DNA of 63,323 nt, the filler included, from Salisapilia sapeloensis CBS 127946 (Eukaryota > Protista > Oomycota), in assembly GCA_023334545.1 (NCBI GenBank). It is 6 parts of 6 records of this genome, joined end to end, with 100 filler letters (N's around TTAATTAATTAA, not from the genome) between each part and the next. Parts side by side here need not be neighbours in the genome. Positions count along the whole stretch, not along the records: positions 49,496 to 56,159 come from JAADVB010000551.1; 5 more parts are not named here. The stretch is one strand, 5' to 3'. How positions within the stretch are numbered: the first letter of the stretch is position 1; the number at the start of each line of letters is the position of its first letter. This document shows, in pieces, positions 1 through 63,323 of this stretch. The position numbers and the translations under genes were made by a program. Under the pieces are notes generated by a model. It saw only the letters and a program-made list of their open reading frames with translations. It searched no databases and was not told the origin of the DNA.

Positions 1-144
1 GAGGAGGCGTGCGAGGCCGAGTTCGAAGCAAAGCACTCGGAAGACGACGTCCAGCCGTCGTTTGTTGGTCTGCTGTGGAAGAAGGTGATTTCGGACGAAA
101 GCAGCGAACTTGACTTTGCTAGAAAACTCAAACTGGAAGCATAA
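1..144 (+). CDS. 3' end of an unidentified protein-coding gene (partial)
   Basis: Open frame 1 from the window edge, EEACEAEFEAKHSEDDVQPSFVGLLWKKVISDESSELDFARKLKLEA, ending in TAA at 142-144; coding-like composition. Confidence 0.55.
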   Translation, partial: EEACEAEFEAKHSEDDVQPSFVGLLWKKVISDESSELDFARKLKLEA

Positions 145-218
145 CTAAAACTTTTTTGGAGGTAGTATACATGATGTAGCTTAGATTCTTGTGCCGGGCA
201 TCAGTTGCGTAGCCGTAT

Positions 219-1814
219 CTAGAAAAAGAACCGGGAATCGATTAGAGAGTTTTTGGCTAGCCCTGCATTGCCAAGGTATCTCCTCAATTGACAAAGTACT
301 TCGTTGACAAGATAAACGAAAAATGCCGCGAGTGGTGTATTGATAAAGTTGAGGTCGCATAGTCCAAAGATCTATTCGATCGATGAACCTTTAATGTAGC
401 AGCATAGAGTACAATGAGGTACCAAAATGTCGAGCACGATGAGGTCGTTTTCGATACCCAGAAAGAGTACGCTTGTGAATCTGTCGTAGACATCTACGAG
501 CGTAATATGGAAACCCAGTTAGTCCCGAGAATATCAACCATAGTTCATGGAGGTACCTGTTAATAAGAGAGATTTCTTGCCCCCCATCACCAACGGAGGA
601 ATGTCTAGTAGACGAGTAAGGAATGTACTTGCGCGGTACACTCTCCATGAAAGCTGATCATTCTGGTTGTTGATAAATCCTTTCAAAAACTGCTGGACAC
701 TTGTCCAATGTTTAACCATATCTGACGTGATAGGATTCTGCCTAAACGCACACATTCCCAGTGTTGTTGCTTGTGTACTTGACCTTGTCAGCCTATGCTG
801 TGACAATCGACCTCTTTCAATTGAAGCATCGACTTTCATCCTAGAAGCAAGCAACGAATCTAGTTTTTGCTTCCATTTCCGGGTCAAGAACACTTCAAAT
901 GCTTGGCAATTTGGTGCAATAGAATCAAGTCCTCGATGTGCAGTGAGACCAGCAGATTCTTGAACTAAATGGTCAACTATCTCCGCCATGCTTCCGTCAG
1001 CAAAAGGGTATGGAGATCTACAATGGAGATAGTATGCATGATAATAGTCATCTACGATAAAGCAGCTAACTTTCGCCAACGTACACACGTCGATAAACAA
1101 ATTTGCTGGGGGCTCACTAATATACCGCTCATATATGAGGTACTTCCATAGCCGTTGGCCCAGACTCGAAGCTAGTATCGTACAAGAACTCCACGCAAAT
1201 CGATAACATGGGTTCTTAGTCGAGTAGTCTTCAGATCCAGATAGTATAGTAGCCAGCAACACGAATAATGTAACAGATAGACAACTCTGTCGCTTGATCT
1301 GGAGTTTACTCCATTCATTTCCAATGAATATTGTCCTCCAGATACTAACAGGTACGTCCGATGGTGTGACGTAGTCTCCATCTTGAAGCTTTCCTCTAGG
1401 CTTCTCCCAGTCAACAAAAAACACTTTGGCTTGTGATTGCTGGTAAACTCGACATAACACATAGCATGCCTGTGAGATTGTGGCGAGCTTGAGCGCGACT
1501 GTAAAGGTATTGTACTCATCAGTAGCTGAGTCAATGTCTGGTAGAAGCAGTTCAGGCTCTGCTTTTGATTTAAACATTACAAGAAGGTAGGTCGAAAGTA
1601 TCACGATCATGGTGAGTAGAGTTTGCGCTAGGGTAGACAGTATTGTGAGCAGTAGATACTTCAGGAAGCGTTCTAGTACTGGACCAGTATCGTTGACGCG
1701 CATACTTCGGCGTCTCCACATTAAAAGACGAAATATTATGCGCAAACTCATTGCTGTGCATACTGTCACAAAGATGGCATTTGCAGTCCGCCAAAATGCA
1801 TCCCAGTCCGCCAT
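219..1814 (-). CDS. TMEM67: Meckelin (TMEM67/MKS3)-like protein; transmembrane and C-terminal part only; multi-exon
   Basis: Motifs FFVDWEKPRG, VSIWRTIFIGNEW and LFIDVCTLAKVS. Manually spliced 3' exons give DVYDRFTSVLFLGIENDLIVLDIL and LRRYLGNAGLAKNSLIDSRFFF*, matching the meckelin C-terminus. Start codon uncertain (ATG at 1814 used). Confidence 0.85.
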
Positions 1815-2013
1815 TACCAAAATGTTTGCTTTGTAAATTTTATCGACGGTTATCACGTGCGTGAACAAAGAGCGGTTTCGTTAAAGTTTTGATTTCGTAC
1901 CATTAGACACATACCATAACTTTACTCCATGTCTCTTGTAGGATTGAGGAGACCATTCCAGTCCTTACTGCTTGGCTTATATTTATTTGCGATACAGTAC
2001 TCGCGATCTGTTA

Positions 2014-4498
2014 ATGTTGAGGAGTGCAAGCTGTCAGATAAGTAATCGAAAACTTATCATATTATATATCCAACTCCTCATCCTCACTATGTTTCTTTGT
2101 AGAGGATACTGTAGCTTGGAGACTCCCGTTGAACACGTGCGATACGATGAACATCAATTTACACTTCAGTCAAGTGTTGGGACTAGTAATCAGCAGCGTC
2201 GACTGGAAGCGAGCGATCCGATGTCTTTTTTTCGATCTATTCCGAGTTTCGGTCTACTGGGGCACCACGAAGGTGGTATCTTCAAAAACTTTAATGAGCT
2301 GGATTGTGCAATCCAATGCACAAAAGACCCTCTCTGTCTATCATTTGATATCGAAGTTGACACTCAGGCATGTTATATTTCACACGTCGATCGGTACAGT
2401 CATCCCGAAGCATTCCTTGCATATCCCTCTAGCATCCATTATGAATGGCAAGGAAGTGTCGATAACCCGAAGTTTGAGCCTGACGGAATATTTGTTTCTC
2501 CCACTCAAATCATTGCCAAGCTATCGACATCACAACTTGGCGCCACTATCTACTATCGCATTGAAGCAATTATCAAAGAAGAATTTAATGAAACAACAGA
2601 CCAAGCGGAGTCCGCGGCTATCGCACAGATATCGGAATCTGTCGAAAACTTCACTGTCCTAGAAAATGGCAACGTGATCGTCTTGCCGCCATACCCTTGT
2701 CGACTGAATGCAGTGGCTAAGAAAGAAGGGATGAATGACAGTAGTTTGGTTACGTCAAAGGACTACAATATTCATGGTAACAATAGCAATGACTCCTTCT
2801 TTTCTGCCCGTACTAACTTTCCATCTAAACCGCAGCGTCAAAGTATTTTTTCATGGTACCTTACTTCGGCGGCGAGTATCACGGTAATGTCGTTCGTATT
2901 CAGCTCGATTCTAAAGGCAAGAAGCGTCCACGGCCAGCACGCTACCAAGAATTTAGCGACTACAACTCTGAGAATGGTATTGGACCATACGAGGGTCAAA
3001 TATCTGTCATTGATTTACAAGAGTACGATTCACGTTTGGTCGGATTTCGAGGTGGCTTCACGTCTTTTGTGTCGATGGTATATTTGAATGAAACGTATTG
3101 GGTTCCAGCAAAGGATGACCCGAATTACCAGGCTCTTGAGTGGAGAATTGTTCTTAAAGACAGATACGATCCACATGCCGACTTTGCAGGATGGGGTGTT
3201 CCCTCTGAAATTTATCGACCAGCAGAGTTCGTGTATTTATCACACTACTACAGTGATGGAGAATATCAAGGTGGATTGGTGCGGATTATGGTTGATTCGT
3301 TCAATTTGACATCCCCGATTATTGAATATTTGCAACTTTCCGAAATTGAGCCTTACTATCGAGGATACTCTGATGCTATCGTTGATGACAGCAGCAACAT
3401 CGCGTTCATGATCCCAGACCGAACGGAAGAAGCATTGTCTGGGGTCCTCGCCATCGTCAATTTGACAAGTTTCAGTTCTGAAGATGTGATTAGCTTAAAC
3501 TTGACAGCAATGAATGCAGCATACGCCGGATTTAGTGCTGGATTCATATGTATGCTTTGATTATCATACGGTTGTAAAGTCTCTTATTTCTCTTATAAAT
3601 ATCTTTTATGCGTAGATGAAAGGTGGCTTTACTTGGTACCTTATGAGCGAGATTTAAAAAGCGATGAAGCGTCGACAAATCTTAGAGAGTTTCCAGTGGA
3701 CCACTCTGGACTCGCAGTACGCATTCACCTTGACGATTACAGTATCGTGGAAAGTTTTGACTTGACGTCAGTCCACTCTGATCTCGTTGGCTTTAGTGGC
3801 GCTGTTGTGGGTAAGCTCTATGTTTGTATACAGTGTTTGCATCGGCACAATGATGGCTCACGATTATACACCTAGTTGGTCATCACGCATACTTTGTACC
3901 TTATCAAAGAAGGATAAAGCCGTCTGTGGTCGAGTTAAATGTTTACTCTGGGCTGCTTGCTAAAGTGGATCTCCGAACATTTAAAACGGCAGATTATCTA
4001 GATTTGGCAAAGCTTGATGATAGTTTACGCGGTTTTCAAAAAGGATTTAGCTACAAGCAATATGTATTTCTCGTTCCACATCGCTCAAAATATTACGAAC
4101 CGGGTGAAAAAGCTTTTTCTGGAAAAGTAGTTCGCATCGATACCAACAACTTCGACCTCGAGAATGTCTCTGTGCTGGATCTAACTGCAGCATACCGAGG
4201 TCAAGTGCCTGATCGACCTGACGAAAAATTGCGAGGGTTTTCAGATGGTGTCGTATCTGGAAAGTATGGGTATTTTATTCCCTACTTTAACGGACTGACA
4301 TACTCTGGAAGAGTTTGCCGAATCAACTTGGAAATGTTTGATGAAGTGCAAACGATGGATCTTCAGCTAGCTGACGAAGATCTTAAAGGATTTTCAGGAG
4401 CGATCGTGTCAAAAGCACACGAAGAGCTTGCATGGGATCCGTTTAGTGACTTTGAGATGAGAGTAGGCACAGACACGCCGTACAAGTATATTTACTAA
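2014..4498 (+). CDS. Secreted or surface protein: signal peptide, PAN/Apple domain, Fn3-associated/chitobiase C-terminal-like domain and GF(S/R)GG repeat (beta-propeller-like) region; multi-exon
   Basis: Hydrophobic N-terminus; PAN Cys pattern (DCAIQCTKDPLCLSFDIEVDTQACY); PKFEPDG...GATIYY motif; repeats LVGFRGGF, YAGFSAGF, LVGFSGAV, LRGFQKGF, LRGFSDGV and LKGFSGAI across ORFs 1972, 2853, 3633 and 3926, joined by GT-AG introns. Confidence 0.7.
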
Positions 4499-4550
4499 TC
4501 AATATGAGTCGGATATTGCATGCGCAAATGATTCACTAAACGCGTGGTTA

Positions 4551-5053
4551 CTATTCTGCTTTACGAGTTTTAAATCTACCAACTGGCGGAGCATTCTCCT
4601 CCATATCGTCCTCCGAAAATGCAGAAATGACATATGCAAGGATGACAATATTTACGACGAGCACTGCAACTACGGCACTGCGAATATACACGTATAAGCT
4701 TTAAATCTTGCAAATAAATGTTCGTCGCAATACCTGATAACGTCTCCATGCGCATGATCTAGAACATCACATACAGTACATTAAACCACCAAGCAAATCC
4801 AATAGTTATTATTGTAACATACCTTGACCAAGTACGCTCTTAACACCATAAAATGCCGCCAACGGAAGGGTGAACATGAGGATGGAGTAGAAAAGGAGCT
4901 TTTGCATGGCTTTCTTACTCTCTGACTCCCGTCTATAATTTCGATACAATCGAGGGTGAGATCACTCATTGCTCAGCTACAACCCAGGTTCTTGGAAGAG
5001 TCCTACTTGGCTTTTCGAGCTTGCATACTGCTCAAACTGTCCTTGGTTGCCAT
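4551..5053 (-). CDS. VMA21: Vacuolar ATPase assembly integral membrane protein VMA21-like; 4 exons, not in the ORF track
   Basis: Manual splicing gives MATKDSLSSMQARKAKRESESKKAMQKLLFYSILMFTLPLAAFYGVKSVLGQDHAHGDVISAVVAVLVVNIVILAYVISAFSEDDMEENAPPVGRFKTRKAE*: two TM helices with KLLFYSILMFTLP and AVLVVNIVILAYV motifs and a lysine-containing ER-retrieval-like tail. Confidence 0.85.
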
Positions 5054-5221
5054 TTTCGCGTTTAGTTGTCGAAAGTTGTTGTCAGCCTGATTCTAGTATT
5101 GACACTGTCTACATACGTGTTGACAGCCACATCAGATCTGATGTTGTTGCAGAGTTTATCTTGTATTTTGTAAGCTACCTATTGTCACTATCTGGAGTTG
5201 AACACGGATTTTTTACAAAAA

Positions 5222-6966
5222 ATGTCGGAACAGGTCGTGAATGAGCGAGTCGCAGCACGATGCCGGCAACTGACCCAATATACAGCGGTCGAGTCCGTTC
5301 GACAGCACGTGAGTCTCACGTTTTACTACCGAATGGCCCACCAGCTCTTTCAGCAGTCGCAGAGCTACATCTCGCTCCAGCAATGGGATCATGCGTACAT
5401 TCTTTACGACTTTTGTGTATACAATTGCCAACGGTCATTGCATGTACTCTAGGTTCGTCTTCATCGGCCGCTTTATCAAGTAGGAGCAATATTTATCTAT
5501 TATATATTACAGGAACTGACTGGAATGGCTTGAGTAGCATGTACTCGAAAGTCATTAAAGCGCATCGAGAGTACAACAGTAGCAGATTCCAGCCACAGCG
5601 TCGATGGCTTGAGATCGTACTAGCCATTTCATGTAGCAATAAATGATATGTATAATAGTTGTATTTGATAGAAAGGAGAGGAAGGGATTGCCTTGTGGGA
5701 TATCATCGAGAGAGCAATGGTCGAAGAAGAGCGAGAGATATGGAAGCACGAAAATGATCAAGTCCACAGCAATCCACATCAAAAGCACAGTCAACCACTA
5801 CCTAAGACTCCTGGTACCAGGTCAAACGAAAAGAAACCACCAGCACATCCGGTGTTTAGAAAACCTTCGCCTACTAAGGACTCTTCTGCATCTACGTCTT
5901 CATCCTCTTCCACTGTAATTCCTACACTTTAGTACAAATGATCAGGGCATATTATTGACTGTAGAGTGATTAGAAATCTAATGCTTACCCAAGTGTTGGG
6001 AAGGCGTCATGGATGAGTGAGCCGAACTGTGGGAAGACAGCGAGTCGACGAAGACACGTTTCCTTCCACCGACAACGCTCTCAGGAAGCCATTGAAATGA
6101 TATCAAGGTAACATAAACTGCAGTAACTTTGAAATCTTGCTTGATGACCAAAGGTGATAGTGGGAGGCATCGAGTGATGGAAATTCCGAGCACACTCGTT
6201 GGAAAATTCACTGAAATCGCAGCGCGTAACACGAACAAACCACCGAATGGCATTGAAACGTGTGGGATCTTGGCAGGCCAACTCGTATGTAACCACTTCT
6301 CTTACCGTTCTGTGATCTCTGAGAAAGAATCATACACAGGAAGGAACACGTCTACGAATCACGACACTTGTCATTCCAAAACAAGAGGTAACGACCTACT
6401 TTTACGTGCGCAGTATATCCTGCTAACAGCAATGTAGGGATCGTCCGACATGTGCACCATGACCAATGAGGAGGAGCTCTTTGAATACTGTTTTACACAT
6501 GACTTGCTCAACCTTGGCTGGATTCATGTACTTCTTCTTCCGCATATACCCAGTCACATTCTTTAACAATGTTGCAGACACATCCAAAGCAGACATGCTT
6601 TTTGTCATCCGTAGACATCCACACCCAATGCGGTTTCCAGTCACTTTTACCAGAGGTAAGATGCACATGGTACTCTCTTACTTCCTCTTCTCAACGGAAA
6701 GCTGTAGGCTATTGCGATCGTTGTGGCTCCAAATGATCGCCGCCAAAAGTATGTTAGAGCTAGTTCTATTCGTCTATTGTATCTCATTCTTCCAACCTAG
6801 TGTCGGTGTGTTCCGACTGACAGAGCCGGATGGACTACAGCTCATTCAGAATTGCACTGCGCAAGGTTTCCATCAGCATCCGACGAATATCCAGATCTAT
6901 TCCAGTGCAATGGAGTGTCATTGGGAACGTGCACAAGCGGTAGACGTCGTGGATATGCGCAACTAG
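5222..6966 (+). CDS. STAMBP: AMSH/STAMBP-like K63 deubiquitinase (USP8-dimerisation/MIT N-terminus plus JAB1/MPN domain); multi-exon
   Basis: N-terminal [11 protein letters not shown]...WDHAYIL; NT...[10 protein letters not shown]; spliced JAMM motif [25 protein letters not shown]; [23 protein letters not shown]. Confidence 0.9.
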
Positions 6967-7165
6967 ACTCTAGTTGTGCTTTGCTCTTGACAATACAAAC
7001 GCTATTTCGATCCCTATCAATCCATCGCTAGTCTGTTCGCCATCCAACTTCTCTCGTTTTCGGAGAGAACGATGCGCAGGTCAGGGCCTGTCCATCAATC
7101 GTACACGCCACCCTTTCTCCTCAGCTCATTCCTACTTTTGCACGCCTACACCACGAACGAGTGTC

Positions 7166-8362
7166 ATGGTTCAGCGAACGCAGCCCAAACACCTTGTTAC
7201 CAGCTCGGTATCCATTTCAGAGGAACTACCAGTGGCATCTGCCATCGGTCAACACGGATGTGTCCAAAAGGCATTGAAAAAGCTTTTTAGCGTCCAGTAC
7301 CGAGTCAATCGTGAGGAGAGGGAAGCGACTATAGTTGGTTCACAGGAGAACGTGGAAGCAGCTATTGTGGCTTGGTATGGGATGATGGATCGCATCCAAA
7401 AGCTCCGCGTGGTCAATCCATGCAGACTCTTTGCGATCGTGAACGGACCGAATTGGACGTTTACTTTTGAACGCTGTGCGTGGAAAGAGCTAGGTGACGT
7501 CGATATGACTGAGTACTCGTTTGTATTACGTCAGAAGCACCGACAGGATGTGGAAGATGAAAGACATGTCGTGGGTGCGTTTGTGAACAATATGAACGAT
7601 ACCTACGTCGATGCCATGGGCGAACGACTCAAGGTGTTGGGCGAGCAGTATCATGGGCAAGTACGACTGAAAGCTACGCTCGGAGAAAAGTTGTACCAAT
7701 TGCGTACAGTGGAAGGTGGTCTGGAAATGTCGTGGAACACTATTCGTGACATTAATCGCTCTCGAGACGTCCGTACTGCATGGTCGAGTCTTTGTGTAAA
7801 TCAAACTACGTCGCCATGGTACGTCCTATCGTCCCAACTGCACCAAATTGCGAGAGGGCTGGGAGGACGAGAGCTAATGACAGTAACTTTGAACGATCCG
7901 TTTGGCGTACTGTTATATCGGCTCAAGTTTATCAAAAAAGAAGACGGTCTGTGGTTTTGCAAAGGTGGAGAAGATGGCCGAACACCATTTATTGTCCAAG
8001 ATATCTTCAGTGAAGAAGCTTTCACGTATCGCGTACATGCAAGAGTATTCAACGCCCCGATTCCATCCGAGACACTGCGTTCGTTGAGCAATTCACTACA
8101 AGTGATCGATGGAGAAAATGGGATTTCGAGTGTGCACGCGACTCCCACCTTACCAAAGGACATATGCATCGCCTGGTCAAGCTACAAGGTTAAGAAAAGC
8201 GTTCCATTCGGAGGATTGGATTTTGCACTCGTCAATGTCCACGGTCACGGCACGAGCATCCAATGTAGCCTACCAAAACCTACTATCCAATCTATGAACC
8301 CGGCAGAGCAATTCAAGTACCTCTACAACCGCCTAGGAAGACTCATTCGCGAGTATAAGTAG
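7166..8362 (+). CDS. Uncharacterised protein with an N-terminal KH-like domain
   Basis: Single long ORF; AIGQHGCVQKALKKLFSVQYRV...ATIVGSQENVEAA fits a type I KH fold with a GxxG loop; remainder unrecognised. Confidence 0.6.
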   Translation: MVQRTQPKHLVTSSVSISEELPVASAIGQHGCVQKALKKLFSVQYRVNREEREATIVGSQENVEAAIVAWYGMMDRIQKLRVVNPCRLFAIVNGPNWTFTFERCAWKELGDVDMTEYSFVLRQKHRQDVEDERHVVGAFVNNMNDTYVDAMGERLKVLGEQYHGQVRLKATLGEKLYQLRTVEGGLEMSWNTIRDINRSRDVRTAWSSLCVNQTTSPWYVLSSQLHQIARGLGGRELMTVTLNDPFGVLLYRLKFIKKEDGLWFCKGGEDGRTPFIVQDIFSEEAFTYRVHARVFNAPIPSETLRSLSNSLQVIDGENGISSVHATPTLPKDICIAWSSYKVKKSVPFGGLDFALVNVHGHGTSIQCSLPKPTIQSMNPAEQFKYLYNRLGRLIREYK

Positions 8363-8611
8363 AAACATTAATATCAATCCTGATTGCGCATGCTGATCAC
8401 CAATCTTATTCCAGGTATCGACCAAGTCATATTCATGTCTATGTCTCTCCAAGATCCACACGTTCCTATATAATATCACGCAATAGATTCTAGAACTGTA
8501 AGTAAAATACATGCAAAATAACGAAACGCTTCCGGTGATTTCTCACTTTCTTGGCTGCTGAGTACTCATCTCCTAGCGATTCACTTACCCATTGCAAGTA
8601 CACTACGCATA

Positions 8612-9624
8612 ATGTCTCTCTCAGGAACCGTCGGCGTCGTCACTAGAGTCCAGAATGGTGCACTCAACAGTGCCTTGGACACCTTAAAGGCACAACAGAG
8701 CGCAATTAGCGATGTTCAGGTGATCGCAGTCGCGTCCGACGCCAGTATCGTGCAGACGCTCAAGAGCGTTTCGGAATCCCTCTCGCAATTCGACTCGATA
8801 CTCGCTTTCAATGAAGAAGTGAACATGCTCTCGTCGGAGTTGCATGCCCTCGCACCATTGGTGAAGCCAGGTGGCAGTCTGCAGCTCGTCGTCGACGGCG
8901 CGTCCGTCGAAAAGGATGAGAATGCCATTCTCATGGCGCTAATGATCGGAGGTTTCGTCGAAGCTAAGCAGGAGACTGCAACTGAAATCTCCGCGCTGTA
9001 CCCTCAGATTTCTAGCCCTCGCTGCTTTGCATGCCAGAAGCCTTCCTTCTCCAGTACCTCCTCTGCCGCTCTCAAGCTGAACACGAAAGCGACGTCTGCA
9101 ACACCGATGAAGAAGTATGTGATGGATAGAATGATTGAATCGAATGTAGTTGTAACAAATGTCTTATAGATGGACGGTCGTGGCGGATGAGTTTGAGGAA
9201 GAGGACGATTTGGTGGATGAAGACGACCTGCTGGACGACGACGATGAAGTCCTTAAGGCTGCGCAACAGGACTGCGGCACAAGTAAGGGAGGCAAGCGTC
9301 GTGCGTGCAAGAACTGTACCTGCGGGTATGCATCTCTTGGGAATGTAGGTAGAATATCGTATTCATGTCGATGTGAATAGGCTGAAGGATGAAGAGGACA
9401 AGCCAGTGGTTTCAGACAAGGACTTGGGACAAATGGTGTCGAGCTGTGGCAACGTAAGCTTTATCATTTTATATCTTATAGAGAAATGGAAGACTGATGT
9501 GATGCAATAGTGTTTCAAGGGAGATGCTTTCCGTTGCGGTAGCTGTCCGTTCCTTGGCCAGCCGGCGTTCAAGCCTGGTATGGAAAAGGTCATGCTTAAC
9601 CTCGATGGTGGAGATGACATTTAA
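8612..9624 (+). CDS. DRE2: Anamorsin/Dre2 homolog (cytosolic Fe-S assembly); multi-exon
   Basis: Methyltransferase-like N-terminus, acidic linker, [18 protein letters not shown] and spliced [28 protein letters not shown] Fe-S motifs. Confidence 0.93.
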
Positions 9625-10129
9625 TCGGACCTGGCAAAGCAAACGGCAGTCGAACTGCATTAATAATGACACGTTAACGAGAAGACTACTTTTTTTCCTT
9701 TTCCAGCTTTCTTGTCTAATGCACGCCGAACGGCAGCTTGCGTCATAGGCAGATAGATGAGATATGTCCGAGTAGGCAGATACAGCGTGTGGATCTTGTA
9801 GTATGAGTAGAAATTCAGACATGACTAAAAACCGCATTGCATTTGGATCTATCATCAAGTCTTCTGTAGGGCACATAAGGTCTAGTTTACCAGCTCAAGT
9901 ACATGCTTGTCTTGCCGTAATAATTCTGTCGTCTACATTGGCGACGCTACTGGATGAACGTGTAGTATGCATGCACATCAACCAGCTTGCAGAGATATCG
10001 CAGAGCTACTAGATCATCATCTAATAAAGGTCCATTGTGCTTAAATATAGAAAAGTGTCTCTAGAGTTTCCAGTCCATATTCACGATAAGAGGTTTCTGA
10101 TCCGCTTATCGTACAAGATCATTATCGAA

Positions 10130-10903
10130 ATGGGCATCGAGGACGCAGGCAAGCGAGCGCTAGAACTTGCTTCCAAGCGGGACTACAAGAATCTAAGTGA
10201 ACTGTTTAATGACTACCTACCACGCCCGCAAGAGCATCCTGACGGAATTGGTTGCTACTACTCGTACTCGACACTTCTTTCCATTGGAAAGTGGCTGGTC
10301 GTCCATGGTGGTAACGATGGGAAAGCCATCGTCGCTGGGATGAGTGCTTTGCCCATGGAACTCCGCCAGTTGCTCTTGTACGGTGATGATGACGCTTTGT
10401 TTCAAATTACGTCCGTGGAAGGCGGTCGGTATCGACTCGGGAGTCATCAAGTCTACAAGCGTGATCGCAATGACGATGGATCGGCGAATGTGCTAGCTCA
10501 TGACAACCATGAGCATGGAAACCTGATGTGGTACGCTACTGTACAAGAAAACGGTAGAGTGATCTTCCGAAATGTTCGCGATAAAGAAGATCCGAACAAG
10601 GCGCTTCGAGCGAAAACCGCGACGACCTTGACGAGCGCAGTAGTGTCGACTGGAGATCTGGACACGACATGCGAGTGGATGGTTTGCGTATCTTCCGAAC
10701 CATCTACTCGAGTTGGAGATACCCAGTCATACTTCCATTTCAAAGCGGCGATTGATGACTCGAGAGCTTTTCTTACTGCCGACAGCCATCGAGTTCGGGA
10801 TGGCGGTTCCATGTTCGTGTCATGCGGCAAGTTCGAACCGGTCAATCCTCTCCAGCTTTGGACAATGAACATGAGGATTCAGCTGAACGAACGAGAGAGC
10901 TGA
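10130..10903 (+). CDS. Hypothetical protein, possible beta-trefoil (fascin/ricin-B-like) C-terminal domain
   Basis: Clean intronless ORF from MGIEDAG; recurring F/W-x-hydrophobic strand pattern (LFQITSVEGGRYRL, WYATVQENGRVIFRN, QLWTM); no signal peptide. Confidence 0.5.
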   Translation: MGIEDAGKRALELASKRDYKNLSELFNDYLPRPQEHPDGIGCYYSYSTLLSIGKWLVVHGGNDGKAIVAGMSALPMELRQLLLYGDDDALFQITSVEGGRYRLGSHQVYKRDRNDDGSANVLAHDNHEHGNLMWYATVQENGRVIFRNVRDKEDPNKALRAKTATTLTSAVVSTGDLDTTCEWMVCVSSEPSTRVGDTQSYFHFKAAIDDSRAFLTADSHRVRDGGSMFVSCGKFEPVNPLQLWTMNMRIQLNERES

Positions 10904-11269
10904 ACGCTTGAAGTATGCCTATTGGAACGTATACGCTCGAAGCTTCCCTTTAACCACTGAACACGAAACCATTTTATACGAAATGAAAGCGTAATTGTAT
11001 GCGTAAATGCAGTCGAGCTATATATGATAGGGCCGGAGATCATGTGACTCTTCCAGGTGTTGGCACTTTCGTTGTCCAGAATCACCTTGATACGATTTTA
11101 AAGCAGCGAATACTTGGCCGGAGTTATTGATGGGCATGTACACTCGAGACGGCAGTTGGTAAGATGGAGCTCTTTCAGGATTGAAGTTAGGATAGCTGAA
11201 CCTTTGAGTATTAGTATGCTAATGTCGATAGCTATAATAATCGCTGTGGAAACTCCGATGAGGATGAGT

Positions 11270-11396
11270 CACCATGTAGCTCGTATTAAGTACTTATGTC
11301 AGCTAACATACGCCCAGTGCCGCGCGCAGCAGCGGCACTGAATATAGAGTAGCAAAAGCTATTCTATGGTAACAACCCAGCACCATGTAGCTCGTA
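11270..11396. repeat. 16-bp direct repeat CACCATGTAGCTCGTA (11270-11285 and 11381-11396) enclosing a GC-rich hairpin
   Basis: Exact repeat read from the sequence; hairpin CAGTGCCGC-8nt-GCGGCACTG at 11315-11340. Confidence 0.75.
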
Positions 11397-11786
11397 GTGT
11401 GTATTTTGGATTGCCTTTTTCTGATGACGATGTCTTACTCTAGGTTACCACATGTTGAAATGGCCAGCACTTTGACGAGCTTCGAACGAATCGATGGAGG
11501 GGATACTGCCCGGATACCACTAGGGTAAGACTGCGCTAGTTGTATATAAGCGCTTCTTCACAGCACATATCGCCAGAGTAATAATCAGTGATGAAGACAC
11601 TTCGCTCTTTGGATATTGACACTTATTGCATTGATCTCAAGTTGACTGTGAGTTTATTCGAATTATCTGCTGACGGTAACGCCGCGATGAAGCTACTAAT
11701 AACGGCTAAAAAGGAAGGTGAAAAAGTTATGCACAAACGACGGCAATCAGGCGCCAAGTCGGCTGCCATCTTCCTTCGACTCACGC

Positions 11787-11921
11787 TTATCCTGTGATGA
11801 CTCGTACGGTGCCGAGGGACGCGATGGTGTGTGCAAAGTCGTGGGAAGGCTGCTTGATGAACATGAGGTTGCGCGGCTGGTTGTACGTCTTGGAGAGCCA
11901 CTCGACCATGGCGGGGCCGAA
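11787..11921 (-). CDS. C-terminal fragment of an oomycete APC-family amino acid permease (rest lost in gap)
   Basis: FGPAMVEWLSKTYNQPRNLMFIKQPSHDFAHTIASLGTVRVITG* resembles the conserved tail of oomycete APC permeases; strong GC3 codon bias. Confidence 0.65.
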   Translation of the reverse strand, partial: FGPAMVEWLSKTYNQPRNLMFIKQPSHDFAHTIASLGTVRVITG

Positions 11922-12021
11922 NNNNNNNNNNNNNNNNNNNNNNNNNNNNNNNNNNNNNNNNNNNNTTAATTAATTAANNNNNNNNNNNNNNNNNNNNNNN
12001 NNNNNNNNNNNNNNNNNNNNN
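11922..12021. other. Assembly gap with artificial TTAATTAATTAA linker
   Basis: 100-nt N run with a central 12-mer that gives stops in all six frames. Confidence 0.97.
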
Positions 12022-12315
12022 CACCGTGTCATGAAGACGATCGGCCGCAGCATTTCGATCGTGAACATGCACCGAGGTTTCTGCATGGAGCTCGCGTCGA
12101 CCGTCACGGTCATCATCGCGTCACTGCTCAAGCTCCCGGTGTCCACGACGCACTGTCAAGTAGGTGCGGTCATCTTTGTGAGTATGGTAGCTCTTGGGCC
12201 GAAGAAGGTTTCGTTCGGCATGGCTGGTAAGATCGTGGCTGCTTGGGTGTTCACGCTTCCGATTGCCGGTCTTGTGGCGGCTGCCTTTGGCGCTCTCTTC
12301 AAGCTCGCGATCTAA
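12022..12315 (+). CDS. C-terminal fragment of a PiT/PHO4-family inorganic phosphate transporter (5' part in gap)
   Basis: RGFCMELASTVTVIIAS..LPVSTTHCQVGAV and KIVAAWVFTLPIAG are PiT signature motifs. Confidence 0.92.
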   Translation, partial: HRVMKTIGRSISIVNMHRGFCMELASTVTVIIASLLKLPVSTTHCQVGAVIFVSMVALGPKKVSFGMAGKIVAAWVFTLPIAGLVAAAFGALFKLAI

Positions 12316-13256
12316 GAACCTGCTTCCTCTACCAATTGAGTAGAAGCGAAAGCTGCATGGACACCAGTCCCAAGTTTTTGCTGCATCTAACACCGAATAA
12401 TACATGTATTGGACCGTTCGATGTATTTTTTTAAATCCAAGTATAACTTGGCGTAGTTTGGATCCACGCACTTTTCATCGTTTCCAATCATCATTTGGTC
12501 CTATGTAGCTCCCAAAGAAGAGTTCCTTGTTTGGATCTTGATGTCATCGTTGTCTCCTCTTCAGGTCCTGTTGAGTACATTGGGCAATAGGTCGTAATTT
12601 CAACTATCTAGACTCGCTTTTGTTCAAATATAGCCTTATAGAGGATAAACCGATTGCACTCTGCTGCTGAAAGCAAGCTAGCAAAAAGTGATAGTAAAAG
12701 ATTATCTTTTCCAAAACGAAAGGAAGTTCCATCTCGTGGATGAGTGGGCACTTTAAATCATGCGATCGAAATGACTTGACTTAGTCTAATGCATATTCGT
12801 TGCTTTCATCAGCCAAGAACTGTACAATGTATAGAGAACTTAAGAAGCATCATCGAACTAGCATTAATTAATGACATATTCTTACCGTTGAAGCCTACAT
12901 GTATGGACATTCGCTAGCTTGTGACAATATATACTGGTAATTTGCGCTATGTGCTTTTGCCACTGGGCTTACAATGAGCCATTAATTTATATATGTGCTT
13001 TCCATGTTTGGATACTGCTTGGAACGTACCGTGAGCTTCCTCGTCTACAGTTTTGCGACTGTATTATAATTCCTTGTATGGAAAGCATAATGGTACGACA
13101 TTGACTGACTTTAGTCACTACACTGGCATTTAAGCTCTTCTACCCACTCCCTATCTTAACCACGCGCCGAACTTTTGCTACCCGGCATCTCACATCCAAT
13201 TTTGCTTTAAAGCGCAGGTCTACTGCTGCAAGGTTTGTAATTTCAAACTCGGATCA

Positions 13257-14576
13257 ATGCTTAGCGCCCTCAAACTAGTCACTCTCATCACACTCGGTGT
13301 CTTTGTATGTGAGGCTGAAGCTAAGACGAAGGGTGCCTTTGTCCACTACATGGTGGGCGGTCTGACGCAGGACCAAGCCTACACGGATGTAGACAATGCC
13401 ATTGCCATGGGTGTCGATGCATTTGCACTTAACGTGATGAACACCGATCACTACACACATACGTACGTCGAGTACCTGTTCAAAGCCGCTGCTGACCGTG
13501 GCTTTAAGATCTTTTTCTCGTGGGACATGCATCGGCTCGGCTCACCGTCAGACACCATTGACCTTATGACGACGTATGCCAAGAATGATGCGTACTACTA
13601 CCACGAGGGCACTCCAGTATCGAGCACATTCTACGGTGGGAAGATCAGTAATAGTCAGTGGCAACGCGATTACATCGACAAACTTGGCGAGGCTGGTATT
13701 GAAACGTACTTCATTCCATCCTTTGACGACGTGGATGTCCAGGAAAGTTTCTTCGAGACGTACCCCGTCGCAAGTGGGACGATGTGCTGGGAATGTGCGT
13801 GGTCAGAGGTTTCACACAAAGAAGGTTTTGTGGGGGAAGTTGGAACGTCTCAAGATGAGGTCTTTATGTCACAGACCACAGACAATGACAAGTCCTACAT
13901 GATGGCCATGTCTCCTATCCAGTACAAGCACATGAAAGACGGTGGTAACTGGTATCGAGCTGGCGGAGACAATCTTGGTCTTCGAATGGAGCAGGCACTG
14001 GAGAAGCAACCGGACTTTGTCGAGATCATCTCGTGGAACGATGCTGGCGAAGGACACTACATTGGTGACATCTGGCCGTATACAGTGGACACGAGTCCAG
14101 AAATTCAGGCGTACACAGACGGTATGCCCCATTATGGCTTTCGAAATGCTCTCGCACCTTTCGTCGCGGGGATTAAAGATGGTGCGGAAACGTTGACCAG
14201 TCTTCGTCCGCAGAATGACAATGGCGTTCAAGGAGCTTTCTGGTACCAAACTCTACTCAACGCTGGTGACTGTAGTATGGATAAATTGGGCAAGCCGGAT
14301 GGGTACCAGGCCGCAACGGATGTGGTGAACGTCATAGTAACGCTGGCGGAGTCTGGTGCCACTGTGACCGTGTATAGCGGCGGTGAAGTAATTGGGTCGG
14401 AGTCTGCTACTCAAGGCCTCAACCACTGGTCTTTTGAAGGTCTCCGAGTTGGTGAAGTGCATGTAGATGTGACCACAAACGATGGATCGTTTTTGGCCAG
14501 CACTACCGGCGAAGCACAAGTGTCAGACTCCATGGACTTGTGCAATTACAATGTGGTGGCGTACAATCTCGGCTAG
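13257..14576 (+). CDS. Secreted glycoside hydrolase family 71 alpha-1,3-glucanase (mutanase); intronless
   Basis: Signal peptide; FVHYMVG, GVDAFALN, FKIFFSWD, YMMAMSP and FVEIISWNDAGEGHYIG motifs of GH71; C-terminal beta-sandwich. Confidence 0.9.
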   Translation: MLSALKLVTLITLGVFVCEAEAKTKGAFVHYMVGGLTQDQAYTDVDNAIAMGVDAFALNVMNTDHYTHTYVEYLFKAAADRGFKIFFSWDMHRLGSPSDTIDLMTTYAKNDAYYYHEGTPVSSTFYGGKISNSQWQRDYIDKLGEAGIETYFIPSFDDVDVQESFFETYPVASGTMCWECAWSEVSHKEGFVGEVGTSQDEVFMSQTTDNDKSYMMAMSPIQYKHMKDGGNWYRAGGDNLGLRMEQALEKQPDFVEIISWNDAGEGHYIGDIWPYTVDTSPEIQAYTDGMPHYGFRNALAPFVAGIKDGAETLTSLRPQNDNGVQGAFWYQTLLNAGDCSMDKLGKPDGYQAATDVVNVIVTLAESGATVTVYSGGEVIGSESATQGLNHWSFEGLRVGEVHVDVTTNDGSFLASTTGEAQVSDSMDLCNYNVVAYNLG

Positions 14577-14750
14577 CTGTCTTGAAAGTCTATCCGTAAC
14601 GTTTCAACGTACCAAAAGGTTTGGTGTCCTCTCTAGACTAAGTGCCTTGTCGACGGCTGCATATTACATAAACTCAATCGAGACAAAATTTGAAAGAAAG
14701 TAGCTTTGTTGGTTCAGTAGTAGTAAAAAGTGCTACCGTCAAAAGGCACC

Positions 14751-16732
14751 TCAAGCTTCCTGCTCTTGCTCCTCGTCAATCTTGAGACTGGCGATGGAAA
14801 AGTGGTCCTTGACCATCTTGACGAACGTATTCACTTTCTCCGTGTCTTTCACACCCTTCCGTCCACTCACTTCCACACCGCTGCTGACGTCGACACCAAG
14901 AGGAGACGCAACCGAGATCGCCTTGCTCACGTTCTCACTCGACAGTCCGCCAGCCATGAGGCACGGCATCATCGATTGACGGAAGAGACACGCCACCGTC
15001 CAGTCGAATGTCGTGCCGGTACCACCCTTCTGGCCCTTGAGACTCGTGTCCAAGAGCAAAAAGTTAGCATACCCTCCTTCAATGTGGCGCAGAATGGCTT
15101 CCGCGTCCACACCATCGAGCTCCGTCGAGTCGGGTAGATGCACGACTCGAATCGTCGGCGTCTCGATCTCACCACAGATGCTGAAACCTTCATCGCCGTG
15201 GAGCTGGACGAGGTCAAGTCCCACTTCCGCTGCCATCTCGTTCATGAACTCGGCAGACTCGTCCATGAAGACGCCAGCAACGAGGGGAGAGCGACTACAG
15301 GCCTCCTTCAGGGCGTTGGCACCCTTCTGGAACCAATCACTGACCGTCGGCTGGACTCCTCCGACCTTTTCTTCCGGCGAAGCATGCACATACTCGTCTT
15401 TGACCTGATGGCACTCTTCCAGGAAGGTCGGGAGGATGTAGTTGGATCTCTCTCCGTAGCGCTTCACGGCGTCTGCAATCTCCTTCGCGACTGCGTTGGA
15501 GACGTGACGAGGAGATCCCTTGACGAAAATCATACCGATAATGTCTGCGCCGGCACGTAGAGCTGTTTGTGCATCCTCCACAGACGTGACGCCACAAACT
15601 TTGACGATCGGCGGCTGGGTCACGTCCGACGTGTGGAAGGAGCCTTGGGACGCACGAGATCGCCTAGTGACGAAAAGCCTGTTGACGAAAGACCCCACGT
15701 CCTGTTTCATGAGCGCTTCGCCGATGAGCACGCCATGCGCGCCGCACTTTTCAAACCGCTGGATGTCATTACGGGAGTGGACACCGGAGAGAGCGAGGAC
15801 AGTGACACCGTCCGGACCGGTGGAGACGTGCGGCTTGCCTCGAAGTGCATCCATGACCTTGACTGTCGTCGTCAAGTCCAGCTGGAACGTACGCAGATCA
15901 CGGTTGTTCACACCAATGAGTCTAGAAGTATAGATTAATACCATCCACACGATACACTGATTCATGCATTATTGACGTACTTGGCACCAGCATCGAGAGC
16001 GATGTCGAGCTCTTCCACACAGTTCACTTCCACCAGTGGACACAGGTTTAGTCGCTCGCATGCAGCAATGAGAGCCGACAGTTCCTCTGGCGTAAGGATA
16101 GCGACAATCAAAAGCACGCAGTCGGCGCCATGCGCTCGGGCCTCCAGCAGCTGATACTCGTCAATGATAAAATCCTTACGGAGAATACCAGGGCGGTTCT
16201 CGCCGTACGTGAGCATTTGCTCACGAGCCGAAGACATGTCTTCCAGCGAGCCCTTGAACCACTTTGGCTCGGTCAATACAGACATGAGACTCGCTCCAGC
16301 GTCCGCATACAGCTTTGCTTGATCTATAGAATAAGTAGAGCCGAGTCGATTAGCTTGAAAATAACAAACGCACATAGAATCGAGATGCAAGAGGTACCTT
16401 TGACCGAGATGTGGGACGCAATATCACCTTTGCTCGGGCTCGCACGCTTGAACTCTGCTGCCAGTGCCATTTGCAACCATCCCTGTGGCTATTTGAGGCA
16501 GACAGATAGCATTAATTACTTGTACGAGTATGTGTGGACACAGAAGGAGGATTTGATTCTCGGAATAGCAACGTACCGGAGTAGCGTGGAGACGCTTGAT
16601 AACATCGATGTTGGACCCATACTTTGCCTCGCTCTCAGAGATAAGCTTCTCTAGCTCTTCCGGGGGTGTTGTCTGCTTGGACGCAGCGACGTCCTTGCGT
16701 CGCTGCTCCGTGATCTCTTCCAGAAAACCCAT
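14751..16732 (-). CDS. TRP1: Bifunctional indole-3-glycerol-phosphate synthase / phosphoribosylanthranilate isomerase; multi-exon
   Basis: MGFLEEITEQRRKDV; spliced AAEFKRASPSKG; SVLTEPKWFKG; LRKDFIIDEYQL; IGVNNRDLRTF; then the PRAI part VKVCGVT, LVQLHGDE, LLDT...GGTG and GVDVSSGVE. Confidence 0.95.
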
Positions 16733-17812
16733 TTTTTACTTGTGTTTCTAATTTTTCGCTCAATTGGTACATGTTGAAGCTGTAGAAAATCATTTTACTA
16801 CCAGCAAAGCCTTCGGAAAGAGATTCGGAAAGTATAAGCATTGTGGCTGTGGAGTATGGCAGGAAGAGTACGAGGGTCTAGAATATGGAGGAGTGAGCTA
16901 TGTGCACTTGTATGATCGAAAGTAGATAATTTTAAAAATGGTCCTCTACGTGTGGATACATTGTCGTTTACTGCCGCAAGAAACGCTTGTGCAATGCCAA
17001 TACATCGAAACGAAAACATAAAGACAGGCTAGTATTTGTATTCGAATTGGTTTGCTACCAGTTGTAAAAGGTTTAAGCATGCTGCCTTTTGCGGTCCCAT
17101 GGACGGTGGTCAGTCCTGACGAATCCAACTGATGTTCATGCTTGACTGGAAAGACGAAGTTTCTCCATCTCAAGCTTTACCTATAGAAACTTTAATATCA
17201 TTGCTAGTTCGTTCTTAGAAAATGTAATCCGTTAGCGGAATGGTATCTATGGTACCACTAGTGCTAATTTTGTTTCCAGCTGCGTTGTATGTGAGACTTC
17301 AGCATCAGTTCCATACTTTCGTTCGCTAAACTTGATCTTAAGTATCTTTGACTGACTGCATGTGTATAGAAATAACAACATGATGATCTAATTCGTCGTC
17401 AAGATTATCACTAGAACTCCATAGCTAGCTATCAAAACACCACCATGGACACCTACGCAATTGCATAGTCCCTACAGAGCTGCGTTGACTCCGAGGACAT
17501 AAACACACGAAGATTGGCAGGAAGAGATCGATGAGCAATTCATTTTACTCTTAAATGGTTTAGATACCATACCAGTGTCTCTGCTGGGAGAAAACTCGGG
17601 TCTCAACTCGTTATGAGGATAGAGTTGACAAATTGCTTTAGTAAATGATGAAACCCGATTAAGATTCGTAGATCATGGATCATCTGAGAAGGGAAAGAGC
17701 CTACCATTCTAAACAAAAAGCTCGTTCGGACTGCAAAAACATCCAACCCAGCTATACTACTAAAACACCATGAAATGCTACATTGTAATGACTAATCTAC
17801 TACCTATTATTC

Positions 17813-18619
17813 TTATGCCTGTGTGCTCTTTCTAAATCTGGCCCGGTAGATGCTACCTCCTTCCTGACGCACTGCAAGCTCTCGATCGGTTGGCTGGTTG
17901 AATAAATTGTGATCACCTTCGTCACAACTAGCAAATGACTTTGAGTCGCTAAAGACTTCGACCATGTCTTCGTGCAGTTCCTCCACATCTGTTTGCAAGT
18001 CGACAACCGTATCATGAGGCAGGTGATCACCTAGATCTTTGACAAACGACGGCACTACAAGCCGACGTTTGTGATGCTTCTTTTTAAACCAAGGATCTGG
18101 ATGATAGATAGAGACGCTGTGGACAATTGATGGGAGAGCGGGTAAAAGTAGAGGCAGCTGGAAGTTGAAATTCGCATGGACAAATGCGAGATTCTGGATA
18201 TCTGTCTTCTTTAAATCATGAAGAGCAGCTTGAACCACGTTGTCTCGGATTTCGATGCCGAGGAAGTTGAGCGACGTTGCATGTTTTGGGGCTAAATCGA
18301 GCAAGTATTTACCTCGGGCACACCTGTATGAAGTTGAATCAGTATCTGATAGCTATATGTTTACTTTCGCAATGTAAACGTACCCAATATCTATATGAAT
18401 GGGTAACGACGGGTCTTTAAAGAGCGTATTCCAGTCAGGAATGACCATGGGCTCACGAAATCGACTCTGAAGTGGATTCACGTGCTGCCGTACTCGTCTT
18501 GAAGACTTACTTGTCGAGTATTCATGGTCCCTAACATTCTTATTAATAGAATACCATCTAAGTCGAACGGAACGCTGTGTTTGAGGGCGATAAAGTCGAA
18601 GTAGATGTGGTAGAACCAT
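17813..18619 (-). CDS. trmB: tRNA (guanine-N7)-methyltransferase, bacterial/organellar TrmB type, with N-terminal targeting peptide; 2 exons
   Basis: RVRQHVNPL, spliced IHIDIGCARGKYL, FLGIEIR and HPDPWFKKKHHKRRL. Confidence 0.92.
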
Positions 18620-18747
18620 TTTGGTGGTTTGTGTCCAAATAGCTTGTCAATCAGCACGTGATTGGCAGTAAAAGGATGGTCAAACTCGGATTGGCTTAAA
18701 AGCTGTCAACACATCCTGAAGTACATCCTTGGACTGATTACTTCGCC

Positions 18748-19923
18748 ATGGACGCGTGGCTGGACATTATTAACGCAAGTGGCGCCGGAAGGACAGCCCC
18801 AGTGACCTCTCTGGACTTTTCGACTGTCGGACTGCAGCAAACACTGCATAATGGCTTTGAAATGTGGTGGTTGGCAGGATTGCCATTGGCACTCGCTTGT
18901 GGGCTGACGCTACTGAGCCTCTCACTCTTTTCGACGCTGCACAAGCTTCAGCAATCGTTTGTGCGAAGATTATTTGAAGGAAAGTCTTCGACAAAGCTAA
19001 ATGAAGGGCTCAAAGCATGTTATTAGGACGAGTAGGTACGTTGATAGGTACTAACTGTTCATATTGGTAGATTCCTCGGCATATAGCAGTGATTATGGAT
19101 GGAAATCGTCGATATGGCAAGAACAGATATGGGACTGGAATCAAAGGTCACGCAGATGGAAGCAGAACGCTTGTGAATTTTGTGGATTGGTGTCAAGCCG
19201 CCGGTGTCGAAGCTCTGACTGTCTACGCTTTCTCTACAGGTACACATAATCATAGTATTCAACTATTTTTTCAAGTGCTCATGCATCGTAGAGAACTGGA
19301 ATAGGGACCAAAAGGAGATTGATGCATTGATGAATCTGTTTAAGGAGTTTATGCATCGCATCATACCTGAAGCACTGCGTCGTAATATTCGAGTCCAAGT
19401 ACTGACATCGGACAGCGAACGCTTTTCGAGTGACATCATGGAAGCCATTGATAGCATTGAATCGCAAACTGCTCATTGCACTGCTTTCCGACTCAACATT
19501 TGTGCCAGGTAGATTCTTTCTTATGTACTCATAAGAATGTAGAGTGACATTTGAAATAGCTATGGATCCCGAAGTGAGATTGTGCGAGCCTGCCAAAGGA
19601 TCACGCAGGATGTCGTGGATGGAAACACAGCAATCGATCAGATCGATGAAAACCTATTTTCTCAAAAACTACTCACGAAGTTCGTACTAATTCTCGAACT
19701 ATCCTCTTTTCGCATGCTAATTGGCTATTTCTAAAGGGACTTGCCCGAACCAGAGCTTTTACTTCGCACCTCTGGCGAACAGCGACTGAGCAACTTTTTA
19801 CTGTATCAAGCAGCATACGCAGAGCTTATTTTTGTACCGAAGAACTGGCCAGAGTTTACGCAAGATGATCTAACGACAGTCTTTCGAGAGTTTACTCGGC
19901 GCAAGCGACGTTTTGGAAAATAG
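18748..19923 (+). CDS. cis-prenyltransferase (undecaprenyl/dehydrodolichyl diphosphate synthase family) with an N-terminal TM segment; multi-exon
   Basis: [57 protein letters not shown] and RKRRFGK*; start could instead be the downstream MWWLAG. Confidence 0.92.
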
Positions 19924-20011
19924 AAAAATAGCCGCATAAGGAGGAAAAAATGGAAATATGCCCTTCTTCCAACACTGAGTTTCACTATTTAGACAACCAC
20001 CTGGACACGGG

Positions 20012-21481
20012 ATGGCGAGTACGGCGAACGGCTCGGCGGCCACGCCATCGGTCAAGGCCAAGTTCTGTTTAAACTGTCAGAAGGACCTCACACGCAACAT
20101 CCGAATCACCTGCGCCGAGTGCTCATCTCACGACAAGGCGCCGGTGGAGCTGTGTGTCGAATGCTTTGGCACCGGGACCGAGTTCGGGGACCATAAGAAG
20201 ACCCACGCGTATCGCGTTTCCGACTGTCTGCAGTATCCTCTCGTGCGCGAGAATCCTCTCGTTTCGAAAGGAGATGAAAATGAGAACAAGGACAAAAAGG
20301 ACATGGCCATGGCTGGCGACTGGACTGCCGAAGAAGAGCTTTTGCTCTTAGAAGCACTCGAGATGTTCGGCATGGGCAACTGGAAGGATGTAGCAGAGCA
20401 CGTAGGCTCCAAATCGGATAAAAAGTGCGAGAGACATTATATGCAGGCATACCTTCGTCACGCAGACTTGATGCCACGCTTCCTACAGGACGATTTATCT
20501 CTTGAGGAAGAAAAGTTGGAGGTTGGAAGTGAAAAAGTCAAGGAAGAGGAAGGCAAAGAGGAGCAGGAGACTGTTGGCGAGAAGAGAGGGAAGCGAGGTC
20601 GACCGAGTAAGAAGATGGGGCCCGACGGTGTGCAGGTGAAGGCGCATCCGGGGAGCGAACTCGCAGGGTACATGCCTCTTCGAGGAGACTTTGACGTCGA
20701 ACCGGACAATGACGCGGAGCTAATCTTGGGCGACATGGAGTTCTCGAGCGACGACCATCCGAGCGAGAGGGCACTGAAGCTCAAGGTCGTGCACATCTAT
20801 AACCAAAAGCTGGATGAACGCGCCAAGCGAAAGAAGTTTGTCGTCGAACGAGGGCTGCTCGACTACAAGAAGCACCAGGCTATGGAGCGTCGGAAGACCA
20901 AGGATGAGCGGGAAATTGGCGCCCAGATGAGACCGTTTGCTCGCTTCCAGTCGCCAGAAGAGCACGAGCAGTTCGTCTCTGGTCTCGTGAAGGCGCTGCG
21001 ACTGCGTAAACAGATCTCTTTGCTGCAAGAGTACCGGAAGAACGGGGTGCGAACGCTCGAGGAAGCAGAGCTGTATGACGCAGAGAAGAAGAAGCGAGAG
21101 ATGGACCAGGCGCTGGCTAAAGAGAGGGAGAGCGCTGCGTATTTGTATAGAGGTAAGGAGGCGAGGGAGATGGACGCTGCGCCTGGCGCGCACTTGCTGA
21201 CAAATAAGGAGAAGGAGGTGTGCGAGAAGCTGACGCTCTTGCCCAAGCACTACTTGGTGATTAAGGACGCGCTGGTGAGAGAGTGCTATCGGCTGGGGTA
21301 CTTGAGTCGAGAGAACGCGACGGAAATGGTGAAGATTGATGCGGAGAAGACGAATCACCTGTATGACTTTTTCGTCAAGTGTGGATGGGTCTACACATCT
21401 GCTGGAACGTCGAATGAAGGTACTTTGGATCCTTTTAATCTTTACAATATCTGTGCTAAGCATGCCTGTAGGAAAGAGTGA
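20012..21481 (+). CDS. ADA2: Transcriptional adapter ADA2 (ZZ zinc finger, SANT, SWIRM)
   Basis: ZZ Cys/His pattern; WTAEEELLLLEALEMFGMGNWKDVAEHVG; GYMPLRGDFDVEPDNDAE; C-terminal SWIRM. Confidence 0.95.
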   Translation: MASTANGSAATPSVKAKFCLNCQKDLTRNIRITCAECSSHDKAPVELCVECFGTGTEFGDHKKTHAYRVSDCLQYPLVRENPLVSKGDENENKDKKDMAMAGDWTAEEELLLLEALEMFGMGNWKDVAEHVGSKSDKKCERHYMQAYLRHADLMPRFLQDDLSLEEEKLEVGSEKVKEEEGKEEQETVGEKRGKRGRPSKKMGPDGVQVKAHPGSELAGYMPLRGDFDVEPDNDAELILGDMEFSSDDHPSERALKLKVVHIYNQKLDERAKRKKFVVERGLLDYKKHQAMERRKTKDEREIGAQMRPFARFQSPEEHEQFVSGLVKALRLRKQISLLQEYRKNGVRTLEEAELYDAEKKKREMDQALAKERESAAYLYRGKEAREMDAAPGAHLLTNKEKEVCEKLTLLPKHYLVIKDALVRECYRLGYLSRENATEMVKIDAEKTNHLYDFFVKCGWVYTSAGTSNEGTLDPFNLYNICAKHACRKE

Positions 21482-22239
21482 CGGAGTGGAGGGAAAGGAA
21501 ACGAGTCCGAAGAGAAAAGCGGACCAAATTAGTTCCGAAGCTTGACTTTCTGGGCGACAGTGTAGTGATCGGCTATGGGATCGAGCAAATATACTTTGTG
21601 TTTGCATTAGCATTTACCACACGAGATGAACTATAAGGTTATGATTGCTCTCGGGTGTCTCGTGGTGAAAACGTCGCTAGATGACACTGCAGATAGAGCG
21701 ATAGTATGTCACTTGTCTAGAGCTCTTGTTCGCTCGGGATAAGTTTACAGTAGTAATCGAGTGAATCGTCATTCCTGTTGTAGATGAAGTACATGTCTGA
21801 AATCATTGGAAACGCTACACAATCAGAAATGCACTTGACAATCCTCGTAGATATCTCTTCTGAACGACGTCGAATGTAGTAAAGGTGTTCCATACTGACA
21901 CGACTACCATCAAACGAACCGATCACATTTGTTCATCTGCTTCCTATTACTAGTCCCTAGCTCTGCTCATAGCTAGAGTAGCGCCTATACGTTGACCTAA
22001 CGCTCCTCTGACAAGCTCTCGCACCTCAACTCTCAATCTAATAGATACCTCTTTCGATCTTTCTCAACAGAGGTAGCCAAGAAAATTTCAATGTAGCTCC
22101 AGTCTCCTAGCAGCCAAAGTCTAGACAGTAGCATTACCACCTCCAGTTACTACTTCACGACAAGGGTTCATAGCATCAGTACATCTCCTTCGGGAGAAGC
22201 AGCTATCCGAACCCTTCGCGTCTATTCTTCTGATAGAGT

Positions 22240-23021
22240 CTATGTTTTCGCTTCGGATTTCGCACTTGGTTGGAGTATGGGCGAAGGCGCCTGGGACGGC
22301 GTCGGTGGCCAGTGGCGGGCATAGCGAAAGCAAGTGAGTTGGGTCGAGCGNNNNNNNNNNNNNNNNNNNNNNNNNNNNNNNNNNNNNNNNNNNNTTAATT
22401 AATTAANNNNNNNNNNNNNNNNNNNNNNNNNNNNNNNNNNNNNNNNNNNNAAACGATATTTCAGTCATCGTGTATTCATGCAAACAAATTTCTATTCTTG
22501 CTTACTTTTGATGATGCTGCTGGGTTCATTTTGACACAGTGACATTTTGCCTTCAAATAGTACCCTGATTCCTTAGCTCCTTCGATTATGGCCATGATAT
22601 ATGGAGACTGATGGGAACTGGAGGGAAATCCAAATTTTGTGACTATTGTCGATATGGCTGCTGCCCGTGTACTTTGATTTTATTAATGTCTGGTACAGAA
22701 GGGGAAATCTTATGCACATCATTGCTTCAGGTTTTCATTCAAGACGAGATTAGAATAGCTTATGCACTTTGGCAACCTAAAATTATAGATCGAGCTGCAT
22801 CGAGATCGAGCGTCTGAATAATAGCCTTGTTCAGCTGTTTTGATGGCTAACGTGGATGACTTTGCTTGAAGTAGATCTTCAAAGAGCAGAGATACCTTTA
22901 AATATGACCAAGTACTCGCAGAACCTTCTTTCTTTCCTTAGCACGAAAGAGTCACCGCCGACACGCTATGCTTTATACGATACCTCGAACTTTTAAAGTC
23001 CTTGTTGTCGCCCAAAGCCAT
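22240..23021 (-). CDS. Possible multi-exon gene of unknown function spanning the 22351-22450 gap
   Basis: Putative first exon MALGDNKDFKSSR followed by a GTATCG donor, divergent from the PHO84-like gene; GC-rich open frame ending PSAKSEAKT* on the other side of the gap; exon chain not resolved. Confidence 0.25.
22351..22450. other. Assembly gap with artificial linker
   Basis: N run containing TTAATTAATTAA. Confidence 0.97.
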
Positions 23022-23147
23022 ATAACTTTTCCACTCTGCATCTCGAATCGAATCTATGCTTTATTTCGACCAATCGAATGATGCTTGGACATCCTAATTC
23101 GACCTGATTCCACGATCCTCTCGTTCCCCGTCTTACCTCGGTGCTAG

Positions 23148-24677
23148 ATGACCTCCAAGTCTTCCGAATCGCAAAACGAGAGTACGCGTAGAGCGCTCGA
23201 GTCCAGTGGTGTCCACTTTCCCCAAGTCATTTCCTCGCCTAGTGACAAACGGTCGTGGGATGCATCACAATCGGAAGGGCTGAAGAATGCGAGCAATCAT
23301 CCGCAGTCGGCCGACAATTACGGCACGACGGATATCAATGTAGAAAAGCAGAGACTCAATACGATGGAGGACAGTAGTGGAGAGGATAATAAAATGCACA
23401 TAAGCAAAAGTGTCATCGTCTCGGCCATGGCGAATCTCAGCACAGCCTATAATCTAGCTGTGATCAATTATGCTATCCTTCTCATTGAGCAGAACTACCC
23501 TCCGACATCTCCAGAGCTTTCCTCCATGGTTGCATCCTGCTCGCTCGTAGGTGCCATCATGGGACAGTTATCCTTTGGATACATCGGCCATCTCATCGGT
23601 CGAAAGCGCGGCATGATCGCGACGCTATTGCTATCTATCTTGGGCGCATTATCCAGTGCTTTGCTACCATGGGGAGAATCGTCCATCTACTACATCCTTG
23701 CAGCGTGCAGGTTCATACTAGGCGTTGGCGTCGGTGGTGTCTACCCCCTCTCCGCGACGTCGGCAGCCGAGTCCAGTGACAACCAAGAGCGCAATAGCAA
23801 AGTCACAGCCGCTGTCTTTAGTTTCCAAGGCATTGGGCAGTTGCTAGCTCCTGGTATCACGTACATACTCTTACTATCCCCTCTGGATAGTGCATACGAA
23901 TGGAGGGTTTTGCTAGTAGTAGGCGCTCTACCTGGCCTGATCGTCCTCCAGAACGCTTTCCAAGCAACGGAAGCAGCATCAGACAACAGACAACAGAGTG
24001 TCAATCCGACGCAGGAAGGAGATACAGCAGAAGGAGAGAAGCAGCAGTGGCTGTGGTCACAATTACGGCAGGATGCGTACTTGCGAAAGCGGATGATTGG
24101 CGCTTGCCTCGGCTGGTTCGTCTTCGACTTGACCTTTTACGGGAACGTTATCTTTACACCAACAATCTTAGAAGACACGTTCGGATACGACAGAAGGCAC
24201 CTATCGACCATTGCCCTGTCATCAACCATCGTCGCTGCAGTCGCTTTACCCGGATACTTTATCTCTGTCTTTGCCGTTGGAAGACTGAGCTTCCGTATCA
24301 TTCAGATCAACGGTTTCGTCTGCATGGGCATCATCTTCTGCATCCTCGGCTTCTTTTACGAGCCTCTTTTGGCGGTCGATGAACTCATGCTCTCACTCTA
24401 CGCTTTAACTTTTTTCTTTGCTAATTTCGGTCCAAACGTATCGACCTTTAGTCTCCCAGCTCACATCTTTGAGAAAGATGTACGTGTGAAGCTAAATGGG
24501 ATAGCTGCTGCTGTCGGGAAAGTCGGTGCAGCACTTGGCGCAGGTATCTTTGGTCTGATGGAAGAAAGGTATGGCGTCAGTAGCGTCCTCGTCTTTAGTG
24601 GCGTCTTGTCACTACTTGGTGCAGTCATCACATATGCATTCATACCAACGAGGAAAGAGATGCAAATGCATCTGTAA
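23148..24677 (+). CDS. MFS phosphate:H+ symporter family transporter (PHO84/PHT1-like)
   Basis: 12 TM pattern; GQLSFGYIGHLIGRKR, RFILGVGVGGVYPLSAT, AVFSFQGIG, GWFVFDLTFYG and FFFANFGPNVSTF; substrate not proven. Confidence 0.85.
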   Translation: MTSKSSESQNESTRRALESSGVHFPQVISSPSDKRSWDASQSEGLKNASNHPQSADNYGTTDINVEKQRLNTMEDSSGEDNKMHISKSVIVSAMANLSTAYNLAVINYAILLIEQNYPPTSPELSSMVASCSLVGAIMGQLSFGYIGHLIGRKRGMIATLLLSILGALSSALLPWGESSIYYILAACRFILGVGVGGVYPLSATSAAESSDNQERNSKVTAAVFSFQGIGQLLAPGITYILLLSPLDSAYEWRVLLVVGALPGLIVLQNAFQATEAASDNRQQSVNPTQEGDTAEGEKQQWLWSQLRQDAYLRKRMIGACLGWFVFDLTFYGNVIFTPTILEDTFGYDRRHLSTIALSSTIVAAVALPGYFISVFAVGRLSFRIIQINGFVCMGIIFCILGFFYEPLLAVDELMLSLYALTFFFANFGPNVSTFSLPAHIFEKDVRVKLNGIAAAVGKVGAALGAGIFGLMEERYGVSSVLVFSGVLSLLGAVITYAFIPTRKEMQMHL

Positions 24678-24699
24678 AAAGGTTTCACATGTCCATTGT

Positions 24700-26230
24700 T
24701 CATTTTGACTTTCGAGCCAAGTTACGTTCTCGCTGTTGCTTTAGCTTCTCATTTTGTCTTGCTACCTCATCCTTGAAAGCTTTGTAGAGCTCCGTCGCGT
24801 CTTCCTTGTTTCCTCCACATACAGAAGTGAATCTCGCGACGGTGAACCTTGTTAGCATTCGACCGTCCATTCCACTCGCAAGGTTTCCAATGTACTTCCG
24901 AAACCTTCCTCGACGCACTTTGCCAAGCCATTGACGTACTTGGTCTACACCCCAGTCGCGTACTAAACAGACATATTCCTCTTCTCCATTCTCCTTGACA
25001 TCAGTGGTGTCGGTACGGATGTGAGGTGTCTCCATGAGCATGTGACTTGCTGCCTGTAGAGTTTGAAGCGTATGCTCTGTGTCGATGGACAGTGGGGAGA
25101 CAGTGGCAATGACACTCCCTTTGGCGTCTCGATGCCACAAACAGTCCTTGAGCAGACGTGTGAGGGCACTTGCTCGATACGGAACGTAGCTACTATTGAT
25201 ATTATCCTGCTTACTGATTGCTCGAATACATTCTTTCAAAGCAAGATGGCTTTTGTTGATTTCAATCGCTTCTTTACGACGAACAGCGTCATGATAAAAC
25301 GAATCTTCATTCCGTTCACTACCAGCAAGGTCAAGTAGTACCAACTGACCATACAGATCAGTCGTCGATGGATGATGCAAGTTTATGTAGCAAGCCAAGT
25401 GGGAACGAGAAGATTGGCTGTTGACTGCAGTGCCAACAGTTGCTCGAATCTCCTTCACATGTTCTAGCACGTCGAGTAGTGTCTGCCTGGAATCGACTTG
25501 TACTTGCGTCTGATGAAGAAGTTGGACTCGACCTTCTGAGTCTTCACAGAGCTTCAGGACAGAACTGTTTAAAAGAGGATCTGTGCACTTTGATCCAGCG
25601 ATTTCCACGGCAGAAACAGAAAAGGTAAAGTCGACGTTTTCGACTGGGGAAAGAAAGAGGTCGTCAGCGAGGTCTTGGAAGAAACCACTCATCGTGTACG
25701 TCTTCCCACTACCGGTTTGACCGTACATCATGCACACAGCCTTGCCTCCTTTCATAACATGATGAACAAGATCTTTGACAGCATCTTGATAGACTGTTGA
25801 AGTAGACGTATTCTCATCGTAGCACTTGGAGAAACGCTGGTGATGGGATACAACGTACTTGTGCCGCATGTCTGTTAATAGATCGTAAGATAGAAATGAA
25901 GCATGTAGAGAATGACACTTACCACTATACATTTTGCATTCATGAATGACAATCTCTTGACTATCGACGGAAGAAATGACGTCGAACTCGTGCTTTTGAT
26001 ATTCGTGGGGTAAGAGAGGACGTTTACGAATGTAGACCGAGATGTGTTCATTGTCATCTACTTCCGGAGTCGAGCTTTCTTTTATGCTTTTATCACTCTT
26101 GTATTGTTTCCGGAGAGAAATTAGTGTCCGTTGAAAGTCTGCGGAGTGTAGCTTTCTCGCCGTACTAGACACTTGCAAGTGAGTCGAGCTATGTCAACTG
26201 GGATGCAATATGTCTACCGTTTATCGACAT
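24700..26230 (-). CDS. Kinesin motor protein (kinesin-13-like) with C-terminal SAM-like domain
   Basis: VYIRKRPL, P-loop GQTGSGKT, switch I NSQSSRSH, switch II DLAGSER, INKSHLALKECIRA (KEC motif); SAM-like WGVDQVRQWL...MDGRML; probable short first exon MSIN at 26230 and a 51-nt intron at 25872-25922. Confidence 0.9.
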
Positions 26231-26462
26231 TCTCCCCTTCACGACGCCATTGGTTCTGAGGAATCATGACTACGCTGCGCGTATTCAGGAGAGTCAATAG
26301 AGAAAGGTATGAATGCCACGATAGGGAGTTTTAAAATTCAAATTTGATTCGCTTTGTAATCAGATCTGAGTTGCATCGAGTAGCGCGTGATGGGGAATGG
26401 AAATCAAATGATAGATGCTTGCATGTACGAATGTCTCGTGAATAGTCGCCCTTGGTAGCTGC

Positions 26463-27218
26463 TTAGTCCAGTGTACCGGACACTGCACCAACGTAGACTT
26501 CAGGATCGCTGGCTTTGCTCTTGAGGTAGCAAGCCGGTTGACCCGGATTCGAGTTGATGTACGTGTACGCCTTGCATCCCTTCGTTTTTGCACACTCATC
26601 ACAACAGTCGTTCGGATGGCTCACGTACACTGTCTTTAAGTCATTGCCATAGTAGTCCGCGTCTGTCTCTTGTTTCGAGCACTTGCCGGGAGTCGGGGTG
26701 CACTGCGCGAAGCCTGGATTCCAAGGCTGGCAATAGAAATCGTCCGGGCAGCAAGCTCTCTCACCCGAACTGCCACAAGAGTCATACTTTGGAGTCTCAC
26801 ACGTGTTACCCGATCCAGACGTATCCAATTTACCAGACACAGCCCCAACTTTTTCTGTCGCTCCATCTGCAGACGACTTGAGGTAGCAAGCTGGACCGTT
26901 CGAATCCGTGTTCACAAACGTGTAGGCAACACATCCGTCCGTTGCAGCGCATTGCGTGCAGCACTCACTCGGCAGAATCTGGTATATCGTCTTGATATCG
27001 TTCCCATAGTAGTCGACGTTCGTCTCTTGCTCCGGGCATGACGGCGGAGTGTCCATGCATTGATAAAAGTTGCTGTCCCATGGCATGCAGTAGTATCCAT
27101 CCGTGCAGCAGTCGAACCCGTTGCTGTCACCACAAGACTGCCATGCATCCGTACAAGCATACGAAGTAGCTGCCAGCGCAGACGACAGGATGAAGAAAAG
27201 TTGATAAGCAATAAACAT
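26463..27218 (-). CDS. CBEL: CBEL-like cellulose-binding elicitor lectin: signal peptide plus 2x (CBM1 + PAN/Apple)
   Basis: CBM1 WQSCG..CCTDGYYCMPWDSNFYQC and YDSCG..CCPDDFYCQPWNPGFAQC, each followed by a PAN domain (DYYGND...CC..C....GC.AYT...CYLKS). Confidence 0.92.
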   Translation of the reverse strand: MFIAYQLFFILSSALAATSYACTDAWQSCGDSNGFDCCTDGYYCMPWDSNFYQCMDTPPSCPEQETNVDYYGNDIKTIYQILPSECCTQCAATDGCVAYTFVNTDSNGPACYLKSSADGATEKVGAVSGKLDTSGSGNTCETPKYDSCGSSGERACCPDDFYCQPWNPGFAQCTPTPGKCSKQETDADYYGNDLKTVYVSHPNDCCDECAKTKGCKAYTYINSNPGQPACYLKSKASDPEVYVGAVSGTLD

Positions 27219-27756
27219 GCTAGGAGCGGACTTGAGCACTTGGCGTCGAGTTTAAGAATGAAAGCTCTGTACAACACCGACGGTTGACTATAAATTTTGG
27301 CATCTAGATGCAAAATCGTTGAGCTGGATACGCTGCAAGACGCTCATTGAAGATATATTGGATAAAAGGGGAGATGAGGCAAGCTGCGGATTAGCTTCAA
27401 GCAAGATCTCGAACAAAGTGGTCGGTTGGCAGCATAGACGGACACAACTTCAACGTTAGCAACGGTTCAAGATCGTCCTTCCAGTGTTCGCAACCAATTC
27501 GTCCAAGTCTATTCGCTTAAACTCTGCGACCATCCCGTTTATGTCCGGAAACGTTGACGAGATGTACCCAGTGCAGTTGGTGCTGTTTCTCCATGAGCAT
27601 GCTCCATAGCACGCCGGGGCAGTTGAGCGTACATGATTGGCAGATACTCCGATCTTATGCGACTTGTGATTGGCTATAAAGATTGTGAAGAGAAGAGAAA
27701 TCTCTGGCGCTCAGCCCCTTCAAAATTGTTCATCGTCCGAAACTCGATATTGATCG

Positions 27757-29592
27757 ATGGAGGAGCAACCTCCGAGTCCTAATACCTCGTCGCTTCCTGA
27801 TGGTGTTGCTATCGCGTCGACCGATAGCAATGTTCACCCGCAAGGTATGGAGATGCCGACAGGGGATCTGGCTTCGGATTTAATGAAAACGAAGAAACCA
27901 AAGGGCAAGCGTAAACGTAGCTCCGGCTCGGGCAACTTGACTGTCGAGCAAAAGCGACGTATTTGTGAAAAGCACCGGTCGACGCCGAAAATCACGCAAA
28001 AGGATTTATGCCGATGGGCCAAGCTCGAGTTTAATCTGGAAAAGGGGCCAAAGCAACCGACCATGTCGAACATCCTGAAGAACGAGAAAATGTACCGAGA
28101 TCCGGTTGGCGGTGTCTTGGATGCGAACAGGAAGACGATCCGAAGTACCCAAAACTCCTTCTTTGATCAAGTGCTGGCCAACTGGGTCATGGAACGACAG
28201 GCCCAAGGCACTGTTACGGGGGACATGATCAAAAACAAAGGTCGAGAACTGTCGAAACAAATGAACCTGCCAAACAAACTCAAGTTCTCCAACGGCTGGC
28301 TTGCTTCCTTCAAGGCACGCCACGGTCTAACGGGAAAGCAGGCACAATCCAGTGCCTCAAATGTCCCATTTGCACCCAACGATTCGATCCTCGGGGGCGA
28401 CCTCTCGAGCAACTTGTTGACGGAACCTCAATGCATGTTGCCCCTCGTATCCAGTGACCTGTCTCTGGAACAACTTCAAGATGCACTAAGGGCGTATGAA
28501 CCTTCGGATATCTATACGGTAGATGAAACAGCGCTTTTCTTCCGCATTGCCCCAGACAAGCTGGCATCAAGTGACGGTCAACGAAATGCTCAATTGGCCG
28601 ATGAGCCGAAGTTAGTAGCTATCCTGGCGTCCAATGCAGACGGAAGTGATCGGCTTGCACCGTATATCATCGGAGATACACTTGCCCCTGCTTCTCTTCG
28701 AGATGCATCTATGTGGCAACTTGGGTACCACTACATTAGTAGTGGTCGCGCGCGCATGACGATCTTAATCTTCCAACAATGGCTACGTGATTTTAATGCT
28801 CGCATGGCGAGTGCACACCGACACGTCGTGTTGCTCATGGACAGCGCACCATCCCACGTTCCATCGTCGGTGGCCCTTTCAAACGTCCGAGTTGTCGTCT
28901 TTAACAACCAGATCGGCGTGAAAGTCCAACCGATGCGAGCTGGAATCTTGTCTGCTTTCAAGTCGCGTTATCGTCTAAAGCACTTGATGACAGCGATCGA
29001 CCGGAAAGAAGATGGACTCGAGGACATTTACTATGTGACGCAGTTGCAAGCGATGCGTTGGATTGGCGAGTCGTGGCGGCAACTTGCAAAGGAAACGCTT
29101 GCCGCAGCGTGGAAACCTTTGGGCATTACTACTCCGTTGCCCTTTGACCCATCTGCTGTCGGTGAAACGTCTGAAGGGGAAATGAACAAGGAGAAGGAGG
29201 TTGGCAACCTGGATAAGAACCTGGAAGAGGAGTTATGGGGTCAACTCTATTGCTTGCAACTGACAGGTGTGGTGACGACCAAGTCACTCGTGAATTCCCG
29301 ATGGGAAAGCGACATTCACAAGCGATTCAACGAAGAGTGTTTGACGGATCCGCAGGTGAAGGAAGAAGAGTATCGTGTCCTCGACACATCTGCTGCCGTT
29401 CCACAAGAGACGGATGTCCATGCACCTGTGTCTGGTAAAGACCTAGTAAAATCATTTCGAGATGTCATTCGGTATTTGGAGCAAGGCGCTGAAGCAGGAA
29501 AAGATCCGAGTGCTGCATCAGTAGTGGAGTATTTGAAGAAAAAGCGAATGACCGTCCGCTTTGACTTGGCGAGTGCGAATGTCGCCATCTAA
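27757..29592 (+). CDS. CENP-B/pogo (Tc5)-like protein: two HTH domains plus DDE_1 domain; probably a domesticated transposase
   Basis: LTVEQKRRIC...QPTMSNILKN; FSNGWLASFKARHGL; VDETALFF; LLMDSAPSH; QPMRAGIL (third Asp absent); no TIRs seen. Confidence 0.88.
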   Translation: MEEQPPSPNTSSLPDGVAIASTDSNVHPQGMEMPTGDLASDLMKTKKPKGKRKRSSGSGNLTVEQKRRICEKHRSTPKITQKDLCRWAKLEFNLEKGPKQPTMSNILKNEKMYRDPVGGVLDANRKTIRSTQNSFFDQVLANWVMERQAQGTVTGDMIKNKGRELSKQMNLPNKLKFSNGWLASFKARHGLTGKQAQSSASNVPFAPNDSILGGDLSSNLLTEPQCMLPLVSSDLSLEQLQDALRAYEPSDIYTVDETALFFRIAPDKLASSDGQRNAQLADEPKLVAILASNADGSDRLAPYIIGDTLAPASLRDASMWQLGYHYISSGRARMTILIFQQWLRDFNARMASAHRHVVLLMDSAPSHVPSSVALSNVRVVVFNNQIGVKVQPMRAGILSAFKSRYRLKHLMTAIDRKEDGLEDIYYVTQLQAMRWIGESWRQLAKETLAAAWKPLGITTPLPFDPSAVGETSEGEMNKEKEVGNLDKNLEEELWGQLYCLQLTGVVTTKSLVNSRWESDIHKRFNEECLTDPQVKEEEYRVLDTSAAVPQETDVHAPVSGKDLVKSFRDVIRYLEQGAEAGKDPSAASVVEYLKKKRMTVRFDLASANVAI

Positions 29593-29622
29593 TTTCCATC
29601 CAACACGTCGTTCATGTTTTTG

Positions 29623-31569
29623 TTAAAGTGGTTTTTCTTCCGTTTGCTTTGGTGCCGTGTCAAAGAACTCTTGCAGTCGGTCCCGCGGAATGAAGAGCTT
29701 GTAATGATATTGGCCCGAGTACGCATCCCTATGGGTCGTCATCTCATCCATACGAAAGAGTTTCCGAATTGTCGCGTCATCCAAGTCAATCTGGTCTAAC
29801 ACAGGGTTGCCATGGTACACTAGGAACTCCATCGCTGGCGTCTTGATCTTGCCACTGTCCACTCGCTCGCGCACACCATGGATGACGCGTCGGATCGTAT
29901 AGCTCCGGACATTGTGGTGCATCATCGATCGAAGGTCGTACGTGTACGTTTTCTTCGATTCATCAAAAACGTTGTTGAACGCACCATGAGTCCATGCAGA
30001 CTTGTACAAGTCATCTAACATATTCATCCGACCTTGTTGCAGTAACGAGCTCATGAGGAAAGATGTCGTGTCCAAAGCCAGGGCAAACGAGCTACCGTCC
30101 GCATGATCTTTTCGAACGCGATGAAGCGGCAACTGGTCACCGATTAAGACTTCAAACGCCATCTCCGGATGCCGCTTCTTTACGCACGTACGCACGAGAA
30201 CATCTAAGACACGATCATCCGGCGATAGTCCCAAGCGAAGCATCTCCCGCCATAGATACACCGCTCTTCCACAATGATCTTCTTCATGCAGACGTCGGAA
30301 GAAGGCTTCAATTACACCTTTACTTTCATCATCTTTCCCGTGCGGAAACAGCGTTCGACGGACTCCATTCGGATGGATGTAAGCTGCGAGACCCATAGAA
30401 CCGACGAGCGACGAACAGAAGAGAGCAGTGAGCCAATGATCCTCTAGGTTTAGGAAGGGCAAGCAGGCAGCCCCAAGACCTCCGACCCCTGCCATACTCC
30501 ACTTGACTTTAGCTTCATTCATTTTTTCGATTTCTCCGTGGTAGACCGCGTGCATCATGGTGAAGAACGTGACGTGGTCCGGTGTGATGCCATTTCGTTT
30601 CATCTCTTCATAGTATTCGAACGCTACTTTAAGCTCGTGGGCACGACCACAGGCCTTGAGTAGCGTATTATACAATACGGTGGACGGTTGCATGCCGTCC
30701 GTCTTCTTTACTTTGTCCATGAGTTCCTTGACTTTTGCCAAATCACCTTGTTCCGAGTATACATGCATCAAAATCGCGTACGAGTGTTCCTCTGGCGGAA
30801 ACCCATCGTCCTGCATTTGTTCAAATAGTTCTAGTACTTTATCCGCTTGGCCTGCTCGAGCATAGGCCGACATGAGGTTATGATACGCATGCTGGTTCAT
30901 CTCCGTCGCACTCTTTTTCATCTCGTCAATCGTCCTCTGCGCTCGTTTCGAGTCCCCTGCCTCTGCATGCATCGCCACCACAGCCGAGTAGACTGCTTTA
31001 TTCGGGATCGTACCAAGAGCCTTTGCCTTCGTGAAGATCTCATCTCCCTTCTGTGGCGCCTTGAGACTCGTGCAGGACTGGAGGACGGGCAGTAGGACTG
31101 GATTCGTGAGGAAAAAGTCTTTCTTTAACAATTTCTCCGTGAAGCTGACTACTTGCTGGTGCCTTCCAAGTGCATGGAGGATACGAACCACTTCGACACT
31201 TGCATTTCCATGGATCCGATCAGCATTTGCAATCGACTGGCAGACCGGTAGTGCCGCCACATGCAATTCATGCGTAGTCGCAGCATGTAGAACAGTTGCT
31301 GCTGCATTCAAGAACTTGCCGTCAGGCTCAAAGCCTTGCTTCTTAGTTTTTGACGCCAAGTCCAGTAGCTCTCCTGCTGTCTTCTTCCTCTCTTTGGCCG
31401 ATTGCTGCGGTTTCACCGATCGAGGACGTAGACTCCCATCTTTCTCAATCGCAAATGAACCTGGTGCATGTTTGCTATTCCACTTTTGTTTCTTCACATA
31501 CGCTCTCGTCGCATATGAACGAGTACTAGCGACACGCAGCGCACTCGACAGTAGCGCTCGACCCACCAT
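29623..31569 (-). CDS. Pentatricopeptide repeat protein, predicted mitochondrial
   Basis: Arg/Ser-rich presequence (MVGRALLSSALRVASTRSY); tandem 35-aa PPR motifs (AVYSAVVAMHA, HAYHNLMSAYA, HSYAILMHVYS, VLYNTLLKACG, VTFFTMMHA). Confidence 0.9.
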   Translation of the reverse strand: MVGRALLSSALRVASTRSYATRAYVKKQKWNSKHAPGSFAIEKDGSLRPRSVKPQQSAKERKKTAGELLDLASKTKKQGFEPDGKFLNAAATVLHAATTHELHVAALPVCQSIANADRIHGNASVEVVRILHALGRHQQVVSFTEKLLKKDFFLTNPVLLPVLQSCTSLKAPQKGDEIFTKAKALGTIPNKAVYSAVVAMHAEAGDSKRAQRTIDEMKKSATEMNQHAYHNLMSAYARAGQADKVLELFEQMQDDGFPPEEHSYAILMHVYSEQGDLAKVKELMDKVKKTDGMQPSTVLYNTLLKACGRAHELKVAFEYYEEMKRNGITPDHVTFFTMMHAVYHGEIEKMNEAKVKWSMAGVGGLGAACLPFLNLEDHWLTALFCSSLVGSMGLAAYIHPNGVRRTLFPHGKDDESKGVIEAFFRRLHEEDHCGRAVYLWREMLRLGLSPDDRVLDVLVRTCVKKRHPEMAFEVLIGDQLPLHRVRKDHADGSSFALALDTTSFLMSSLLQQGRMNMLDDLYKSAWTHGAFNNVFDESKKTYTYDLRSMMHHNVRSYTIRRVIHGVRERVDSGKIKTPAMEFLVYHGNPVLDQIDLDDATIRKLFRMDEMTTHRDAYSGQYHYKLFIPRDRLQEFFDTAPKQTEEKPL

Positions 31570-31710
31570 TTCTATCACTCCGAACGTTGGCTACATAAAT
31601 TCTACACCACAAACCAGTCCACCAATTCACTTGATTTCACTATACACTCGACAACAAATGACACCATTTACATCGTTTCTGACAACGAGAGGATCAGGTG
31701 CATTGACAGC

Positions 31711-33513
31711 ATGCTTGCACCCAAGTCGTTCTTGTTGCAGCGAGTGAAAGCAGACAAGGACCTGGCAAAGGATGGTGGAGGTCCTCCACGGTCTGGTTTT
31801 AGCTGGATGCTTGCTCTGAGAGAGGAAGCTGTGCCTATGAGCTTTGGTGTTATTGGAATGACTGCAGCTTCAGGGATGAATCTTGCTTTTCCGAAAATAA
31901 TTGGAAAAGCTATTGACGTGGCGAGCGGTAGTCCACCACCATATGAGCTTACTCGCAAGGGCTTTGTTACTGCCGTGCTTGTGATCTTTGCTGCAGGTTC
32001 GTTCGGATCCTTCCTACGGACGTACTCGTTAGGCATGGCCGCCGAGCGTATCGCTGCGAAACTACGTCGACGTCTGTATAAAGCTGTCTTGAGTCAAGAG
32101 ATCCCGTTTTTCCATGAACGCAAGGTTGGTGAGCTTGTCTCGAGACTCAGCAACGACTGTACCGTGACAGCCAACATGATCGTCGACGTCCTGGCCAACG
32201 GCTACCGCTCTCTCAATTCTGCCATCGGAGCATCTTGCATGCTCCTTACGATTTCTCCAAAACTCACGCTCGTATCACTCTCCATCGTACCTTTAGTAGG
32301 TGCTGGTGCGATGATCTTTAGTAAATTCTCCAGCTCCTTGGCACAAAAGCAGCAGAACGCCATTGCAGACATGTCTGCCATCTCCGAAGAGCGTCTACAG
32401 AACATTTATACCGTCAAACTCTTTGCTGCTGAAGCATCTGAGCTATCAACCTTTGACGATGCGAATGTCTCGATCCTCTCTCGTGCATCCCTAGCGAAAC
32501 AAGCAAAAGGTGTATTCATGGGCGGACTCGCCTTTTCCGTTAACTGTTCTCTCTTCTCCGTCCTCTACTTTGGTGGATCTCTCATCGCATCCAACGAACT
32601 GACTGTCGGTTCGCTCACGTCCTTTGCTCTCTACTCTGGTTTCATGGGTCTCGGATTCTCGTCTCTCGCCTCATGCTTTGGAGAAGTGAGACGAGCGAAA
32701 GAAAGCTCCAAAGCTCTCTTCGATCTCATTGAGAGTATGCCAGAAGATAGAGAAGAAGGGAAGGTCCTTCCGACTGTCCAAGGACATCTATGCTTCGATC
32801 ATGTCCAGTTCTCGTACCCGACACGAAAGGAGATCACTGTCCTGTCGGATGTGAACTTTGAGGTTGGACAAGGAGAAGTCGTCGCGATCGTCGGGACGAG
32901 TGGAGCTGGTAAGTCTACCATCGCTTCCTTACTCTCCAAGCTCTTGATCCCGACAAAAGGTCGCATCCTCCTCGATGGCGTCGACACGAAGGAACTAGAC
33001 ACGATGTGGCTACGTAAACAGATTGGAGTAGTAAACCAGGAGCCATCGCTCTTTGCTACGTCTGTGCAAGAGAACATCATGTACGGAGCTTCTACGAAAG
33101 ACATGCAGAAGATGCTATCAGCAGCACAACTTGCCTATGCCGATGACTTTATCCGCGCCATGCCCAAGCAGTATGAAACGTTTGTAGGTGAAAAAGGATT
33201 CGAACTATCCGGTGGACAAAAGCAACGGATTGCCATTGCGAGAGCCTTGTACAGGGACAGCCGCGTGCTTTTGTTTGATGAAGCCACGAGCTCTTTGGAT
33301 ACACAGAGTGAAGAAGCGATTCGTAAAGCCTTATTCTCTGCGTCGAAAGACCGGACGGTGTTCATCATTGCGCATCGACTGTCGACAATCCGACAGGCTG
33401 ATCGAGTCATGGTCTTAGATGATGGTGTCATTGCTGAATCTGGAACCTTTGACGAGTTGAATCAAGAAGGAACGAAGTTTCATGCACTTGTCCATCGCCA
33501 TGGACAGTTCTAA
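31711..33513 (+). CDS. ABC transporter subfamily B half-transporter (ABCB10/MDL1-like)
   Basis: TMD followed by an NBD with Walker A GTSGAGKS, signature LSGGQKQR, Walker B LLFDEATSSLD and H-loop IAHRLST. Confidence 0.93.
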   Translation: MLAPKSFLLQRVKADKDLAKDGGGPPRSGFSWMLALREEAVPMSFGVIGMTAASGMNLAFPKIIGKAIDVASGSPPPYELTRKGFVTAVLVIFAAGSFGSFLRTYSLGMAAERIAAKLRRRLYKAVLSQEIPFFHERKVGELVSRLSNDCTVTANMIVDVLANGYRSLNSAIGASCMLLTISPKLTLVSLSIVPLVGAGAMIFSKFSSSLAQKQQNAIADMSAISEERLQNIYTVKLFAAEASELSTFDDANVSILSRASLAKQAKGVFMGGLAFSVNCSLFSVLYFGGSLIASNELTVGSLTSFALYSGFMGLGFSSLASCFGEVRRAKESSKALFDLIESMPEDREEGKVLPTVQGHLCFDHVQFSYPTRKEITVLSDVNFEVGQGEVVAIVGTSGAGKSTIASLLSKLLIPTKGRILLDGVDTKELDTMWLRKQIGVVNQEPSLFATSVQENIMYGASTKDMQKMLSAAQLAYADDFIRAMPKQYETFVGEKGFELSGGQKQRIAIARALYRDSRVLLFDEATSSLDTQSEEAIRKALFSASKDRTVFIIAHRLSTIRQADRVMVLDDGVIAESGTFDELNQEGTKFHALVHRHGQF

Positions 33514-33544
33514 GAAAGAAAGAGATTGGTTTGTTCGTTTCGAG

Positions 33545-35045
33545 TTAGTCTTGCGTCGGTTGGGTGTAGCTCTGGAGTTTCCCAGAGCACGTCGAGCATT
33601 GACCGATGATCAATTCGAGATGGTCAGCATATCCATTCATCTGGGCGACGTTATCCTTCCGATGCAAGTTAGCTATATGTTTATGGGAAGATGAGAAGAT
33701 TGTACTTCGAGTAGTTGGAGACGAGATTTGAGCTTGTCGACTGGTTCCTTGGACTCGGACTTTGTTTCTTTCGATTTGTTATTCGCACGAAGCGTTTCAC
33801 GTAGATTCGACACTTCTCGTTCCTTGGCTTCGATCGTTTGTGTCAACGATAGCTTCTGCGCGACAATGTCATTGTAGTCTGCATATAGGTCATTATGCTT
33901 GTCTATCGATGCGTTAGGAGTATGGAGATGATAATACATCACAACAAGTAAACCTTGAATCTCTTTCATGCTCGTCTGAGTCTTCTGGAGCTGATGACGA
34001 AGTTCGTTCACTGCTTGACGACTTTCCTCTCGATTCGCTTCGCAAGCTGAACACTCCTTGGAAGGATTCTTAGCCTCTACTTCTTGTGACGTCTGGACAC
34101 CAGCATCCTTTTTAGAGAAGACACTGGAAGTCTGGACAAGCTCTGCGCTAGGTACTGACTACAAGTCCACCGCATAAGTTGTGGTACGGTTGCTACTGAT
34201 GCAACGAATGTATACATTGTCGGTATTATCTTCTTCTTGGACCGTACCCTGCTGTAGTCGTTGACGCTTATTCGACGGTGGCTGAGCAGTAGAGTCCAGT
34301 TGATCTATAGACACATGACCTTTAGATAGTGCAAGGAAAGAGGAATGGAAGACGATACTCAAGGCATTGAACAGCTTTTCTGGTACAGACAATGCGTTCG
34401 CGTCGGCTTCTGGAGTATCTGCTCTGCATACGAACTTTGGCTCAAACGATCTAAAGAGTATAGAACGAAAGTTGTCAGTCTAAGTACTGCTGAGCAACAG
34501 ATTCATGAGAATACGTGGCATATTTCTTCTTTGCACGCAGACTTTGATCTTCCAAATCTTCCAGTCGCTGTAGTAATTCCTTTTTAGTCTGCTTTGATAT
34601 CGCTAAGTCTTCTTCTAGCATTGCAATGCGTTTCTCCTTATATTCGTTGGCCTCTTGGAGACTGCCGTTCGTCGTACAGAGCTCTGTATGACGGATATTC
34701 GCTGCTTTTTGCTGCTCCCGCACTATTCCAACACATGTAGAATCCATTTTAGCAATTTATCTTTCTACTTGTGCTTTCCTATTGCCTCATTGTTCACGTA
34801 CACTGGGCCAACTCCATTTTCAAAGAGCTTACTCGTTCCCCTGCACTTTCTTTTCCTCCTTTACGCTCATGCAATTGCTTCTTCAGACCCTGAACGGACT
34901 GCAAAAGCCCTTGCAGCACAGACAAACTCTCATCTGCCTCCTTTTCAGCTCCTTGCATCGTCCTCTCCTGCCGCGTCTTCAATTCGGTCGACGGAATGTT
35001 GGTCCAACTTCAAGAGAATAATCAGAACTGAGTACAAGTCCTCCA
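33545..35045 (-). CDS. Multi-exon coiled-coil protein of unknown function
   Basis: Heptad-rich ORF pieces (34794, 34475, 33673) flanked by GT-AG sites; last exon DNVAQMNGYADHLELIIGQCSTCSGKLQSYTQPTQD*; NLS-like PSNKRQRL; 5' end approximate. Confidence 0.6.
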
Positions 35046-35105
35046 TTTCACCATGCAAAAGCTTGTAAATATTTCATACTTGAAAATGTATAGAACTCGA
35101 CTAGC

Positions 35106-35972
35106 TTAGTGATGGATAAAGTTTCGGTAGAGAACGAAGGCAATGGCAGTGAGGAGGATCAGGATGACGGTGTAGAGGACGATGGTATTGGTGATGATGC
35201 GCCGAGTCATGCGCTGGAGGATCCGGCGAGCTTCACTTGTGGTTTCTCTTGTCTCTCGGACTTTGTCATGGGATCGCAAGAGACTCTCTCGCTGCTCGGA
35301 CAACGTATCCAGGACACTGATCCCAATCTCCTCCGTCTCAGATACCAGTCGCTGAGAGTCCTCCAGCTTCTTGGACGATGCCATCAGCCGATCCGTTCCG
35401 TCCATAATGCGTTCATAGTGAGATCCCTAATAGTTTCTTAGATCGAGCTTATATAAATGGGAAGAAGGAGCGAGTACTGTCTTGGGCTTCCGAAGATTCT
35501 TGGTATTGGCCTCCGTTGCCATGAGCTGAGCTCGCTCCAGGTCCTGCGTGAGCCCTTGCAGCTCTGTTCGGTACATGTTGATCTATATGTTGGGATAAGA
35601 TAATGCCAGACAAATCCAGAAGCATACTGATTAAAACCTTTGATTGCATCTCCTTCCGAGCCTTGGGTGCCTTTCCTCGCAACTCGATGTTCATCCGCTT
35701 TAACTGGTTTATACAATACTAAGCAAATGTAGTCAAGCATGGTATATAAATACACGTACGATTCGCTGAGCCTCCACTACATGGGCATGCGCATACTGTG
35801 CTGCTTGGGTCGTGGATCCTCCTACTCGATTGTCAATGTCAAAATAGATCCAGCTCGAGTATCCCTATATACCTGTATTCTCCACGATCTCATTGACCTT
35901 TTGGTTAATCTGTATCTTATTATCGACAAACTCTTCCTCGAGGGACTGGAACGCGTCCGCCTGCGACGCCAT
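35106..35972 (-). CDS. VTI1: Vesicle transport v-SNARE VTI1-like (Qb-SNARE); multi-exon
   Basis: First exon MASQADAFQSLEEEF; MNIELRG; SNARE motif LEDSQRLVSETEEIGISVLDTLSEQRESL; C-terminal TM anchor. Confidence 0.9.
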
Positions 35973-36203
35973 GCTGCTCAGCGTCTTCCTATTTTGTCTT
36001 GAGCGCCACCTAATCTCGCAACGCATTCAACCTTCTTTATGTATATTACTTCAACACCCTCATCTCGCATCGGATAGCGTCAAATAGGACCGTTTCGTAC
36101 TTGATCGAAGTAATCCACCGTACTTAATCGGAAGCATAATTTGCGGCTCCAGAGGCCTCGGTCATTTTCCAGTGGTGCAGTAGGAGCGCAGACCGCCGGC
36201 AAG

Positions 36204-37893
36204 ATGAAGTCCTCGATGGCGCGTGCGACGCGCGCGATGGGCCAAGGTATGTTAGTAGTCTATTCTCCCGTCTTATCTATATCGATTGTCTAGTGTTTTC
36301 CGTATGCTAACATGTTTTCCGCATCATTTTTGTTGCCTTGCAGTGCGCAATTTCCGCACAACAGCACCTCTTGCCAATGCTGTAAGTATATTCTTGATTT
36401 TGTATATCTAGTACATATACATGAATGTACATGATATACTTAAATGAATGAAATTTGTTAACTTTATTATGCACGTTAAACAGGCGGAAGAACCAGCCAT
36501 GACGCGTGTGTATGGTGGACTCAAGGATGAAGACCGTATTTTTACCAATGTGTACGGTGAAGACACCTGGCGTATCGATGGTGCCCTTCGTCGTGGAGAC
36601 TGGCACCGAACCAAGGACCTCTTGTGCATGGGTCCGGACTGGATCGTTCAGGAGGTCAAGGACTCTGGTCTTCGTGGACGTGGTGGTGCCGGTTTCCCGT
36701 CCGGTCTCAAGTGGTCGTTCATGCCCAAGCAGACAGACGGCCGTCCCTCGTTCCTCGTCGTCAATGCCGATGAAAGTGAACCTGGAACGTGCAAAGACCG
36801 AGAAATTATGCGAAAGGACCCGCACAAGCTCATTGAAGGATGTTTGGTTGCTGGATACGCCATGCGTGCGCGTGCTGCATACATTTACATTCGTGGTGAG
36901 TTCTTCAACGAAGCTCTCATCCTGCAGGAAGCCATCCACCAGGCCTACGAGAAGGGATTCCTTGGTGCCAATGCCTGCGGAAGCGGATACGACTTCGATG
37001 TCTACCTCCACCGTGGTGCCGGAGCTTATATTTGCGGTGAAGAGACTGGACTACTTGAGAGTTTGGAAGGCCGCCAGGGTAAGCCGCGTCTTAAACCGCC
37101 ATTCCCGGCCAACACGGGATTGTACGGTTGCCCGACGACGGTCACAAACGTTGAGACGGTGGCTGTCTCTCCTACAATCCTCCGCCGTGGTGCTTCGTGG
37201 TTTAACAGCCTCGGAAGGAAGAACAACCACGGCACCAAGTTGTTCTGCATCTCTGGCCACGTCAACAACCCTTGCACAGTGGAAGAGGAGATGAGTATCC
37301 CTCTGCGCGACTTAATTGAGAAGCACTGTGGGGGTGTCCGTGGTGGATGGGAGAACCTTCAAGCGTGTATCCCTGGTGGTTCGTCTGTCCCTGTCTTGGA
37401 CGAAGAATTGTGCCAGGATATCATGATGGACTTTGACGACTTGAAGATGAAGGGAGGCTCTGGTCTCGGCACGGCTGCCGTTACCATCTTCGACAAGAGC
37501 GTCGACATGGTCGGTGCCATCCGTCGTGTCTCTCACTTTTACACGCACGAAAGTTGCGGTCAGTGCACACCTTGCCGTGAAGGTACGGGCTGGATGGAGA
37601 ACATCCTCAACCGTATGGAGACGGGCGAGGCGGACATGGAGGAGATTCCGATGTTGGAAGAGATTTCTCGCCAGATCGAAGGTCACACGATCTGTGCGCT
37701 TGGTGACGCCGCGGCGTGGCCGGTGCAGGGTCTCATCCGTAAGTTCAAACACAAGCTGGAAGAGCGTATTGAGGACCCGTCGTCGTTCAACAAGGCGGAC
37801 TACTTCCAGAAGAGCTGGACCGGTGCTCCGTTCCAGAACCAGGAATGGGTGGACAAGTGGTCGGATGGCTCGGCCTACAAGGCTAAGGCTTAA
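36204..37893 (+). CDS. NDUFV1: NADH:ubiquinone oxidoreductase 51 kDa flavoprotein subunit; multi-exon with presequence exons
   Basis: [46 protein letters not shown] and [12 protein letters not shown]; presequence exon [14 protein letters not shown] at 36204. Confidence 0.97.
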
Positions 37894-37949
37894 CGAGGTG
37901 CTTTTAAAAAGAGGAAAAATCAAAGTTCGTTTGAGCAAAAATGCATAGA

Positions 37950-38747
<798 letters not shown>

Positions 38748-40289
38748 TCATCATACCTTCCACTCGATTGGTGATTATGATAAATTACAATATATGATTG
38801 GTAGAAAATAAAATGGACACAACTCGTGACAATAAAACAGCATGAGCCGAAAGTTGAGTGAAGAGAACCGGGTAAGCACCGATATTTCATCATACACGTT
38901 ATACAAGGCACTACAAATGGTGCATATTAGTTCTAAGGTGAGTTTCGTGTCCAATGATGTAGGATATTTACTACCGTCGAGCCAAAGAGGTCAGATTTCG
39001 AGCTCGATCTGCTTTTAAACTGCTCTAGTTGGACAAATAGTTTGGTCTACTTGTCAATGTAAAAAGAGTAATCGGTCTGTGTGCTGCCCAGGTAGCTGGG
39101 GCTAGGTGGTCAGACTTACACTTACAGCCTAGTAGAATTAGCAGTTTAGAAGTCACAGAACGAAAGCAAGCCAAGTGCTCGAGTCACCTCTGTCGATCTA
39201 CAGGAAATGGCACCCGCCCCTGTTATATTCATGCTTTAAGGCGACATCACGTCGAAGAAAACAGTAGATACCATCAGTTTGTACTTTTAAGGTCAAAAGA
39301 CTTAAATTGTCGTGAGTGACGGCGCATCTGATGTCATTGGCATGCACGACATTAACGAACATGCGCAAGCCGAACAACTCATCTCTACTCTCAATATCAC
39401 CGTTTTCGTTCTAGAGGAATGTGGCTTGTTTATGAAAAAGTCTTTTGTTGCGATCAGTATGACTTGCTCGCACCTCAGCTGAGTGTTTTCTTGTAATAGG
39501 TTCTCATGTGCAAAACCACAGAGCAATCGCATTACCAGTAGTAAAGCCTTTTTCGTGTGCGAGAATTTCAAAAAGCCTGCTGGGTATCAGCCGGTGATAA
39601 CATTCTAGTTTTTAGAGGATTATGGCATGTCCGAAGAAACTAGCGTTGATAAGGTGTTGGTCCCATACGTCGCATGTGGAGACTTGTCTGGATATGGCAA
39701 TGTAAAGACTATTTAATAAAAACACATTTGTCTTGTAAAACCCCTGTGGTTTATTATATGATGCTTACTTTGGAGTATTTCGAGGACAAGACAGTACTTT
39801 CAGAGGTTTTTTATGCTTTTGACTAGCTTGAGAGAGAGCAAACGATGCTAATTTTGCTGCTAATTCGCCATACGCAACGTGAATTCAAAATGACTTTATA
39901 ATCTTGTTAATATCCATACTAATTATCCAGAGTAGTCTCATCATTATAAGCATGCCATAATTAGCAGAGGTTCAGCTCTATGCTCAAGCCGAGCACGACG
40001 TCGCGCGTAGCTAGCTGACTAAGCTGAAATTCTATGCTGCTCAATACACAACATGTTTCATCTAATTTAAATCTTGACAGCATTTAATATGACAAAAAAT
40101 CTTCAATGCTAGCCCAAAAATTTCCTACCAAAGTTGACTATCGCACTCACGCACATGCTATTTCGCAGGAGCAAACAAATTGACTTTTTAGCAATCAAAA
40201 CACTTTAATGGGAATAATCGTGTCGAAAGTGGTCAATGTCAATCCCTACAAAGTCAGTCATATCATGAAATTAGAATTAGCTTAACGCT

Positions 40290-42038
40290 TTATACCACGT
40301 GTATTCCATATAATGTGGACTTACCGAAATGTACGAGTGTGAACTGTAAGATAAAGTTGACATTCAGAAACACTCTTCCTTGAATCTGCGCTGTCTGGGT
40401 TTCTAAAACGAATGCTAGCAAGTGCACAGATGAGAAACCAAATCGCGCTTTTAGAGCCCAATGGAGTAGAAGGAAGGATGCAAGCTCCATCATAGCGTAG
40501 GCCAAGAAAGATATGGCATCCACATGTATTCCATCTGAAGCCAATGACTGAGAATGCGGGTAATAAGCACGATTAGGAAGCAAAACAAGTATGCTTAGAT
40601 ACAATAGGTAAAGCATTGGTACAACACACTCCGTAAGCTCGACCATGACTTCGTATTCAGCATGAAATAGCAATTGGCTCGCTTGCTGAACAATAAGGAC
40701 CTGATCTTGTAGCTTCAAGCAAGATAATTTATCGCTCCTTGTCACAACATTGTCATTCTTAGTCTTCGCAGTGCATATATCCATTGTCGATGGGGCTATA
40801 ACATTCTGGGCAATGCCACTGGCTGTACGAACGTGATGACTTGCCACATTTACTTTTGTAGAATTCGACGCTTTTGGTTTGATATTCCTTACAGAATGCG
40901 ATAGCCCAAGCAAAACGCCGCTTCCAGATGAAGAAAAGGAATACCGGCTCGTTGATACTAAACGAAACGATTTAGATTGGAGCTGCTGTGTAGCCTTTGG
41001 ATTACGACAAATATCAAGCACAATTGATAGTAAAGTTGGTCGTGTGTTCTGGAATTTGTCATCCTTAATCAGGTCATACAATTGTTTCGATGCCATCTGC
41101 ATCTCAATTACAGTTAAAATCGATTGAATTGCATCCATGGCAACGACAATGATTATACTCCATGTAGAATGTGAAGTTTGGAGGCAAACAGAGACGAAAA
41201 GGGCATTGAACACTTCACAGCCAAAGACTGTAGCCACTGGAATAGACGACTCTGTATTGGAACCCTGAAGTGTCCATGTGAAAGCGTTTTTTACAAGTAG
41301 TTTCACAACCGGGATGAATAGTACAGCAATGAGCTGACCGGTGGGACTAATGAATTGATACACTATACTGAAGGTAGTGTACGTTAATAGAAGAATGCTG
41401 TTGGCAAGCAGTCCAATCTGCTGCCGCTTGTATTCTTGCCTGTACTCCGCACTTCTCACTGTCTGACATCCCATAACGACAAAGGTTGCGAGAGTCGAAA
41501 AGAGGAAAAACACTGGGGCACTAAGGACGATCCCATAAGGAATAGGAAATGTCCATAAGTAAGCTACCAACATATAGACCCCGACGTAGCCACTTGCACA
41601 CATTGCAGATATGAGTGCAGCGCGACGGCAATTCATCGATAAGCGCGGAATGGTAGGTGCAATTTGATATAAAATACCAAAATTTGCTGTAAAGGTGACA
41701 CTCCAAGCACGCAACCAGAAAACTTCTTGTTGGTCCCAAGGCTTTGTGGGTGGCTGTAGCGACACAAGATCAAGCAGTATGGAGAACAGCACAGCAGGTA
41801 ACAGTATACCGAGACAAACTGCAATAGCTCGAAGGTAGGATGTTTGATCACAATAGTCTTGGAAAGCTTTTATACGGTCCACTGAGTAGTTCCCTCGATT
41901 ATATATCTGGACTCGCGCATAAAGCTCGAAAAGCTTCGATACCGCTCTAGAAAAACATGAAGGACGGTCAGCTCCAGATGTGCTGAACGTTGCCACGTCC
42001 GCACCTCTTATTTCAGCAGGATGTACACTTGACGGCAT
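40290..42038 (-). CDS. Oomycete-specific multi-pass transmembrane protein
   Basis: GNYSVDRIKAFQDYC motif, many hydrophobic helices, LAFVLETQ...QG near the C-terminus; a short 3' exon probably follows the GTAAGT donor near the ORF end. Confidence 0.75.
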   Translation of the reverse strand: MPSSVHPAEIRGADVATFSTSGADRPSCFSRAVSKLFELYARVQIYNRGNYSVDRIKAFQDYCDQTSYLRAIAVCLGILLPAVLFSILLDLVSLQPPTKPWDQQEVFWLRAWSVTFTANFGILYQIAPTIPRLSMNCRRAALISAMCASGYVGVYMLVAYLWTFPIPYGIVLSAPVFFLFSTLATFVVMGCQTVRSAEYRQEYKRQQIGLLANSILLLTYTTFSIVYQFISPTGQLIAVLFIPVVKLLVKNAFTWTLQGSNTESSIPVATVFGCEVFNALFVSVCLQTSHSTWSIIIVVAMDAIQSILTVIEMQMASKQLYDLIKDDKFQNTRPTLLSIVLDICRNPKATQQLQSKSFRLVSTSRYSFSSSGSGVLLGLSHSVRNIKPKASNSTKVNVASHHVRTASGIAQNVIAPSTMDICTAKTKNDNVVTRSDKLSCLKLQDQVLIVQQASQLLFHAEYEVMVELTECVVPMLYLLYLSILVLLPNRAYYPHSQSLASDGIHVDAISFLAYAMMELASFLLLHWALKARFGFSSVHLLAFVLETQTAQIQGRVFLNVNFILQFTLVHFGKSTLYGIHVV

Positions 42039-42285
42039 GATAAGTACCTTAACTATCAAGCTGAGCAAGTAAAAACTCCTACATGCCCTAAAATACTTTT
42101 TCATTAGCTATATTAAACTATACTATAGCTAGATAGCACAAACTTCAAGTAAAATTCCACCAATCCGACTGTTTTAAATATGCTCACATCCTTTTTGATT
42201 GGCTATCGAAACCCAGACCAAGTCGCAAGTCAACAACATGACGAAGTATTCAAACCGATCGCACTTCGGTACATGACGGACGGCG

Positions 42286-43206
42286 ATGCCGGCGCTTGTG
42301 ATACCACCCGGAGTCTTCATCGCGATACTCAGCTCTGTCGTCAATGCTCTGTGCGATCCGCTGCGCAAGTACTTGACGCAGTTCATGGACCCGTTCTCGC
42401 TTGTCGCTGCTCGAGGATTAATACAAGCGCCAATTTTCATTGCGTGGGCATTGGCCGACACTGGTGGCGTATTACCACCGCTAAACCGCCTCTTCTGGCT
42501 AGCTGCAGGAGTCAGTGGCGGCATTAACATCGCCACGAGCTACCTGTACAATCGTAGTGTCCAGATTTCCAGCATCTCGGCGACCGTACCTTTTCTCTCG
42601 TTCACACCCGCATTCCTCGTCGTCGTCGCGTTCTTATTACTCGGTGAAGTGCCGACTACCTGGGGTTTCCTCGGAATTACAATCGCAGCCGCTGGAGGTG
42701 CATGGCTGCAGGGCTGTAGTGATGATCCGGGTGCGAAAGACTTGACTTTAAACCCTCACAGTGCCACCAAAGGGTCCATGTACATGGTCCTAGTCGCTTT
42801 CCTCTGGAGCATTTCCAATGCATTTGATAAAATCGGCGTCCAGAACTCGACGGCGCTATTGTATGGAGCGACCATCCAGACGATTGTGGCAGTTGGATGC
42901 GGTGCCCTGCGCTTCTTCCAAGTTGGTCGACATGAAATTCAGCATCCGATCGGGATGAAGGCCAAGATACCGTGGAAGGTAGTCGCTCTGACAAGTGTCA
43001 CAAGTGTGTTTGCGTACTATATCAATCTCGTCGCAACACAGCAGCTTGAAGTGTCCTATGTGATCGCTATCAAACGATCTGGATGCATTTGGAGCGTTTT
43101 GTTAGGCAAAGTGTTTTTCCATGAGCGGAATCTAAGGAAAAAGTTACCAAGCATCTGCCTCATGGTGCTTGGTGTCGTGTGCATCGTAATAGGGAACGAG
43201 ACGTGA
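42286..43206 (+). CDS. EamA/DMT-family transporter, prokaryote-like; intronless
   Basis: About 10 TM helices in two repeats; ISATVPFLSFTPAF, LLGEVP and SYVIAIKRSGCIWSVLLGKVFFHER. Confidence 0.85.
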   Translation: MPALVIPPGVFIAILSSVVNALCDPLRKYLTQFMDPFSLVAARGLIQAPIFIAWALADTGGVLPPLNRLFWLAAGVSGGINIATSYLYNRSVQISSISATVPFLSFTPAFLVVVAFLLLGEVPTTWGFLGITIAAAGGAWLQGCSDDPGAKDLTLNPHSATKGSMYMVLVAFLWSISNAFDKIGVQNSTALLYGATIQTIVAVGCGALRFFQVGRHEIQHPIGMKAKIPWKVVALTSVTSVFAYYINLVATQQLEVSYVIAIKRSGCIWSVLLGKVFFHERNLRKKLPSICLMVLGVVCIVIGNET

Positions 43207-43228
43207 ACATATCGTGACTGTTTTTGGT

Positions 43229-43732
43229 CTATTGGATTTTAAATTCTTGTCCTTCCGTCGTGTCGAGCCACTCCTTGGACTGGTTAATGTCGTTCTGGAT
43301 TGCATCGACAAGAGCCTCTAGACTCGGATAGTTCTCCTCTGGACGCAAGTACCCAGTGATCACGAATTTCAATTTCGAGTCGTAGAAATCGCCATCAAAG
43401 TCATGAATCAAATGAGGTTCCACCGTTTTCTCCTAGTAAAAGCACGACATCAATACATCTATAATAGTAGACCCATGTGATTGAGAACGGACTTTGTTGT
43501 TGTAGTATGGGTTGTATCCGATGCTGCCGACTGCCTTATATGGTCCGTCATTGCGGCCTTCGATTGTCGCCCAGCCACAATAGATGCCAGTTTCCACTTC
43601 ATCCAACGCACTTCCAAGGTCCTCCGCACACATATTAGCTGTAGGACATCCCAACTGCTTTCCACCTCGCCCAAAGCCCGTGACGACTCTGGCTGTAAGC
43701 GTTATCGGGTACTCCAGCTTCCGGACGCTCAT
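43229..43732 (-). CDS. RFK: Riboflavin kinase; 2 exons
   Basis: VVTGFGRGGKQLGCPTAN, SIGYNPYYNNK, spliced TVEPHLIHDF.DFY and GYLRPEENYPSLEAL. Confidence 0.95.
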
Positions 43733-45917
43733 TCTCAAACTTGTTGTCGAGAACGCATGTCAATAGACCTTCAGTTATAACGTTATTAACATTCACGTAA
43801 TTTACGTTTTGCTTGCAATATATAAAATAACTTTCAAGATGATAGGAACTGGAAATGCGTCGCTACCAGACTAATTCTAACTTAGATAGGATGTGTTTAT
43901 CACCACGAGTTGAGTGCGTCCTTAAGCTTTATGCTGTCGCGTAGACTGTTTCATTATGCTGTAAAATGATTTCAGAAATATATTTGGTAATTCACACTCT
44001 AGAATTGTAGCTACCCAAAAATTGGTGGTGAGCGAGAAAGTTGTAAAGATGCGATATAATCAGTTCCTATTGCTAAAGTGGGGTCAATACGATTGCTGGT
44101 ATAAAAGGAGTTCAAGCTTACTTTCATGACCCAGTAACTGCATCCTACATTTGTCCGGAGTTTCAACAGAGGAAAGCCTTTATAAGATTGTAAACTTTTG
44201 TCTTTTGGTTCAAGATGCTGCAATAAAGTCTCCAACCTTCTCATGGATGAGGAAGGATAGCTAGATCCCAATTCTTTGACTTGAATACTTGCAGACATTA
44301 GTTCTGCTTTTCCATGAGAATCTTTATATCAGTTACCTCTTTAAGTTTTTGGAGCTATCGTTTCTTTACTTTTTAAAAGATATATCGTCGAGTGTATCCG
44401 ACTGTAAATGGTTTGCATTTCTATTCCACCATTTTCGCCAATATTTTTTGAAGCTGCTTTCGTTCTCTCACTGACTTTGTGTAAATCGGAGCCTTGCAAC
44501 AAGATCTCAACACGAACTATCATTCCATACGTCAGCATTTATCCCACTTTTACGACCTCTCAACCTTATTCGACTCGTTGCTTTCATAAGTAGTTATCAA
44601 TAGCTGACGGAATAAGTATGTTTCGCAAGACGTTACTCTGGCGTAAGACAGCTCCATGATCCGGAACAAGCCCAATCAAAGGACAACAAAACTAATGGTC
44701 GTTTTAACATGAAACCTTTGCTGACTTAAACGCACTAACTCACGGCCCTCCCTGCTGCCATCGATACCTACATTTTCGACATATCGCTGTAGATTCATGT
44801 CACTCAATTATCACGGTCTACAATAAAATACAATAGCCACTTTCAGGTCATATACCTCCCCTTCGCTACTATGTTCCAGAATAAACAAGATTTTACGTGC
44901 TTCTTTCGCTCTATCTGCTCTCCGAAGCGCAAAAAATAGATATTTGCCAAGTTACCATTCGTGCCGAATATGACCTTTTGTGTCTATTTGAGTTGACTTC
45001 CGCTTTAAAGCAACTTATGTAGTGGAAGGAAACGTAAGAAGTGGTTGCATTGATTCTTTTCCTACCTACCTGTGATATCCACCGAAGCAACATCACTCAC
45101 GTCCTTCTAAGTTACCATTGATCATGTTTTCATTAGTAGGTGCAGATCCGGTAATCCAAAGAATCGCAAATATGTAGCTTGAAGACTTGCAGGAACCTGC
45201 CACACCTTGCTATGAACTGGAATGCTGACAGAGTTAAACATGGCGTTTCATGGAGCTCAATGCCGATTAAACCTAGTTCAATCACTGGCCACGCTTTCAG
45301 TGAACTCGAAGTGCGTCTATCCCTTTTCGTGATTTTCTTTCTTATCTCTCGCGGAAATTCACATAGATCAATACGCTTCAAAAATGATACAATGATTTCC
45401 ACTGCCTTCCTTTCAATTGACCTCAGTGATGGGATGCACATGACGCCTCGATGATGTTCCACTGTTGATCTACTTGTACCGACGCTTGCATTTGCTGTTG
45501 GGAGGAAGACAAAGCGTGGTAAAGGCGAGGAAAGCCGATTAACAGATTCAGGTGGCTCGGTGTATGCACTCGATTAGGCCGAGTGTAGACATCATCACGA
45601 CAACTAGGCGATCATAGCTAGTGAAAAATTAGAAAGTCTTTAGCAGCAAACGATAGTAGATGCCGAGTATCCTTTAAGACTAATGGCTCCTTCTCCCTCC
45701 AAATTTCTAATCAGCGTAGCGCAGAACATAATCATAACAACAAATCAGTCAGCTGACAGTATGAAGTGAAGTGCCGCCTACTGTTTTGGCGACTAAACTG
45801 AATACATCGACGCAACCCTTAACTCTATGGACTCTTTTGGTTTCTGAACGGCTCATTTTCCAACTTTCCTCCAAAGGAACACATCAACCTCTTTTCTTGT
45901 CAAGCGACCTTGCTAAG

Positions 45918-46697
45918 ATGCTACGCTCCCTCTTAACACCTTTCGTTCTTGTGACTATGCTGCTGTCTACTCACGTTGAAGCGGCAGACTGTACCAATAA
46001 GCAAGTGGACGAAATTAGAGATCTGTTCGTGCATCCGGAACCACGCGTTGAAAATGATAGCTGCGTGGGTGCACACTTTGGCAATCTTAAGTGTGTCGAG
46101 GTTTGCAAAGATATATACGCAAGCAAGTCTGATGAGCTCCCCGATTGTAAAGTGATGTTTGAAAATATTGGCCGGATCCATATCCGAGATGTAGTGGATG
46201 GCTACAAAAGGTTCTGCGCAGACCGGGACAGTGATTTCATTCATACTTCCTATCTTGCGCAGTATGAAGCTAGCGAGTTGAAAAAATATTTCCCGAACAC
46301 TCCAGTTTATAAGTTTTGGAAGTCATGGAGTGGGTCGGATGATGCGTCAGAAAGTAGCAGTCAACGCGACGGGAGTGAAGAATCTAAAAGCGGGAGCGAG
46401 GACATGGACAGCGGGGATGAAAGCATCGAAAGCGGCAGTGAGGATGTGGGCAGCAGAAGCGAAAGTACGGGAAGCGAATTGAGTGGAGAAAGTGAAAGCG
46501 GCAGTGACAGCATGGACAGCGGTAGTGACAGCATGGGAAGCGGCAGTGAGGATATGAGCAGCGAAAGAGAAAGCATGGGAAGCGATTTGAGTGGAGAAAG
46601 TGAAAGCGAGAGTGAGAGTGGCGGTGCTGCTGGTATCCAACTACAAGCTGGTGTCTGCGTGGTTGCCGTTACAGTAGTGATTGCTTTCATCATGTAA
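45918..46697 (+). CDS. Secreted elicitin-like protein with a Ser/Glu/Gly repeat stalk and C-terminal hydrophobic (GPI-type) tail
   Basis: Signal peptide MLRSLLTPFVLVTMLLSTHVEA; six Cys including LPDC; acidic Ser-rich linker; AAGIQLQAGVCVVAVTVVIAFIM tail. Confidence 0.7.
   Translation: MLRSLLTPFVLVTMLLSTHVEAADCTNKQVDEIRDLFVHPEPRVENDSCVGAHFGNLKCVEVCKDIYASKSDELPDCKVMFENIGRIHIRDVVDGYKRFCADRDSDFIHTSYLAQYEASELKKYFPNTPVYKFWKSWSGSDDASESSSQRDGSEESKSGSEDMDSGDESIESGSEDVGSRSESTGSELSGESESGSDSMDSGSDSMGSGSEDMSSERESMGSDLSGESESESESGGAAGIQLQAGVCVVAVTVVIAFIM
46389..46604 (+). repeat. Coding higher-order tandem repeat: 2 x 108 bp, each made of four 21-bp units and one 24-bp unit
   Basis: SGSEDMD-SGDESIE-SGSEDVG-SRSESTG-SELSGESE / SGSDSMD-SGSDSMG-SGSEDMS-SERESMG-SDLSGESE. 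Confidence 0.85.
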
Positions 46698-47119
46698 GGC
46701 GAGACATAAAGTAAAAGCATGTTAAATGTGGAGTGATAATGTAGATAATACAAATATTCTCTCAATGTTTCTACTCTTTGGTCTAGGCTTGGCTGCTTGT
46801 GCTCATGGACATGTGGTAACATGGTCGTATTTGTAGGTATATGGCAAGCTTCTTGCAGCTATCAACATGCGACTGCATACTTAATGTGACCAATTCGCTT
46901 TTCATTTATGCATTCTTTTCGCGAAAGCAAAGCATTTATTCATGTTGGTTGCTGCATACTCCATCATAGCCATGTCCGTTTTTCGCACGACTTGCTTCCC
47001 AGCTATTCACCTTCCAGATTCGGTCGCCTTGATTATATAGATAACATTAAAACTTGCAACCATTGCTACATTCCACTTTTCAAGTGTATAGCCATCCGAG
47101 TTTAGATTTGCTAGCTTAC

Positions 47120-47539
47120 CGGCAGGGTTCGGAAAATATCCCGTAGAATAAATAGGGGATGTCAAACCTGGCAAAAAATGCCTTATTTTTCTTAAATAAG
47201 ATTCTTATCTTTCGGCTCTACTGATCTTATTTCCAAAATAAAACAAACCACCTCCGGATGTGGTTTATCCTATTTAAAGCCTGACTGATTCATGAGCGTT
47301 CGAAATAAAACTTGCGATTATTTTAGAAGTTATGGACAATTATTTGGCAATCAGACACCTCATTATATTTTGCAATTTTGACAGGTTTGACACGCCCTAA
47401 TGGATGTTCGGGCCGCGTTCGCGTATAATACCAATTCAGCATAATTGGGGATTCAGATTTTGTAGCTCTATTAACGATTATCGAATCGGGCAATTTCGCG
47501 TTCGCTGAGAATAGCCGATTGTGTTTAATCATTTACCAT
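47120..47539. mobile_element. Possible terminus of a DNA transposon truncated by a gap
   Basis: Starts near CAGGGTTCGG, carries repeated CGTTCG motifs and runs into the contig end; no partner TIR visible. Confidence 0.3.
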
Positions 47540-47639
47540 NNNNNNNNNNNNNNNNNNNNNNNNNNNNNNNNNNNNNNNNNNNNTTAATTAATTAANNNNN
47601 NNNNNNNNNNNNNNNNNNNNNNNNNNNNNNNNNNNNNNN
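47540..47639. other. Assembly gap with artificial linker
   Basis: N run containing TTAATTAATTAA. Confidence 0.97.
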
Positions 47640-48117
47640 ATATTTGTATTTATCCGTGCTACATACCTTGGGCAGAGCACAATTTTAAGCAATAACGCTT
47701 TAACTAGTTCGCTGAACAGCGAGTCCATATCAACCCAAATAAGCTGTCAGTACACATACAGTTTACTATAGCGTCTTTAATCATGTAACGACCAGTACAC
47801 ATGTCTGTGCGCATATGATTTGATAGTGCACAATTACAGATATAATGCGTGTTTCAGCTAATATCTTGGAAATGTTTGTTAATGCACAATTAGTTTGCAT
47901 CTAAGCAGGACGTCAGAATATTCGATACAACCCAGACATATAGACATATAGGATGTAAAGCAAAATGCACTATTTAAGTTTAATTGTACATTGACCAACA
48001 AAGTATGCCAATGTTTTATCTGATGATTTACGAAATTTCACGAGAATCACCAATCCAGCTACTTAAGATAACACACAAACTCAAACAATCAAGTTTAAAA
48101 CCTTTTCCATCATTGCT

Positions 48118-49395
48118 ATGTCTCAATGCTCTCAGCCTTCCAACGTCGTTTCTCGATTTGAACGCCAGGTTCAGGAGCGTGCGGCTCAGCTTGAAGTGAG
48201 CCAGGATCCCTACGGGACATATGCTGACCAACTCGTGAATGAGGCTCACGACTATGGCGCACCAGTTGTCTCATCCTTTGTGCATGATGTAGGCAATAAC
48301 TGTGTGCAACTAATGACGAACTTTGCCCTAGGTGAGTTTGAAGCATTATAGAATGTCGTGAGTGATGACCCTCTGTTTGAGTGGACCCTAGGTCGATGCC
48401 GGAAGTATCGAACAACTGCAAAAGATGTTTTCTTTATGGTTTTGTGCGTGTTGAAGTACAATACGTGGTATAAGCATGCGGCTGACTTCAAAATGCAACC
48501 TTCTTCATTTGAAAGAATGATATCCAAGGTATATTTTGGTGTACTATACTCATGTATGTTGATTTGTCTAAAAACAATTATATGGATACTTCGATGCTAA
48601 ACGTTCTTGACCCAGTTCTTGAAAAGCATTTTCTAAAAGAACCCGAAATGGCTCGTCGTCACTTCCACCACTTCCCGTATGTTCTATACGAGGTGGATGT
48701 CAAGTTCCAGCACAGTAATTACCCAGGTGGCACGTTTTTGAATGCCAAGGAATACTTCTCGGGTAAGCACGGACTATACGGGTACAAGATCGAGTGTAAG
48801 GCTTTGGAATCTTTTAGGGCCTTGCCTTAAGGCTATGTAGTCTTTCAAGCTTCGTGACTTAAAAAGTTGCGTTCGCTGATTTGTCGAAGTTCTTTTCTTT
48901 CCATCTTTTCTCTTTTTCGTTGGCTAAACATAAAGTGCGCAAACATAGCAGATAAGCGAGAAATCTCGACGCTTTCTATGGAACCACGTCATGTTGCTTA
49001 AGTCAATCGAACTCTTTTGATTGTACAGCCCATTCTTAGATGCAGCGTAGACAAAGAAACTCAATTCTAGTTTTCTAAAGACAAATACAGCTCACTTCTC
49101 GTTTTGCCGACTACTCCTCAGGACACCACCTTTACATCGAGTGTGCAGTATCACCAGTGGGTCGTGTTATACACATCAATAAGCATTACACAGGGTCCAT
49201 GTCTGGCATCTACATCTTGAACGATAACCTGGACCTTCACGAGAAGCGTGTTTATCAAGAGCAGTGTGGTAACGCGCTACCGACTTTTTGCTAATCAATG
49301 GTCAGTTGAATTTATTTTCAGCTAATCAAAAGCGATGTACCCATATCCAACCAACAGAATCAAGGATACCAGTGATGCCGACGACTTTCCGCTGG
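48118..49395 (+). pseudogene. Degenerate PIF/Harbinger (DDE_Tnp_4)-like transposase of oomycete type
   Basis: MTNFALGEFEAL(stop), AKDVFFMVLCVLK, FPYVLYEVDVKFQ and YFSGKHGLYGYKIEC; resumes at 49136 as IECAVSPVGRVIHINKHYTGSMS; premature stop, frame changes and an insertion; cut by a gap. Confidence 0.8.
48798..49135. mobile_element. 338-bp insertion flanked by a 9-bp direct repeat ATCGAGTGT, interrupting the transposase pseudogene
   Basis: ATCGAGTGT at 48789-48797 and 49136-49144; removing the insert and one copy restores YKIECAVSPVG. Confidence 0.8.
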
Positions 49396-49495
49396 NNNNN
49401 NNNNNNNNNNNNNNNNNNNNNNNNNNNNNNNNNNNNNNNTTAATTAATTAANNNNNNNNNNNNNNNNNNNNNNNNNNNNNNNNNNNNNNNNNNNN
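49396..49495. other. Assembly gap with artificial linker
   Basis: N run containing TTAATTAATTAA. Confidence 0.97.
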
Positions 49496-49636
49496 TACAG
49501 CGAGCAGAGATCTGATTTCGCTCGACGAGAGGCGAAAGACAAGAGGCGTCATGACGAGCATGGACGCAGGCTGGTCCGATCCATATCAAGTGACGTTGAA
49601 CTATTTAAACGGCAGGAGAGTAGATGTAGTAGTAAT
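49496..49636 (+). repeat. 141-bp repeat, left copy (inverted partner at 56019-56159)
   Basis: TACAGCGAGCAGAGATC...GTAGATGTAGTAGTAAT is the reverse complement of 56019-56159 by direct reading. Confidence 0.92.
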
Positions 49637-50089
49637 CTGCATATGAATGAATTATTCATTTTGGAATTTTTATTTCAAAATTCTTTTCTTTGGTATGGTC
49701 ATCATGTTTCTATTGTTTTTAAGCTATAGGTCTAGCTAGAGTCTAGCTAGTTAAATAAGTTTGAAGGAGAGTTGTAGCATCGTAGGTTTGTCGAGGTCCG
49801 AGTCCAGCGAAGACGTCGTATATGTATGGGGGTAAGTTCGCAAGGGTTAGAATTCTTTTCTTTGGATTACTGAATGTATCGTTTCGCTAGTTTGACATAT
49901 GAAACAGTGTTCTGAAGTAGCAGAAGTAGTATGAAAGGAGATCAATCAAAGTCAATTGTTCATGTGTCAATCGAACCAGCTTCATTTTCCTTTGATCTTA
50001 CCTGTATGTGCAACTTCATTTTTCTAGGTAGAGGCTCCACCTTCATATTCTTCGAAGCCTTTCTTTCGCTAACCATGGCAAGGTGCATG

Positions 50090-51991
50090 TTACATACCGT
50101 AGTATCGCTTTACAAAGCCACCGACACCTGGATGTAATCCGGTCATTTCTGTGTCCACGACAGGATCCAAGGAAGCGGTTACGATGGTCACATCTACCGC
50201 AATGTCAGTTCGATTGAGGGTTATGTATATGTGACGAGAGACAACTTGGAAACTTTTGGTGAAGGCGACGGACAGCGTTGAAGCTGATGAAGATGCACGT
50301 AACGTAGATGGCATGTTCATCCACTCCTTTCAACAATAAAATCTATCGCATTCGTCAATAGTACCAAATATGTCATATGCTTATAGAATCTGCAATACGT
50401 TGATAGCATGTACGATAGCAGTTTCTTGTGCACACTCGCAATCCAGAAGTATTACGTCCATGGCATGGACATCCGATGGCAGATCGGCTTCACGCGTCGT
50501 AATTTCTTTACGTCGAGACTCGGGCGCGAGTATCTGACCTAACAATGAAATGTCATTGTAATCGTACCAGCTATAGATGTACTCAGAAGTTTTAACCTGA
50601 TGGAGCACCTGGCAACAGGTACCTTAAGACGTCTTGCAGGAGAAAACCTTCGTCGTTCACGGATACGCCGACACACGCTCGTTTGCGACGCACGCCTTCC
50701 CATATATCTCCGGAAGGAGTGGTGACTTGGTGGCGAGCAGTCGGTGTTAGTGATAGGGTCTCCTCTAATAACAAGCTACAAACGAATCAATTTCCACGTC
50801 TGAGTTCATCCAATGGCAGGTGAACACTTACCGAATGAGTCGATCCGCAGTTTGTTGGAAAGATCGATAGGTAGAGGAGCGGTCCCGTAGCTGAGTGACG
50901 AGCTGCTGGACGACTGGATACTGCATCTCATTAAGCTGTGGGTTCGTTGGTGGCCGTATAGCACGCGAAGGACGTCCGTTCGCATCTCTCTCTCTCTGCT
51001 CTCGACACCGGTACGGATTGTACATTCCAACAGAGTCTATAAACTCTGCATCCGCTTCCCTCAGAACCTGGCGACGAAGCGTATTATCCATTCCGCTCAC
51101 GTCCCTCTGATCTAGCTGTCGAAACGGATCTTCTATTCTAACGGAGTCCATGTCCCTCTGGTCTCGACGTTGAAACGAACTCGCCACCTCATCTAGGCTT
51201 ACATCTCTTTGCTCTCGTGGTGGGAACGGGCTCTTCGTTTCGTCCGCACTTCTGTCTCTCTGGTCTTGACGCCAGGATCGATCCTCCATTCCAGCAGACT
51301 CCGAGACGTCTACATCCATGCCATATGACTCTCCACTTCTTCATTAATAGATAAAACTATTTAGTTACTGGAAATGATCAGCTATAGGAAGGTACCTGTG
51401 GGGAAGTTGGTGGCGATCGTATGGACTCACTCGGTGCTGAGCTCCTTGACGTGATCGAGTGTTGTAGTTGGAAGCTACGCGTGGTCGACTGCTCGAATGA
51501 GTAAGTGCAAAAGCGTTTCCATCAGCTAGTGTCAATGTGTCACTTGGATGACCTTCCTGCTCATTAGGCCCTTCCGGTTGGACCATGTTGTACTCACTCG
51601 CTAGAGCCCGATTATACGGAAGCGTGCTTGACCTCACACGAGCGCGAATGGTTTCTCGGTTTTTGAATGTGTTGCTGATGGCCGCACGAGTGACAGCGAA
51701 CTCTTGTGCTAAATCAGTCTGACGCGCTCCGTTCTCGAGTCGGTAGATGATCTCCAACCGCTCCTCTTCCAGCAGATACCGCAGGTCTCCGTGACGCCGA
51801 CGCTCGACTGGCTGGAAGCTCGCCGCCATAGGCAGAGCTCCTGGTCTAGACGCGGCGCGCACGGAGGTCGGATCTAAACGAGAGAAGGCGTAGCTATTGA
51901 TCCCCCGTAGATGCCTCTCTTCTGCCGAGCTTTCAGTCATTGACTGCGAACCCGATGGCGAATGCGTTTGTGGGACGACGGATCGAGACAT
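50090..51991 (-). CDS. psq/CENP-B-type HTH fused to a degenerate uracil phosphoribosyltransferase-like domain; 5 exons
   Basis: Exon 1 HTH YLLEEERLEIIYRLENGARQTDLAQEFAVTRAAISNTFKNRETI. Spliced C-terminal half QLRDRSSTYRSFQQTADRLIRLLLEETL..VTTPSGDIWEG..CVGVSV..VLRYLLPGAPSGQIL..LPSDV...VILLDCECAQETA..ILLLKGVDEHAIYV..LHQKFPNVTIVTASLD..HPGVGGFVKRYYGM* is colinear with UPRTase. Confidence 0.85.
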
Positions 51992-53294
51992 TGCTCAGGA
52001 AAACGACTGCTTGCCTCGCACGTCGAGGGACTGTGGGATTGGTCGTACTGGGGTCGATAAAACTAATTAGCGATTTGTGAGGAAGGTGGCGTTACGAATG
52101 GGTAGATTTATATTCAACCATACAGCTAATCCAGGAGGTATCTTTGTCGTGATCTAAAGCCAATGTCCAAGTCGCAAAGGGCTTGTACCTTGCAACTCTC
52201 TTACATGCGCGCGCTATTGCACGAATGGTAGGTCATGATACACTCATCTCAGCTGTTGCGATGCGGCATGAGCAAGTAAAAGCGAAAAAATGAGCCGTTA
52301 TGAACCGAAAGCTAGCGTTGAGGAACTAGACGGCCCCTAAGCTAGAGTGTTTTAAGCCAGCGACATTTTTATAAAAAGAAAGCCTTCTAATGTGTTCACA
52401 CGGGTCACATCAGTGAATGAAGAGAGCAACAGGAAAGGTTCATTTGAATATGAGTGGAGCTAATGAGTATAGACGGCAGTAATCGGTGTGATAGCTGGTA
52501 TGTGGGATTTGTTGCTGCACGAATCGAGAAACGACTGTCGATGCTATCCTTGAAACTATTGAACAAGATTTAAATGGAGGATGACCACAGCATAGTCTCA
52601 GCCGTCACAGTCTATTTAAAGTTTTCGTCCATTTTCGATCTGAGAAAGTCCAACACCAATTGAGTTGATAGCAGGTGAGGTGTATGGCTCTAGATGGTAT
52701 GTATGCTCGCTCCTCTGCTAGAGTTAGTTTCAATTTGAACTTGAGCAATGGTACAAAACAATGTTGCATTCATCCACTAAACGCATGAACATTATACAAG
52801 CTCTTTACATGTGTGCTTTGATGCGTATGCAAAGTTGACTGCATCGAAAGGCTGATCTCAATATAGTGCAAGCGTTTGGAGACATTTCCCTTATAATAAA
52901 TGAGAATACAACCTTTATTGGCATTGGGCGCTATGATAGATGATCGTAGCGTGTCAAAGTAAGGTTTCAGGATGAAGTCTGTTCGTCTATCAAATAAGGC
53001 AACCTCTTGAAGGAGCAGCTTCTACGGAGCATGGCACGCAGGACGACCAACGTTGCCAATTGTTGTGGATGAGTTATACGAAATGGTGACAAACGATATG
53101 CCGTCGGCATCCAAAGTTGTAATCTTTGATCCGTTCTTAGCGCAAAAGTAGCAAAACGTTATGCCATACCGCACTACCCGTCGGACACGAATGTGCGCTG
53201 TATGCTTTGAACCTACAACTGAGTAACATCGCGTCCTACTATACGTACAGTGCTGCCGCGGCCAACCGTTTTGCTATTTCGACTTCCCTCTACC

Positions 53295-53675
53295 CACACC
53301 TCGGACAAACATTTGAAGAATCGGAATTTCGCCGGAATCGGGTTATGAAATTCTGGCTGGAATCGGTCAGAGTATGTGTGAATCATCAGAATCCGATTCA
53401 TTCTTCGCATTTTGTATTGGCTAAAAATATAGCTTTTATTGACTGAAACGTTTGTAATGTAGTCGAATAACTACCAATAATTTTGCTTCAAATGGAGTTG
53501 CCGGGAATAATATCAGCCAAATGTGATTTCCGCTCAGAATCGGGGCGTTCGATTCTGAGTCGGCTCTGAGGAATCAAGGTAAATCAAATCAAGCGAAAAA
53601 CGGATTCCCGCTAACCTCCAGAGTCCAAAATTGGATCAAATTGGATTCTTAATATAAATGTTCGTCCGAGGCATG
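53295..53675. mobile_element. Non-autonomous TIR element (MITE), about 381 bp
   Basis: 20-bp TIR CACACCTCGGACAAACATTT versus the reverse complement of AAATGTTCGTCCGAGGCATG (17/20); flanking direct repeat CCCTCTAC at 53286-53293 and 53676-53683; many GAATC(GG) subterminal repeats; no real ORF. Confidence 0.88.
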
Positions 53676-54330
53676 CCCTCTACTGTGCCTAGGACTGTTT
53701 CAGCTAGAGATAATTTGCCAAGTAGGTTTTGTAGTGAATTGTACCTTCAAGGTGAAACATGATGGAAAGAATGGGCAGATACTTTTTCTGGTATGGTAAT
53801 GCAGAACTTCATTTGCAAACTGTGGGAATGTAGAAGCGAGCATAATAAACTCTACCTATCAAATTTAACATCGACGTATGCGTATTAGAACCGTCCATCA
53901 AATATCTTTGCATGTAGGATACTATCATTCTTGCGACAAAGAGTGACTATAGAAGTGGTTACGTATGAGGTCCGCGCGGACTCGCCCGCAACTGCGGCTA
54001 CAAAGTGATGACTAGGAGCTAAGTCGGGTAATGCAGGGTACTACCATGCCTAGAGCACTTTCTATGCTTGCGTGTAGTGTCCAATTAATAAACGCAAAAA
54101 GCTACTATCCAGCACTGCCCACATCATCCCATGCGGTCAGCCGTGCTGTAAAGCCGCTTACCAATCCTTGGGGCCATATGAAACGATCACAAGAAGTGGC
54201 TACTCCCTGACAGATCCATCGGTCTTGTGACTAAAACGATCCGTTTTAATCGAAATCCTATCCGCCATCCGATCGTGAAGAGTCGTAGAGTCAGTGTAGC
54301 CAGCACAAAACCAACCAGAGGGAGGATATC

Positions 54331-55952
54331 ATGCTCCGACTTCTCTACCTTGTTGCTTGCTTCTCAGTCTGTACGTCAGCTCCAGTCGTGACATATACCT
54401 CTGAAAAAGGAAAGCTGTATGGCAATGGCAAAGAGCTATATCTAAAAGGAGCGAACTGGTTCGGCATGGGTACGTGTCTGTCTTCGTCTACCAAGGCATG
54501 AATTAATAGCAGCATGTAGAAACCATTGAGCTCGCACCACAAGGTTTATGGCCTCATGCAGCTACAATCGAGGGCACATTGGATACTTTACAAGAGCAAG
54601 GTTTCAACGCCATCCGCCTTCCGCTCGCGATCGACTCGATCATGAATAACCCAAAGGTCTCCAATACACAAGTCGACGGATCTCCATACCTGGAGGACCA
54701 ACAGTACCTAGACATACTCGATATTATCATTACGAAAGCCGGAGAAAAGAATTTCCTCGTCCTCCTTGCGAATCAACGCATGGAGGCTTCGGAACCAGAC
54801 TTTCCAGACATCGCATCGCCGAAAGACACAATTCCGGCATTAAAAGAACTTGCTTCTCGATACTGTAACATCCCATCTGCATGGAATGTTTTGGGAATCG
54901 ACTTGAAAGCCGAGCCCAAGGGCAAAGCGACATGGGGAACAGGCGATAAGTCTACCGATTGGGACGTCATGGCCACCGAGATGGGCAAAGCAGTCTTAAA
55001 AGAATGCCCCGACTTGCTCGTATTCGTCGAAGGTGTACAAAACAATATCGATGGCGAAAAGCTTGAATGGGGACAGCCCGGCGGATCCTTGCAAGGTGTC
55101 AAGGAGCATCCGATCGATCTATCTACGAAACTCGTCTACTCGGCACACGTCAAGTCGCCGACAATCGACTACAAGAGTCCGTGGTTCAATGCGAAAGACT
55201 ATCCGAACAACTTGCCGGCGATTTGGGACGCTTACTTTGGCTTCGTCCCGAAGGAGACGGGGCATGCCGTCATCGTCGGGTCATGGGAAGTCAAGATTGA
55301 GGACAAGAAGAATCGTGCGTTCGGCGAAACGTTGGCCAAGTACTTGGAAGAGAATCGTATTAGTTCTTTCTATTGGGCCGTGAATCCTAATTCTGCTGAC
55401 GTCGGAGGGCTCTTGATCGCCGACTGGAAGACGCCGGAGCCGTTGCGTTTTGAGCTCCTGTCCGACCTGCCGACGTCCGATGTCCAAGACATACTGGCTG
55501 TTAATAACGTATGCAAGTCGACGTGTGACGGCAATGGCGAGTGCGTCGACGGACAGTGCGAGTGCTACGCTGGATGGAGCGGACCGCAATGCGTCGTGTG
55601 CAGTCAAGGCGATCGTACAGCCTGCAACTCGTTCGGGACGTGCCAACGAGACGGAACGTGTGCGTGTGATGACGAGGGCGACGGCAAATACTGCCTCGGG
55701 GAAGACTGCGGAGACATGGACTGCCAAGGGGAGGATGCTATGTGCAAAGGTGGCGCCTGTGTCTGCACGTATTACTGCTCTGGTAGTGACTGCACGTCTT
55801 GCGCGGCTAACTCGACAATGCTGGAAGGCGACGATGATATTCTCTGCAGTGAATGCAAGTCGGCGACAAAGACAGCGACGGATGCGGCAGCGACTTGTTC
55901 TAGCGCCACATTGGTCGCTATCGTCACGCTGGTACTCGCTATTGCGTTTTAA
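54331..55952 (+). CDS. GH5 cellulase-like domain plus EGF-like Cys-rich repeats and C-terminal hydrophobic anchor; 2 exons; catalytic residues degenerate
   Basis: First exon MLRLLYLVACFSVCTSA...LKGANWFGM, intron, then GFNAIRLP, WNVLGIDLKAEP, VYSAHV and FYWAVNPNSADVGG; EGF-like CDGNGECVDGQCECYAGWSGPQC. Confidence 0.88.
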
Positions 55953-56018
55953 GACACACAGTCAAGCAATATCCCACCATCCACTTCGCATGAATCACCA
56001 ACACTTTGTTTATGGTAA

Positions 56019-56159
56019 ATTACTACTACATCTACTCTCCTGCCGTTTAAATAGTTCAACGTCACTTGATATGGATCGGACCAGCCTGCGTCCATGCTCG
56101 TCATGACGCCTCTTGTCTTTCGCCTCTCGTCGAGCGAAATCAGATCTCTGCTCGCTGTA
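56019..56159 (-). repeat. 141-bp repeat, right copy (inverted relative to 49496-49636)
   Basis: Direct reading shows reverse-complement identity. Confidence 0.92.
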
Positions 56160-56259
56160 NNNNNNNNNNNNNNNNNNNNNNNNNNNNNNNNNNNNNNNNN
56201 NNNTTAATTAATTAANNNNNNNNNNNNNNNNNNNNNNNNNNNNNNNNNNNNNNNNNNNN
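56160..56259. other. Assembly gap with artificial linker
   Basis: N run containing TTAATTAATTAA. Confidence 0.97.
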
Positions 56260-56782
56260 GCTTCTTATAGCCCAAGGACTTGCAACTATCAATAATACCA
56301 TTTAAAGTTGCACTAATAACAGCACAGGTACTACTTAGAGCAGTCTTCGCTTCCTTTGTTTGACGCAAGCCAGCTCGATGAACTGTTCTGTAACCTCCTG
56401 GGAACGTACCATCAGTATTCACAATGGCGACACTAGAATGATAGAGAGCTTCGTTCAGTGGTACAGCTTCAAATGAGCAGCCACGGGGCATGCATGTGAC
56501 CAAGCGATCGGTATACGGAACATCACTATCCCCCATAATGGGCATTGGACCACTTTCAACGCTTTTACCAACAGCACCGACAGAACTGCTTTTAGTACTG
56601 CTCCAGACAATAGATAGCATTTCGGAGCACACAAGGAAAGCGACGAAATATAACGTTAAGAGGTTCAATACGTCCGTACAAATGCTCAATCTTGAACGTC
56701 TCAAGTCATAAATTCTTTTGAAATCACGAGGCTGTGATTTTAACTTGCTTTGGCTCGTCGATCCTTTACAAGCAACCTTCAT
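56260..56782 (-). CDS. 5' part of an oomycete-type transmembrane protein (3' part in gap)
   Basis: MKVACKGS start, signal-anchor helix, DSDVPYTDRLVTC motif; frame open up to the gap. Confidence 0.6.
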
Positions 56783-58590
56783 CTCAACACCCGAGAAAGC
56801 AGCTCCGCGCAACTAGCCGATATGAATTGCTGAAACGACGCTGGAAGCTAAATGTAAGGTTAAAGTTCACAATCGAATGCGCTACGAAACTGACATTGAT
56901 GAGACACAAAATTGGTTGCTGTATATCTATCACTGCAGGCACAACCTTTTCGTTGGCCAAGCTATAACGAAAGATGTATCCATCCATACCAGACAACAGG
57001 AGAGACTCCTTTTCTTTTGCCTTGTTTAAGCATAATCTATAGTCTAAAATTGCTTTCACTAGTACACGTCAGAAAGAGATATCAACGAAATATGAGCATC
57101 TTAGCACATTTCGTCTGAAAGTAAAACTCTGGGGAAGATGCGAGTGCGTGCCAAAGGCAACGAGTACTAAGCTCATCTAGCGGGACTTAAACGTCAGATC
57201 TGGTGACCATGGATGACAAAAAAGGGTTCAAGAGCGAAAATTACACCAGATTACCGGTAAGGCATACCTTTTGGATAAAGAGAAGATATAAATTCGTGCG
57301 AATCGTCAGTATATAGCTCACATAGTAGCGAGAGCGATGCATTTCAACCTACACACCGCACTGCTCGATAGGTTTAGACACAAACAGCCTGCTACCAAGG
57401 TCAGAAGAGCAAATTGCTATCTGGCAAAAGCATACCCCTTGTTAGAATAAAGTGTTTTGTTCTTCAAACAACATTAGAATATGCATTAGATTAGGAAAAG
57501 CTAGTACGTTGAACTAATCCTAGTTGAGTACCTAATTTAGCGGCACTGCTCTCCTTAGTGTCCCAGAGTTTCCTATCTGCATTGACTTCCGAAGCATAAA
57601 ACCGATCCTCGTGGGAAGCACGCATTAAATAGACCTTGAAAGCCTTCTCTATTTCTATTTAGTCATTCAACTTCTCTAGATATGGCCCATAAGTCCCGCT
57701 AGATGTGCTTGCTATTCGTTGCCGTAGGGTGTACTCACATCGTGCCCATAATTTTACTTGATGACGAAAGCATACTCAGGTAGTCCAGTGTTAACGATTA
57801 GCCCTTTGGACGGCATGAAAGTATGGGAGTTCGGGCTTTCGTACAAGGTATGCCAGAAGATGGTTTCTGCTATAGTGTTTTCTCAAAGTATCGATTTGAT
57901 TCGCAAGTAAGATACATCGAAGTCGACTGAGGTGCGTTTCTCAAATATCGACTTATATCACTGTGCTGTTCAATTATCTGAAAAATTTCCTCTATTTCCG
58001 TTGCCGCATCTAATGAAGTATGGAACTCATGAAATGACTAGTATAGCGCTTGTTTTTCTGTTATGAAAATATCGAGACGACGTTACATCCAAATTTAGTA
58101 TCATATATTAACGGTGCTTCAGTATTTGGTACGTGCTGCTTTGCGCGGCATCGGGTGTAGTCAGCAGTCATAACTAATAAAATTCAAATATTATTATATC
58201 ACAAGCCTCGCATCATAATATGTACTATTACGTCCAGAGACTTAAAAGGAACCCAGCAATTCCGACACCATTTCTCAGAATGGTTAATCCCATCTTCAGT
58301 AGGCTCCAAGGGCAGACGCAGGCTAAACGAAAGCTAATATTCCTCTATTTTTGCTACAACAATCATGTTTAATTCTTATTTTAGTTACAATTCAATATAA
58401 CGGCTCCCGCGCGTTATCCCCTCGCAAATTATAGTCGATGTAGCACAGGATCCGTTTCAAAACGGATGCGATAAATCGAAGCGGGATATCTCTCAACCAC
58501 TTCAGTGTCGACTTTTCCCCAAAGTTCGAACACGAAAAGTAAAGCTTACGAAAGTGATTTTGAACGAGCGAGTCTCCGTACGTAACTACC

Positions 58591-60768
58591 ATGAAGACGG
58601 CCAGTCGTAACAGTGTCATCTTTATGATTTCGTTTACGGTCTTTCTGGCCTTCATGGATATCAAAGACTTGTACTACAAGCTCATCATGACAGGACCCCT
58701 GGCTCAAGGCGATTGGTCTTTTACTTGCGATATACACGAGAGTGTGACGGACATTGACCTAACGAAAGTGCTGAAAGAAAACAATGGAACCAGAATCGTC
58801 TCGCATAATATGTGGAACGCTCTAGCATCGCGGTGTGACTCCCTGAAGATCACGAAACTTGATGGTAAAGTTGCGCATTTAGGCGCTGTCGGCTCTGGGT
58901 GTGTCATCGATGGTGTGAAGCAAGACCGAGAGACCATGTTCGTCAGCAGCCTACGTATAGATGATATTGTGGCATTTGCTAGTATACTTGGTAATGCGAT
59001 CTACTACCCAATGAGCCATAAGACATGGTACACTGCAGTATGGGCCAACAACTACAACCTGCCCGAGATTACATTTGAGGCGGAGGCAAAGAAAATGGTC
59101 CAAGCCAACGATACTTTAGCGCTAAAGACCACACTCGACGCTATCTACAAAATGTTTGGGGAGAGTCCGAATACATGGGAGACAACCCTTTGTTATGAAA
59201 TGATGGACATGCCCGAAGTGGGCAAAGTCCAAAATAAAATCATCCCGATTGAGTTTGGATGCATTTGGACGGATGAAAATGATGAAAATTTGCGGACATT
59301 TCATATTCCTCCGACCATAGGCAAGTATTTTCGCTACTACATCGAGCAACTCGGAGCGATGTGGCATACCGTTGATTTTGTCTACATTAGCCAGCTTACG
59401 ATGCGTAACGAAGTTCGTTTCATCGCTCAATACACAATTGATCGGACTGAGACACAAAGCGGTGGAGAGGACAAATTTAGCCACTACTTAGTGCTCGATG
59501 TGTCCATGACCGGGGTCTTATATTACCTGATTATCATTATAGAGGTCATGATTATATACATCAATATCGGAGATTCTTGTGTCGTGGCGTTTCTAGTCAT
59601 TCGCCCCCTCGTGATTTCGAAGAAAAGGAGTGCTGTATATTCATCAACAATAAGTACGGGAACCAAAAGTAGCTATGCAACCTCTGCTCTATCGAATACT
59701 TCGGCTGTAGAAGATACTCAAGTGGAGGACACGACAACACAAAATAAGCAAGAAGAGCTTTCTCGAGTCCTATTGTACACGGACCTAAGTTCCGTCTCTT
59801 TTTGCAACAGCTTTCTGTGTGTGCTACTGCTCATTGATGCCATTGGGTCATGGCTATATATTGTACCTAATTCGACGATCATGGCTTGGTCCACAAGCTT
59901 TTTCCAGTTATCAAGTGCCGTCTTGAGTAACTTTCGCATTTGGCCAGTGGTCATTGTCATCATTAACAATATCTGGCGGTGGTCGATAGTCCTAGTGAAC
60001 GAGAAGCTGGCAGCGGTAATAACGGAGTTTACCTACATCACGTCGTTTGAAGTCATGTGCTCGACGCTCGTGGCAGTTTATCATGAGTACGACAACATCC
60101 TCGCACTTTGTCTTGTTAAGTGGGTATGTAATCTTGGTATTGATTATCGTTTGGTCTGCGTTTCTACTGGATAAATTTGTAAATAGGGAGCAATCGACCG
60201 GCAACGAGAGATGTTCGAGACTGCAGAAGGCATTCTCTCCTTCTACAATAGCTTCAATCGCTACAGTTATGGAGATCGTTCAATGGAAAGTGATGGGCTG
60301 GACACTTTGTACGCCCCATTGAAAAGTATCCTCATGAATGCTGTCGGGTACAGCATGCTCTTCGCAATTGTCAAGGGCATTTACTACGTAGGCAAGGCCT
60401 ACTATAAAGGCACTCTGATGAAAGAAGTGGGTGTGGTATGGCGTACATACCAGCGCAACACGATTGAAGTGTACATGAAAGACCCGATGCGTGCAAAGGC
60501 ATTAATTCGCTCACAGAAGCAAATGTGTTACCGGTTTGGTAAGTCGGTTTATATCCGTCCGTTCGTCTACCTCGAGCAGAACTACAACATCGCCCATGGC
60601 AAGTTCTGTCCGCGTCCATTGATCCCATTTAATACAAACGATATGTCGACGGTATTGGCTGATTTAAATTTATCTGCCTACACGGTCCATGGCGTTGTTC
60701 GTGATGAGCAAACGGGTAAAAACATACGCAAGCGTGAACATCTAGACAACCAAATTCCAATGGGCTAG
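58591..60768 (+). CDS. Oomycete-specific multi-pass membrane protein with a large extracytoplasmic domain; 2 exons
   Basis: ORF 58591-60174 joined to the 60211 frame by an intron GTATGT...TAAATAG (KW|GAIDRQREMFE); signal anchor plus several C-terminal TM helices. Confidence 0.75.
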
Positions 60769-62023
60769 AGACCTTATAACAATATGAATTCATGTTGGAT
60801 ATCTACAGCTGCAGCTATTCGAAGGACAAGCCCTTTCATGATTTAGCTGGAGCTCCAAGGCGTGCCGACAGTTCTATCTACATTTACTAATTGCCTTGTA
60901 AGGGTTTCATCTTCTCTCGGCTAGAAGAGATATCTCTTCTTTTAGACTTTCAAATCTTTATTCACTTTAATTTTTATATGTCTATGAGTTCTACTTTAGC
61001 ATCTCTTGTTTCCTTGTGAGTTGGAAACAGACTTCAAACTTTGAAGATCCTCGCAATTAGCCAGAAATAGATGGAACTAGAGTTGACTGAGTGACGGTTC
61101 AGTTGATCTCGACACAAATAACGCTATGAACGCTTTGTTAGTGGTGTCAAACTTATCAAAAACCATTTCATACGTTCATGTCTTGAGCACTGATGTTTTG
61201 GTTGTCCGGTTACTATAGTTCTTCGTCCCCTTTCAAGGATGTGGTCTATTAAGATAAGCTTGCTTGATAAACTTCTTATCCTTTGCAACAACAATACTTC
61301 TTCGTCATATAATTTAACTCATCTACATCTGTAGGTATATGATATGGAAATGTCGGACGCTGATAATCTAAAGGGTCCGATAATTCTGCAGGCAGGTGAA
61401 GATAACCATGGACACGACCTAGTGATAATTTCTGCCGTGCTTTACAAACTTTGACTCCCCCTAGTACTCTCTTTGATGTTTAGGAATGTTTTGAACAGCA
61501 GAGTACGTTGATATCGAGCTAATTATGTTAATTAATGCATGTTCCAGCAGACAATGACCTTATACCAGCATACCGCCGCGTATTCTGTGCAGTTTGCTCC
61601 GTCATGGATTCGCACTGGGTTCCGATGTATATCAGCTACCATTTCAAATGCTTTCTAATAGAAATAAAAGCTCCAACGCATATCACAATGGCAATTTAAG
61701 CGCATATGCATCCAAGCCACCTGGGGATTTGTATTTTAATCCAGTAATGAGAGTCGTCGTGATGCATTTCTGTAAAAGGAAAGTGTCTTTAAAACATTAT
61801 ATAGCGAGGGAATGCTGATTGAGTGTATCTAATGGACCAATGCTTTCGTATTTTGACACAAAAGCCTAAGCCATGAGCGTCTAATATATTTTAATAAATT
61901 TTAGAATTTAATGCAACTTCGAAACGATCTACCGATTACCTTAACGAAAAAGATTACTGTGTAGAGAAGCAAAACGATATTCAATGCTAAGCATATAGCT
62001 GAGATGCTGTCTTAACTATCAAC

Positions 62024-62914
62024 TTACACGAAGTCCGCAACACATCGTTCAGAGAGTGTCCATAGTTCTCTTGCGAGGTTAGCATCTCGCGCTTGCTTGG
62101 ATGGCTGCCAAGGTTCATCCACGCGAATGTACTCAGCATCTTGTACGCTCATAGAGTTCCAATCGTCCGCAGCAAGACGGCACATGAAATTGCCAGAGTA
62201 GTCTGGCGTAGATACTCGGACATTCATGATGTATTTGCAAGCAAAGGCTACAATTATCATGACAAAAGGTTTCATGAAACCGATGCCACGACCAAGCTCG
62301 GTATCAGGTACGCAGCCAGGTGTATACGCAATGATCTCCGGTCCATTCGGATAACGACGTTTGAACTCCTTGGTAAAGAGCACGTTGCAAAGCTTGCTCG
62401 TGGCATATGCGACACCCCAGTTGTAGTGAGGTCCGCCCTTCGATACCTTTGCCAGGTCACTAACATCAGGCCTGCCTCTAGCTGTATCGTCTGGATCATG
62501 AATTTCAGAGCTGACGACAACTATACGTTCCGTACGCTCTCGAAGAAATTTAACAAGAAGAAAGTGAGCAAGATGATTGACACCGAACGTTTGCTCATAA
62601 CCGTCCTCTGTGAGTACCATCGATAAGTTTTGTACACCAGCGTTGCAGACGATAGCAGAGAGCTGCATGTTTCGGGCGATGAGCTTCTGGCAATAACTCT
62701 TTACGTTTGCAAGACTGTTCAGGTCTATGACTCCAACTTCCACAGTTGCCGACGGATGAGCTTGAGCAACAATTTGCTCAACTGCGGCATCGAGTTTCTC
62801 CTTGTTCCGTCCAGTAACAATTACGTGGGTATTTTCACGCTGCGCTAGAAACTTGCAGCATGCAAAGCCAAGACCAGTGTTACCACCGGTTACTAGAATG
62901 GTTGTCTTTGACAT
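62024..62914 (-). CDS. Short-chain dehydrogenase/reductase (retinol dehydrogenase/protochlorophyllide reductase-like classical SDR)
   Basis: TGGNTGLG, IDLNSL, CNAG, FGVNHLAHFLL, VVSS and YATSK. Confidence 0.92.
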   Translation of the reverse strand: MSKTTILVTGGNTGLGFACCKFLAQRENTHVIVTGRNKEKLDAAVEQIVAQAHPSATVEVGVIDLNSLANVKSYCQKLIARNMQLSAIVCNAGVQNLSMVLTEDGYEQTFGVNHLAHFLLVKFLRERTERIVVVSSEIHDPDDTARGRPDVSDLAKVSKGGPHYNWGVAYATSKLCNVLFTKEFKRRYPNGPEIIAYTPGCVPDTELGRGIGFMKPFVMIIVAFACKYIMNVRVSTPDYSGNFMCRLAADDWNSMSVQDAEYIRVDEPWQPSKQARDANLARELWTLSERCVADFV

Positions 62915-62962
62915 GGTTAAATAGCGGTTGTTCGCGATGTTTCCGGGTCTTGGATTGTAGGT

Positions 62963-62978
62963 AAGTGAAGTAATGAGC
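62963..62978 (-). promoter_or_regulatory. Oomycete initiator (INR)-like element upstream of the SDR
   Basis: GCTCATTACTTCACTT about 50 nt upstream of the ATG partially matches the oomycete GCTCATTYY core promoter. Confidence 0.3.
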
Positions 62979-63323
62979 TCGTGGACTAGCTGACACTTAG
63001 CAAAAACCCCGCTCCGACTTCAACTAGAGTGTTGGTAAATCGTAAACAGTTGTGAGAGTGTTTGTATTTGCGATGTTGACGGTTGTCTAACACGAAGCAG
63101 CGAGAAGTAGAAAAGAAGATCAGTGTGCATGGAGCTGAGGTGCAAGTAAATATTGTCATTTCCGTTAAAATCCACCGACTACCAGCTAAGTGAAACGGAA
63201 ACAAAAGAGCAATGGAAACCCACTGGTCGTCCTATGCTCAGCAATATATATGTGTAGACGGCTACGCATATCTGCAGTACATGCGCCGCATAGCTTTCCG
63301 CCCACATGAATCCCTCACAATAC

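What the first reader, a model, noticed from the sequence alone, without database searches (positions are those of the whole stretch)
50090..51991. HTH + pseudo-UPRTase fusion: candidate nucleotide-sensing transcription factor (eukaryotic analogue of PurR/PyrR)
Seen in sequence: five ORF-track fragments splice through four GT-AG introns into one protein. It has an N-terminal psq/CENP-B-type HTH, a low-complexity linker with (R/Q)DQRD repeats, and a full-length UPRTase-like domain. Against the UPRTase consensus, the PRPP loop LLDPMLATGGS reads LLDCECAQETA and the uracil-binding PGLGDFGDRY reads PGVGGFVKRY, so catalysis is probably lost while the fold is kept. Established: Bacillus PurR (wHTH plus PRTase fold) and PyrR reuse PRTase domains as ligand sensors, and UPRTases are allosterically regulated by GTP. 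Inference: this may be a DNA-binding regulator that senses PRPP, UMP or GTP, or uses the PRT fold as an oligomerisation module, with an HTH possibly recruited from pogo-type transposases. I know of no characterised eukaryotic protein with this architecture, but I cannot check this.
Basis: partly seen in the sequence, partly recalled or inferred. Interest (0 to 1): 0.85.

Follow-up and report, generated by a model that had tools for sequence, protein, structure and literature searches.

The report
Oomycete DNA-binding protein with dead UPRTase domain
This is a real, expressed and spliced oomycete gene for a 540-residue protein that joins a CENP-B-type DNA-binding helix-turn-helix to a uracil-phosphoribosyltransferase fold without catalytic residues; it belongs to a large oomycete-only family already listed among transcription factors, though the searches here found no paper that discusses the enzyme-like half.

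Summary
The gene is real. RNA contigs from three runs give one spliced minus-strand transcript (52355..49979). It has five GT-AG introns and six exons, not four introns, and encodes 540 aa.

The N-terminus carries a confident three-helix CENP-B_N/psq-type HTH (aa 71-120). A disordered linker with four 17-aa (R/Q)DQRD repeats follows. Residues about 336-540 are homologous to UPRTase (75-81 bits to plant UKL UPRT domains). The catalytic Arg, the PRPP-loop Pro and TGG, and the C-terminal GDxGD are all replaced.

The architecture is not unique. About 45 clusters at 50% identity share both domains, and every one that carries an organism name is an oomycete (Phytophthora, Pythium, Globisporangium, Bremia, Lagenidium, Albugo). 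Two P. infestans members, PITG_12840 and PITG_12841, were catalogued as "CENPB" transcription factors, and their HTH fragments bound GTTAAC on protein-binding microarrays. That paper never mentions the UPRTase-like domain.

Most family members keep a C-x-T-G phosphate loop. This copy has Q-E there, so canonical PRPP or UMP sensing is less likely here than a dimerisation or scaffold role.

Verdict: a divergent new member of a catalogued but functionally unexplored family. Interest is moderate.

The parts
49979..52355 (-). Transcribed region (the mRNA as assembled in RNA contigs; the 5' end is uncertain, about 52118-52355)
   Evidence: contigs of 2098, 1971 and 1865 nt from runs X1, X2 and X3, 0 mismatches, five joints.
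51396..51991 (-). CDS exon 1 (aa 1-198 plus 2 nt): disordered N-terminus, HTH, start of the linker
   Evidence: An in-frame stop lies two codons upstream of the ATG.
51632..51781 (-). CENP-B_N/psq-type helix-turn-helix, aa 71-120
   Evidence: Pfam CENP-B_N E 2.7e-4, 21.0 bits against a cut-off of 21.2. AF2 pLDDT 93-98 with helices 75-86, 91-98 and 102-110. Best PDB fold match is the CENP-B DNA-binding domain 1hlv, rmsd 1.9 A over 56 columns, E 0.07. All 12 invariant family columns are kept.
51339..51395 (-). Intron 1 (57 nt, GT..AG)
   Evidence: joint 51338/51396.
50832..51338 (-). CDS exon 2: linker and the first ~35 aa of the UPRTase-like domain
51101..51304 (-). Four 17-aa protein repeats ending in (R/Q/L)(D/E)QRD, aa 211-278, in a disordered linker
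   Evidence: motif starts at aa 223, 240, 257, 274. No DNA-level repeat. The linker is not conserved in the Lagenidium homologue.
50776..50831 (-). Intron 2 (56 nt, GTAAGT..AG); position shared with the Lagenidium homologue
50597..50775 (-). CDS exon 3
   Evidence: Pfam UPRTase profile positions 34-91, 14.5 bits. Only PDB hits are T. gondii UPRT.
50539..50596 (-). Intron 3 (58 nt, GTTAAA..AG); position shared with the Lagenidium homologue
   Evidence: joint with a 4-nt ambiguity; the cut that gives GT..AG was taken.
50399..50538 (-). CDS exon 4
50417..50455 (-). Degenerate PRPP loop VILLDCECAQETA (canonical vLLvDPMLATGGS)
50343..50398 (-). Intron 4 (56 nt); within one codon of the third Lagenidium intron
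50246..50342 (-).
50194..50245 (-).
   Evidence: joint 50193/50246.
50090..50193 (-). CDS exon 6 with the TAA stop (50090-50092); holds PGVGGFVKRY (50102-50131)
   Evidence: UPRTase profile positions 175-205.
50093..50929 (-). UPRTase-like domain, aa ~336-540 (interrupted by introns 2-5)
   Evidence: phmmer 75-81 bits to plant UKL UPRT domains over aa 344-539. 126 bits to P0019, which scores 136.5 bits on Pfam UPRTase.

Best explanation
The gene encodes a divergent member of an oomycete-specific family of sequence-specific DNA-binding proteins. The N-terminal CENP-B_N/psq-type HTH binds DNA. P. infestans paralogues with the same HTH recognise the palindrome GTTAAC, so a related short palindromic site is predicted here. 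A disordered, repeat-bearing linker joins the HTH to a UPRTase-fold domain that has lost its catalytic machinery and is therefore not an enzyme. UPRTases are known as obligate dimers or tetramers (recalled), and the paralogues' target is palindromic. In this copy the domain most likely acts as a dimerisation or scaffold module that pairs two HTHs. It may also be a docking surface for partners, or a pocket with altered specificity. Shown here: the transcript and splicing, the domain homology, the loss of catalytic motifs, family membership and taxonomic range. Taken from the literature: DNA binding by paralogues. Inferred: DNA binding by this protein, dimerisation, and a regulatory role.
For: One spliced mRNA with 5 GT-AG introns in three RNA runs, giving an intact 540-aa ORF. 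HTH: Pfam CENP-B_N E 2.7e-4, a confident three-helix AF2 model, and CENP-B DBD as the top fold match. UPRTase homology: 75-81 bits to UKL UPRT domains. The homologue P0019 models with pLDDT >90 in both domains and matches T. gondii UPRT (E 1e-21, TMt 0.80-0.84) and C. albicans Fur1. Lost catalytic residues (E. coli Upp numbering): R78 to D, P131 to C, T135-G136-G137 to Q-E-T, D199 to G, D202 to K. Family: about 45 of 88 HTH hits also carry the UPRTase-like domain, 33 of 33 tested hit Pfam UPRTase, the named ones are all oomycetes and the Atlas clusters are 100% Oomycota. The family forms one group apart from the four canonical UPRT sequences used (support 98/94), and the window is sister to Lagenidium P0019 (93/96). 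All three Lagenidium introns fall at, or within one codon of, the positions of window introns 2-4. PITG_12840 and PITG_12841 carry this HTH, and PITG_12840's matches P0069 over its whole length. Their top PBM 8-mers are GTTAACA and TGTTAACA (PMC11267843 supplements). The window keeps 16 of the 20 most conserved family columns in the UPRTase-like domain and all invariant HTH columns.
Against: No experiment exists on this protein. DNA binding is extrapolated from paralogues that are about 50% identical in the HTH. The PBM constructs were GST fusions of the HTH fragment, so the palindromic site does not prove dimerisation through the UPRTase-like domain. Dimerisation was not modelled. The Pfam HTH score sits just under the curated cut-off, and the fold match has E 0.07. 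This copy departs from the family at several otherwise conserved positions (G136 to E, two conserved Cys to Val), which could mean relaxed constraint. The spliced protein itself could not be submitted to Pfam or AF2, because it has no reference form.
Confidence: 0.7

Rival explanations
1. One reading: a ligand-sensing transcription factor. The UPRTase-like pocket binds PRPP, UMP/UTP or GTP and tunes DNA binding, as a eukaryotic analogue of Bacillus PurR.
For: The architecture parallels PurR (HTH plus inactive PRT fold; recalled knowledge). In the family, pocket motifs are among the better conserved columns: C133 in 24/35, T/S135 in 27/35, G136 in 29/35, G80 in 30/35, and C-terminal PGxG(D/N)FxxR. 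This suggests a conserved pocket in most paralogues. The window keeps PGVGGFVKRY and D130.
Against: This copy has Q-E-T-A where the phosphate-binding T-G-x-S sits, and D in place of the pyrophosphate-binding Arg. Canonical binding of a 5'-phosphoribosyl ligand is therefore unlikely. No binding data exist for any family member. No paper found links the family to nucleotide metabolism.
Confidence: 0.2
2. An active uracil phosphoribosyltransferase that merely carries an N-terminal extension.
For: Some database entries for relatives are named 'Uracil phosphoribosyltransferase'. The full-length fold is retained.
Against: Loss of the RAG Arg, of the PRPP-loop Pro and TGG, and of both Asp in GDxGD. 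The same Arg and Pro losses occur across nearly the whole family. The family is a separate clade from the canonical UPRTs used.
Confidence: 0.03
3. A decaying or functionless paralogue, or a transposon-derived remnant, that is still transcribed.
For: The window is a long branch (1.15) with only 36-38% identity to its nearest relative. It deviates at four of the 20 most conserved family columns. CENP-B_N HTHs also occur in pogo/Tc5 transposases, and 4 of the 46 HTH-only hits carry HTH_Tnp_Tc5.
Against: An intact ORF across six exons with accurate splicing in three runs. All invariant HTH columns are kept. There is no DDE or transposase domain. A 240-nt contig from a related organism has 5 differences, of which the 3 that could be placed are 2 synonymous and 1 non-synonymous. 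Three intron positions are shared with Lagenidium.
Confidence: 0.07

Closest known systems
Phytophthora infestans PITG_12840 / PITG_12841 ('CENPB'-class TFs; PMC11267843, BMC Genomics 2024)
   Same: The same HTH signature, RYLxxxDRxxIIxRIxxGEKQxxLAREFGVTRAAICxxKNR. The PITG_12840 fragment matches P0069 over the HTH, and P0069 has the C-terminal UPRTase-like domain homologous to the window's (E 2.4e-25). Same overall architecture.
   Different: About 50% identity in the HTH and 33% in the UPRTase-like domain, and a different paralogue clade. Those proteins keep S-T-G in the PRPP loop where the window has A-Q-E. Only their HTH fragments were tested, and the paper does not mention the UPRTase-like domain (0 occurrences of 'phosphoribosyl').
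Lagenidium giganteum N0F65_009729 (P0019, 538 aa)
   Same: Nearest relative found: 58% identity in the HTH and 38% in the UPRTase-like domain. It shares LLDCECA and PGVGxFxxRYYG. It is sister to the window in the tree, and its three introns fall at, or within one codon of, window introns 2-4.
   Different: It keeps T-G-Y-S in the PRPP loop. It has no (R/Q)DQRD repeats and lacks window introns 1 and 5. The gene neighbourhood is not syntenic.
Canonical UPRTases (T. gondii UPRT 1JLR/1UPU, C. albicans Fur1 7RH8, E. coli Upp) and the UPRT domain of plant uridine-kinase-like proteins
   Same: The same fold and co-linear motifs across the whole domain.
   Different: The catalytic Arg, PRPP-loop Pro/TGG and GDxGD are replaced, and the partner domain is an N-terminal HTH rather than nothing or a uridine kinase.
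Bacillus subtilis PurR and PyrR (recalled knowledge)
   Same: The same concept: a nucleic-acid-binding regulator built on a PRT fold. PurR is an HTH plus a catalytically inactive PRT domain.
   Different: PurR has a different DNA-binding domain and PyrR binds RNA. PyrR is only a distant fold match (1w30, E 7e-5, TMt 0.58). Both are bacterial, and PurR keeps a PRPP-binding loop that this copy lacks. This is an analogy, not membership.
CENP-B / pogo-Tc5 transposase / Pipsqueak / Brinker HTH domains
   Same: The same three-helix HTH class by Pfam and by fold.
   Different: A single HTH, where CENP-B has two. There is no Tc5 HTH and no DDE domain, and the C-terminal partner is unrelated.

Membership tests
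Oomycete HTH + UPRTase-like family (PITG_12840 type) | Conserved HTH signature (invariant R78, R84, G88, Q91, L94, A95, V100, R102, A103, A104, K110, R118 in window numbering) | tested here: met
   these columns are invariant in an alignment of 36 sequences that includes the window. One search shows the aligned HTH.
Oomycete HTH + UPRTase-like family (PITG_12840 type) | C-terminal UPRTase-like domain on the same polypeptide, after a variable linker | tested here: met
   (one mRNA, one ORF). (E 1e-12 to 8e-39 against about 45 family representatives).
Oomycete HTH + UPRTase-like family (PITG_12840 type) | Family-typical PRPP-loop remnant D-x-x-C-x-T-G | tested here: not met
   the window has D-C-E-C-A-Q-E. 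D130 and C133 are kept, but T135 and G136 are replaced (the family has T/S in 27/35 and G in 29/35).
Oomycete HTH + UPRTase-like family (PITG_12840 type) | Shared gene structure with a relative | tested here: met
   Lagenidium introns at codons 352, 412 and 466 align with window introns at codons 368, 428 and 474/475.
Uracil phosphoribosyltransferase (Pfam PF14681, as a homology family) | Significant sequence match across the domain | tested here: met
   Exon pieces alone score 11.8-14.5 bits, co-linear but below the cut-off of 27. The spliced protein scores 75-81 bits against UKL UPRT domains over aa 344-539. The nearest homologue scores 136.5 bits on PF14681. The spliced protein itself could not be submitted to Pfam.
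Uracil phosphoribosyltransferase (as an enzyme) | PRPP-binding loop D-P-x-L-A-T-G-G-S | tested here: not met
   D-C-E-C-A-Q-E-T-A.
Uracil phosphoribosyltransferase (as an enzyme) | Arg of the (I/V)(L/I)R(A/S)G motif | tested here: not met
   the window reads V-N-D-E-G.
Uracil phosphoribosyltransferase (as an enzyme) | C-terminal uracil-site motif PG(L/M)G(D/E)xGD(R/K) | tested here: not met
   PGVGGFVKR. Both acidic residues are replaced.
Uracil phosphoribosyltransferase (as an enzyme) | UMP synthesis from uracil and PRPP | not testable with these tools
   Needs an enzyme assay or a complementation test.
CENP-B_N / psq-type HTH | Pfam match above the gathering score | tested here: inconclusive
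   21.0 bits against a cut-off of 21.2, E 2.7e-4. In the family, 14/33 match at E<=0.001, best 8.6e-8.
CENP-B_N / psq-type HTH | Three-helix HTH fold resembling the CENP-B DNA-binding domain | tested here: met
   pLDDT 93-98. 1hlv_A is the top hit (rmsd 1.9 A over 56 columns), but its E-value is only 0.07.
CENP-B_N / psq-type HTH | Sequence-specific DNA binding | not testable with these tools
   Shown only for the paralogues PITG_12840 and PITG_12841 by PBM (PMC11267843).
PurR-type repressor (Bacillus) | PurR-type DNA-binding domain plus a PRT domain with an intact PRPP-binding loop | tested here: not met
   No PurR-type family was hit. The PRPP loop is degenerate. This is a functional analogy only.

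The most novel reading that the evidence does not exclude
The oomycete HTH-UPRTase-like family could be a eukaryotic counterpart of PurR. On this reading, paralogues that keep the C-x-T-G phosphate loop sense PRPP, UMP/UTP or GTP and couple pyrimidine status to transcription from GTTAAC-type sites. The window's Q-E copy would be a ligand-blind variant that acts constitutively, or that modulates the sensing paralogues through hetero-oligomers formed by the UPRTase fold.
Probability: 0.15. Interest if true: 0.8.

Novelty: new member of a known kind. Interest (0 to 1): 0.5.

Why it matters
Oomycetes include major crop and animal pathogens, and their transcriptional regulators are poorly understood. 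This family is lineage-specific and has many paralogue lineages. At least two members bind DNA. The family pairs a DNA-binding domain with a metabolic-enzyme fold. In the PBM paper read here (no occurrence of 'phosphoribosyl') and in five full-text searches, the enzyme-like half is never discussed. Recognising it gives testable ideas. One is obligate dimerisation, which would explain the palindromic target. Another is metabolite control of transcription, which is common in bacteria but rare in eukaryotes. For this particular gene the gain is a corrected, transcript-backed six-exon model. It also shows that this is a divergent copy lacking the family's phosphate-loop remnant.

Tried and rejected
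- **The spliced protein** has no reference form, so it could not be sent to Pfam, AF2, the large protein searches or the exact-sequence look-ups. I used exon pieces, local phmmer and the nearest homologue instead.
- **The big databases** returned no near-identical protein for either gene of the piece that was searched: at most 64% identity to the HTH exon, and 55% to the GH5 neighbour.
- **A profile search with alignment A1** returned the same eight proteins as the single-sequence search and added nothing.
- **Tandem Repeats Finder** found no DNA-level repeat under the 17-aa protein repeats.
- **Rfam** found nothing in the piece.
- **GTTAAC, GTTTAAC and TGTTAACA** are absent from the whole 6.6-kb piece, so there is no hint of autoregulation.
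- **Synteny**: none with the Lagenidium locus.
- **Rejected: two separate genes.** Single contigs span all the joints.
- **Rejected: an active enzyme.** The catalytic motifs are lost.
- **Rejected: a transposase.** There is no DDE domain.
- **Literature searches** for UPRTase with CENP-B, psq or oomycete, for the PITG identifiers, and for pseudoenzyme PRT transcription factors found no paper on the fusion. A 2009 oomycete domain-fusion paper does not list it in its main text.
Full report
**Observation.** The ATG is at 51991, two codons after an in-frame stop. The TAA stop is at 50090-50092.

I laid Logan contigs of four coded RNA runs on 49600-52600. Three runs of one organism each hold a single contig of 1865-2098 nt. 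Each contig matches the window without mismatches and skips five segments. On the minus strand all five are GT..AG:
- 51339-51395 (57 nt)
- 50776-50831 (56 nt)
- 50539-50596 (58 nt)
- 50343-50398 (56 nt)
- 50194-50245 (52 nt)

So the HTH part and the UPRTase-like part lie on one mRNA. The doubtful GTTAAA donor is real. Splicing the six exons gives one open frame of 540 aa. The linker holds four (R/Q/L)(D/E)QRD motifs spaced exactly 17 aa apart, and a fifth further on. No repeat remains detectable at DNA level.

**Domains.** Taken alone, the exon pieces give only weak Pfam matches:
- CENP-B_N at E 2.7e-4, 21.0 bits against a cut-off of 21.2.
- UPRTase at 11.9, 14.5 and 11.8 bits, on profile positions 3-33, 34-91 and 175-205, in the right order.
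- For exon 3, the only PDB sequence hits are T. gondii UPRT.

The spliced protein, compared locally, matches the UPRT domain of plant uridine-kinase-like proteins over aa 344-539. The scores are 75-81 bits, with E near 1e-20 for an assumed database of one million sequences.

An AF2 model of exon 1, built with a family alignment, gives pLDDT 93-98 for residues 71-120. Its helices span 75-86, 91-98, 102-110 and 112-134. The best PDB match is the DNA-bound CENP-B domain 1hlv (rmsd 1.9 A over 56 columns). The fly CENP-B_N domain 2elh and Brinker also appear. The E-value is only 0.07, as expected for so small a domain.

**The family.** A library-wide phmmer search with exon 1 found 88 cluster representatives. 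None is nearly identical to the window. A local phmmer search of the window's C-terminal 211 residues against those 88 showed that about 45 also carry a homologous C-terminal domain, with E from 1e-12 to 8e-39. All 33 that I aligned hit Pfam UPRTase (best 2.7e-41), and 14 hit CENP-B_N at E<=0.001.

Every named member is an oomycete protein:
- Lagenidium giganteum
- Pythium oligandrum (at least two)
- Globisporangium ultimum
- Phytophthora sojae, P. infestans (at least two) and P. capsici
- Bremia lactucae
- Albugo laibachii

Their annotations read 'hypothetical', 'HTH psq-type domain-containing protein' or 'Uracil phosphoribosyltransferase'. About ten ESM Atlas hits (clusters of 50 or more members) carry the same Pfam families. 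The two shown in full are 100% Oomycota among members with a known phylum. Most of the 46 HTH-only hits share the same HTH consensus and are short, so many are probably fragments of the same family. Four carry a Tc5-transposase HTH.

A maximum-likelihood tree of the UPRTase-like domains separates the family from the four canonical sequences used (E. coli Upp and three plant UKL domains), with support 98/94. It shows several old paralogue clades. It places the window next to Lagenidium P0019 (93/96) on a long branch. Identity to P0019 is 58% in the HTH and 38% in the UPRTase-like domain. In the Lagenidium gene, the HTH, the linker and the start of the UPRTase-like domain lie in one exon. Its three introns fall at, or within one codon of, the positions of window introns 2, 3 and 4.

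An AF2 model of P0019 has pLDDT above 90 in both domains and a disordered linker. Its C-terminal domain matches T. gondii UPRT (E 1e-21, target-normalised TM-score (TMt) 0.80-0.84) and C. albicans Fur1. OPRT and PyrR matches follow far behind.

**Source organism.** The neighbouring GH5-EGF gene is at best 55% identical to proteins of Pythium and the downy mildews. The source is therefore an oomycete with no close relative in the protein database.

**Is it an enzyme?** I aligned the domain with E. coli Upp and plant UKL UPRT domains (E. coli numbering):

| Canonical feature | Window | Family (of 35) |
|---|---|---|
| Arg of ILRAG (R78) | Asp | Arg kept in only 3 |
| PRPP-loop Pro131 | Cys | absent in all |
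| T135-G136-G137-S138 | Q-E-T-A | T/S135 in 27, G136 in 29 |
| Both Asp of GDAGD | Gly and Lys | first D or E in 10, second in 13 |

The family has a characteristic Cys at position 133 in 24 members, and the window keeps it. Most members with a complete C-terminus keep PGxG(D/N)FxxRY. From what is known of type I PRTases (recalled), the Arg and the TGG loop hold the pyrophosphate and the 5'-phosphate of PRPP. The window protein should therefore be inactive, and it is a poor candidate for binding PRPP or UMP in the canonical way.

The window keeps 16 of the 20 most conserved columns of the family's UPRTase-like domain and all invariant HTH columns. A 240-nt contig from a second organism has five differences. 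The three that could be placed are two synonymous changes and one non-synonymous change (S58N), the latter in the disordered N-terminus. This fits a functional gene, but the sample is very small.

**What is known.** A 2024 protein-binding-microarray survey of P. infestans transcription factors (PMC11267843) lists seven 'CENPB' proteins. Its supplementary construct sequences for PITG_12840 and PITG_12841 carry exactly this family's HTH. The PITG_12840 HTH matches P0069 letter for letter, and P0069 has the UPRTase-like domain. The constructs even run into the first helix of that domain. Their top 8-mers are GTTAACA, TGTTAACA and AGTTAACT. The authors note that the GTTAAC and GTTTAAC sites are palindromes and are not enriched at centromeres. 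The word 'phosphoribosyl' does not occur in the paper. Further full-text searches found nothing on the fusion. The architecture is therefore catalogued and one half has been assayed, but the pseudo-enzyme half has gone unremarked in what I could search.

**Mechanism.** The best-supported reading is a sequence-specific DNA-binding protein whose UPRTase fold has been kept as a non-catalytic module. UPRTases are dimers or tetramers (recalled), and the paralogues' site is palindromic. I therefore favour dimerisation or scaffolding for this copy (confidence 0.7 for the whole statement). The DNA binding and the dimerisation of this protein are inferences.

It is weaker for this copy, which has lost the T-G (0.2). 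An active enzyme (0.03) and a decaying or transposon-derived remnant (0.07) are unlikely.

**Verdict.** The claim of an unknown architecture does not hold. The gene is a divergent new member of an oomycete-specific family that is catalogued but whose function has not been studied.

Noticed in passing
window 49496-49636 and 56019-56159: The two ends of the piece are a perfect 141-nt inverted repeat (100% complementary). A highly expressed RNA contig (word depth 496-1413) matches 49600-49636 and then runs on with letters that resemble the sequence adjoining the other copy. The 49496-49636 copy is therefore probably an assembly artefact at a contig end rather than a genomic terminal inverted repeat.
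   Followed up: partly
window 54331-55952 (+): The neighbouring gene encodes a secreted-looking GH5 cellulase. It has a signal-peptide-like first exon at 54331-~54470, then Pfam Cellulase (E 1.6e-23), a Cys-rich teneurin-type EGF region and a hydrophobic C-terminus. It is 50-55% identical to proteins of Pythium oligandrum, Peronosclerospora, Bremia and Peronospora. The next best hits, at 30-39% identity, are mostly metagenomic or actinobacterial (Streptomyces) cellulases.
   Followed up: partly
window 52098-52600: Separate RNA contigs of differing depth cover 52098-52371, 52351-52600 and 52527-52600. One run has a 2-nt deletion at 52207. The 364-nt leader in the longest contig holds several short upstream ORFs. 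The true 5' end of the gene, and a possible divergent neighbouring transcript, are unresolved.
   Followed up: no
P0002 (Pythium oligandrum, 616 aa): This protein shows two UPRTase-like domains (aa 113-294 and 398-584) with the HTH between them. The pattern suggests two tandem family genes merged by gene prediction. PITG_12840 and PITG_12841 carry consecutive gene numbers, so they may also be tandem duplicates.
   Followed up: no
window 51659-51896 (run X5, organism B): A 240-nt RNA contig from a different coded organism and study is about 98% identical over the HTH region (5 differences). A close relative of the source organism is therefore present in another public data set.
   Followed up: partly
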